This document shows, piece after piece, positions 1 to 64,000 of a stretch of 64,000 nt of DNA. Numbering within the stretch: position 1 is the stretch's first letter; every line of letters begins with the position of its first letter. The notes beneath the pieces are model-generated. The model saw only the letters and a program-made list of their open reading frames with translations. It was not told where the DNA came from and ran no database searches. This stretch comes from Mobula hypostoma. Taxonomy: Eukaryota. The DNA is taken from positions 9,672,001 through 9,736,000 of the forward strand of contig NC_086110.1 of the NCBI RefSeq assembly GCF_963921235.1, given 5' to 3'. The position numbers were made by a program, and so were the translations under genes.

Positions 1-1877
1 CTACAGAGAGCAACTAATAAAAACACTAGAATGGAAAAGATGAAATATGAAAGCAAGCTAGCAAATAATATCAAAGTGGATAGTAAAAGTTTTTTCAAGT
101 ATGTTGAAAATAAAAGAGAAATGAGAGTGGATATAGGACCACCAGAAAATGAGGCGGGAGAAATAATAACGGTGGACAAGGGCGTGGCTGCTGAACTAAA
201 TGAGTAGCTTGCATCAGTTTTCACTGTGGAAGACACTGACAGTATGCGTGATATTTTAGTGTATGAAGGAAGCGAAGTAGGTGATGTTACTGTTACAAGC
301 GAAAAGGCGCTCAAAAAGCTGAAACTCCGAAAGGTACATAATTCACCCGGACCAGATAAACCGCACTCTAGGGTTCTGAAAGAGGAGGCATTAGAAATAA
401 TCTTTCAAATATCATTGGACTGTGGCTTGCTGCCAGAGGACTAGAAAATTTCAAGCGTTAATCCACTTGTTAAGAACGGAGGAAGGCAACAGAAAGGAAA
501 TTATAGGCCAGCTAGCCTGACCTCAGTAGTTGGGAAGATGTTAGAATCAATTGTTAAGGATGAGGTGATGAAGTTCTTGGTGACACAGGACAAGGTAGTG
601 CAAAGTCAGCATGGTTTCTTTCATGGAAAATCCTGCCTGGCGAACCTGTTGGAATTCTTTGAGGAGATTACAAGTAGGATAGATAAAGGGGATGCTGTGG
701 ATGTTGTATATTTGGACTTTCAGAACGTGCCACACATGAGGCTGTTTACAAAGTTAAGAACCCATGGTATTGCAGGTAAATTATTAACGTGGTTAGAGCA
801 TTGGCTGATTGGTAGAAGGCAGCGAGTGGGAATAAATGGATTCTTTTCTGTATGGCTGCCAGTGACTAGAGGTGTTCCGCAGGGACTGGTGTTCGGACCA
901 CTTCTTTTTATTCTGTATATAAATTATTTAGTTCATGGAATAGATGGCTTTGTTGCCAAATTTTCAGATAATACGAAGATTGGTGGAGCAGCAGGTTGTG
1001 TTGAGGAAACAGGTACGACGGAGAAGGCCTTAGACTGATTATGAGAATAGGCAAGAAAGTGACAAATGAAATATTATGTTGGAAAATGCATGGTCATGCA
1101 CGTTGGTAGTAGAAATAAATGAGCGGACTATTTTCTAAACAGGGAGAAAATCGAGGAATCTGAGACGCAGGGATACGTCGGAATCCTTCTGCAGAACACC
1201 CTGAAGGTTAACCTGCAAGGTGAGGAAGGCAAAAGGCCATGATCGCATTGATTTCAAGAGGTCTTAGAATACAAGAGCAAGGATGTGATTCTGAGGCTTT
1301 ATAAGGCACTGGTGAGGACTCGCCTTCGTTATTGTGAACAGTTTTGGGCCCCTCATCTTAGAAATGATGTGCTTCCATTGGGGACGGTCCAGAGGAGGTT
1401 CACAAGGACGATTCCAGGAAGGAAAGGGTTTTCAGACGAGGAACGTTTGATAGCTCTTGGTCTGTACTCAATAGAATTGAGAAGGATGAGTGGGGAGAGT
1501 CTTGTTGAAACCTTTCGAATGTTGAATGTCCTAGACAGAGTAGATGTGGAAAGGATGTTTCCCATGGTGGGAGAATCTAGGACAAGAATGCACAGCCTCA
1601 GAATAGACGGGCGTCCTTTCAAAACAGAAATACGGAGAAATTTCTTTAGTCAAAGAGTGGTGAATTTGTGGAATTTGATGTCAAATGCATCTATGGAGGC
1701 CAGATCGTTGGGTGTATTGATAGCTTCTTGATTGGACATGGCATCAAAGTTACGGGGAGGAAGCCAGGAACCTGGGGTTGAGGAGGAGATAGAAAAAAGT
1801 ATTGAATGACAGAGTAGACTCAATGGGTCAGATGGCTTTATTCAGCTCCTATGTCTAATAATCCTATCGTCTTATGG
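1..1877 (+). mobile_element. CR1 LINE, degraded ORF2 (RT) to 3' end
   Basis: ORFs 538..1038 and 1285..1731 carry CR1 RT motifs (QHGF..GKSCL.NL, GVPQG, KFSDNTK, YCEQFWAP). Confidence 0.92.
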
Positions 1878-2369
1878 AGAAATAGAAGCAGGATGGTATC
1901 CAAGGGGTGGCAATAGTCAGGTGAGAAAAGGCGAGGCCAGATTGTTGAATAGAAAGGTGGAGGTCGGTGCAAATTATTTTACCGGAAGATTCGTGCCATC
2001 ACTTTGGTGGCTACCTCGACGGAATATAAGGTGTTGCTCCTCCACCTTGAGAATGGATTCGTCGGGGCACAAGAGAAGGCCATTGACTGACGTGTCGGAA
2101 TAGGAATAGGAATCTAGCTTAAAATGTTTGGCTGCCGCCTTTGGCAGATAGAGCAGAGGTGTTTAACGAAGCGGTTCCCCAATTTTTACAATGGGCCTCA
2201 TTAACATAGAGGAGGCCGCATCGGTAGCACCAAACACATTAGAAGATCCCAGTAGCTTCGCAGTGGAATTTTTGCCTCACCTGGAATGACTGGGGCTGTG
2301 AAAAGAGGTGAGGGGGAAGTGAATGGGCAGGTCTAGCAATTTGGTCTCTTGCAGGGATTAGTGCCAGGA
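1878..2369 (-). mobile_element. Penelope-like element, GIY-YIG end (part 1, split by CR1)
   Basis: The reverse complement resembles the PLE copies at 55.9 kb and 62.2 kb and joins seamlessly to 4986. Confidence 0.7.
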
Positions 2370-2374
2370 GAAAG

Positions 2375-4980
2375 TGCTCAAGCAGGACAGATTAGAGGGC
2401 TTGTCTACTGAGTCCCTGTGGGTGGAGCTGAGAAACAGGAAAGGTATGGCCACATTAGTGGGATTGTATTACAGACCACCCAATAGTCAAAGAAAATTGG
2501 AAGTGCAAATCTGCAGAGAGATAGCAGGCAACTGCAGGAAACATAAAGTTGTGGTGGTAGGGGATTTTAATTTTCCATATATTGATTGGGTCTCCCATAC
2601 TGTTAGGGGTCTAGATGGTTTAGAGTTTGTAAAATGTGTTCAAGAAAGTTTTCTAAATCAATATATAGAGGGACCAACTAGAGGGGATACAATATTGGAT
2701 CTCCTGTTAGGAAACGAGTAGGTTCTGTGCAGGGGAGCACTTTGGTTCCAGTGATCATAACACCATTAGTTTCAACTTGATCATGGACAAGGATAGATCT
2801 GGTCCTAGGGTTGAGGTTCTTAACTGGAAGAAGGCCAAATTTGAAGAAATGAGAAAGGATCTAAAAAGCGTGGATTGGGACAGGTTGTTCTCTGGCAAGG
2901 ATGTGATTGGTAGGTGGGAAGCCTTCAAAGCAGAAATTTTGAGAGTGCAGAATTTGTATGTTCCTGTCAGGATTAAAGGCAAAGTGAATAGGAATAAGAA
3001 ACCTTGGTTCTCAAGGGATATTGCAACTCTGATAAAGAAGAAGAGGGAGTTGTATGACGTGTGTAAGAAGTGCAAGAAAATACTTAAGAAAGAAATCAGG
3101 AGGGCTAAAAGAAGATATGAGGTTGCCTTGGCAGTCAAAGTGAAGGATATTCCAAAGAGCTTTTACAGGTATATTAAGAGCAAAAGGATTGTCAGGGATA
3201 AAATTGGCCCTCTTGAAGATCAGAGTGGTCGGCTATGTGCAGAACCAAAGGAAATGGGGGAGATTTTAAATAGGTTTTTTTGTGTCTGTGTTTACTAAGG
3301 AAATTGGCATGAAGTCTATGGAATTGAGGGAAACAAGTAGTGAGATCACGGAAACTGTACAGATCGAAAAGGAGGAGGTCCTTGCTGTCTTGAGGAAAAT
3401 TAAAGTGGATAAATCCCCGGGACCTGACAGGGTGTTCCCTCGGACCTTGAAGGAGACTAGTGTTGAAATTGCAGGGGCCCTGGCAGAAATATTTAAAATG
3501 TCGCTGTCTACAGGTGAGGTGCCGGAGGATTGGAGAGTGGCTCATGTTGTTCCGTTGTTTAAAAAAAGAATCGAAAAGTAATCCAGGAAATTATAGGCCA
3601 GTAAGTTTAACGTCGGTAGTAGGTAAGTTATTGGAGGGAGTACTAAGAGACAGAATCTACAAGCATTTGTATAGACTGGGACTTATTAGGGAGAGTCAAC
3701 ATGGCTTTGTGCGTGGTAGGTCATGTTTGACCAATCTATTGGAGTTTTTCGAGGAGGTTACCAGGAAAGTGGATGAAGGGAAGGCAGTGGATATTGTCTA
3801 CATGGACTTCAGTAAGGCCTTTGACAAGGTCCCGCATGGGAGGTTAGTTAGGAAAATTCTGTCGCTAGGTATACATGGAGAGGTGGTAAATTGGATTAGA
3901 CATTGGCTCGATGGAAGAAGCCAGAGAGTGGTGGTAGAGAATTGCTTCTCCGAGTGGAGACCTGTAACTAGTGGTGTGCCACAGGGATCAGTGCTGGGTC
4001 TATTGTTATTTGTCATCTATATCAATGATCTGGATGATAATGTGGTAAATTGGATCAGCAAGTCTGCTGATGATACAAAGATTGGAGGTGTAGTAGACAG
4101 TGAGGAAGGTTTTCAGAGCCTGCAGAGGGACTTGGACCAGCTGGAAAAATGGGCTAAAAAATGGCAGATGGAGTTTAATACTGACAAGTGTGAGGTATTG
4201 CACGTTGGAAGGACAAACCAAGGTAGAACATATAGGGTTAATGGTATGGCACTGAGGAGTGCAGTGGAACAGAGGGATCTGGGAGTACAGATACAAAATT
4301 CCCTAAAAGTGGCGTCACAGGTAGATAGGGTGGTAAAGAGAGCTTTTGGTACATTGGCCTTTATTAATCAAAGTATTGAGTATAAGAGCTGGAATGTTAT
4401 GATGAGGTTGCATAAGGCATTGGTGAGGCCGAATCTGGAGTATTGTGTTCAGTTTTGGTCACCAAATTACAGTAAGGATATAAATAAGGTTGAAAGAGTG
4501 CAGAGAAGGTTTACATGGAGGTTGCCGGGACTTGAGAAACTCAGTTACAGAGAAAGGTTGAATAGGTTGGGACTTTATTCCCTGGAGCTTAGAAGAATGA
4601 GGGGAGACTTGATAGAGGTATATAAAATTATGATGGGTATAGATAGAGTGAATGCAAGCAGGGTTTTTCCACTGAGGCAAGGGGAGAAAAAAACCAGAGG
4701 ACATGGGTTTAGGGTGAGGGGAGAAAAGTTTCAAGGGAATATTAGGAGGGGGCTTCTTCACACAGAGAGTGGTGGGAGTATGGAATGAGCTGCCAGACGA
4801 GGTGGTAAATGCGGGTTCTTTTTTAACATTTAAGAATAAATTGGACAGATACATGGATGGGAGGTGTATGGAGGGCTATGGTCCGTGTGCAGGTCAGTGA
4901 GACTAGGCAGAAAATGGTTCGGCACAGCCAAGAAGGGCCAAAAGGCCTGTTTCTGTGCTGTAGTTTCTATGGTTTCTATG
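2375..4980 (+). mobile_element. Young 5'-truncated CR1 LINE (EN C-terminus, RT, 3' UTR)
   Basis: ORFs 2374..2721 and 3460..4788, a (tttctatgg)n tail and TSD GAAAG at 2370-2374 and 4981-4985. Confidence 0.96.
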
Positions 4981-4985
4981 GAAAG

Positions 4986-5900
4986 ACTATTGGGGAGGGA
5001 CGAATGAACAAGGGAATCACGGAGTGAGTGACCCCTACGGATAGGTCGGGAGGGTGGAATTAAAGATATGTTTCATGGTGGGATCCTTTGGAGATGTCGA
5101 ACGTTGCGGAGGACATTGTGTTGGATGCGGAGGCTCATGTGATGGTAGGAACGACGAAGTGAGGGCGGATTTTCGAGAAATAGAGGAAATGCGAGCGATT
5201 GCAGCATTTATGCTGAAGGAAGATAAATCCCGCTCTTTGAGGAAAGAGATCATCTCTGATGTCCTGGCAGGAGAAACCGCATCCTGGGAATGGATGGGAC
5301 AAAGACGAAGAAAAGTGAACACCATGTTTACAGGAGACAGGGTTGGGATAAGGTGCAGTCAAGATAACTGTGGGAATCGGCAGCTTTATAAAAGATTTCA
5401 GTCAACAGTTTGTTTCCAGAGATGGAGACAGACAGATCGAGAAAGGGGAGGAAGGTGTCAGAAATAGACCAACTGAATGTAAGTACTGGGTGGAAGTTAG
5501 AGGCTAAGCAGATGAAATTAACGAGTTCAGCATGGTTGCATGAACCAGCGCCAATGCAGTTGTCAATATAGCAAAGGAAGAGCTGGGTAGTATTACCGGG
5601 AAAGGCTTGGAATATGGACTATTCTGCATTGCCAACGAAAACGGCAGGCATTACTGGTAGCCATGCGGGCATCCTCGAGTTTGGAGAAAGTGGGAGGAGC
5701 CGAAGGAAATGTGTTAAGGGCGTCCAGTTCTGCCAGACGGACGGCATTGGTGGTGGGGAAGCAGTTGGTGCTCTTTTTATTGATAAAGAACTAAGGCCTC
5801 CTTGATGGGGGATAGAAGTGTATAGAGACTGGACCTCCGTGGTGAAAATGAGGCAGTCAGGGCTAGGGAATGAAAGGTTAATGAAGAGATCTCATCTCCT
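4986..5900 (-). mobile_element. Penelope-like element, RT region (part 2)
   Basis: The reverse complement resembles the PLE RT at 61.2-62.1 kb. Confidence 0.7.
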
Positions 5901-5967
5901 GCACTCACTTCTTTAATTATAAAGGTTAACGTGCCAAAGGATTTCTATATGATCCTATCTACCTCAT

Positions 5968-6180
5968 GTTTAAATGTTTGCTTGGTGGTCGCATTGCTTC
6001 AACATTCGCAGTTATATGCATATTTATACAAAGATTATTCTACACCTCTACTTTAGTTAAATCTGTATAACATTTGATAAGTAGCCAAATAACAATTGTA
6101 GAAAACGGAAGCTGTGATAATTCATTACGCCGCAATGGATTTCAGCAGACATAAGAATACTCCAGGACGAAAAGGCACGA
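5968..6180 (+). pseudogene. Inverted, truncated homologue of the ITIM-like cytoplasmic exon plus its upstream intron
   Basis: The + strand matches the reverse complement of ~44775-45010. Acceptor ag at 6100-6101 is followed by KTEAVIIHYAAMDFSRHKNTPGRK, versus KTGAAAAYYAAVDFKRFKHTPERK in copy 2. Confidence 0.8.
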
Positions 6181-6206
6181 CGTCAAGCGCGTATGGCGCT
6201 TTTTAC
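6142..6206 (-). CDS. Candidate terminal exon of copy 1, a diverged duplicate of cytoplasmic exon 1
   Basis: Intact acceptor ttcgttccag at 6207-6216 within a ~310-bp paralogous block. Phase 0 reads VKSAIRA* and phase 1 reads RKKRHTRLTSCLFVLEYSYVC*. Confidence 0.45.
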
Positions 6207-6833
6207 CTGGAACGAAATATAATGACATGAAAGTGCAGCACCATCAACGGAATTGTTAACGCAATGCTTACAAAAATGTTTACACCAGCACACATATTGC
6301 AGCAGCTGCAGAATCTTTTGTTCTGAAAGAATTAATAGTCTGGTTTAAGCGCAATGCGATATGGTGCGCGATAGTTATCTGGTTCCGTCCCAATTCCAGC
6401 GATCTCGGTTCGATTATAATCTCAAGAGTTTCCACATCATCCGAGTAATCATATGTGTTTCTTTAAGGTCCCCAGCGTCCTCCCGCATATCAGTACTGGT
6501 CTTAAATGAATGTTTTAAAACTGCATAACCGTTTGAAAAACTAAAATGATTCTCCTGAGTACGAAATAATGATTACAGCAGTTATCAGAATATATTTTCA
6601 AGACAAGAGATAATTTAGCTCACGTCATTCAAGTGCATATTAAGAAATGTATAAATAAAAATTTAGTGCCAAATACATTTCCTAACACGATTTGAATTGT
6701 TGATTGTGACGGGCTCAATGCGTAAACTATAAAGCCATAAACGGTTCTAATATGACTATCCTTAATTCTGACAAGATAATGTCATCTTTTGAATGGCCAC
6801 AATATATGGCAGTAAATGAATGCATGAACAAAC

Positions 6834-6871
6834 CTCACGTTGATTCGCTTCCGTAAGGCATTCTTCTTTAC
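6834..6871 (-). CDS. IgSF V-C1 receptor copy 1, cytoplasmic exon 1 (GKEECLTEANQRE)
   Basis: Acceptor ttcgttccag and donor GAG|gtttgt are conserved with 45360-45397. An alternative donor CAAC|gtgagg lies 5 nt upstream in the exon. Confidence 0.72.
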
Positions 6872-8017
6872 CTGGAACGAAATATGAAATGAAACTGCAG
6901 CACCATGGGCGGGATTGATAAAGAAATGATTGTAAAAATATTTATAGTAACACACAAATTGCAGCATTTGCAGATTATCTTGTGCTAAAGACACTTATAT
7001 AATGGGTTAAGCCCAACATGTCACATTGGCGCAATAGTAATTCCCATTGCTACACACTACCTGCGATCTCGGTGCGATTGTGATTTCAAATGTTTCCAAA
7101 TCCTACAAGTAATCGCATGTGTTTCGCTCAGGTGCCCCAAAGTCCTCCCACATCCATATTCATACAAGTTAAGTTAAATTACAACTCTAGCTTTCGTGAA
7201 AGTCTATTAGTATCATGGGCTTTCCTTATTACTGGGGAATAAATTAGATAGAAAAAACGGGTCAGGGCAGGCACAAAACACAATAGGCTGAATGTTCTCT
7301 ATCTATATCACTAGTTACAAATTTCGCTGAAAATTCCAAGCAGTTTGGCTTTCACCAATCGCACTTTCTTGTTCCAGAAATGAAAGTAATCGTTTCGGAT
7401 ACCAACGGAATATATGGCTAGAGAATGGGAATAGATAATTAACTTCTACGTCATAGTCTTGCATACACGCCTGAGAATCTTCCTTCCGTTTATATTCCCA
7501 AGTTTATAAACATACCCGGCATTTGCTTTCACGGTCAATCTGTTTGGAAGGGATGACATTTTCCCCATTTGGTTGAGCATTTTGTAATTTATCAAATAAA
7601 TTAATGTAGATTGCGAACACTCTGCCGCTGGTTTGGGCAAAAGGCTACTGACTGAGGGAGTAAATGGGTTTTACTGTCGTTGGTATGTTCCTTCCATCAG
7701 TTTTCGTCGTTTCCACGCGCTGCCATATATAGGTGTGAGGTGCTCACACCGAATTTCCAGATGAACCTTCAACATTTTGGTATGGGTTCGGATCAATCAG
7801 AGTACACAGTCAATGTCCTTTTTTTCTCAGTTTCTGGCAGAGAATAGAATGCCTAGTTTCTGTTAAATACTGTATTTGAAATATGTTGGCTAGACATTGA
7901 AACCCCAGTTTCAATTATACAAAAAAACCAGTGACGATTGTGCGGTCCCGAAAGAAGGCACTGAAATATTTTCTTTTGTCCTGTTTGTGGATTTGGAAAA
8001 TGTTCTTTAAATCTTAC

Positions 8018-8131
8018 CTTTACTTTCCTGCTTTCGGCACTGGGTCCCAATGGCGATCATTAGCACTAGGATCGCCAGTCCACCCATTACAAAACGAGGA
8101 ACCCAGGAAGAAAGAGGTTTGCCAGAGGAAC
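8018..8131 (-). CDS. IgSF V-C1 receptor copy 1, transmembrane exon (GSSGKPLSSWVPRFVMGGLAILVLMIAIGTQCRKQESK)
   Basis: 114-nt phase 1-1 exon (atcctccag|GT...G|gtaag) with a hydrophobic stretch followed by a basic stop-transfer. The paralogue at 46527-46640 has the same length. Confidence 0.88.
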
Positions 8132-8621
8132 CTGGAGGATATAAGTATATACGTTATGCAAAGCTGCGAAGTAAATACATAACTCTGTTTTTGGGAGGAG
8201 GTGAGGGTGGCTGCTGGTGTTTGTGCTGATGGTGGCGTTGGAATGCGTAAATAAGCGAATAAGTTCGCAGTACAGAACGGATTAAAAATACGAGAAAAGA
8301 AAATAAAACGAAAAGCGTTGTTCTTATATTAGACAGAGGAATTGATCTCGGCCTCCATGTAACTCATGGCTGCTCGATTGTACATTATAGGTTTATGGGT
8401 GGATAGGAAATAACTTCCAAAGTCTAAGAAAAATTTTACCAGTCGAAGATTGAAAATTTATTAACTTATAGCTTGCTGTGTCATAAACCTCGCTTCACTG
8501 CAACGCCAACATGTCAGAGATCACAATCTTTCCATTCATTTTCAAAGGGTAGCAATTTAGAAATATATATTGTAAACTTCCCTAAGTGATAGTCGTAGTG
8601 AACTCCGCACCGGTAGGAGTT

Positions 8622-8625
<4 letters not shown>

Positions 8626-8675
<50 letters not shown>
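8626..8675. repeat. (GT)n(GC)n microsatellite in a copy 1 intron
   Basis: Directly visible. An equivalent repeat lies at 48581-48626. Confidence 0.95.
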
Positions 8676-8677
<2 letters not shown>

Positions 8678-9076
8678 GGTGGTGTGGAAAGAAGGTCAGA
8701 GTTGAGAGATTTAACGTGGTCATGATGGAAAACTGATGGAAGCTCCGGGTAAAACGAAGACAGTACAAATGAAAGGACGGTTTCACTGGTAAAGAATGAA
8801 ATTCTGGTTTACAAATGTTACGCAGGAGAAACATCAATGCACATGGGAGGAAATGCAAATTGTTAAAATAAATAAACTTGTTTCCCAATGTTGTAAAACA
8901 TACAAAGAGTATACGTAAACTACAGTCACAGGACGTATCTTCTGTTGCTGTCTGTTGTGCAACACATGAAATTCCATATTTAATAAAAGCCCTTCCATCT
9001 TACGCTGTGAAATTTCTCGTGACCACGAGCAAATAGTGATCGTGTATTGATAAATTAACAAGAAATGGCTTCGTAC

Positions 9077-9379
9077 CTTGGTTAGATTTGGAAATAGAAT
9101 AGACTGCTACCGCTGAAATATTGAGGGAGACATGAGACACCAAACAGGTATAATTTGTGTCATTCTGGACCGGCTGTGTCTCCTTCAAGTTGCTCGAAAC
9201 CACATAAAGTCCCTCGGTATTCTTCCTTAACTTGGTCTGTATGCCTAATGCTATTTTAATGCCATTTTTATACCAAGTAAGCGAGAAATTCTTGGGATAA
9301 AAGGCAGATGTTTCACACACGATAATGAAAGTTGTAGCTGAATTCCTATTCGCGGAAATCATCAGTGGAGTTGGAACTG
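9077..9379 (-). CDS. IgSF V-C1 receptor copy 1, C1-set exon
   Basis: 303-nt phase 1-1 exon (ttcgcag|CA...G|gtacga) with C1 motifs VCETSAFYPKNFSLTWYKNG, GLYVVSSNL and YTCLVSH. Contained in ORF 9000..9476. Confidence 0.93.
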
Positions 9380-10139
9380 CTGCGAAACAGATAGTGGAAA
9401 ACATGTTAAATGACGTTCCGATATTGAAATGCTTTCCGTTAATTAAGTTCAAGTCCATTAAGTCTGAAGGTTGCATTTGAAAAATCTATATCAGGTTACT
9501 AATGCTAGATTCATGTTCATACTACCCGACGGCATTTGCTGTTTCTTACTAACTCAACTATAGTGACACCACTTCACACAAATACCATTTGCATTTTTCC
9601 AAAGAATTATCCATATAAACCCGAGAGTTTGTAACTGGACGAAACTCTGAATTTGTTTCACAAAGATAGTGAACTGAACTGCAATTCAATAATGTAAATA
9701 TGAGTAAGTAATCTGTTTAATAAGAAAATACCCCGTAACGTTACAGAATATATCGTCTTCGAATACGCCAGCAAGCAGGACCATACCATTTTCAAACTAT
9801 GTAATTTATTGAAAGAATGTTCGATTTAATTCTGAGTTTTCCACGTTCCAGTTCACAATGCCGAGCAGTTGACAAGCATTGGGTTACAGGCCGCCTTTCA
9901 AATCCGTTACACTAATTCTATACTTTACTTCGACTGTCAAGTAGTAAATTAATCAGTCATTATTCTAGCATTATTCGATTACAGTGTAGGCGCGTTGGAA
10001 ATTAGGCTTTTATCTAGCGAAATACCATGATGCATATTGGGATGTATACATAAAATAAGAAGGTGCTAAGAAGTGTTGTTCAACAGACAAATCTTTGTAT
10101 TAAAGTTCCTGTAAAAGGGAAAACACAGGATGGCGCAGT

Positions 10140-10610
10140 ATGTTTACTTTCATATAAAAGATGGAATATTGTATGAAATATTATATCAGACCGGTTAAAC
10201 AACATTCAGATTATTCGTAACAGTTTGGTGTCACACCAGTGGTGTGCACAATGTAAGAACGATGTATTATGCCAGAAGGAGTGGGGAAGACTCGCAGTTT
10301 TTTTCTTTAATGGGAAGGAATATTGTTATGAAGTCAGATGATATCTTCATGAATTCCTCAGAACGAAGGAGCCTGAGGCCAATCTAATACTATAAAATAT
10401 AAAATAAGATGAAACATAGAGAGGTAGGATAACTACACCGTTGATTCAGTAGTAGGCATATCAGAAGCAATTAGGTTATTTCTGGAAGGAAGAAGAGAAT
10501 TTTGAAAGGAATTTGGAAGAGATTTGAGAAGAACTCAAGATCAAAGGGGATGGTGAAATCAGATACAGTTACAAGATTAGGGGCGCATTTGGACAGGCTG
10601 TAATGTTAAG
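10140..10610 (+). mobile_element. Old degenerate CR1 3' fragment in the V-C1 intron
   Basis: Weak resemblance to CR1 3' ends and to 52880-53200 in the paralogous intron. Confidence 0.45.
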
Positions 10611-11165
10611 TTGCATGAAAGAAGAACGATTATCGTGTAACTACTTTATCCAAGAAATTATACCCATTGCGCTTTACATTAATGTTATCAAAAAACACAC
10701 ACACACAAAAGGTGGAGGGAGAAATAAAGTGCCACAGGGTACTTGGATGATAGGTTATGCAAATTTTGAAATCTGTGATATTGTTAATCACCAACTTCAA
10801 AAAAATGGAGGTGCTGACAAATTTTCGTAAGGATCTGCAGAGTTTTCATGCTTGATTACCCTTCGATCCTGCCACAACCGTTCACAATTTAAGCTAATGT
10901 AATCCAACGATTCTCCAAATAGCATGGATTAGAATCATAACGTGATATCTTTGGTTACTAGTGGCATATTTTGTGGATATGGTGATTCATTGCAAACCGT
11001 CGGTCCCTCGCGGATTCGCAGAGAGTGGATAGAGCGATTGATGTTAGTCTTACAACATAACACGGACGATGAATATTAAAGGTCATCTTCATAAGCGTCT
11101 GTTTCTTGGTGTTTTATATTCTTTATAGTTAATGGATAATTTATTCGCCTATTAATTTAACTTAC

Positions 11166-11486
11166 CATTCACTTTTAGAAGTGAACCAGTTCTATTTCTT
11201 GCAGACAGTCCTTTGCGGGTCACTGAACAGAAATACAGTCCAGAATCTTGGATCATTACTTGTTGCAACTCAAAGTACCAAGTTCTTGTACCTCTCAGAC
11301 CAGAACTTTTTCTGTTGCCGGTGCCTGTCCGTTGGTAATTATTCTCGCCCTGTTTCCACCAATGCACTTTCGTCCAGGATTGATCCTGAGAAATGGGAAA
11401 TAAGCAGTAGAACGTGACGTTCCCTCCTTTGGATACAACCGCTTCTTTGGGCAATTGAGTTACACTGAACGTACTCTGATCCGCAG
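11166..11486 (-). CDS. IgSF V-C1 receptor copy 1, V-set exon with joined J-like end
   Basis: 321-nt phase 1-1 exon (ttgacag|CT...G|gtaag). It encodes B-strand Cys (TFYC), C-strand Trp (VHWWK), DSGLYFC and a G-strand NRTGSLLKV. Contained in ORF 11152..11493. Confidence 0.93.
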
Positions 11487-11645
11487 CTGTCAAGGAAAAG
11501 TTAGGTTGGTTAAATCATCAATGAAATGAATTTTTAATAAATGTGACCGACTGTACACCTTAATCACAGTTAGACTCAATAGCATGGAAGCTAACCAGAG
11601 ATTGATTTATAAATTATGGAACGTAGAAAATGAATAAAGCTGTAC

Positions 11646-11694
11646 CTATGTAAATGTTCCCACTGACTGCCAGGAGGAGCAACATACTTGACAT
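11646..11694 (-). CDS. IgSF V-C1 receptor copy 1, exon 1 (signal peptide MSSMLLLLAVSGNIYI)
   Basis: ATG at 11694-11692, hydrophobic 16 codons, phase-1 donor G|gtacag. A paralogous exon lies at 54525-54576. Confidence 0.85.
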
Positions 11695-11739
11695 TCTGCC
11701 GAACAGATCAAACTAATGAGTACGACTTCAATCGGAGAG

Positions 11740-11800
11740 TGAGGGAGTGGTTTGCATTCTATAAAGGATGGTTCATATCCTGTCGTTGAATGGGGTGGTG
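11740..11800 (-). promoter_or_regulatory. Putative proximal promoter of copy 1
   Basis: Conserved with 54625-54690. It carries AACCAC (RUNX-like, 11747-11752) and a GT/GC box (11792-11798) just upstream of the ATG. Confidence 0.4.
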
Positions 11801-12953
11801 TAGTTACAGCGATCGATCCGAAAGGCAGTGACTTACCAGACTACGGGAAATAATACATGTAATAATTCGATTTTTGTTGCTACTCTCTTTACTAGCACAC
11901 ACGTAGTTTCACTGATGATGTTAGATCTATAAATAGATAGTGGAAATGTCACAAGGTTTTGAAACTTCCTTAATCATTATTTTAGCATGACTTTATGTAT
12001 GGATCTACAACGCCAAATCTTCACAACCTTTGCACATCCAAAAACTTTTATAGTAATTGTGAACGTGTGGTCAGCGTTGTGCAGATAATTTTTCTGGGAC
12101 CCTGTCGACTTTGAAAAGGGAAATTGATTGAACTGAAGAAAAGCGTTAGGACAGATACGTCCCCGGAGTTGGGAGGGACAGATTCAAACCAAAGGATTGC
12201 AGGATGGAATATACTAAGTTGTGGCGTTGTTCAATAAAGATAATAGGAACAATCTTGCGTTTATAGATCGTTGAGCCTTATTGATTGGTTGGAAAACTAT
12301 TCGACAGGATTCTTAGAGACACGTTTTATTAGAATTTGGAGAAACAAAACACTGTCCCGAAAAATTATGCCTTCTAAATTGTCTTGCATATTATGTTCCA
12401 GGCATGAACAATTCAAATTTTGCTCACGGTTGTCTTTGATGTAACCACAAAATATAATTAACACACAAAATGCCGGAGGTACTTCGATCATATCGCATTA
12501 GTGGAGGGAATTTCACAATAGACATTGTGGGTTGATTTCTAGAGCTTCTGGTAAATTGCTGAACCCTGGCCCTTTCTTTCCTTTCTGATCTATACAGTTA
12601 ATTCCTACACTCACCTCAAACCTCGTTAATTTATTTCATTCTCCTCCTCTACCTACTCCTCGTCCCATTCACTTCACCCAATGGCTCCAGTTTCTAATCC
12701 TATCTACCTTCTCCCACCACTCTCATATACTACTTCCTCTCATATCAGGTTACATCACCTACAACCATTGTCGTTTCCTGCAATCACCTCCATTAACCAC
12801 CACGATTAATGCAGCATTATTTCTACATCAGTACTTCATGGCGACTGGAGAATAAACGTGATAACACAGTGAGAACTATGACACAGAAGGTAACAAACTC
12901 TTTTACAGTGTACCCACTATATTGGAAGTTCCTCCAAATACGTATGGATCGAC

Positions 12954-13836
12954 TGTTATATACCTCAAGGAGATCTGTGTTTTTTTTTTGTGAGAATGAT
13001 GTAATGGTCTTTTGGAGGTCACCTGATGTAATTTTCCCGCCGATGTGAGGTCACGTGATGACATGTGCACCACGGGTATATAAGGGAAGACCCCAGATGA
13101 CGCAGTTAGTTTGTAGTTTTTAGGTTTCCAGCTAGAACGTACAGTGTCTCCGCTTCTGTTGCGTATTTGTTTTTATGACGCAGTTTCATTTTTAAAACGA
13201 AGTGTTGCGTTCTGTTGCTAAGTACAATATTATTGGACTGGAAATTTTTGCTAGATGTGTTGATGTACCTTATTCCAGCAGTAGAAGGGAGAGTGAAGAC
13301 TTTATCAAAGTACAGGACCCGAAGGATTGAGAGGAGTCAGTATCATTCGGCAGTTTAACAAAGGATCGACCTTACTGAGTCTTTGTTGAAGGAGTAGCGA
13401 CCTGCTTAGGGAATAACTCTTGCCAAAAGATAGAGTTCATGCAAGGTTTGCTCGCTCTAGAATTTAAGGTCAGTTGTTTTAAACTGTTTATTTACTGCAT
13501 CGTGAATCCTTTGGACAGAACCAGCAGAAAATTCGCGTCTATGAAGAAATCTTTCTCCAGAGAAGTCTCTTCCAATTGAACGTATAAATCTGTTGGACTT
13601 TCGAATTTACCATTTTAAGAACTATATCTGACTTTACCGCTTTAAGAACTGTTTTCGCATTTAACGCTTTAACAACCAGTGCTGAGTGACGATTTGTTGA
13701 ACAGCTGCACAGCGGTTAACTTCCGGTTAAGGTTTTCGTTTGTTTTTTTTTTATTTTTTGTCCATGTTTAATAACTGTTTGGTTGTTTTTATATAACCTG
13801 TCTCGATTAATATTCATTGTTGCCGGTTACGTAACA
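12954..13836 (+). mobile_element. Solo LTR (probably Gypsy-type)
   Basis: TGTTA...TAACA ends, perfect TSD TCGAC (12949-12953 and 13837-13841) and a TATA-like TATATAAG near 13075. The paralogous site at ~59370 is empty. Confidence 0.85.
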
Positions 13837-13935
13837 TCGACATTCGGAAAAATCTAGAGCACCAGACCGCTGACAGCAACATCTTTCGGAATGTTTGTTG
13901 TCCAGAAGTCGAGTGCACACAATCTGGAATATATC

Positions 13936-14275
13936 CCTATTGATATCAATGGATGTAGGGTTAAGAGGTTGAACAGCTTTACGTTCCTCGGCATAAACAT
14001 CACCGACGATCTCACGTAGTCACGTGGTACGTACTGGCTGTGTGGTGAAAATGGCATAAAAGTGCTTCTTTCCCCTCATACGTTTGAAGAAGTTTGTGCG
14101 GATCGCCAAATCCTAATAACTTTCTATTGGGGCATAACTGAGAGCATCCTGACTGGCTGCATCACTGCCTGGTTTGGAAACTGTACTTCCCTCAATCGCA
14201 GGACTCTGCAGAGTTTGGTGCAGATAGCCCAGCATCTGTACGTATAAACTTCACAGCATCTGCACATATAAACTT
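13936..14275 (+). mobile_element. Rex1/Babar-like LINE 3' fragment, part 1 (interrupted by L1)
   Basis: ORF 14062..14247 (ESILTGCITAWFGNC) is typical of the Rex1 C-terminus. It continues at 19929. Confidence 0.75.
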
Positions 14276-17200
14276 TCTTTTTCAATCTCTTTATTGATTT
14301 TAGAATATATAAACAAAACATAGCAATGATACAAATAATAGGAGATAAATTGTTACACTTACAAACAGTAATTATAAAGTCGAATGTTGCAATTTGACAA
14401 AGCTCCCAATCATGTAAAACTAACAACGGATAAAACAGATCAAAAAAAAACTTTTAAAAAAGCATGAAAAAGAAAAAAAAAACAAAACCAAAAAGAAAAC
14501 CCCAACCCAAAAGAAAGACAAAATTAATCAACTAAACTAAAAGACTTGGGCAAATCTAAGAACTTAAAAATGAAAAAGAAGAAAACCTCAGTGCCAACGA
14601 CTCCATTTCCCTCCAACAATGATACAGAGCAATAGAATAGGTTTGGAAATAAAGATATTACATTAAGTGAAAATGCTGAATGAATGGCCTCCAAGTTTTT
14701 TCAAACTTGATGGAAGGGTCATAAACTGCACTTCTAATTTTCTCCAAATTCAAACACAGCATAGTTTGTGAAAACCAATGAAATACCTTAGGAGGATTAA
14801 TCTCTTTCCAATTCAATAAAATAGACCTCCTGGCCATTAAAGTAAGAAATGCAATCATTCTTCGTGATGAAGAGGTTAAAATATTTAAATCTATCATTGG
14901 TAGTCCAAAAATAGCAGTAATTGGATGCGGTTGTAAGTCTATATTTAAAACCATTGAAATAATATCAAAAATATCTTTCAAATATTTCTCCAACAAGGGA
15001 CATGACCAAAACATGTGGGTTAAAGAAGCTATCTCGGAATGACATCTGTCACGTATTGGATTAATATAAGAGTAATAACGAGATAGTTTATCTTTGGACA
15101 TATGAGCCCTGGGCACTACTTTGAACTGTATCAACCTATGCTTAGCACATACAGAGGGTGAATTCACCAACTGAAGAATTTTTTCCCATTTTTCAGTCGG
15201 TATAGTAATCTCAAGTTCTCTTTCCCAGTCAGCTTTAATTTTATTAGAAGCATCAGGACATAAATTCATAATTATATTATATATAATTGCTACAACACTT
15301 TTCTGAGAGAGATTTAAATCTAAAATTTTTTCCAAAATATCCGTTGGATATGGATGTGGGACATTAGGGGAAACAGTAATTAAAAAGTTCCTAATCTGTA
15401 AATATCTGAAAAAATGAGATCTGGGTAAGTTATATTTATTAGAAAGTTGATCAAAAGACATAAAACAATTATCCATAAATAAATCGCGAAAAGATATTAT
15501 ACCTTTAATTTTCCAATCAGAGTAGGCTTGATCCATCGTGGAAGGTTGAAAAAGAAAGTTTGACAAGATAGGGCTTGATAGGATAAATTGATTAAACCCA
15601 AAAAATCTTCGAAATTGAAACCATATACGTAAAGTATGCTTAACTATTGGGTTATTCATTTGTTTATATAATTTTAAAAAAGTAAAAGGAAGTAAAGTTC
15701 CTAAAACCGAACCCAAGGAAAGCCCTTGTAATGAATTAGATTCAAGATTTACCCAATGAGGGTTTAAAGATACATCCAGATCTCGTAACCAAAATTTTAA
15801 ATATCAAACATTAATTGCCCAATAATAGAATCTAAAATTCGGGAGGGCAAGCCCTCCCTCCTTTTTAGACTTCTGTAAATACCTTTTACCTAACCTAGGA
15901 TTTTTATATGAGGAAATTTTTGAGTCTACATTATCAAAAAAAGATTTTGGGATGAAAATTGGGACTGATTGGAATATATACAAAAATTTAGGCAAAATGA
16001 TCATCTTAATAGCATTAATCCGACCAATCAAAGACAAAGAGATTGGCGACCATTTGGTAAATAACAGTTTAATCTGATCAATTAAAGGTAAAAAACTAGC
16101 TTTAAATAAATCTTTATATTTTTTCGTAATTGTTATCCCTAAATATATAAATGAATCATTAACCAGTTTAAATGGTAAAAATCGATAAATAGGTACATGC
16201 TTATTTAAAGGGAATAATTCACTCTTATTAAGATTCAAGTTATAACCAGAAAAGTTACTAAATTGAGCTAACAACTCTAAAATAGCAAGAATTGACTTCT
16301 CCGGATTAGAGATATATAGCAGCAAATCATCTGCATATAATGATAACTTCTGTATTTCGTTCCCACGGGTAATACCAACAATATTTGGCGAGTTACGAAT
16401 AGCAATTGCTAAAGGTTCAAGAGCAATATTAAATAGCAAAGGACTAAGGGAGCAACTTTGCCTAGGGAGATCTATAATTATTTGTACAAACCGAGGCTAC
16501 CGGGGAGTAATATAACAATTTAATCCAAGATATAAATGTCAAATTAAAATTAAATTTCTCAAGAACATTAAATTTTATTAAAAGCATCAGATTTCTCAAG
16601 AACATTAGATTAATTTTATCTTCTTGATTTACTGATTAATTGATTTCGTTTCGTCAACTGCAAATTTCGAGTTTAGAGAAATGAGTATGAGAGCTAGAAC
16701 CAAAAATGGGAAAGACGCTGATGGGAACGGAGCAAAGAACAAAGGTGATTCTAAACAAACGGAATTAACTTACGAAGTTATGGAGGAAATGTTTGAGAAG
16801 CAGCGGATAAAGTTATCTGATAGCTTATCGGCTCAATTTGAACAACATCGCCAAAGCCTCAATGAAGATTTAAAATCAATTACGGACTCTTTGAAATCCC
16901 TGGATCCTGATGTTCAGAAACACGATGCTAAAATTTCTGAACTGGATACTAAATCTCAGAAGACGGACACAAAAGTCGAGATCTTAGAGAAGAATCTAGC
17001 TTCGACTACTAAACAACTTCAACAACTTAAATCCAAAGTTATTGAACTTGAGAATCGATCGAGAAGACAAAACTTACGTTTAATCGGTTTACCCGAGGAT
17101 GTTGAGGCTGGAGATCCTGCAATATTCTTTGCTCAACTTTTAAAAGATTCGTTCGGTTCAGTTTTTCCCAATGATCCTCCATTACTCGACCGCGCCCATC

Positions 17201-19928
17201 GTATACCATGGACAAAGTCGGCAGCGATTGCTTCTAAACCTAGACCAGTTATTCTTCGTTTCCATTATGTCAGTGTTAAAGAACAACTTCTCCAGGTTGC
17301 TCGTCGACAAGGGATGATCAAGTATCGCCAGCATTCCTTCAGGATAGTTCAAGATTACAGTCCTGAAGTGATGAAGGAACGACTGACTTTTAAACCTCTA
17401 ATGTCGGAATGCTATCAAAAAAATCTCAAACCGGCTCTATTGTATCCTGCACGTCTCAGAATCTCTCTTCCCGCTGGAAATCGTCGTGTTTTCCATTCTA
17501 CGACTGCTGCCCGAATCTTTTTGGATGGTAAGTTCCCTTCTGATACAGATACCCTCTCTTAATCTGTGTTGGGTGCTTCTAGCACCAATTCTTTTTTCTT
17601 TTGGTGTTTTCTTTATAAAATGAACCTCTTATTATCACGCGATGAAGGTTTATTTTAAGTCTAAGATTTTTGTTCTTTATTTACTACTATAGTTGTTACT
17701 CTATAACATATAGATTATTTATCTTCTGTAAATTAACATCAGTTTTTTTTAGTTAACCTTTTGTTTTAATTTTTCCTTTTTCGTTATTATTTATGATATG
17801 ATTCGACGATTATTTTTAGTTATATGTTTCCTACTTTTGGTTTTTGCATAATCAAAATGGTGATTTGTCTTTCTTTGTTTCTTTTTTGGGACGCCATGTT
17901 CCTATGCTTCTTCTTCCCATAATCCTTCTTTCATTTTAGAAGCGATTTTTTATTTATTCGCTTATAACTAATTATATGTACTGATTGCTTTTTTAATTTA
18001 GATATTTTACTAATTTTTATTATGTAGATTAATTATTATATTGGTTATTTTTTACATGCATTAGTTTCTGGGAGATCTTTTATTTAACATATATTTTTGG
18101 AGTTGCCCCCTGCAGAAATGGGATTAGAATTAGTTTTAGTTAGAGCTTCTTTCAGCCATTTCTGGCTTAGTTTGGGGTTCTTGGGGAGGGGGGGGGGCTG
18201 GGTCAGTCTTTTTCTTTTTTAATTTTTTTCTATTGGGTTGCTTCAGAACTACCAAGATGTCCGCAGTGTCGGGATTTCCGGTTCCTCGCTAATCATGTAT
18301 TCCTCTTCCGGTTCTATGAGTTCACATTGTGGTTAACCCTTTTCTTACCAAAGGGTTAACTCTTAATTATGGCTCATACTATTAATTTTGTTTCTTGGAA
18401 CACAGATGGTTTAAACCATCCTATAAAACGGAAAAAGGTTTTCAAAGTGTTCCAAAGACTGAATGCTCATATTATTTTTGCACAAGAGACTCATGTAAGG
18501 AAAGAGGATAATCAACGCTTCTTTAAGGTTTGGAAAGATCAACAATACCACTCAAATGCTCAAGCCAAAATTAAAGGCGTTTCAATTTTATTGATCCTTC
18601 AATTACATCTATTCATCAAGACATTATTTCGGATCCTAATGGCAGATTTTTGTTAATTACTGGGGTACTTTTTAATAAAAAGGTCGCTATGTTGAATGTT
18701 TATGCTCCGAATGTGGATTACCCTGAATTTTGTAAACAATTATTCACTTCCTTTCCAAACTTAAACGAGTATATGTTGATAATGGGTGGTGATTTTAATT
18801 TATGTCTGAATCCCATGTTGGACAGATCCATAGCTAGTCCAGCTTTACCGAACAAGTCGGCTACTATTATTAATTCTTTTATGTTGGATTCTGGGATTTT
18901 AGAAATTCGGAGATTTCTACATCCAAATGACAAGGAGTTCTCCTTTTTTTCACATGTTCACCGTTCTTTTTCCCGAATTGATTATTTTTTGATTGACTCC
19001 CGTTTGATTCCAGATGTACTTGATTGTAATTATGATAGTATTGTTATTTCAGATCATGCTCCACTGAAACTTTCCATCAAGTTAATGGACATCTCCTGTA
19101 CTAGCCGACAATGGCGATTTAACCCTATTTTGCTTCAAGATCAAGATTTTGTCAAATTTATAAAGGAGCAGATCGATTTCTTTTTTTCAACTAATACTAC
19201 GGACGAAGTTTCCAATGGAACTGTTTGGGATGCCTTTAAAGCTTATATCCGTGGTCAGATCATTTCCTATTCGGCTGGTTTGAAAAAACGTGTTAACAAT
19301 GAAATAAAATTGGTTGATTGGTTGGTTGATAAAATTAAAGAAGTCGATAAAAAATATGCTATTTCTCCCAGTAAGGAGCTGTACAAACATAGAGTTGAAC
19401 TCCAATTGGAACATAGTTTATTATTAACATCCTCCATCGAAAATCAATTGATGAGAACTAGGAGTGATTTTTATATTCATAGTGATAAATCAGGTAAATT
19501 ACTGGCTAACCATTTGAAATTCGATTCAGTTAAACGTCAAATTACTAAGATTCGTAAACAGGCTGATACTTTCACGGTGGATCATGCTGGGATAAATCAA
19601 ACCTTTCAAGAATTCTATACCTCTTTATATCACTCTGATTTTCCTCATGACTCTAATTTTATGCATGACTTTTTAAGTAAATTGAGTTTTCCGAAATTAT
19701 CACCCGAAGAGTCCCTATCATTAGAAACTTCCATTTCAGAGGAAGAAATAATAACTGCAATCTCATCTTTGAATTCTGGTAAAGCACCTGGTCCGGATGG
19801 GTTTACAGTGGAATTTTTAAAATTTTTTTCCTCATTCTTTCCTCTAAGTTGTCTAGAATATTCAAGGAAGCAATCAGCTTAGGTAAATTACCACAATCGT
19901 TTTATGAAGCCTCTATTTCCTTAATTCT
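14276..19928 (-). mobile_element. Near full-length fish-type L1 with inverted 5' half
   Basis: The minus-strand RT and C-terminus (15804..16439, 14658..15716) end in AATAAA and an A-rich tail at ~14276-14300. ORF1 (16681..17562) and the endonuclease/linker (18369..19882) are on the + strand. TSD TAAACTT at 14269-14275 and 19929-19935. Confidence 0.92.
16681..17562 (+). CDS. L1 ORF1p (coiled coil plus RRM, Transposase_22-like), intact 293 aa
   Basis: LENRSRRQNLRLIGLPE, LDRAHR, PRPVILRF and QDYS motifs. Confidence 0.9.
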   Translation: MSMRARTKNGKDADGNGAKNKGDSKQTELTYEVMEEMFEKQRIKLSDSLSAQFEQHRQSLNEDLKSITDSLKSLDPDVQKHDAKISELDTKSQKTDTKVEILEKNLASTTKQLQQLKSKVIELENRSRRQNLRLIGLPEDVEAGDPAIFFAQLLKDSFGSVFPNDPPLLDRAHRIPWTKSAAIASKPRPVILRFHYVSVKEQLLQVARRQGMIKYRQHSFRIVQDYSPEVMKERLTFKPLMSECYQKNLKPALLYPARLRISLPAGNRRVFHSTTAARIFLDGKFPSDTDTLS

Positions 19929-20290
19929 TAAACTTCCCACTATTAAGGACAGTTACAAGTCAGGTGTGTAAAAAGGGCCCAGGAGGATCATTGGGGACCC
20001 GAGTCACCCCAACTACAAACTGTTCCAACTGCTATCATCCAGGAAACGATACTGCAGCATAAAAGCCAGGACCAACAGGCTCCGGGTCATCTTCTTCTAG
20101 CAGGCCATCAGATTTCTTAACTCATGCTGATACAACTGTATTTCTATGTTATACTGACGATCCTGTTGTACATGCCATTTATTATAATTTACTATAAATT
20201 GCACATTGCACATTTAGACGGAGACGTAACGTAAGTATTTTTACTCCTGATGTATATGAAGGATGGAAGGAATAAAGTCAATTCAGTTCA
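19929..20290 (+). mobile_element. Rex1/Babar-like LINE 3' fragment, part 2 and 3' UTR
   Basis: Continues the sequence of 13936-14275 and ends in a ttcag-type tail. Confidence 0.72.
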
Positions 20291-21129
20291 ATCACTGCAA
20301 AGTAAAACATCGGCAACAACATTTCAGAGATTCAATAGGCTCCCATTTTGATATTTTATTTAATATTATTCTTTTGAAAATTATGTGCAATATGTAACAT
20401 TGCCAGAATGTTGTCCTGTTCTGGGATGCATATAGCCTTCATTCAGTTAAGCGTAATTTAAGAACTCATGATTCACAGTCGATTACTGAACCAAATTCCA
20501 GATTTATCAGGTTATGCTTAAAGATTAATATGATGTTTTGTAGAAAAAGATGGATATATTGAGGCAAAATAATAGTTTACAGTTTGCTGTTTCATATTTG
20601 ATTATTACACATAAATATTGTGTTATCTTATTTGGTGTTATATAGGAACGACAATTTGAATGTTACAAGTCATGTCCTTTATGCAAAATTAATACCGTGC
20701 GGAACATTGTCATATGAGGGGAAATAATGAATGAAACGCTGGTATTCTGATTTTAAGGAAGTGCTATTCTGGCGTCCCCACTTCTAATCAACTGTATAAT
20801 ATTTACGACAAGATATTGCACTGTGGCTGTCATTGAACATTGAACTGTGCTGGCATTGGCGTAATTGTAGTTTAAATGGAAATTAAACAGGTTTTGGTTT
20901 ATGTGGATGTATCAATACAATATTATATGAAGTGTCAAAGGTGCTTGAAGTGTTTTCCAATAATAACCTCGTATATTCAAAAATAACACTGTCACGGAAG
21001 ATTAGATTAGTTTGGCTTGGCGGAACACTTTTCGAGACTGACACTTTCCCAACGCAAACGAAACTATTTGAGGCTGATGATTTTACCTAGCCCTGTAACT
21101 TACTAGGGAAGTGAAATCTAATCGAAATT

Positions 21130-22180
21130 ATTGTTTCCAATCCACGTTAACTGGGGTATGCAAGAGGATCCTGTTGCACAAGAAGGCTTCGAGGCCTAGG
21201 TCTTGGAATTTGATGGTTAGGTTCAAGGGAATGATGTTGAATACTGAACAGTAGTTAGTCATGAATATCCTGGTATATACATCTTCATTGTCTCAGTGTT
21301 CCAGGGCTAAATGAAGAGCCAGTGACACGGCACCTGATTTTAATCTGTTGTGATGGTGGACAAATTGGAGCGGATCTAAGTCATTCCTCAGACAAGTGTT
21401 AATAAGTTTCATGATCAACCTCTCAAGGCACTTCATCACACTTAAAGTAAGTGCTTCTGGACGATATTCATTCTGGCAGGTTACCACGGTCTTATGATTA
21501 CCAGTTTGTTTAAAGCCTGTTTGAAGCAGGTAGATACCTCTGACTGCCGAAACAAGAAGTTGAAGATGTCAGTGGACGGTCCAACCAGTTATTTGTCACA
21601 GGTATTCAGTACTCAGTCAGTTATACCGTCTGAGCCAAATCCTTTCTGTGGGTTTACCCTCCTCAAGGATATTTTCTCTTCATCCTCAGAAACAGAGATC
21701 CCAAGTTTCTCGGGAGCTGTGAGAGTTTGTGAAGATGCCTCCGTGTTCTGTCAGTCAAAGCTAATCTGGGTGCGAAACATTGTTGTCACTGATGTTGTTG
21801 GTTTTGCTATTGGATTGGCATTCAAGTCCTTCCACTTCTGTCGAGAATCCATCTGAAATTTGTTTGGTCCACAATTCTCATGATGCATGTGAGGTAGCTT
21901 TCCAGAGGTCATATTTGGACCTCTTTTACTTTCCAGCGTCGCCAGTCCTGAACACAACTGATCTAGGCCTCAGCAGATAGCGGCTTTCTTGAAACATCCA
22001 GGACTTCTAGCTGGGGAAGTCTCTGAACAATTTTATGTGAGCACACTCGTCCCCGAGTGTCTTCATAAAGTCCGTGACAGCCGTGGCGTATTCTTCACTT
22101 TCTGATGAATTCACCCGTTGATTGCAGATCGCATATTTCAGCAAGAGCAGTTCAGGAGATTTATATCTCGTAGTTTTTGA
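21130..22180 (-). mobile_element. Rex1/Babar-like LINE RT fragment
   Basis: ORF 21293..21487 (NEYRPEALT..VMKCLERL...LDPLQF). Confidence 0.75.
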
Positions 22181-23001
22181 ACTGCGGAAAACGTCGCGTA
22201 CACTGCGAGCGCCATCTTCTTTAACTTAGAAGAGCCTATTCAGTTAAATAGTGAATTTCATTCATAGAAGAGTGTAGAACCATACAGAAATGCATGCACA
22301 AGTCTGATTGATTACTGACATGAAGTATTGCCCTTTGTGATTGGGATTAACCGGATTTGGCTATACTCTCCAGAATTTCAAAATAATGAAAGATGATGCC
22401 GTTCAATTATTCTCTTGGGGACTGAATAGGGAAATGTCAAGATGATACTTCTGCTAGCTGTATTCTCCAGTGCTGGGTTTCGCATTTTCGAAAGCAGAAG
22501 GAATGTTCAAATCAGAGAAAGATAAAAATGAAGTCAAGGTGAGGAAGTGTTAGGTTTTTTTAACGTAATTCAGTGCACACTATTGTCGAGTATTTTCTAA
22601 ACACAGATGGACAGCATGTAAATTTTTAATTTCCATGGATGCAGAATTAAAGTTTGGAATATGGAGAAGCTTTTATAACCAATGTTTATAACTAAATTCT
22701 AAACAACGGCCGTTATCAACGTGAGAGATTGCCTGCAAAGTGTTCCCGGCAAATATCGCTTCACCAGCTGAGTATTTCTCATAAGGACTTTAACTTTATC
22801 TCGGAAACAAGCTGTAATTAAATTTGATGCATATTTTAACTACACGTGCCTTTCAGCACATGGAGTGAACTGATTAACTGGTGAAACGATCTATATTTTC
22901 GTGTAAAAAGACTAGCAGAGCATTCAGGCATTGTTCGAAAAGTGCCAAGAAACTTCTGCGCCACAAACTGACAATGACAGTCTCGAATAAAAGTGAATCT
23001 A

Positions 23002-24839
23002 TGTCATGGTCCGGTTCATGAATTCGGCGTTCCGGTTCACAGTCCGATCCGTGTACTCCAGACTCTAGGTCTTCCAGCTGTCCCTTCTTTTATTTGGGCT
23101 TAATCATTCGCACCTGATGCTCGTCTTGGGGCTGGGAATATAAGTGGTCCTGGGTTCGAGTGTGGTTGCTGGTTCGTCTTGTCAGTATCCCGTCCTCGCC
23201 TCCGTGGGGTAAGTCAGGCCATCTTTGCCGTTACCCTACGGTTGGATCTGTCCCTTCCTTTCCCCTTCCATCTGTAGCCTTGTCTGCAACCTGTGTCTGG
23301 AGCCTTGCCTGTAACCTGTGTCTAAAGCCTTGCCTGCAACCTGTGTCTGGAGCCTTGCCCGCAACCATGTCAAGTTCAAACACCAGAGCGAGACCGGAGT
23401 CTCGCTGTGTCAAGATAAGGAACTGTCTATCTTTGAGTTGGAACTGTCTCTGTGTGAACGCCTTCGCTAGGTAGGTCCGGCCATCTGCCGCTACCGAATG
23501 TTGGGAACCGTCTCTGTGTCCACTGCTGCTCTAGGTTGGTCCGGCCGTTTGCCGCTACCTAGTGTAGAGAACTGTCTCATCGTGTTCAGCATTCTGTGTA
23601 TGAGTCCCGGCCCTACGTCCTGTTCCCAAGGAGGGGTCCCGGCTCTGTGTTCCATGTTTCTTTCTCTCAAGTCCAAGGCTCCGCGTTCCCATGCTCTAGA
23701 CCAAGGCTCCGAGCGTCCAGTCCTCGTCCAAGGCTCCAAGGTTCCTGTCTCCCAAGACCACGTCATGTCTTCGCCTACTTCCGGAGTTCGAGCCGGAGTC
23801 AAGACCCAGGTTTTGGGTCCGTGTCCATTCTCTGGCTCAAAGTCCGAACCCAAGCTTCGTCATGTCCTCGCCTCGAAGAACCCAAGCCTCATCATGTTCT
23901 CGCCTCGAGGAACCAAAGCCATGAAGAACCCAAGCCACGAAGAACCCAAGCCACGAAGAACCCAAGTCTCGAGGAACCCAAGCCACGAAGAACCAAAGCC
24001 TCGAGGAACCCAAACCATGTCCAGTCCTGTAGCCACGTCATGTCCTCATAGTTCCGGGGTCCGCACCCAAGCCTCATCATGTCCTCGCCCCGAAGAACCC
24101 AAGTCTCGAGGAACCCAAGCCACGAAGAACCAAAGCCTCGAGGAACCCAAACCATGTCCAGTCCTGTAGCCACGTCATGTCCTCCTAGTTCCGGGGTCCG
24201 CACCCAAGCCTCATCATGTCCTCGCCCCGAAGAACCCAAGTCTCGAGGAACCCAAGCCACGAAGAACCAAAGCCTCGAGGAACCCAAACCATGTCCAGTC
24301 CTGTAGCCACGTCATGTCCTCATAGTTCCGGGGTCCGAGCCCCAATCAAGATCCAGGTTCTGGGTCCTTGTCCAGTCTCCGTCTCGGAGTCCGAACCCAA
24401 GCCTCGTCATGTCCTCGCCCCGAAGAACCCAAGTCTTGTCATGTTCTTGCCTCGAGGAACCCAAGCCACGAAGAACCCAAGTCTCGAGGAACCGAAGCCA
24501 CGAAGAACCAAAGCCTCGAGGAACTCAAACCATGTCCAGTCCTATAGCCACGTCATGTCCTCCTAATTCCGGGGTCGAGCCCCAGTCAAGACCCAGGTTC
24601 TGGGTACTTGTCCAGTCTCTGGCTCGGAGTTCAAGCCCAGGCTCCTAGTTCTCAGTTCCTAGTCCTGGTCCCGCAAGCCTATCCAATGCCCTAGCCCAAT
24701 TTTGTGTTCTTATCCCACTTCCTAGTCTGCATCCAGTCACGTCCCTAACTCTAGTCTCTAGCCCTATCCTGTTCCTAGTACTTCAGTGTCTGTGTCTTGC
24801 ATTTTGGTGCACTCCCAGCAACCCCACCCCCCCATGACA
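23002..24839 (+). mobile_element. Solo LTR with internal minisatellite expansions
   Basis: TGTCATGG...CCATGACA ends and a 5-bp TSD ATCTA/ATCTG (one mismatch). Related to 29169-30388. Confidence 0.82.
23870..24570. repeat. Higher-order tandem repeat (~137-bp units built from GAAGAACCCAAGCC-like subunits) inside the LTR
   Basis: Visible repeated blocks, reflected in the repeated peptides of ORFs 24079..24306 and 24216..24566. Confidence 0.85.
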
Positions 24840-25502
24840 ATCTGAGTGTTTAAAAATAGTCTACAAATGATATTCCATGCCAGCAATCTACACAGCGTTG
24901 GCCCAAAAGTTAATTCATTAAGCCAAACAAAACAAAAATGCACTGACTACGGAAGCTAGAGTACCTGCGGCGAACAATCCAAATTTCAAGACCTCTGGGC
25001 CACTTCAATATATTGTACATGCTACTATCCAGCCGAAAAAATTGAAACGATTCGGAAGAATCACCATATCACTAACCGTTTGGTTAGTAACCATTGAACA
25101 ACTTTCATCTAACCCACCCGCACATAGACTGTAGTGTATAACCTTCCGGATACACGCCACAGGTGTTCACTTATTCTAATTGAACACGGTCCCACAAAAC
25201 AGCAACCTCTATCTCCAAGAAGGAGATTTTTTTTGGAATAATGTACATTATATCTCCCGCGCTTCTTCTTGATATTGAAAAATCCCAGTATCCGATAGTC
25301 ATCTGTACTCTAGAATAATTTTCTCTAGATAGACCGGTGGTTAACAAGTACACTCCTATTTCTCCCTCCTGCCCATCATCCACAAACCTAAATGTCCGGG
25401 TGAGCCCATTGTTCTGCATGTTCCTGTTCAACTGAACACGTGCTCACATATCTTGACTTCATCTTATACTCTTGGATTAGTCCCTACATCCGCCACATTT
25501 CA

Positions 25503-25897
25503 CATAGAACATAGAACATAGAATAGTACAGCACAGTACAGGCCCTTCGGCCCACAATGTTGTGCAAACCCTCAAACCCTGCCTCACATATAAGGCCCTA
25601 CCTTAAATTCCTCCATATATCTGTCTAGTAGTCTCTTAAACTTCACTAGTGTATCTGCCTCCACCACTGACTCAGGCAGTGCATTCCACGCACCAAATAC
25701 TCTCTGAGTAAAAAAAACTTCCTCTATTATCCCCCTTCAACTTCCCACCCCTTGCCTTAAAGCCATGTCCTCTTGTATTGAGCAGTGGTGCCCTGGGGAA
25801 GAGGCGCTGGCTATTCACTCTATCTATTCTTCTTATTATCTTGTACACCTCTATAATCTCTCCTCTCATCCTCCTTCTCTCCAAAGAGAAAAACCCC
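25503..25897 (-). mobile_element. CR1 3' fragment
   Basis: (catagaa)n tail. ORF 25672..25884 is the CR1 ORF2 C-terminus. Confidence 0.9.
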
Positions 25898-25899
25898 AG

Positions 25900-27320
25900 C
25901 TCTCGATCTCGCTGGTTACTTTCAATTTCCTGGCCTTGATCGCCTCATTTTCAGTATGGATGTCCAATCCCACATGTCCAAATGTGGGTCATTTCAATTC
26001 ACCATTAAGAGGCCTTTAGTGTTCTCAACTACTTTCTTGACAGCAGACCCGACCATTTCCCCTCCATCATCACCTTCCTCCGCCCGGCAGAAGAGCCTCT
26101 AAGCAATTTCTTTCCCACTTTCTCCAAACGCAATTTGCATCCATGGGCACCCGCATCTATCGCTGCTATGCCTGCCTTTTTGTTGGCTACGTGTTCCAAA
26201 CTTCCACTTGCAATGCTTCCCAATTCTTTCTACGCTACATTGACGACTGCACTGATTCACGCATTTATGCCGAGCTCATCAATTTCACGAACCTTGCCTG
26301 TAACTCTGACGCTGCCCTTAAAAATCACATTTTCTGACACTTTTCTCCTCATTCTCCGCCCTTGCTCAACCTATCTTCCAGCTTCTTTGACAAAGATAGA
26401 ATTGTCACCTATTCATTCCATGTGCATTCAAATCCAACATATCATTCTCCGCAACTTCCAACATCTTCAACCGAATCGTACCACCAAATATATATTTACT
26501 TTTCCCCAGTTTCCCGGTTTCCGCAGGGATCACTCCTTCCGTGATTTTCTTGTCCATTCGACCTTCCACGCTAATCACACTTCTCGGAATTATGTCTGCA
26601 AGCCGAGGAAGTACTACACATGTCCATTCACCTTTACCCTCATCTCAATTCAGGGCCCCAAACAGTACTTGCTGGTGAAGCTGTATATGGCGTTCCTAAA
26701 GCGCTCTCCTCTACATTGTTGAGATCCGAAATAGATTGGGAGGCCTTTTTTTCCGAGACGCCCAGCTCCATCTGCAAAAAAGCAGCTCTTCCCGCAGTCC
26801 AACCATTTCAATTCCATTCCCCATTCCCGTTCATACAGGTCGGTTCTTCACCTCAGTTTCTGCCATGGAGGCCTCTCCCAGGCTTATATTCCCTCGAAGT
26901 AGTCCAACCTTATAGCATGAACATCCGGTAAATTTTGTCCTGCCTTCCTTCTTCATGTCTACACTCTGGCCTCTTACCTATTTTCCTCGCTTATCTATCG
27001 CCTCTGCTAGTGCCCTGCATCATTTCCTTTCTCCCATGATCCACTCTGCTTTCCTAACAGTTTCCTTCTACTCCCGCCCTTTGCCTTTTCCACCTATCAC
27101 CGTCCAGCTTTTTCATTAATGCTCTTTCACTCACCTGGCTTCACCTCACACCATCCGGCTTGTCTTCCTCACCTTGCTCATCTTTTTATTTTGACATCGC
27201 CTCCCTTCTTATCCAGTCCTGATGAAGGGTCTCAGCCTGAAATGTCGACATTTTATTCATTACCATAGATGCTGCCTGAGCTGCTGTGTTCCTTCAGCTT
27301 GTTGTGTGTGTTACAATGCA
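25900..27320 (+). mobile_element. Degenerate Penelope-like element
   Basis: FLRYIDDC RT motif (ORF 26143..26337) and a terminal repeat with a hammerhead core. Confidence 0.8.
27219..27250 (+). ncRNA. Minimal hammerhead ribozyme-like core in the Penelope terminal repeat
   Basis: CTGATGA - stem II (aggg...gcct) - GAAA - palindrome tgtcgaca. Confidence 0.6.
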
Positions 27321-27599
27321 TATTTTGTCAAGGACAACAGAAATGGGCAAGTAATCCATGGTCTCCAAGAATAAATTTTAAAAGAACAATTTTTTTCATT
27401 TGTGCAAAAACGAATATATATTTAATTTAAAATTTATATTTCCATCACCGTTTGCGAATCTGAAATAATTCCTATTTTTCCTATTGGACGTCTCTGCTTA
27501 ACTAATGTCATTTCTATTGCAAAGAATTTGTTGCATTTTGTTACAAAACAAAACGACTTTATTCAGGTAAAATTTCAGAATGATCATAATTACATTTTC

Positions 27600-28430
27600 A
27601 AGTGTTTTGTCATCCGACCATATATCTGCAACCAAGTGAAACAACTTACCTTCCGACCACAGTGCACTCACAATGCATAAGTAATACACAGCAGATACAA
27701 TACAATATTACCACAAATACATCGATAAAATATAATTCAAAATCCATTTGAACTGCAGAGCACAAGTAAACATGAAATAAATAACATAAATAGGCTAAAT
27801 ACGTAAGGGGACACCCCGGTGATAATCTCGGCGCTTTTATTATCCTCTCTAGAGCCTTGTGGACGTATGCCTTGCAGCATTCGTACTAAGCAATGATGCA
27901 GCCGACAGGATACTCTCGATGGTGCTCATTTAGGAAGTTGTTAGAATTGGGGCGAGGAGACTTGAACGCCTTAGTCTCTTCAGAAAGTGTCGATACTTTT
28001 GTGTCTTCTTGACTGATTGAGGAGGCGCTGTGGGTCCTGGTAAGATCGTCCCTTATGTGTACCCCAAGGAACATTGTACTCTTTACTTTCTCCACGGAAG
28101 ACGCATTGATATGCACAAGAGAGTAGTCGGCTACGTTTTCCTGAAGGCCACAATCGTTGCCAAGAATGATTTTCAGGTTCACGATAAGTCTGAGGTTGTT
28201 GTTCACACGCCATTTGACAATAGCCTCTGTACCTGTTAGGTCTATTTCCTCTCTGAATGCCAACTCATTATTGTTGCCGGTGAGGACACCCACTTTTGTA
28301 TCATAAGCTATAAAGTCAACTATTGGAGACTATAGGATCTTATTAGAATTGTACATATTATTAATGAAATACATTAATAATCAGTTCAATTACATCACAC
28401 CTATCACTCCCAACTTAGGTTGTGTAAATA
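27600..28430 (-). mobile_element. Rex1/Babar-like LINE 3' fragment
   Basis: ORF 27886..28293 (VEKVKSTMFLGVHIRDDL). Confidence 0.7.
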
Positions 28431-28743
28431 AGTTGATAGTTTATGATCTTTCTGCTGGAAAAGAAGCCTTTCATGGGATTAAAAAAACAAGAAATGTAAT
28501 TTTATTTTATGTAGTGCGTAAACATTTATGGTTTCAACTTCAGGAAGTCTTTCGGCAGTAGGAGACAATCTTTGATTTTGTGATTAAACTTTCCGAAATC
28601 AAATCCTCGATGACGGCACCACGGGTGTTGTTTTAGAATGCCGAATCATTTCAAAATTGTTATGTCCTGGGAATTCAGATTCATATGACTGGTAAAGGTG
28701 CTCAAGATCTCTTTATAAATTTGTTAAACAAATAAATTTATTT

Positions 28744-28745
<2 letters not shown>

Positions 28746-28779
<34 letters not shown>
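28746..28779. repeat. (CA)n microsatellite
   Basis: Directly visible. Confidence 0.95.
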
Positions 28780-28781
<2 letters not shown>

Positions 28782-29168
28782 GGTCAGGCCCGGTGTGTAT
28801 ATGGTTCCCAGACAAGAACGTTTCAAGGTGGAGCAGGTATATCATAACTGAGCAGTCATTAGGCATGACAGGCCGTATGAGGTAGAAACATATGCCTCCA
28901 TATGTATGGCGTTTTCTCTACTCTATCATTTCAACCCGGCAGGTGATCATTGCCTTAACTGAACTAGTAGAAAGGTTTCCAATGAATTGTCTATGTGAAC
29001 TAAAATGCTGTGCCCTCTTTGCAAAACTTCAATGGACAATCATTTTATATGAACATGAGATAATGGGAACTCCCCAATCCCTCAGACAAAAAAGTTGCAG
29101 GAAAATGTTAGTATCATGCGACATGATGTGGTGGTGGACAATTAGACAGCTAATAGAAGTACGAGTTT

Positions 29169-30388
29169 TGTCATGGTCCGGTCCGTGAAGTCCGCATTCT
29201 GCTTCATGGTCCGATCCATCGTTCCTCATTCCAGGTTTACCAGTTCTTCCCGGTTTCCGTTGAGGCACCTGATTCTCGTTTGGGCTGCCTTCATAAATAG
29301 ATTCAGGATTCAGCCTCTGGCTGCTGGACTGTTCCTTTCACCTTCCACTTCATCTTCCTACTATAGCTTGCTTGAGTCCTCCACCTGAGGCCTCTGCCTG
29401 CAACCTCCGCCTGAAGTCTCAGCCTGCAACCTCGACCTGGAGCCTTGCCTGCAACTTCGGCATGAACCTGTATCGTTCTACAGCCGGAGCAAGACCGGAG
29501 TCATGCTGTGTCTAGGTAAGGAACTGTCTATCGTTCTTTGGAACTGTCTCTGTGTCCACGCCTTCGCTAGGCAAGTCCAGCCGTTTGCCGCTACCTTGTG
29601 TTGGGAACCGTCTCTGTGTCCACGCCTTCGCTATGTAGGTCCAGCCGTTTGCTGCTACCTTGTGCTTCTCTCTACGTCCTGTTCCCAAGAAGAGGTCCCG
29701 GCTCTATGTTTCATGTTCCTGTCTCCCAAGACCAAGTCTCTGTGTTCTGCGTTCCTGTCTCCCAAGACCAAGACTCTGTGTTCTGCGTTCTTGTCTCCCA
29801 AGGCTTCGGGGTCTCGTCCTGTCCTTGTGCCTCGCCCAGTGCAGGAGTACCTCGTCTAGTCCAAGCCACGTCCAAGTACCTCGTCTAGTCCAAGCCACGT
29901 CCAACTACCTTGTCTAGTCCAAGCCACGTCCAAGTACCTCGTCTAGTCCAAGCCACGTCCAATTACCTCGTCTGGACCAAGCCACGTCCAATTACCTCGT
30001 CTAGTCCAAGCCACGTCCAAGTACCTCGTCTAGACCAAGCCACGTCCAATTACCTCGTCTAGTCCAACCCAAGTCTTTGGGTTCTCGTCCTGTGCAGGAG
30101 TTCCACGTCCAGTCCTGTAACCTAGCCACGTCCAGATCTGTAGCAATGTTTTGTCCTTGCCAGGATCTGGAGTCCGAGCCCGAGTTAAGACCCAGGTTCT
30201 GGGTCCTTGTCCAGTCTCTGGTTTGGAGTCCAAGCCCAGGCTCCTATTTCCTAGTTCCTCGTCCAGGTCCCGTTGTTCTAGACCAAGTCTGTGTCCTGGC
30301 ATGTCCCTAACTCTAGTCATAGTCCTGTTCCTAGTACTTCAGTCTCGCTTTTGGGTCCGCTTCCAGCGCGCCCCCCCCCCCCATGACA
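29169..30388 (+). mobile_element. Solo LTR, same family as 23002-24839
   Basis: TGTCATGG...CCATGACA ends and a perfect TSD AGTTT (29164-29168 and 30389-30393). Confidence 0.88.
29846..30066. repeat. 29-bp minisatellite, ~8 copies (AGTACCTCGTCTAGTCCAAGCCACGTCCA)
   Basis: Units recur every 29 nt from 29851 to 30054 with no spacers. Confidence 0.93.
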
Positions 30389-30703
30389 AGTTTCGAATAT
30401 TTTTCTTAGCTTCTTCGACAAGGTCGTTCACCAGTTCCTTAGGCATGACTGAAACATTCAGGATCGTTTTCAGCCTGAGGAGAGAAATGGGATTCCGGGC
30501 AGGTTACTCACGGCATAGAGTCCGTCGCAATTTGATGCACACCATGTAATAGAACAAAATTGCAGGTAACCTTGACATAGCTTAATCTGGTAATTTACGT
30601 GCCGAAGACGTTTGTTCTAGAACGGATCCTATAGCAACCGACTATTCAGATCTTGAAGGTATGCAAGTATATCCCATTTGCAATACATCGAACAAATCCA
30701 AAA

Positions 30704-31203
30704 CATAGAACATAGAACATAGAATAGTACAGCACAGTACAGGCCCTTCGGCCCACAATGTTGTGGCAACCCTCAAACCCTGCCTCTCATATAAGCCCCC
30801 AACTTAAATTCCTCCATATACCTGTCCAGCAGTCTCCTAAACTTCACTAGTGTATCTGCCTCCACCACTGACTCAGGCAGTGCATTCCACGCACCAACCA
30901 CTCTCTGAGTAAAAAACCTTCCTCTAATATCCCCCTTGAACTTCCCACCCCTTACCTTAAAGCCATGTCCTCTTGTATTGAGCAGTGGTGCCCTGGGGAA
31001 AAGGCGCTGGCTATCCACTCTATCTATTCCTCTTATTATCTTGTACACCTCTATCATGTCTCCTCTCATCCTCCTTCTCTCCAAAGAGTAAAGCCCTAGC
31101 TCCCTTTATCTCCAATCATAATGCATACTCTCTAAACCAGGCAGCATCCTGGTAAATCTCCTCTGTACCCTTTCCAATGCTTCCACATCCTTCCTACAGT
31201 GAA
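30704..31203 (-). mobile_element. CR1 3' fragment
   Basis: ORF 30773..31084 and a (catagaa)n tail. Same subfamily as the 25.5 kb and 52 kb copies. Confidence 0.92.
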
Positions 31204-31224
31204 GCTATAGGCAAAAGCTGGGGC

Positions 31225-31618
31225 TATCACAGTCCCGACCGTTAATTCCCCATTTTCTCCTAATTCCCTTTGATTGCGCCACGTTTCCAACAGTTAATTC
31301 CTCATTTTGTCTTAATTCCCTTTGATGACGGCACACCTGGTTTTCATTAAGACCTGCAGCATAAGAAGCCCGGCTTTACATTCACTAGTTGCCTGATCGT
31401 TGGTTTTTCCTGTGTGTTAATTAACGTTTCCCGGCCGCTTAGGGCTGTGTGTTCTAAGTTTTGTTTCAGTACCGAGAATTACCTGTGAAACTTAGTCTCT
31501 TCGTGTCAAGATAAGTTTTCCGCACTCTCTCCTGTTTACCGTTCATGCCCGCGTCTACATCCTAACGTAACCTCCGTGCCTGTGTCCTGAGCTTGGGTTC
31601 GCCTGGTTCATTGCAACA
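31225..31618 (+). mobile_element. Short solo LTR
   Basis: TA(TG-derived)TCAC...GCAACA ends and a perfect TSD GGGGC (31220-31224 and 31619-31623). Confidence 0.7.
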
Positions 31619-33099
31619 GGGGCGTACATCAGAAAATTAGTTAACTCAGTATTGCCCAAGCACTCTGCTGAACCAACTCACATGAAAGCGTATATAAAGA
31701 TGACATTCTTAAAGGCTCGGTTTACCTCCTGATTCCCCAAAGCGCTACCATCATATACAGCGAGAAATCAAAAATTGAATGGATTATTGATCTGGATAGT
31801 CAGATTTTCCGCAGTACTCCAGAACATGGACGCTTCCAGGACAACGTAGTTCCCTGGAATGGTGTTCCATCAAGTACCATTATTGGAAGCTCTAAGGCAT
31901 GACATCTGGGGCTGCACTGCATTTGCCATAACAAAGGAAAGATAACCACTGTGCTACCAGGTTCCATTCGGTGTCCTCCGGTGTTAGTTCCATGGAAGAC
32001 AAGCTGGTTTGATCTCCTTTCTTAAAATGACAATTCGTTTCAATACGCGTGGTGATTCCTTCTCTATCTGAAACTGAATGTACAATTCACTCTAGTTATC
32101 ACTCTAGTTATGTTTTCACATGCGTAAATTCCATCTTGTTGCAGGATATACAGCCAAACCACGACTAAATCGTTGTTTTTTGAATTTAGATACATCATAT
32201 CAAATCAAGTTTAATTATCATTCAAATCGTACATATAGCTGAACGAGAGAGTGTTTCTCTGTGGCCAGGGTGCAAAACATTCAAAACAGCAAGCAAACAG
32301 TCAAAGGTAGCGAGTGACACACAAAATAACGGGTAACAAAATCCAAAATAGCGAACAAAGAAGCATAAAAAGCATACACATAAAGCCCAACACCCTGGGC
32401 GATACTGTTTGGCAATCGATAGTACTGTCTCCCAGTAGTGTGCAAACGCATGCGTGCAGCCTGTCATTTCGCCGCTCCATCTTAGCAGGGCAGCACAGGC
32501 AGGAGAGGCCAAGCCCCAGCCGAGCTCAGACGCCACACTTTAACACTTCTACGTCCTCTCAACTGATCTGCAGCAGCAGGCAAGCCCAAGCCTTGATGCC
32601 GACTGCTCGCTACAACCGAAGCCACGCAGCTGCCATTTCGTCTGCTCACCACCAGACAAGAGTAACAGATCTGTGTCAACTTACATTATCACTTTCCAAC
32701 AGAGTCTTGCGATCGCAAGTGAAATGTCCGCGACATTCTCCCACGGTTATAATGCACCAACTGCGGTGTTTCTGAGTAGCGGCAGCAACGGTCTACAGCC
32801 AGTGTAGCCAATCGGAGTCAGTGTGGTCCATCAGAGTCACTGCGGCCCATTGTCAGCTCCTCCGAACCCAAACCAGTTCCTCCTTCTCCGACATGCCTGC
32901 CGGCTCCGTATCCGACACACCGGCAGGCTCTTCCCACCCACTGTTCGGCTGCTCTTTCTCAAACACGCTTCTTAGATGAACGAGCATCACTGATGCCGTA
33001 GACTTGCTGTATTCGAAGTCTTGGGCGTTCAGTACAGACTTGTGAACATAAAAAAAAACACACACATTACTTGTTACATACACCTGTTCGGGTGCATTC

Positions 33100-33790
33100 T
33101 CCAGTTACCTTATAAAGTAACCGTAGCCTTCAGCCAGGAGCAGATGTCATCACGTGTTTCCCAACCTTCACTGAGTGTTCCGACCCTTAACCACGACACT
33201 CTCCAGTTGTTGGGCCGGCAGTAGTGGCCAAATCACTGCCCATCTGCTCCTGGCTTCCAGCTCCCCTCCTCTCGCCTACGCCAAATCCAACAAGAGGCTC
33301 GATCTGCCTCTTCCCCCATCCTACCAGATGCTTGTTTTTTGCTCCTTTCGTCCAGGCCCAGATCTGACAACAACCTGATTTGGCTGGGAAACCTCTGCAG
33401 CCGATCTCCACAGGGAACAACCATCCTGCCATCCCTGGTCTTTACACTCCTGCAGTAAGGGCTGGTACTTCAAGGGCTTTCTCTCGTGGGCCTCTTCCCA
33501 TCCCTCCTCCCACGGCACAGTCAGCTCAACCAGAATTATTTTCTTGTCTTCGGTTGACCACAGTACAATGTCCGGGCGTGGGATTGTGTGCACCACATCA
33601 GGGAACTGCAACCTCCTTCCCACATCGACCCTCATCTCCCAGGACCTGGCCATTGACAGCAGATTGGGATTTGGTTGTTTGGTTACCAAAGACCTGGCTC
33701 ACTCTTTGATGCAGGTGATGGCCTTCCTCAAATCTGTGCCAGCCGTACTCTTCTTGCATCTCTCCAGCTCTAGGACACATTTAAGATAGA
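33100..33790 (-). mobile_element. HERO/NeSL-like non-LTR retrotransposon fragment (restriction-like endonuclease domain)
   Basis: ORF 33321..33689 has RPDIVLW...IILVELTVPWEE...HERK..KY, and the adjacent frame has PVEIGCRGF. Confidence 0.8.
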
Positions 33791-34399
33791 AAAACAAAGT
33801 ACATTTGGTTGGCTGCCTAAGGGCCGCTACGTCTGAACGCGCCACCATCTTACCGTTAAGGGTCCTTATTTTCCATTAGCGTTAGGAAACTGAATGCCAA
33901 AACCAAAACCGACAAATTTCAAGTGCGAAAGGAGATCAATTGATCGAATTTATTACAGGAGCACAGCTCGAAGAAGGCATGTAAGATTGGCCGCGGTAAA
34001 AGTTTACAAAATGCTCTGAATTGCAGAAAATTACTTGAGGGAATATACTTTATTCAGTTGTTTTCGCTGCAGTGAACCGCGCTGAGCGTAGACATAACAA
34101 AACTTCGGATTATAATAATGAGAAGTGAAGGACACACAGAAGGGAAGGAAGGCTAGAAAAGTCTTAGGACTCTTTCTTTTATCAGTTTATGATCTTTGTC
34201 CGATTCTAAGATTGGCGCGTGCGAATGCAGTGGGCACTCGGGGGCCAACCAAAGGTTCTTTCGTCTTTGTAAAATTTGTCTTTTACGATCCAAAGCCAAT
34301 TCTGCCCAAGAACTTCGGGTACTGCAAGGCTACTCCTTCAGTGAGCTTCTCGTTGATCGGAGTAGCTGGACTGGTATCGGCGGCGGAGCCGGCCGAGGT

Positions 34400-37300
34400 G
34401 ACGAAGGAGTCAGACGAGTTGTCAAGGATGTGGATGTCCGGGAAACTCCCAGCCTCCCGGACGGCCACATCTGCGCCTGGTGAGTCGAGCTGCAGCTACT
34501 TAGGGATCGTCTTAGGGAACTGGAGATAGAGCTTGATTATCTTCGTCTGGTCAGGGAGAGTGAGGAGGTGATAGAGAGGAGCTATAGACACACCAGGGCT
34601 TGGAGAGACAAATAATTGGGTAACAGTCAGGAGAGGGAAGGGCAGGATTCAGAGGCTAGAGAGCATTGATGAAGGTAGAGCAGTAGATGTAGTGTATATG
34701 GATTTCAGCAAGGCATCTGATAATGTAACCCTTGCAAAGCTTATTGAGTAAGTAATAAGGCATTAAGAATAAGAGGACATTACTTTGTGGATCGAGAACT
34801 GGCTTGCCCACAGAAGGAAAAGTGTGACTGTAGGAGGGTCATATTCTGTATGGAGGTCGGTGACCAGTGCTGTGCCTCAGGGATCTGTTCTGGGACCGCT
34901 ACTCTTTGTGATTTTTATAAATGTCGTGTATGAGGAAGTGGAAGGATTGGTTAGTAAATTTGCTGATGACACAAAAGTTGGGGGTATTGTGGATAGTGTG
35001 GAGGGCTGTCAGAGTTTACAGCGGGACACTGATATGATGCAAAACTGGGCTGAGAAGTGGCAGATGGAAGTCAACCCCAATAAGTGTGAGGTGGTTCATT
35101 TCGGTAGGTCGAATAAGCATATAGCATGAAGAATATAGCATATAGCATTAATGGTAAGACTCTTGGCAGTGTGGACGATCAGAGGGATTTTGGGGTCTGA
35201 GTCGATAGGACACTCAAGTCTGCTACACAGGTTGACTGTGTGGTTCAGAAGGCATATGGTGCTTTGGTCTTCATCAACCGTGGGATTCAGTTTAAGAGCC
35301 GAGAGGTAATGTTGTACCTATATTGGATCTGGGTTAGACCCCACTTAGAGTACTGTGCTCAGTTCTGGTCGCCTCACTACAGGAAGGATGTGGAAACCAT
35401 AGAAAGGGTACAGAGAAGATTTACAAGGATGTTGCCTGGATTTGGGAGCATGCCTTGTGAGAATAGGTTGAGTGAACTCGGCCTTTTTTCCTTGGAGCGA
35501 CGGAGAATGAGCGGTGACCTGATAGTGGTGTACAAAATAATGAGAGCCATTGATTGTGTGGATTGAAACACAGAAACATAGAAAACCTACAGCACCATAC
35601 AGGCCCTTCGGTCCACAAAGCTGGGGCGAACATGCTCATGCCTTAGAATTACCTAGGCTTACCGATAGCCCTCTATTTATCTTAGCTCCATGTATCCATC
35701 CAGTAGTCTCTGAACAGACCCTATCGTTTCCGCCTCCACCACCGCCGCCCGCAGCCCATTTCACGCACTCAACACTATCTGCATAAAAAACTTACACCGA
35801 CAACTCCTCTATACCTGCTTCCAAGCACTTTAAAACTATGCCCTCTCGTGCTAGCTATTTCATCGCTGGGAAAAAGCCTCTGACGATAGTTGTGGCAGAG
35901 CGTTGTGGGCCGAATGGCCTCTATTGTGCTATAGGTTTTCTATGTTTATTTAGAGCACCCCTGTGGCTGTACTCCTTCTTAATAAGTACTCCTGCTTGAG
36001 TTATTTTAGTGTGGGGGGGGAGGTGATGGCCTACCTGGGGGAAGCAACATTGGCTGCGCTTATGGCACAGAGTCTGGCCCTGTGGCTCAGAAGGGTAGGA
36101 AAAGGAAGAGGATGGCAGCAGTGATAGGGGACTCTATAGTTACGGGGTCAGACAGGCGATTCCGTGGACGCAGGAAAGAAGCACGGGTGATAGTTTAGCT
36201 CCTAGGTGCCAGGGTCAGGCATGTTTCCGATCACGTAAAGATATCCTGAAGTAGGAAGGAGAACGGCCAGAGGTCGTGGTACATATTGGTACCAAAGACA
36301 TAAGCAGAAAAATGGAGGAGGTCTCTGGAGGGAGAAAATGGCGGCGCGGCGCAGCGCTCATGGCCGTTCGGAATGATATCGTATGCGTTAACTAGGATGC
36401 CGTGCTTCAGTCCTGATTTGATGGAGACAGCCGTGAGAAGCACGGAGGAACACCTGGAGAAACTTCTGAAATGCCCACTTCATTGCCGCTGCTACTGTGC
36501 GATCGAGAATCTCCGGAGGGGAAGGCCCCAAATCCTCGCTTTGCCTATTGCCTGTTGCCGGGGCCGGGGTCGAAGCGCTCGGCAGAGTTGGTGCTCGGTG
36601 CTCGGTGTCGGAGATCTGGTCGGAGGCTCGGAGTTTTCGGACGGACTCGGAGTCGGACTGTGGTCGGATGCTTCCAGGATACTGCATCGGCAAGTTCGCG
36701 GCGCTGGAGGTTCACTGTCTGCGTCAGATGATGGAACTTTCGAGAGACTTTGAGACTTTTTACCGTGCCATGGTCTGTTCTTTATCAAATTAAGGTATTG
36801 CTTTGCACTGTTGTAACTATATGTTATAATTATGTGGTTTTGTCATGTTTCAGTCGGTTTGTCATGTGGTTCTGTGATATCATTCCGGGGAAACATTGTA
36901 TCATTTCTTAATGCATGCATTACTAAATGACAATAAAAGAGCACTGCGTGTCCTCATAATCTAATCTAATCTAAAGTAGACTACAGGTAGTTAGGACGGA
37001 AGTTGAGCAGCAGGACCACAAAGGTTGTCATACATAGATAAGCCTACAAGAAGAGAGGCTGTATTTGATCTCATATTGGGAAATAAATCTGGTCAGGTGT
37101 CAGATCTCTCAGCAGGAGAGCACTTTGGAGACAGGGATCACAACTCTATCTCCTTTAAAATAGCATTGGAGAGGGATAGGAACAGACTAGTTAGAAAAGC
37201 GTTTAATTGTAGTCAGGGGAAATATGAGGCTATCAGGCAGGAACTTGGAAGTATAAATTGGGAACAGATGTTCTCAGGGAAATGTACGGAAGAAATGTGG

Positions 37301-38450
37301 CAAATGTTCAGGGGATATCTGCGTGGAGTTCTGCATAAGCACGTTTCAATGAGACAGGGAAAGGTATGGTAAGGTACAGGGGCCGTGGTGCACAAAGGCT
37401 GTAATAAATCTAGTCAAGAAGAGAAGAGCTTACGAAAGGTTCAAAAAGCTAGGAGATGATAGAGAGCAAGAAGATTATCAGGCTGGCAGGAAGGAGGTCA
37501 AGAACGAAATTAGGAGAGCCAGAAGGGACCATGAGAAGGCCTTGGTGGACAGGATTAAGGAAAACCCAAAAGGAATTCTACAAGTATGTTAAGAGCAAGT
37601 GAATAAGACGTGAGAGAATAGGACCAATTAAGTGTGACAGTGTAAAAATATGTATGGAAACGGAGGAGATAGCAGAGGTACTTAATGAGTACTTTCCTTC
37701 AGTGTCCACTACGGAAAAGGATCTTGGCGATTGTAGGGATGATTTGTAGTGGACTTAAAAGCTTGAGCATGTACACATTAAGAAAGTGGGTGTGCTGGAG
37801 CTTTTGGAAAGCATCAAGTTGGATGTCACCATGACTGAACAAGATATACTCCAGGCTACTGTGGGAAGCGAGGATGGAGATTACTGAGCCTCTGCCGATG
37901 GTTTTGCATCATCAGTGGGGACGGGAGATGTTACGGAGGACTAGAGGGTTGCGGATGTTATTCCATTATTCAAGAAAGGGAGTAGAGATAGCCCAGAAAA
38001 TAACCGACCAGTGAGACTTACTTCAGTGGTTGGTAAGTTGATGGAGAAGATCCTGAGAGGCAGGATTTATGAACATCTGGAGAGGCATAATAAGATTAGG
38101 AATAGTCAGCATGGCTTTGTCAAAGGCAGCTCATGCCTTACGAGCCTCACTGAATTTTTTGAGGATGCAACTGAACACATTGACGATGGTAGAGCAGTAG
38201 ATGTAATGCGTATATGGATTTCAGCAAGGCAATTTACAAGGTACCCGATGCAAGGCTTACTGAAAAAGTAAAGAGGCATGGGATCCAAGGGTAAATTACT
38301 TCGTGGATCCAGAACTGGCTTACCCACGGAAGGCAAAGAGTGGTTGTAGACGGGTCATGTTTTGCATGGAGGTCGGTGACCAATGGTATGCCTCAGGGAT
38401 CTGTTCTGGGACCCCTACTCTTCGTGATTTTTATAAATGACCTGGATGAA
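34400..38450 (+). mobile_element. Composite of deleted CR1 copies (ORF1 zinc finger/esterase, EN, RT) with nested insertions
   Basis: ETPSLPDGHIC (34196..34483), RT ORFs 34785..35129, 35240..35566 and 38011..38271, and a minus-strand CR1 3' end at ~35570-35885. Confidence 0.8.
36327..36974 (+). mobile_element. CpG-rich non-coding retroposon (SINE-like) with (CTAAT)n tail, nested in CR1 ORF1
   Basis: GC-rich head, AATAAA and a tandem tail. The CR1 ORF1 sequence resumes at 36975. Confidence 0.65.
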
Positions 38451-38459
38451 GAATTGTTG

Positions 38460-39020
38460 TTGGACGTCCTGACCTAAAAGACCTCAGATAGTTAGGAAGT
38501 GGAAGAGCTTGGGGCCTCGAGCCAGGCAAATAACCGCTTCAGTGATGTCAACAATATAAAGGAAATGGCAGAGGGCTTCAGATAAACTCGCAACGCTCAC
38601 ACCACTCTTTACAAAGGGAAAAGTTTCAAGCTCATGGGTGTGCACATCTTACACAAGCTCTCATGGTTCCAGAACATCCTACAGAAGCAGGAAAGCTCAC
38701 CAACTGCTCTACACTCTGAGGAGTCTGAGGGAGCTGGCGTATGCACATCTATACTTACGTCCTTCTGCAGATACACAGTGAAGGAAATGCAAGCATGTTG
38801 CATCACTGCAGGGTACAGAACCTGCACTGGTGGCGGATAGGACGTCTCTACAACGGGAAGACAAAAACACGCAACACTTCACCGGCACAGATAGGTACAA
38901 TAAGGTGCCGAAAAAAGGCGATTACCATCATGAAGGATCGCACCCATTCTACTCATAGATTGTTTATCCCACTACCATCGGGGGGAGGATATTCACGTCT
39001 GTCCCACCAGACTCATGAAT
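38460..39020 (+). mobile_element. Degenerate Rex1/Babar-like 3' fragment
   Basis: Resembles the 13.9-20.3 kb and 27.9 kb fragments. Confidence 0.55.
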
Positions 39021-40548
39021 AAGAGTTATTAGACAACTACGTACAATAAAATGAGAGCAGTTGACATAATTATAATCTTATGGAACGGAGTAGCAATATA
39101 CTAAGGCGACGATTGCTGAATGTTTGCAGTTCGGAGCTTTATATTTCGTTTGGAATTTGAAAACAATAACACGTTTTATGGTGTAAACAATTACGTGAGA
39201 AATTGAAAGAATGAGAGAGATGAAGACTGGGAGGTAGAATAAAATTAATATTGCACAAACGAGAAAAGGGTAGCCATGCCCGCACAAAAGGTTGATTAAT
39301 CTATTCCTTGGAATTTCAGGACATTCTCCAGCCTCCTGTTTAACTCTGTTCACGGGTCACCATCATGGCATTTACACATGAAAGAATCTTCGTATCTCGT
39401 GTCGTCTTTCGTGGTGTTTAAAACAATAAGCAGGAAAAGGACCATTCGGCCGTAAGATCATAAGGAGTAAATATAGGCAATTCGGTCCACCGATGCTCAT
39501 TTCTTTTCTCCATTCTCCTAGCTTCTACCCATAACTTTTGATGCCCCTACTAATTAAGTTCCTATGAACACCTGTTTTAACTATCCCAAATTACGTCACC
39601 TCCATAGGCGTCTGTGGCAATAAATTCCATACATTCAGATTTTCAGATTCAGATTTATTTATCATATACACATTGAAATGTGTCGCTATCGTTAGCAAAC
39701 AAAACGCCCAAAGATGTTGGGGACATCCCACTAGTGTCGCCACACATTCCAGGGCCAACATGTCCACCATGCTTGGCAGAATAACAGAAAGAAAAACGAA
39801 ACAGAATGTACCAAGCGACAAGCAACAGTAGTAAAATAATCTCCATCTTTCCCTTCCACCCACACTTACACCTATGGACGTATTCCGTCCTCTAAACCCA
39901 GATCAAGCAGCCATCGTCCACAAAGTCCAGCCGATTTGCGGTCGCGAAGCATAGCACTTTGATTTTCGCAGGGGATTCGCAGAAATTCACAGACTCGACC
40001 TCTGGAGTTCAGGTCGACTTTCTGGAGTTCAGGTCGACTTTCTGGCTGCTATATGGACTTCCGGTCCACACTCTGGCTGAAGAAATTCATCCTCTTCTGT
40101 TCTAAAGGAACCTTTTTTTATTCTGAGGATATGCTCTTTAGTCCCATACTCGTCCACTATTGCAAACATCCTCTGCAGATCCGCTGTATCTAGGCACTTT
40201 CAATATTCTCTAGCATTCAACGAGATCCCACTTCATTCTTCAAAACTCCTGCGAGTACAGATCCCTTCAGTTCCGTGATCATTCTGGTAAATCTCCTCTG
40301 GACCCTGTCGAATGCCACCACGTCATTCCTTAGATATAGGTCCAAAAGCCAATCATGATACTCCAAATGTGGTCTGACCATTGCCTTAAAAGCTTCAACA
40401 TTACATATTTATTTTTATATTCTGGTCCTCTTGAAATCATTGCATTAAACTTGCTTCCACCGATTAAGAGAATACTGCGCTAGCACCCCAAGTCTTTCTG
40501 CACTTTCGATTTCTAAATTCGCTCGCTAGATAGAAAACAGATTACTCG

Positions 40549-41106
40549 TGTAACTCTCGCTTCGGCTAGCGGCTTAATATAGGGGGTGATAGCGCCCGGC
40601 CCAGCCAAAGTTAAGAAATCTCGTTTGGGTGGATGCTGCGCGATGCGTCCCCTGTTACAAATCAATACCCCGAAATAACAAACAGTACACAATTTGGGAT
40701 TAAACGATGAAGCTTTATAATTTTTACTTTGACTATATGGTTAGTAAAGAAAACAAAAAAAAAGAGAAAAATGGTCCACTCTCATGAAACAGTCTATTGC
40801 GCAATGTTGGAGCTCATTGATAAACTGATCGTCCACCATCGACCTCCTCCGATCGTCGCTGCCCTTCGGACCCACTCCCCAAGTCCACTCGGTCCGGCAG
40901 TCTACCAACTCTCTCCATTCGCGTCTTCTCTCCTCATCTCTCCCCAGCAAGAGACCACGAAAATCTCTCCTCCAGACTCACAAGAAAGAACAACAGCATT
41001 CCAAACACTGGCATCTCCAGTCATAACCCAAACATTGCTTCTACAGAGAAGCCATTACATTATCAGTGAAACCTTGCAGCATGTTACACAGCAGTGAAAT
41101 CTTACA
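40549..41106 (-). mobile_element. Probable solo LTR within a degenerate CR1
   Basis: TGTAA...TTACA termini. I could not find a TSD. Confidence 0.45.
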
Positions 41107-44100
41107 GCATTTTACATTCATTTATTCCTTTTAATAAATTGCATGGCCAAACACTTCTTTACTCTGTACTCCAGTGCAGACTATGTATTACTTGTTGCAA
41201 ATATTAGTTTAATTCGCTAACATTTACTAACATTTTGACCCTCAGCTTAAATTTCTCCTTACACAAGAAAAGCTACAGATGGTGGAAATTAATGTAGACT
41301 CCTGCAGAAGGGTCTTGGCTGTGCAGTCGACAGTACTCTTTTCCATAGATACTGCCCAGCCTGCTGATTTCCTCCATCATTATATGTGTGTTGCCATAAA
41401 TTTCTCACTACTTACACGTGTGGTCCTACCCTCTTCTGACTTATGATCTTGGTTTCAATGTGCAGTTTAATGTAACGTCTTGGATTATCTTTAGTCATCC
41501 TTGCCAGGAGCATTTCTGGGTCCATTTTAACCCGCTAATCATTTGTTACCTTTAAGTCTTGTGTTCTTTATGTCCCCCTCACAGAAGATCCGCATCGCTA
41601 TTATTTCCATAAATAAATGTTGTCCCATTTTGTTTATGCGGTGTGAAATTATGATCTACGAGGGGATTCATCACGATACGAAGGAAGATGTTTAACCTTC
41701 TTAATGTACAACCGTTTGAACAAACAAACAAAAATAAACATGTAACATTGAGGAAAGTACTTGTGGCATTACATAATAAAAATGAAATACGTTAAAGTGC
41801 AATAAACATTTCCAAAGAAGAATGTACATAGTCTCGATACAAACAAAAACAGATTAAGGAAATACTGCACAAAATAAAACAAAAATAGATTTTCCGTTGA
41901 TTCTACCCTTCAGGCTTTGTTATACATACATCTAAGCGTTCGAGCATTGAAGCGCCCTTTGCTGTTCAATGCTAGAACATTTTAGTCTGTTGCAATATAT
42001 ATCCTAAATTTGAACTTAACATATTGGTATTTCGGACTGTAAGTGGGCCACCTCCTGCACGTTACCCAAATAAGCAGTTCGACTTCGTTAAAGCTGATAG
42101 ACGAATAAATTAGTTAACTATACGCCGTAAATTCTACTAACCATTTATGATTTTATCTGTAAATTGATAGACTGACACTTCAGCTACCCAATCCATGCGT
42201 ACCACCTTCTCTATATCTTTGATCCTGACATTACTGAAGCTAATGAGAGGTAAAAAGAAGCATAACAGCAGATAAACAGTAAGGCAGATACTTGCGATTT
42301 TCACGACCAGTATTTATTCGTTTTAAAGTTTTCATTGGTGATGAAGTCGAAAATTGCTTTTGAGGTTGGAGGCTCGGCATTAAATTCAAATCGAATTTTG
42401 AAAACACAGAAGATAATTGTTTCCTCCTTAGGGAAATTGGAGGTTCGCAGTAAAAATAATGCAACACTGACTGTTGTGTGTATGTTTTAAATGATAAAAG
42501 GACAATATTGGTCAAGAACTCTTCTGAACAAGAACACATACAGTAAGTATTTGAATAGAGTTGGATATGTGCCTGAAAACGCGAAAGTTTCTGCGCTTTG
42601 GAGGGAAATTGCGATGTATGAATGGATTGACAACTTATTAAAAGTGCAAAAATGAGTCAAGAAGCTTACTGCGTATTATAAGGTCCACGATTCTACATAT
42701 TATCGGGGATAGATAGGGAATTTGGAGGTCGTAAAACAAATGGAATCATCTTTCATTTGGAGCGCTAAAAAAGCATCAATTGGAGATCACCAACTCCAGT
42801 GTTGGTAGAGCCTCAGAATTTGAACGTCAGACATCACTAGCTCGAATTGATGGAAGGAGATTGAAGTTCTACAGATTACAAATGAAGACGAATCGACGAT
42901 TTGCGAGATATTGTAAATAAAGTGTTCTTTTAAAATTTTGAATCTGAAGATATTTGACCACAGCGATGCTAGTAATATAACAGAATACCAAAGAATAAAA
43001 TGATGACATTAGTCATACATAACATTAAACATTCTAAAACTGATTCAGTAACATGAAAATAATCGCACTTTCAGAGAGCATTTCAGCTACAACACAAAGA
43101 CCCTGGCCTCACACAAGTGAAATATTGATAATAGTTATTATAAAAAATAATAAATCAATTCGATAGAGTTAATATAAACGTATCAACAGTAACTCAGAAT
43201 TGACAGATGATTTGGGATTTTATGAGGTTATCCCTGGTATAATTGAATCGGGAAACGAGGTGATGTGACGAATTCAGATCTTCAATATAATCCAGTAAAG
43301 AAAATTTTAAATAAGAAGATGGTTAATATTTATATATTATTCGAGTGCGGATTAATGATAGGTCAGCTCACTGAAGATGAACGTTACAGTTAACGGGCAT
43401 ATTTTAAGGATTAGGAAGCTGCGACTTGTGGGTGCTGCAGCGATCGAAGCCAAGCTCATATCTATTTACTACAGATGCCCATGTCTTGGATTAGGGATTC
43501 AGGTTTTACATATTTAAAACTTCTAGAAGATATTAAACTACTTAACAATGTGCGCTGTACACAAAATGCAGAACATATAGACTTTTGAAACGGATAAACA
43601 GAATATACTATATGAAACGCAAATAATAATGCATTGCATGAAAGATCAGCCAATTCGTTTCGAAACGATTAGAAAGGTGAATATTTCACGAATCACTGAT
43701 TGAAAACATCTAGTAGGGCTAGGACCGGTCTATTGTCTGGCATACGGCTCGCCTAAACTTAGGTCGCAGACTTAGCACGCAGTGAAGAATGGTGGAGGTT
43801 TGCTAGGCGAAATATAAGACGATTTGTGCAGAGTACTGACACATTTTATTCCAGCGGTGTAGGAATATATGTGGAAAAGTAAGAAGAGGAGTTGTCTTTC
43901 AACCTAAAAAGAGAAACGATATACTTGCCGTATAAGGAGAGGAGTGAAGGATGGATTCATGGATTGGCAGGATAGTCGTATATGGGGAGAATGAGCAGAC
44001 TCTGTCATCTCTTGACGTTACAGTGAGGAGATTTGATATTACTAACATGAGCAGAATACAGTACTCTGGAAGCGTTTTAGATGCAAGGAGAGTTAATATG

Positions 44101-44754
44101 CCCCACGAATTGGCCAGGTGAAACTGAAAACCACAGTTCAAATATATGAAGTCAGTAATTCAGAACAGAGAAGAATATTGCTTTCATCAAATGTGCAATA
44201 AATCCATGGTATTCACCATGCCTCGCGCAGTCATTGAGTATAGGAACTGCAGAAGACGACACAATTTTACATACAGAGCGATAAAGTAATGTGTGTCTAT
44301 AGTAACATTTGCCTTTGTAGTGAAATAAGACTTCACTAACTGGCGGAGTATATACAAGAAAAAATATCGATTCCGATTTATGTTACTTATAGTTCCGCGT
44401 TGTTCTAAGGCCTTACCAAGGACGCGCCCTTTCCATCTATAATGGCGTGGCAAATTTCATCTTATTTTTGATGTACAACCACAGTTTCTCCCATATGTTT
44501 GTGTCTCTGCAGCTCGGCATATTCTGTGTTACTTATGCAAATCCTCCTGTTGTTTTTTCCAGTCAATGCCAAGGTCGCATACGACAACTCGTCACTTGAA
44601 TGTTCTTGGACTGCCTGTAAGCAATATTTTTTTTTAAAAAAACGTTAATTAATTGCGCTTCAGTCTTTGTACGTTGCTGTTCATGTCGCATGTCAACCAC
44701 TTCTTCAGTTGTTTCAATCCCTATCTTTTTCGTTGGCTTATTACACAGCCTTAC

Positions 44755-44856
44755 CTGAACAAACGCGATTTTTTCACGATGGCTTTTTCGTTCTGGAGTG
44801 TGCTTGAATCTCTTGAAGTCTACAGCGGCGTAATATGCAGCCGCGGCTCCCGTTTT
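44755..44856 (-). CDS. IgSF V-C1 receptor copy 2, ITIM-like cytoplasmic exon (KTGAAAAYYAAVDFKRFKHTPERKSHREKIAFVQ)
   Basis: Phase-0 acceptor ccatgcag|AAA matches the upstream phase-0 donor, and there is a strong donor CAG|gtaagg. The frame also stays open to 44563, so this could be a terminal exon. Confidence 0.72.
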
Positions 44857-45359
44857 CTGCATGGTTTGGGATGAACAATTGTTACTTGGTTACTTAGCTT
44901 AATTTGTTCAGTATTATTATCAAATGTTAAACAGATTTAACTGAAGTAGAGATATATGTATCAGTGTAACTACGAATGTTAAGGGACTGTGGTCATTAAT
45001 CAAACATTCAAAAATATCAATGTTAGTCTTAATTGAATGTTTTAAAATGCACGACGGTTTCAAACTCTAAAATGATTCTTATGAACACAAAAGAAAATTA
45101 TGGCAGTTATCAGGGTACATTTTCAAGACAAGAGATAATTCAGTTTACGTCATTTAAGTACATATGATGAAATGAATAAAGTAATTAATTAGTGTTAAAT
45201 ACTTCCCTTAACACGATTTGAATCGTTCATTGTGACCTGCCAAATACGTAAACCATGCAAAAATAAACGAATCTAATGTGACTATCATTAATTTTGTCCA
45301 GATCAGATCATCTATTGAATGGCCAGAATATTTGGCTCTATAATTATACATGAACAAAC

Positions 45360-45397
45360 CTCAGGATGATCCGCTTCTGTAAGACATGCTTCATTAA
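45360..45397 (-). CDS. IgSF V-C1 receptor copy 2, cytoplasmic exon 1 (VNEACLTEADHPE)
   Basis: 38-nt phase 1-0 exon with splice sites conserved with 6834-6871. Confidence 0.75.
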
Positions 45398-45837
45398 CTG
45401 GAACGAAATATAATGTCATGAAATTGTAGCACCATTGACGGAACTGTCAACACAATGATTACAAAGATGTTTATAGTAATACACAAATTGCAATATCTAC
45501 TGAATTTCTTCCGTTTAAGATATTTATAGACTGGTTTAAACCTAACTTGTCACAGTGGAGCAATAGTTATTCCATTACCTCACAATTGCAGAGATCTCGG
45601 TTCGATTTTGATCTCAGATGCTTCCACATCCTCCGGGGAATTTCATGTGTTTCTTTCTCTAAGATACCCTAGCGTTCTTCCTCATTCAAACTCATGCAGG
45701 TTAGCTGAAGTTGTAATTCTAAATTTCCTGAAGTGTGTGTTATTAGCAGGAGAATCGTGAGCGTACCTTGTTACAAGGAAATCAGTTGGAACATTGGATC
45801 AATTGGCATCCTGTCAGATCAAGCAGAACACACAACA

Positions 45838-46392
45838 GGCCGAATCCAATTGAAAATTTGTGAGTGGACTTGAAAAGGGCTGTCATTCACGATCCCCATG
45901 CAATCTGACAGAGTTTGAAGAATGGGGAAAATTGCAGTGTCCAGATGTGCAATGCTGATAGACAGCTATCCACACAGACTCAAGGCTGTAATTGCTGACA
46001 AAGGTGCATCCAGTAAATATTGACTTGAAGTGGATGAACGAACGTGGGAGACTCTGACGGCAGCTGGAAGAAAACGCTATGGTTTGATAAAACCAAAATT
46101 GCGCTTTCTAGCCATCAGACTAAACGCTATGTTTGGAGTAAGCGAAACACTGCACATCATCAAAAGCACACCATCCCCACATTATTTATGCAAGCAATTG
46201 TTTTGTGTGTTTTACTTGTAACTAATTTAGATCACTTTGCAGAGTCTTGTTTTTATTTTGGCACGAAAGAGTCTTTTTTTTGTTATTTCAATGTCAAAAA
46301 AAAGACAAATTAAATCCACTGTGATCCAATGTTGTAAGACAATAAAACATTAAAACTCCAGGCGTGGAGGTAAATACTTTTTATAGGCACTA
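45838..46392 (+). mobile_element. Tc1/mariner remnant
   Basis: NPIENLW-like and LKAVIA.KG-like C-terminus, WKKTLWFDKTKI (ORF 46044..46313) and a TIR-like end. Confidence 0.78.
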
Positions 46393-46526
46393 TATGTGAC
46401 CCAAACGATACAGGCAAAACAGACTATTGAAGCTCCTGCGACGATCATGCTGTCCTGGAGGAAGTTGCTCAAGCAGTTTTCTTGTTATCCTGCTTGTGGA
46501 TTTGGAAAACGATATTTAAATCTTAC

Positions 46527-46640
46527 CCTTCCTTTCCTGCTTTCGGCACTGCGTCCGAATGACGAACATTAGCAGTAAGATCACAAATCCAGCCAATGTA
46601 CCACCGGAAACCCAAATGGAAAGAGATTTGCCAGAGGAAC
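46527..46640 (-). CDS. IgSF V-C1 receptor copy 2, transmembrane exon (GSSGKSLSIWVSGGTLAGFVILLLMFVIRTQCRKQERK)
   Basis: 114-nt phase 1-1 exon (cttccag|GT...G|gtaag) with an uncharged hydrophobic core. Confidence 0.88.
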
Positions 46641-46684
46641 CTGGAAGTTTGTCAGAGTATACATTATGGAAGCTGTGGTTAAGT

Positions 46685-48130
46685 GTGACAGTGGAAAAGT
46701 ATGTATGAACCGGAGGAGATAGCAGAGGTACTTAATGAATACTTTGCTTCAATATTCACTACGCAAAAGGATCTCGGTGACTGTAGGGATGGCTGCAGCG
46801 GACTGAAAAGCTTGACCATGTAGATATTAAGGAAGAGTGTGTGCTGGAGCTTTTGGAAAACATCAAGTTGGATAAGTCACCGGCTACTGTGGGAAGCGAG
46901 GGAGGAGATTTCTGAGCGTCTGGTGATGATCTTTGAATCATCGATGAGGATGGGAGAGGTACCGGAGGATTTGAGGGTTGTGGCTGTTGCTCCCTTATTC
47001 AAGAAAGGGAGTAGAGATCGCCCAGGAAATTATAGACCAGTGAGTCATACTTCAGTGTTAGGTAAGTTGATTAAGATCCTGAGAGACAGGATTTATGAAC
47101 ATTTGGAGAGGCATAAAATGATTAGGAATAGTCAGCATGGCTTTGTCAAAGGCAGGTCTTATGAGGTTGATTGAATTTATTGAGGATGTGACTAAACGCG
47201 TTGAACCATAGACGCAGTGTATATGGGTTTCAGCAAGGCATTTGATAAAGTACCCCATGCAAAGCTTATTTAGATAGTAAGGAGGATTATTCTGAATGGA
47301 AGTCGGTGAGCAGTGATATACTGCAGGGATCTGTTCTAGGACCCCTACTCGTCGTGATGTTTATAAATGACGTGGATGAGGAAGTGGAGGGATAGGATAG
47401 TAAATTTGCTGCTGACACAAAGGTTGGGGGTGTTGTGGATAGTGTAGAAGGCTATCAGAGGATACGGGGCACATTGATAGGATGAAAACTGGGCTGAGAA
47501 GTGGCAGATGGAGTTCAACCCAGATTAGTGTGAGATTGTTCATTTTGGTAGGTCAAATATGATGGCACAATATAGCGTTCATGGTGAGACTCTTGCAGTG
47601 TGGAGGATCAGAGAGATCTTGGGGTCCGAGTTCACAGGACACTCAAAGCTGCTACACAGGTTGACTCTGTGGTTCAGAAGGCATACGGTGCATTGGTCCT
47701 CATCAACCGTGGGATTGAGTTTAAGAGCCGGGAGGTAATGTTGCAGCTATATAGGACCCTGGTCAGACCCCACTTTGAGTACTTTGCTCAGTTCCGGTCG
47801 CCTCACTACAGGAAGGACGTGGAAACCACAGAAAAGGTGCAGATGAGATTTACAAGGATGTTGTCTGGATTGGGGAGCATGCCTTATGAGAATAGGTTGA
47901 ATGAACTCAGCCTTTTCTCCTTGGAGCGACGGAGGATGAGAGGTGACCTGATGGAGGTGTATAAGATGATGAGAGGCATTGATCGTGTGGATAGTCAGAG
48001 GCTTTTTCCGAGGGCTGAAATGGCTAGCACGAGAGGGCATAGTTTTAAGGTGCTTGGAAGAAGGTAGAGAGGAGGTGTCAGGGGTACCTTGTTTTACGCA
48101 GAGAGTGGTGAGTCTTGTATGTCTTTCTTC
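46685..48130 (+). mobile_element. Deleted CR1 inserted just upstream of the copy 2 TM exon
   Basis: ORFs 46839..47174 and 47600..48067. TAAGT is repeated at 46680-46684 and 48131-48135. Absent from copy 1. Confidence 0.88.
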
Positions 48131-48578
48131 TAAGTACATAATTCTCTTTTTATAGAAGGAGGGAAAGGTAGCTGTTGGTGTTTTTGCTGGTTGTGGCAAT
48201 TGGAGTGAAAATAAGCAGGACAGCGTTAAAGGAAGAGTAATGTTACTTGTTGAGCAAGATAAACCGTGAAGTTATTCTTATATTGGTCAGATGAACGATT
48301 TTGAATTGCCCTGAGGTGCCCAATAACTCAAGGCTACCAGACTGCATTTTATAAGATGATTGCCGGTGGACAGGGTGAAGCTGGAAGACATTTTCTCATT
48401 CGGAGATCGATAATTTCTTAACTTGTAGCCTGTAGCCACCGTTCATTGAAACGCAAACGTCGAAGGTCACAATCTTTATTTTGGAATAGTAGTACTTTAG
48501 AAATATGTACCGGAAATGTTCGTAAGTGAAAAGCAATGGAGCAATGGTTTACGTCCGGTGGGAGCCGAGCTGAGTGTG

Positions 48579-48580
<2 letters not shown>

Positions 48581-48623
<43 letters not shown>

Positions 48624-48626
48624 CGC
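48581..48626. repeat. (GT)n(GC)n microsatellite in a copy 2 intron
   Basis: Directly visible. Confidence 0.95.
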
Positions 48627-49067
48627 TTCTGAGGTGTGGATAGAGGATTGGAATTGAGAGATTTAACATGGTCAGGGTAGAAAACTGATAGAAGCTCCAG
48701 GTAAAACGAAAGCTCCTGCAAACTGTTCAACTGAAAGGAACGAAGCAACTTGTAAAGATTAAACGTTTTTTTTTCAACTGGTACACAGAAGAAGCATCAA
48801 TATACGTGGGTGGTAATGCAAATTATTAAAATAAATAAACTTGTTTACCAATTTCTAAAACATACAAAAGAGTTTAGATATAAATACCAGTCACAGGACA
48901 GTGGATGTATTGCTGTCTATTTTGCAATACATGGAAGTCGATATTAAATAAAAGCCCGTCAACAAAACTCTGTACTTAAATGAATTAAGGTGACTTTTCC
49001 TCACGACTACTGACAAACAGTGATAGCATTTTGTATATATATAAAGTAGCAGGACATGCCCTCGTAC

Positions 49068-49370
49068 CTTGGTTAGATTTGGAAATAGAATAGACTGCCA
49101 CCGCTGAAGTATTGAGCGAGACATGAGATACCATGCAGGTATAATTCCTGCCGATCTTATCTGGCTGCATCTCTGTCAAGTTGCTCGAAACCTCATAAAG
49201 ACCTTCGGTGTTCTTCTTTATATTAGTCTGCGTGCCCAAAACTATTTCAACACCATTTTTATACCAGGTAAGCGAGAAGTCCTTGGGATAAAATGCAGCT
49301 GTTTCACACACAATAATCAAGGCGGTAGTTGAATGCTTTTTCGCGAAAATCTTCAATGGAGTTGGTACTG
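49068..49370 (-). CDS. IgSF V-C1 receptor copy 2, C1-set exon
   Basis: 303-nt phase 1-1 exon (ttccacag|CA...G|gtacga) encoding AVPTPLKI...VCETAAFYPKDFSLTWYKNG...YTCMVSH. Confidence 0.93.
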
Positions 49371-49619
49371 CTGTGGAACAGATAATGGAAAAAATGTTAA
49401 ATGACTTTGCGATATTGAAGTATTTCCCTTAAATTATCCTTAGATTCATTAACTATGATGTATGCGTGTGAAGAAATGTTTTTAATATGATCTATATCCG
49501 CTAATAATTCATGACCCTGATTCATATTAGACGACATCATCTGCTGTGTCTCAATAACACCACTTCTGATATTCATATTGTATTTTACGGCATCTAAAGA
49601 TTTAACAAAATAACCTTGA

Positions 49620-63124: not shown

Positions 63125-63850
63125 CCTCTACATCCTTCGTAGCAGTTGTAAAACGCCTGAAAGTTGTATTCGCTCGCCATTGGATACCAGAAACATTTGT
63201 ACCACACAACGGTCCACAATTCAGCTGCTCAGAATTCAAAGCCATTATTAGTTATTATGACTTTAAACACCAGACAAGAAGTCCACAGTACCCGCAGGCA
63301 AACGGAGAAGCGAAAGGAGCACTCCAAACGCAACTGAAAAGAATACCCTACTGAAAGCAAAAGACCCCTACAAAACACTGTTAGCTTATCGCTCTGAACC
63401 TCCTGTGAATGCTTACAATCTATAACAGCTGTCTATAGGCCGGAGACTGACAGCAAACCTATCCTATCCGCTTCTATAACCTCGCCAGAGAAAGTGAGAA
63501 ATTTTGAAACAGCAATGTGAAAAAGCGAAGAGTATTCATGATCTGAGACACAGAAGAAAAAAGTTGCCTCCATTCAGGAGTGGTGAAGCTGTTGGAGTTT
63601 CAGACCAATTCACCAATCGTTCGGAAGCATACACCACGAACATTTGTGATCAGAAAACCACAATCAGGTGTTTGATCAAGATCAATCAGGCGAAACAGGC
63701 TTCAAAGTGCATGAAAGGAAGGAAGAGGACCACTTTCCAGAGATGGACGCAGGTGTTTAAGAATCTCCATCCACTACAACACTTTCAGGAACGTACACCA
63801 GATCGGGACGTTTATCTGTCCCACCACACTCCACCGCCCAATAGCTCATA
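63125..63850 (+). mobile_element. Gypsy integrase fragment, degraded
   Basis: Conceptual translation near 63180-63315 gives IPETFV..NGPQFS...SPQYPQANGEA. Confidence 0.7.
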
Positions 63851-63874
63851 ACAAATGACTAAAGAAGCAGGATA

Positions 63875-64000
63875 TTCATGGTTTGTTGCCTCCTGGGTGC
63901 CAAGGTCCGGGATGTCTCTGACCGGGTGCACGACATCCTGGTACAAGTGGGAAAGCAACCAGAAGTCGTGATACATGTTGGCACCAACGACATAGGCAGG
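63875..64000 (+). mobile_element. CR1 ORF1 (SGNH esterase-like) fragment
   Basis: Translates to CLLGAKVRDVSDRV...QPEVVIHVGTNDIG. Confidence 0.75.

Follow-up and report, generated by a model that had tools for sequence, protein, structure and literature searches.

A putative activating-type SIRP-like receptor gene with a rearranged 3' end in the devil ray Mobula hypostoma

Two receptor gene copies in the window

The window, a 64,000-nt stretch of the Mobula hypostoma genome, contains two copies of one gene, both on the minus strand and about 75% identical when the window is compared with itself. Copy 1 lies at about 5.9–13 kb, with the gene part at 5.9–11.7 kb, and copy 2 lies at about 44.4–59.4 kb, with introns packed with retrotransposons. 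Each copy encodes a V-set domain (Pfam, E 4e-6 for copy 1 and 2e-8 for copy 2) with a germline J-like motif (GTGSLLKV) at the exon end, and each has one C1-set exon (Pfam, tblastn, splice models). The closest solved structures by sequence were SIRP-alpha and SIRP-gamma, with the best match to 2wng (SIRP-alpha, E 1e-18). A search of NCBIfam gave no matches, as expected for a library of prokaryotic models. Protein-representative searches from the C1 exon found the receptor family in many sharks and rays, and we found no description of it in the literature searched.

Homology between the two copies picks up again at 20291–20445 versus 59454–59610, which is about 7 kb further upstream of copy 1 and past LINE insertions at 14.6–19.9 kb. 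The duplication thus took in more than the gene itself.

Copy 2, the inhibitory-type reference gene

Spliced by eye, copy 2 has seven exons, and its product matches letter for letter a 360-aa M. hypostoma RefSeq protein (P0158) that carries the name [quoted passage not shown], that is, SIRP-alpha-like. Exons are given in transcript order.

54525–54576, minus strand: leader exon (splice model)
54067–54387, minus strand: V exon (splice model)
49068–49370, minus strand: C1 exon (splice model)
46527–46640, minus strand: transmembrane (TM) exon (splice model)
45360–45397, minus strand: cytoplasmic exon 1 (splice model)
44755–44856, minus strand: Z exon in normal orientation, KTGAAAAYYAAVDF...AFVQ (acceptor cag, donor gtaagg)
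44462–44614, minus strand: terminal exon with the ITIM LSYATL and the ITSM-like TEYAEL (splice model)

The tyrosine motifs of an inhibitory member are thus present in the terminal exon of copy 2, and a degenerate motif, AYYAAV, is found in its Z exon. The motif is degenerate in rays, but the same exon in a hexanchiform shark still reads ILHYTALDL, a canonical ITIM, and for this reason the label of ITIM-like exon that the original prediction gave to Z is a fair one, although the exon is internal and penultimate rather than the terminal ITIM exon. By blastn, the segment 43000–44782, which includes the terminal ITIM/ITSM exon, has no homologue elsewhere in the window.

Rearranged blocks at the 3' end of copy 1

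The 3' end of copy 1 is made up of four blocks (inverted Z, Y', X and Y), all of which blastn placed within a few bases of where they had been predicted to lie. A high-copy repeat adjoins inverted Z.

6872–7153, minus strand: Y, the intron block before cytoplasmic exon 1 and the template of Y' (blastn)
6488–6833, minus strand: X, the intron that follows cytoplasmic exon 1 (colinear with 45015–45359 of copy 2)
6207–6487, minus strand: Y', an intron copy with the duplicated acceptor atatttcgttccag (blastn)
6183–6206, minus strand: new terminal coding exon, GTA AAA AGC GCC ATA CGC GCT TGA = VKSAIRA-stop
5966–6180, plus strand: inverted Z, antisense to the gene, with an exon remnant at 6102–6180 (blastn, global alignment, tblastn)
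5331–5964, no strand: high-copy repeat adjoining inverted Z (depth about 3000x, loose ends at 5964)

X and Y together align with copy 2 on the same strand (6487–7200 versus 45014–45732, 75.5%, E 1e-139, blastn). Y' corresponds to the last ~280 nt of the intron before cytoplasmic exon 1, together with the acceptor and the beginning of that exon. Its segment 6190/6203–6488 matched the Y of copy 1 itself at 6852/6867–7153 (74%, E 6e-43, blastn) and the Y of copy 2 at 45394–45685 (74%, E 2e-43, blastn). Positions 5966–6176 matched the reverse complement of 44782–45015 at 62% with gaps (E 1e-13, blastn), and the cores of this match were 6046–6080 (94%) and 6124–6176 (75%). In a global alignment, inverted Z comprises an intron part of about 135 nt and, after it, the exon's first 79 nt. 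The flipped exon has the AG acceptor and the open plus-strand frame that the original prediction had described: the acceptor is kept (ttgtAG/AAAACGG), the exon starts at 6102, and the plus strand reads KTEAVIIHYAAMDFSRHKNTPGRKG. Queries with P0158 and with P0001, an ITIM-bearing Mobula protein, matched 6102–6176 on the plus strand (tblastn). The inverted exon is nearest to the Z exon of P0001 (17 of 25 residues, KNTPGRKG being identical), and it retains a shark-like I-x-H-Y.

An AG acceptor and an open plus-strand frame would also be expected if inverted Z were an exon of a separate plus-strand paralogue with its other exons outside the window. This is very improbable, as tblastn of the window found no other family exon on the plus strand, the upstream 6 kb is all retrotransposon, and the exon, fused to Y', is missing its donor and the final ~27 nt. 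Furthermore, the intron homology of inverted Z ends exactly at the breakpoint where X starts. This common breakpoint of the inverted Z end and the X start corresponds, within about 3 nt, to the ancestral point 45012–45015. All junctions (~5965, ~6180 and 6487) lie in cis; Y' copies Y from 660 bp away, and Z is inverted in place.

We compared the junctions with sequencing contigs. One Logan contig from a DNA run of the same organism covers 5840–8618 with 0 differences and at the depth of the single-copy flanks; this run is probably from the assembly's own sample. A contig under a second organism label, from another sample and study, is colinear over 5800–8618 with 49 differences (~1.7%). All three junctions are present in reads and common to a close relative. 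An assembly artefact might be suspected in a region so rich in repeats, the more so as the best DNA holder is probably the sample behind the assembly, but with single contigs at single-copy depth spanning each of the three junctions in two organisms, taken from different studies, it is extremely improbable. A perfect (TG)22 microsatellite lies at 8626–8669, in the intron between the C1 and TM exons of copy 1, and the Logan contigs break there.

The repeat next to inverted Z is cut off exactly at the 5964 junction, since its other genomic copies continue past this position. A Pfam search of 5331–5891 left the repeat unclassified. It contains a candidate poly(A) signal, ATTAAA, at 5912–5917 on the minus strand. 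The fragment 5903–5964, which ends abruptly at 5964, matches an internal part of the RT region of a LINE at 57379–57441. Two histories would give this arrangement: the repeat was there already and the rearranged segment became joined to it or inserted into it, or a LINE truncated at its 5' end inserted exactly at the breakpoint.

Predicted product of copy 1

The gene model for copy 1 has six exons (leader, V, C1, TM, cytoplasmic exon 1 and Y'), with canonical AG/GT sites and an open frame of 282 aa. The five exons upstream of the new terminal exon are as follows.

11646–11694, minus strand: leader exon, MSSMLLLLAVSGNIYI (splice model)
11166–11486, minus strand: V-set exon, germline VJ (Pfam V-set; RNA joint 9379/11166)
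9077–9379, minus strand: C1-set Ig exon (Pfam C1-set, E 8e-11; borders match an RNA contig of a near-identical paralogue)
8018–8131, minus strand: TM exon, intact (Arg237 codon CGT at 8094–8096, GGT in copy 2)
6834–6871, minus strand: cytoplasmic exon 1, (G)KEECLTEANQRE (donor gtttgt)

When spliced from cytoplasmic exon 1 (phase 0), the Y' exon is translated in another frame than the exon it was copied from, giving VKSAIRA, such that the protein ends in ...NQRE-VKSAIRA-stop. The stop codon, TGA at 6183–6185, comes a few bases ahead of the start of the antisense remnant of Z. Read-through from cytoplasmic exon 1 into X gives VCSCIHLLPYIVAIQ..., the same as in the Hypanus isoform P0005. An activating member is marked by a basic residue in the TM and a short, tyrosine-free tail, and copy 1 has both: Arg237 lies in the membrane helix, close to its outer end, and the 29-residue tail contains no Tyr.

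These results bear on two parts of the original prediction. Its proposal that the duplicated acceptor supplied a new terminal exon is borne out by the open splice from cytoplasmic exon 1 to Y' and by the same tail in a Hypanus sabinus RefSeq isoform. Its proposal that the event removed the inhibitory motif holds in part. Copy 1 is separated from the tyrosine-motif exons, but the flipped exon is only the weaker, penultimate one, and near copy 1 the window has no main ITIM/ITSM exon at all.

Paired ectodomains

Near-identical ectodomains on opposite signalling ends are found in copy 1 and P0001. Identity between the two is 97% in V (over the 30 aa available), 90% in C1 and 70% in TM plus cytoplasmic exon 1. 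The P0001 gene probably lies about 26 kb before the start of the window, where we place it because the gene lengths match; the neighbouring position of the pair would follow from this placement. In two RNA-like Mobula runs, contigs fell on the V and C1 exons only. They confirm the exon borders, including the joint 9379/11166, and carry P0001 residues (L>V, N>D, T>N and E>D in C1). Since the C1 residues are of the P0001 type and the TM part is only about 80% like copy 1, we assign these contigs to the partner gene. The upstream exon of the RNA contig (27 nt) was not found in the window.

Compared with copy 1, the partner-gene RNA contigs were identical at 322 of 324 nt in the V exon (99.4%), about 96% in C1 and about 80% in TM. 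This gradient of identity from V to C1 to TM points to either gene conversion or a recent partial duplication, by which the ligand-binding ends of the activating and inhibitory pair would stay alike. The V domain of copy 2 is 95%–96% identical to those of short-tail proteins of Hypanus and Hemitrygon. As copy 2 V resembles the short-tail V while copy 1 V resembles that of P0001, each ectodomain type occurs with both signalling ends.

Short-tail relatives in rays and sharks

The copy 1 model has an annotated counterpart in a stingray. It matched Hypanus sabinus P0174 (XP_059849422.1) at 85.1% without gaps, both proteins having 282 aa. RefSeq names P0174 "signal-regulatory protein beta-1-like isoform X1", and the protein ends in ...GKEECLTEANQREVKSAIRV (NQREVKSAIRV). 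The Y'-type tail is found in H. sabinus in both P0174 and P0003. Because the principal isoform P0174 ends in VKSAIRV, the new last exon is used in this related ray, and since the VKSAIRA/VKSAIRV tail is conserved, the rearrangement predates the split of devil rays and stingrays. Judging from the protein tail, inverted Z itself may be present in Hypanus as well. The event thus appears old and common to stingrays, rather than a change particular to copy 1 as against copy 2.

The orthologue also bears on whether copy 1 could be an unexpressed or decaying gene in Mobula, its intact frame a leftover without present function. No protein model for copy 1 was found among Mobula proteins, RefSeq included, and none of the RNA contigs was specific to copy 1, a weak test since these contigs come from small runs only, with nothing covering 5991–7900. 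On the other hand, each of the six exons has kept an open frame and canonical splice sites through long divergence, the match to the annotated orthologue is gapless, and the V exon identity to the expressed partner suggests ongoing gene conversion. We therefore consider decay of copy 1 distinctly unlikely.

A second short-tail gene (P0151 and P0152, from Hypanus and Hemitrygon) has MKRTVST or MKRTIST followed by a stop after the same exon. These endings differ from VKSAIRA by possible single-base changes at 6 of 7 positions, and for that reason they probably represent the same exon in an older paralogue. Another isoform of this second gene reads through into X (VCSCVHIAPYNLVIQ), matching the X frame of copy 1. 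All four ray short-tail proteins (4/4) have Arg at the TM position where the ITIM-bearing proteins have Gly. Sharks also have Arg at this position, with other tail endings (P0164, P0165 and P0018; GNEA-stop and VAVREC-stop). Activating members are therefore older than rays, and the founding step may have been something other than the rearrangement. The different tails of sharks and rays suggest that tail losses in this family were repeated and independent. The TM and cytoplasmic exon 1 of ray short-tail genes are closer to those of ray ITIM-bearing genes than to those of shark Arg-TM genes, which points to fresh conversion within rays. Among shark proteins, activating/inhibitory pairs fall inside single 90%-identity clusters (P0164/P0176 in Scyliorhinus and P0165/P0178 in Mustelus).

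Age of the Y' block

Alignment of Y, Y' and the Y of copy 2 gave a star-like pattern, with 41 sites shared by Y and copy 2 Y, 33 by Y' and copy 2 Y, and 28 by Y and Y', and with identities of 70%–75%. Because the three are equidistant, the age of Y' is about that of the divergence between the two signalling ends. It is neither a recent copy of copy 1 Y nor detectably derived from copy 2. The original prediction had held that Y' in places resembles the Y of copy 2 more than that of copy 1 and had considered an exchange between paralogues. Neither idea finds support here: the identities were 71.7% and 70.0%, the site patterns did not differ significantly, and their star-like form (41/33/28) does not indicate an inter-paralogue origin. 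Such an age agrees with a tail that is conserved in Mobula and Hypanus. In the three-way alignment of Y, Y' and copy 2 Y, no invariant run is longer than the 14-nt acceptor, and this is modest evidence that the Y' acceptor is under constraint.

The age of Y' also bears on a different account, in which the rearrangement is secondary debris. According to this account, the gene was already of the activating type, with the TM Arg and a tail ended by read-through into X or by a stop, scrambling of the 3' exons came later, when they were out of use, and the Y' exon was taken up as one alternative end among several. Several short-tail isoforms exist in Hypanus, including the read-through into X and one ending in "Y-stop", the shark Arg-TM members end otherwise, and the observations fit either order of events. 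However, Y' dates back as far as the divergence of the activating and inhibitory 3' ends, its acceptor is the best-conserved stretch of the block, and the Y'-derived tail is that of Hypanus RefSeq isoform X1, with a probable homologue in the second activating gene. Additionally, the TM and cytoplasmic exon 1 of ray activating genes are nearer to ray inhibitory genes than to shark activating ones. We regard later scrambling as unlikely.

A model for the origin of copy 1

We favour the explanation that copy 1 is an activating-type member of a paired SIRP-like V(J)-C1 family and was made by a rearrangement at its 3' end, and we give this whole explanation a probability of about 0.7. In the model, a complex rearrangement would have struck the 3' end of an inhibitory-type gene in the ancestor of devil rays and stingrays. 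The intron, acceptor and start of cytoplasmic exon 1 would have been duplicated about 660 bp downstream to give Y', the next block, with the ITIM-1-like exon Z, would have been inverted, and the last exon, with the canonical ITIM and ITSM, would have been lost or displaced. The copy 1 transcript would then consist of the leader, V, C1, TM and cytoplasmic exon 1, followed by a splice to the duplicated acceptor at 6207. From there, the Y' exon would contribute seven codons in a shifted frame (VKSAIRA) up to the stop at 6183–6185, and the 3' UTR would extend across the antisense remnant of Z and on into the repeat beside it.

The predicted product is a type I membrane protein of 282 aa with Arg237 and a tyrosine-free tail of 29 residues, which would not recruit SH2 phosphatases. 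Association with adaptors by means of TM charge is a reviewed rule (PMC1440944), and copy 1 may signal through an ITAM adaptor bound by its arginine. It may also oppose its inhibitory partner P0001, the ectodomain of which is almost identical. The rearrangement may be what removed inhibition and caused the activating switch.

How the blocks were joined allows more than one reading. Template switching fits the common breakpoint and the templated filler of 300 nt from 660 bp away. A two-break inversion accompanied by a templated insertion would account for the layout just as well, and the layout could also be the ragged 3' edge of the gene-making duplication. Candidate junction motifs (TATCA versus TATTCA at Y'/X and a CGTG-like motif at Y'/Z) were chosen post hoc from sequence that is about 25% diverged.

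A bolder version of the model is that the whole activating lineage of stingrays and devil rays was founded by the lesion now seen as the Y'/inverted-Z scar. One template switch at the edge of a gene duplicate would have cut off both ITIM exons and made a substitute terminal exon, one G-to-C change (Gly to Arg, in the TM) would then have completed the switch, and the module would later have been recombined onto other ectodomains. We hold this version to be doubtful and offer it only tentatively. If it is true, the 3' UTR of the activating transcript carries an antisense copy of the ITIM-1 exon of its partner.

Relation to known receptor systems

The ray genes resemble mammalian SIRP genes in several ways. 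Both have a V-set domain with a J-like GxGTxLxV motif followed by C1-set, an inhibitory tail with ITIM/ITSM or an activating form with a basic TM residue and a short tail, and pair ectodomains that are nearly identical; RefSeq likewise calls the ray proteins SIRP-alpha-like and SIRP-beta-1-like. There are also differences. Mammalian SIRPs have two C1 domains whereas the ray genes have one, and the mid-membrane Lys of the former contrasts with an Arg near the outer helix end in the latter. To our knowledge, no comparable rearrangement has been described for SIRP-beta.

Vertebrate immunity has made repeated use of paired activating and inhibitory receptors, which an arms race with pathogens has shaped. 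The origin of the activating twin is known in detail for only a few mammalian families, in which it involved point mutations and recombination. Activating KIR and Ly49 receptors arose from inhibitory genes and then spread by recombination, and the functional shift in KIR took 5–7 point changes (Abi-Rached & Parham 2005, PMC2213150). The ray genes are similar in that an activating form would derive from an inhibitory one through a charged TM residue and ITIM loss, and in the recombination onto other ectodomains, since ray V/C1 types 1 and 2 each occur with both tails. Unlike in KIR, the ITIM exons of the ray gene would have been removed by duplication of an exon block and inversion, and the stop codon comes from a frame-shifted exon copy. 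If our main reading is correct, the DNA of a cartilaginous fish keeps a readable structural scar of the making of an activating receptor. Duplication and inversion would account for both the loss of inhibitory exons and the origin of the new stop, in a tail that is conserved across two ray families. The KIR/Ly49-style sequence of functional shift followed by shuffling may operate in elasmobranchs also, and this gene would be a testable, concrete example of it.

Complex duplication-inversion rearrangements among human structural variants are attributed to replication template switching (FoSTeS/MMBIR). The ray locus shares with these several cis junctions within about 1 kb, a short templated copy beside an inverted segment and one ancestral breakpoint used twice, and its junctions may also have short similar motifs. 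It differs in that the ray event is ancient, fixed and in an immune gene, with junctions that are about 25% diverged.

Other repeats in the window

Two LINE-type retrotransposon copies, at 2837–4984 (plus strand) and 56782–58958 (minus strand), are 92.7% identical and contain long RT open frames. The first lies in the repeat block to the left of the rearrangement and the second in an intron of copy 2. Both copies postdate the gene duplication by a wide margin. GC-rich tandem arrays separate the receptor copies at 23270–24650 and 29380–30080, with periods of 16/32/137 nt and 29/64 nt, and the 137-nt unit is 98% identical among its repeats.

What the first reader, a model, noticed from the sequence alone, without database searches (positions are those of the whole stretch)
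9077..11486. Germline-joined VJ plus C1 domain: a non-rearranging, antigen-receptor-like architecture
Seen in sequence: one exon encodes a full V-set domain including a J-like G strand (NGTGSLLKV / NRTGSLLKV), with no flanking recombination signal. A C1-set exon, TM and tail follow. Established knowledge: C1-set domains are confined to a few jawed-vertebrate immune families (Ig, TCR, MHC, beta2m, tapasin, SIRP, B7-H6-like), and a VJ-C1-TM gene is the hypothesised pre-RAG precursor of antigen receptors. Inference: the family may inform antigen-receptor origins or be a shark-lineage SIRP/NKp30 relative.
Basis: partly seen in the sequence, partly recalled or inferred. Interest (0 to 1): 0.7.

Follow-up and report, generated by a model that had tools for sequence, protein, structure and literature searches.

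The report
Ray non-rearranging V-C1 receptor gene pair
The stretch holds the two outer-domain exons of a real devil-ray gene for a surface immune receptor shaped like one antibody or T-cell-receptor chain but needing no DNA rearrangement. It is one of two copies in the window, from a large shark, ray and chimaera family that this scan has met many times, so it is useful but not a surprise.

Summary
On the minus strand, 11486-11166 is a single-exon V-set domain ending in a J-like G strand (NRTGSLLKV). 9379-9077 is a C1-set exon. Leader, TM and tail exons complete an intact 282-aa ORF with canonical splice sites. A second intact copy of 360 aa (NGTGSLLKV) lies at 54576-44462. There is no RSS, and a spliced V-to-C1 junction is present in a probable RNA run.

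This is not an orphan precursor. It is a pair from a multigene family found in rays, sharks and chimaera. RefSeq already models relatives under inconsistent automatic names (SIRP-alpha-like, tapasin-related-like, Ig lambda-like, NCR3LG1-like). Earlier notes of this scan flag many members in this genome.

Copy B has an ITIM plus a TEYAEL motif, a tail laid out like SIRP-alpha. Copy A has a 29-residue tail and an Arg at the outer end of the TM. Together they look like an inhibitory and possibly activating pair.

The domains do not fall inside SIRP, NKp30 or B7-H6:
- The C1 domain is about equally distant from Ig light-chain C, MHC-I alpha3 and SIRP C1.
- The V family profile scores higher against an NKp30 homologue than against SIRP V.

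The PRARP relationship and synteny could not be tested. Verdict: a new member of a known kind, of moderate interest.

The parts
11646..11694 (-). Copy A leader exon (MSSMLLLLAVSGNIYI, phase 1 donor)
   Evidence: It starts at ATG, has a GT donor and joins the V exon in frame.
11166..11486 (-). Copy A VJ exon: whole V-set domain with the J-like G strand N-R-T-G-S-L-L-K-V
   Evidence: Pfam V-set 28.9 bits. AG/GT flanks. No RSS. The exon end at 11166 is joined to 9379 in a transcript contig.
9077..9379 (-). Copy A C1-set exon
   Evidence: Pfam C1-set 43.8 bits against C2-set_2 21.1. Best hits among solved structures are UrIg2, Ig C and SIRP d3. AG/GT flanks.
8018..8131 (-). Copy A stalk and TM exon (WVPRFVMGGLAILVLMIAIG), with Arg at the outer end of the TM
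6834..6871 (-). Copy A cytoplasmic exon 1 (GKEECLTEANQRE)
   Evidence: It matches the tails of Hypanus P0003 and P0005.
6183..6206 (-). Copy A terminal exon (VKSAIRA, then stop), giving a 29-residue tail without tyrosine
   Evidence: The Hypanus orthologue P0003 ends with the corresponding VKSAIRV.
6102..6176 (+). Inverted remnant of the family's second tail exon (HYAAMDFSRHKNTPGRKG), on the opposite strand to copy A
   Evidence: tblastn with the P0002 tail, E 3.7e-6.
54525..54576 (-). Copy B leader exon
54067..54387 (-). Copy B VJ exon (N-G-T-G-S-L-L-K-V)
   Evidence: Pfam V-set 35.2 bits. 78% aa identity to copy A. AG/GT flanks.
49068..49370 (-). Copy B C1-set exon
   Evidence: Pfam C1-set 44.0 bits. 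AG/GT flanks. A probable RNA run, X1, holds 0.28 of the words of this exon plus its flanks.
46527..46640 (-). Copy B stalk and TM exon, with an uncharged TM core
45360..45397 (-). Copy B cytoplasmic exon 1
44755..44856 (-). Copy B cytoplasmic exon 2 (AYYAAVDF...KHTPERK)
44462..44614 (-). Copy B last exon, with the ITIM LSYATL and the ITSM-like TEYAEL, then stop

Best explanation
The finding is the ectodomain of copy A, one of two tandem, same-strand paralogues in the window. Copy A spans 11694-6183 and copy B spans 54576-44462. Both belong to a multigene family of non-rearranging type I membrane receptors found in rays, sharks and chimaera. The layout is leader, a single-exon VJ-type V domain, one C1-set domain, a stalk and TM, and a tail.

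The germline-encoded V domain most likely binds a still unknown ligand, either a cell-surface or a pathogen molecule.

Copy B (360 aa) probably signals negatively. Its tail tyrosines (LSYATL, TEYAEL and a degenerate AYYAAV) would be phosphorylated and recruit SH2 phosphatases, as in SIRP-alpha.

Copy A (282 aa) has lost the tyrosine tail and carries an Arg at the outer end of its TM. It is either an activating counterpart that borrows an acidic-TM adaptor, or a signalling-poor decoy.

Shown here: exon structure, intact ORFs, domain classes, absence of RSS, the V-to-C1 splice in this subfamily, family breadth, and orthologues of both copies in a stingray. Inferred: ligand binding, phosphatase recruitment and adaptor pairing.
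For: - Both gene models are intact with AG/GT at every junction.
- Pfam assigns V-set and C1-set.
- An AlphaFold model of the V-C1 ectodomain of the stingray orthologue P0005 has mean pLDDT 87.9. It shows two beta-sandwich domains, and the second has a D strand.
- A spliced V-C1 contig is present in a probable RNA run, and X1 holds part of the copy-B C1 exon.
- The C1 search found 514 proteins at E<=1e-3. The close hits with one C1 stretch are all chondrichthyan wherever names were checked.
- About 100 representatives have V and C1 both similar to the window's.
- P0003 groups with copy A and P0005 groups with copy B, so the duplication predates the Mobula-Hypanus split.
- Between the copies, dN/dS is 0.42 for V and 0.26 for C1, which indicates purifying selection.
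- Tail motifs and their spacing align with a lungfish SIRP tail. Pairwise E is 1e-7 for chimaera, 7e-7 for Heptranchias and 8e-4 for copy B.
- An Arg sits at the corresponding TM position in the short-tailed forms checked (copy A, P0003, P0005), and a Gly sits there in the ITIM-bearing ones (copy B, P0002).
Against: - There is no direct proof that copy A itself is transcribed. The contig's C1 part matches a paralogue and its 5' end is not in the window.
- The runs are only guessed to be RNA and are kept as contigs.
- No ligand, adaptor or phosphatase data exist.
- Copy B has lost two of the family's tyrosines (IAFVQ, VVVHQK), and its first motif has Ala at position -2.
- Copy A replaces the first Gly of the G-x-G bulge with Arg, which could weaken the G strand.
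- An Arg at the membrane edge need not bind an adaptor.
Confidence: 0.8

Rival explanations
1. The genes are true cartilaginous-fish orthologues or co-orthologues of SIRP-alpha/beta. They would have lost one C1 domain and would bind the ray CD47.
For: - RefSeq names many relatives SIRP-alpha-like or SIRP-beta-like.
- The layout of a VJ-type V, a C1 and a four-tyrosine tail matches, and the tail aligns with a lungfish SIRP tail.
- The inhibitory/short-tail pairing resembles SIRP-alpha and SIRP-beta.
- Foldseek lists SIRP-alpha and SIRP-beta at E about 2e-12.
- Skate P0007 has V-C1-C1.
Against: - In the C1 tree the family (98/91) is separated from all 12 SIRP C1 domains and sits weakly with Ig light-chain C.
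- The family C1 profile scores SIRP C1 no better than Ig L or MHC-I alpha3.
- The V profile scores SIRP V at 50-56, lower than an NKp30 homologue at 75.
- Window V against SIRP V gives only 3-10 bits by phmmer.
- The YYCVKF motif shared by the two lungfish SIRP V domains (VKF in the frog) is absent from the window's V domains.
- The two C1 domains of P0007 are near-identical, so they look like a recent duplication.
Confidence: 0.15
2. The family is the C1-retaining sister lineage of NKp30 (NCR3). The V domain would be of NKp30 type, and mammalian NKp30 would be a C1-less derivative. The ligands would be B7-H6-like.
For: - The family V profile scores highest against P0225 (hhalign 75.3, E 1.4e-13). 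The best solved-structure hits of P0225 are NKp30.
- The G strand carries N-G-T, as in the G-N-G-T of NKp30, in 34 of 45 members.
- RefSeq names V-only products NCR3-like. One is a chimaera isoform that skips the C1 exon (P0177).
- Copy A has an Arg at the edge of the TM.
- An earlier, unchecked note puts an NKp30-like gene 16 kb beyond the window.
Against: - Only one NKp30 homologue was available as comparator.
- The window's V domains give 16-19 bits to it by phmmer, but 31-34 bits to shark VNAR and TCR beta V domains.
- Human NKp30 is not among the 60 best solved-structure hits of either window V.
- The V tree is unresolved.
Confidence: 0.2
3. It is a relic of the pre-RAG antigen-receptor chain and works like Ig or TCR, pairing through V and C1 into a dimer that recognises antigen.
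For: - It has a VJ exon followed by a C1 exon, and no RSS.
- The best solved-structure hits of the V domains are VNAR and TCR beta.
- Ig light chains give the best Foldseek E-values in the PDB.
- The C1 domain sits weakly with Ig L constant domains.
Against: - The family is a large germline array with ITIM or short tails.
- The stalk of both window copies has no Cys for an interchain bond.
- The J-motif Phe/Trp is replaced by an N-glycosylation sequon in 34 of 45 members.
- The model is extended, like B7-H6 (TM 0.80), not bent like a Fab light chain (TM about 0.43).
- UrIg and UrIg2 are linked to the MHC and the Ig/TCR complex and are the published candidates (PMC12227049). No such linkage is shown here.
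Confidence: 0.05
4. One or both copies are unexpressed or decaying duplicates in a transposon-rich stretch.
For: - LINE fragments fill the introns and flanks.
- The tail of copy A was rearranged, with an inverted exon remnant.
- Copy A has G99R in the J-like motif.
- The only spliced contig does not match copy A cleanly.
Against: - Both ORFs are complete with canonical splice sites.
- dN/dS is below 1.
- The short tail ending of copy A is conserved in the stingray orthologue P0003.
- The contig's V part is 322/324 identical to copy A and keeps N-R-T.
Confidence: 0.08

Closest known systems
SIRP-alpha / SIRP-beta (signal-regulatory proteins)
   Same: - Non-rearranging VJ-type V domain followed by C1-set domain(s), a TM, and either an ITIM/ITSM-type multi-tyrosine tail or a short tail with a basic TM residue.
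- Paired inhibitory and possibly activating genes in tandem.
- The tail motif order aligns with a lungfish SIRP tail.
   Different: - One C1 domain instead of two.
- The C1 domains do not group with SIRP C1.
- The V profile is less similar to SIRP V than to an NKp30 homologue.
- The YYCVKF motif shared by the two lungfish SIRP V domains is absent.
- Strong homologues are found only in cartilaginous fish.
- The ligand is unknown.
NKp30 (NCR3) and its expanded relatives in cold-blooded vertebrates
   Same: - VJ-type V domain with an N-G-T sequon in the G strand.
- Arg at the outer edge of the TM in copy A.
- The family V profile's best comparator is an NKp30 homologue.
- V-only products and isoforms of relatives are named NCR3-like.
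   Different: NKp30 has no C domain. Here the C1 exon is present and spliced in. Copy B carries an inhibitory tail. Pairwise similarity of the window's V domains to NKp30 is weak.
UrIg / UrIg2 (elasmobranch non-rearranging antibody-like genes; PMC12227049, PDB 9dmx)
   Same: Both have a germline VJ exon followed by C1-set domains in cartilaginous fish. UrIg2 is the best whole-chain solved-structure hit of the copy-A C1 domain (3.3e-14).
   Different: - The UrIg2 construct solved is V-C1-C2-C3 and forms a disulfide-linked dimer with an Fc-like C2-C3 (PMC12227049).
- Here there is one C1 domain, a TM and a signalling tail.
- The best single UrIg2 domain scores only 26.6 bits, like Ig lambda C (24.4).
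B7-H6 (NCR3LG1) and the B7/butyrophilin V-C ectodomains
   Same: Best Foldseek match among reviewed proteins (E 7.6e-14, TM 0.80), with the same extended two-domain shape. RefSeq names some relatives NCR3LG1-like, PD-L1-like or CD276 homologue.
   Different: Only 19-20% identity. From my own knowledge, B7-type V domains lack the J-like G-x-G-(S/T)-x-L-x-V strand that this family has. No sequence-level grouping was seen.
PRARP (non-rearranging VJ IgSF genes of chicken and other bony vertebrates; Fu et al. 2019, cited in PMC10751288)
   Same: [quoted passage not shown]
   Different: Could not be compared. No bony-vertebrate protein with one C1 stretch appeared among the 150 best C1 hits whose names were checked.
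Ig light chains / TCR chains
   Same: V(J)-C1 order. The V domains' best solved-structure hits are VNAR and TCR beta. Ig light chains give the best Foldseek E-values.
   Different: No RSS and no separate J segment. The protein is membrane-bound with ITIM or short tails. The stalk has no Cys. A sequon replaces the J-motif Phe/Trp. The model has a different elbow (TM about 0.43).

Membership tests
Unnamed chondrichthyan VJ-C1 paired-receptor family (RefSeq: SIRP-alpha-like, tapasin-related-like, Ig lambda-like, NCR3LG1-like) | Leader, single VJ exon, single C1 exon and TM exon, joined by phase-1 introns | tested here: met
   for both copies. The junction is seen in a contig.
Unnamed chondrichthyan VJ-C1 paired-receptor family (RefSeq: SIRP-alpha-like, tapasin-related-like, Ig lambda-like, NCR3LG1-like) | Family motifs: WWK-x-GE, (N)-G-T-G-S-x-L-x-V, PTPL at the start of C1, GLY, Y-x-C-x-V-x-H | tested here: met
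   Alignments A2 and A3. Copy A departs only at G99R.
Unnamed chondrichthyan VJ-C1 paired-receptor family (RefSeq: SIRP-alpha-like, tapasin-related-like, Ig lambda-like, NCR3LG1-like) | Groups inside the family clade with orthologues in another ray | tested here: met
   In the C1 tree the family has support 98/91. Copy A groups with P0002 and P0003, and copy B with P0005. The V tree agrees for the three-row clade at 100/100.
SIRP | Two membrane-proximal C1-set domains | tested here: not met
   Each copy has one C1 exon.
SIRP | C1 and V domains group with SIRP domains | tested here: not met
   Trees. hhalign V scores 50-56 against SIRP and 75 against NKp30. Reference sampling was small.
SIRP | Multi-tyrosine ITIM tail (alpha) or short tail with a basic TM residue (beta) | tested here: met
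   Copy B has LSYATL and TEYAEL. Copy A has a 29-residue tail and Arg.
SIRP | Synteny with the SIRP locus; CD47 binding | not testable with these tools
   The window holds only these genes and LINE remnants. No neighbours were returned.
NKp30 (NCR3) | Ectodomain is a single VJ-type V domain with no C domain | tested here: not met
   The C1 exon is present and spliced to V.
NKp30 (NCR3) | V domain closest to NKp30 V | tested here: inconclusive
   The profile comparison favours the NKp30 homologue. Pairwise scores are weak, and NKp30 is absent from the top solved-structure hits.
B7-H6 / B7 family | B7-type V domain and sequence grouping with B7 members | tested here: inconclusive
   Top Foldseek hit but at 19% identity, with E-values within about two orders of TCR, Ig, SIRP, CADM and BTN. 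No B7 sequences were available for a tree.
UrIg / UrIg2 | VJ followed by several C domains ending in an Fc-like pair | tested here: not met
   One C1 domain, then a TM. Architecture of UrIg2 taken from PMC12227049 and PDB 9dmx.
Rearranging antigen receptors (Ig/TCR) | V and J as separate segments flanked by RSS | tested here: not met
   One continuous VJ exon, with no heptamer or nonamer.
PRARP | Sequence grouping with chicken PRARP genes | not testable with these tools
   The paper is not held and no PRARP sequence was obtainable.
C1-set Ig domain | The C1-set profile beats the C2 and I-set profiles; a D strand is present | tested here: met
   C1-set 43.8 and 44.0 bits against C2-set_2 21.1 and 24.2. 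In the model, the strand at 154-160 lies between C/C' and E.

The most novel reading that the evidence does not exclude
The family could be a distinct, ancient membrane-bound VJ-C1 lineage that is sister to NKp30. It would keep the C1 domain that NKp30 lost, and that C1 would be closest to Ig light-chain constant domains. Sharks and rays would then preserve an 'NKp30 with a constant domain': a living model of a non-rearranging antigen-receptor-like chain wired to ITIM or adaptor signalling, and a bridge between the NK-receptor and Ig/TCR domain families.
Probability: 0.18. Interest if true: 0.65.

Novelty: new member of a known kind. Interest (0 to 1): 0.35.

Why it matters
Non-rearranging genes with a joined VJ exon and a C1 domain are the material used to reason about how Ig and TCR arose. 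They also show how paired inhibitory and activating receptors evolve.

This pair adds a cleanly resolved example. It has full exon maps, an inhibitory copy beside a short-tailed Arg copy, and orthologues of both in a stingray.

The public names given to relatives (SIRP-like, tapasin-related-like, Ig lambda-like, NCR3LG1-like) do not reflect a tested orthology. The practical value is for annotation and for choosing genes for ligand and signalling studies in cartilaginous fish. It does not change the current picture of antigen-receptor origins, where UrIg and UrIg2 are better placed.

Tried and rejected
1. Profile searches of the family V and C1 alignments against solved structures were uninformative. 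Whole-chain scores are summed over many Ig domains, so titin, Robo and antibody heavy chains fill the list. I used per-domain HMM scores, hhalign and trees instead.

2. The V-domain tree is unresolved. Long outgroup branches attach inside the family, so I draw no sister-group conclusion from it.

3. The look-up of encoding contigs for the stingray orthologue returned no DNA and no neighbours. Synteny stayed untested. Earlier notes list MHC genes only on other pieces of this genome, which neither shows nor excludes linkage.

4. The papers on PRARP, on UrIg (2023) and on B7-H6/NKp30 (2012) are not held. No paper on this V-C1-TM family was found.

5. The word-indexed homologue search did not reach tetrapod SIRPs from the family profile. 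SIRP references were obtained through lungfish and frog hits.

6. Reads: only contigs of runs guessed to be RNA were available. Expression level, strand and copy specificity could not be judged.

7. The contig's 27-nt 5' extension was not found in the window.

8. I ran no complex prediction, because the report makes no claim that these proteins bind each other.
Full report
**What is there**

The region is read on the minus strand. Translation shows a V-type domain exon and a C-type domain exon at exactly the coordinates given. tblastn with these exons finds a second, co-oriented copy 43 kb away.

I built both gene models and checked every junction.

| Exon | Copy A (282 aa) | Copy B (360 aa) |
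|---|---|---|
| Leader | 11694-11646 | 54576-54525 |
| VJ | 11486-11166 | 54387-54067 |
| C1 | 9379-9077 | 49370-49068 |
| Stalk/TM | 8131-8018 | 46640-46527 |
| Tail exon 1 | 6871-6834 | 45397-45360 |
| Tail exon 2 | none | 44856-44755 |
| Last exon | 6206-6183 (7 codons) | 44614-44462 |

All introns have GT..AG. The introns after the leader, V, C1 and TM exons are phase 1, as usual for Ig-superfamily genes. Self-comparison of the window shows the copies are colinear at 75-82% nucleotide identity over exons and neighbouring intron. The rest of the window is LINE debris: reverse transcriptase, L1 ORF1-like and endonuclease fragments.

**Domain identity**

- Pfam gives V-set for both first domains (28.9 and 35.2 bits).
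- Pfam gives C1-set for both second domains (43.8 and 44.0 bits against a cut-off of 21). The CD80-like C2-set scores only 21-24, and there is no I-set hit for the second domain.
- The V exon runs without a break from the A strand through Cys28, Trp43 and D-x-G-x-Y-x-C to a G strand. That strand is N-G-T-G-S-L-L-K-V in copy B and N-R-T-G-S-L-L-K-V in copy A.
- Aligned with 23 relatives, the strand is G-x-G-(S/T)-x-L-x-V, the J-segment motif of Ig and TCR.
- No RSS heptamer or nonamer lies in or beside either V exon.
- An AlphaFold model of the V-C1 ectodomain of the stingray orthologue of copy B has mean pLDDT 87.9. It shows two beta-sandwich domains, the second with a D strand, as expected of C1.

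**Two details that temper the 'J-like' reading**

- The Phe/Trp that precedes G-x-G in true J segments is Asn here. It forms an N-x-(S/T) glycosylation sequon in 34 of 45 family members.
- In copy A the first Gly of the bulge is Arg.

**Transcription**

A 660-nt contig from a run of the same species, guessed to be RNA, joins 11166 directly to 9379. It skips 1786 nt with GT..AG on the minus strand. The VJ-to-C1 splice is therefore real.

The contig's V part differs from copy A at 2 of 324 positions and keeps N-R-T. Its C1 part carries 13 differences, and these reproduce residues of another Mobula paralogue, P0002. Its 27-nt 5' extension is not in the window. It is thus an allele that has undergone conversion, a very close paralogue, or an assembly chimera. 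It proves the splice for this subfamily, not for copy A as assembled.

The same run holds 0.28 of the words of the copy-B C1 exon plus flanks, of which the exon makes up 47%. DNA runs hold 0.98.

**The family**

An exhaustive HMMER search with the copy-A C1 exon found 514 proteins at E<=1e-3.

- The close hits with one C1 stretch are 200-400 residues long and 37-85% identical.
- Wherever I looked up names, they come from rays (Mobula hypostoma, M. birostris, Hypanus, Hemitrygon, Amblyraja, Leucoraja), sharks (Mustelus, Scyliorhinus, Heterodontus, Heptranchias, Chiloscyllium, Hemiscyllium, Rhincodon) and the chimaera Callorhinchus.
- About 100 representatives have both a V and a C1 domain similar to the window's.
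- The automatic names are inconsistent: SIRP-alpha-like, SIRP-beta-1-like, tapasin-related-like, Ig lambda-1-like, NCR3LG1-like, NCR3-like, CD276 homologue, PD-L1-like and class II beta-like.
- The genome is that of the lesser devil ray.
- Hypanus P0003 is the orthologue of copy A, with 83-85% identity and the corresponding VKSAIR tail ending. P0005 is the orthologue of copy B's ectodomain, at 94% and 84%. The duplication is therefore older than the split of these rays.
- dN/dS between the copies is 0.42 for V and 0.26 for C1.
- Earlier notes of this scan describe many further members on this chromosome and elsewhere. They reach the same general reading.

**How it most likely works**

Copy B's tail reads AYYAAVDF...KHTPERK...IAFVQ...LSYATL...TEYAEL.

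- Chimaera and cow-shark relatives have the fuller set: V-x-Y-A/V-x-L-N/D-L, T-V-Y-A-Q, L-T-Y-A-x-L and T-E/D-Y-A-E-L.
- Their order and spacing align along the whole tail with a lungfish SIRP tail (ITYATL, TEYAEV, VTYADV, TEYATV). Pairwise E is 1e-7 to 7e-7, and 8e-4 for copy B.
- By analogy with the established ITIM/ITSM mechanism, copy B should recruit SH2 phosphatases and inhibit.

Copy A ends 29 residues after the membrane, has no tyrosine and has Arg in W-V-P-R-F-V-M-G-G.

- An Arg sits at the corresponding position in the short-tailed stingray forms.
- The ITIM-bearing copy B and P0002 have Gly there.
- The homologue of the second tail exon lies inverted on the plus strand at 6102-6176.
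- The 7-codon last exon follows an acceptor that duplicates the one before tail exon 1.
- That copy A signals through an acidic adaptor is inference only.

**Comparison with known families: sequence-profile scores**

C1 domain:

| Comparator | Family HMM, per-domain bits | hhalign score |
|---|---|---|
| Lungfish SIRP C1 | 35-54 | 79.5 |
| Rabbit SIRP | 12-36 (four domains) | 47 (third C domain) |
| Ig light-chain C | 36-55 | 77.6 |
| MHC-I alpha3 | 35-53 | 83 |

The C1 domain is a generic, genuine C1. In a maximum-likelihood tree the family is one clade (98/91). All 12 SIRP C1 domains lie across a weak split, and the family sits weakly (82/69) with Ig light-chain C.

V domain:

| Comparator | hhalign with family V profile | phmmer with the window's own V |
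|---|---|---|
| NKp30 homologue P0225 | 75.3 | 16-19 bits |
| Frog SIRP V | 56.4 | 5-10 bits |
| Lungfish SIRP V | 50.6 | 3-10 bits |
| Shark Ig kappa-like V | 43.9 | 13-15 bits |
| Shark VNAR (solved structures) | not tested | up to 31-34 bits |
| TCR beta V (solved structures) | not tested | up to 34 bits (copy B) |

The best solved-structure hits of P0225 are NKp30.

**Comparison with known families: structure search and verdict**

- Among reviewed proteins, B7-H6 comes first (E 7.6e-14, TM 0.80). TCR beta, PD-L1, Ig kappa, CADM, SIRP-alpha/beta, TAPBPL and butyrophilins follow within two orders of magnitude, all near 20% identity.
- In the PDB, Ig light chains have the best E-values but TM near 0.43, because the model is extended rather than bent.
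- UrIg2 is the best whole-chain solved-structure hit of the C1 domain. However, its best single domain scores 26.6 bits, like Ig lambda C.

The receptor is therefore a mosaic by resemblance: an NKp30- or antigen-receptor-like VJ domain, a generic C1 domain and a SIRP-alpha-like tail. It is not a tested member of SIRP, NKp30, B7-H6 or UrIg.

PRARP, another published non-rearranging VJ family, could not be compared.

**Novelty and score**

- The idea that non-rearranging VJ-C1 receptors echo the antigen-receptor precursor is established. I recall it being argued for SIRPs; PMC10751288 cites NKp30, PRARP and UrIg in that role. UrIg and UrIg2, with their linkage to the MHC and to the Ig/TCR complex, are the current candidates (PMC12227049).
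- This family appears unstudied in the papers I could search. It is nevertheless modelled in RefSeq for many species, and this scan has found it repeatedly.
- The finding is real and cleanly resolved, but it is a new member of a known kind. Interest is 0.35.
- The most novel reading still open is that the family is the C1-retaining sister of NKp30. I put that at about 0.18.

Noticed in passing
window 6102-6176 (+) and 6183-6206 (-): A remnant of the family's second tail exon lies inverted next to copy A's 7-codon terminal exon. That exon's acceptor region duplicates the one before tail exon 1 (6199-6488 against 6863-7153, 74% identity). The short ending is conserved in the Hypanus orthologue.
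   Followed up: partly
window 9075-9379 and 11166-11489, contig of run X1: The spliced contig is a mosaic. Its V part is nearly identical to copy A, while the middle of its C1 part carries the residues of paralogue P0002. Gene conversion between paralogues or a contig-assembly chimera could explain this.
   Followed up: partly
window 3064-4984 (+) against 56781-58695 (-): Two inverted copies of a LINE reverse-transcriptase element at 94.5% identity flank the locus. Further L1 ORF1-like and endonuclease-like ORFs lie at 14.6-19.9 kb.
   Followed up: partly
window 23271-24532 and 29378-30075: G+C-rich tandem arrays, with units of 16/32/137 bp and of 26/29/36/64 bp, lie in the 43-kb spacer between the two genes. 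The two blocks share an 84% identical stretch (23380-23564 against 29480-29664).
   Followed up: no
window about 8400-8450 (-), intron between the C1 and TM exons of copy A: A dinucleotide (AC/GT) microsatellite reads as a run of His-Thr in translation.
   Followed up: no
P0177 (Callorhinchus milii): This isoform of a family gene skips the C1 exon. The result is a V-TM-ITIM product that RefSeq names NCR3-like, which shows how a V-only, NKp30-like form can arise from this gene layout.
   Followed up: partly
P0007 (Amblyraja radiata): This skate member has V-C1-C1, with two near-identical C1 domains. That looks like a recent exon duplication rather than the SIRP d2/d3 arrangement.
   Followed up: partly
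P0001 (Carcharodon carcharias, 1105 aa, named titin-like): This white-shark model has about ten C1-set repeats that score 43-46 bits each with the family C1 profile. It may be merged tandem genes or a multi-C1 protein.
   Followed up: no
window 46527-46640 against 8018-8131: dN/dS between the two TM exons is 0.86, far higher than for V (0.42) or C1 (0.26). This fits a switch between a TM with Arg and one without.
   Followed up: partly
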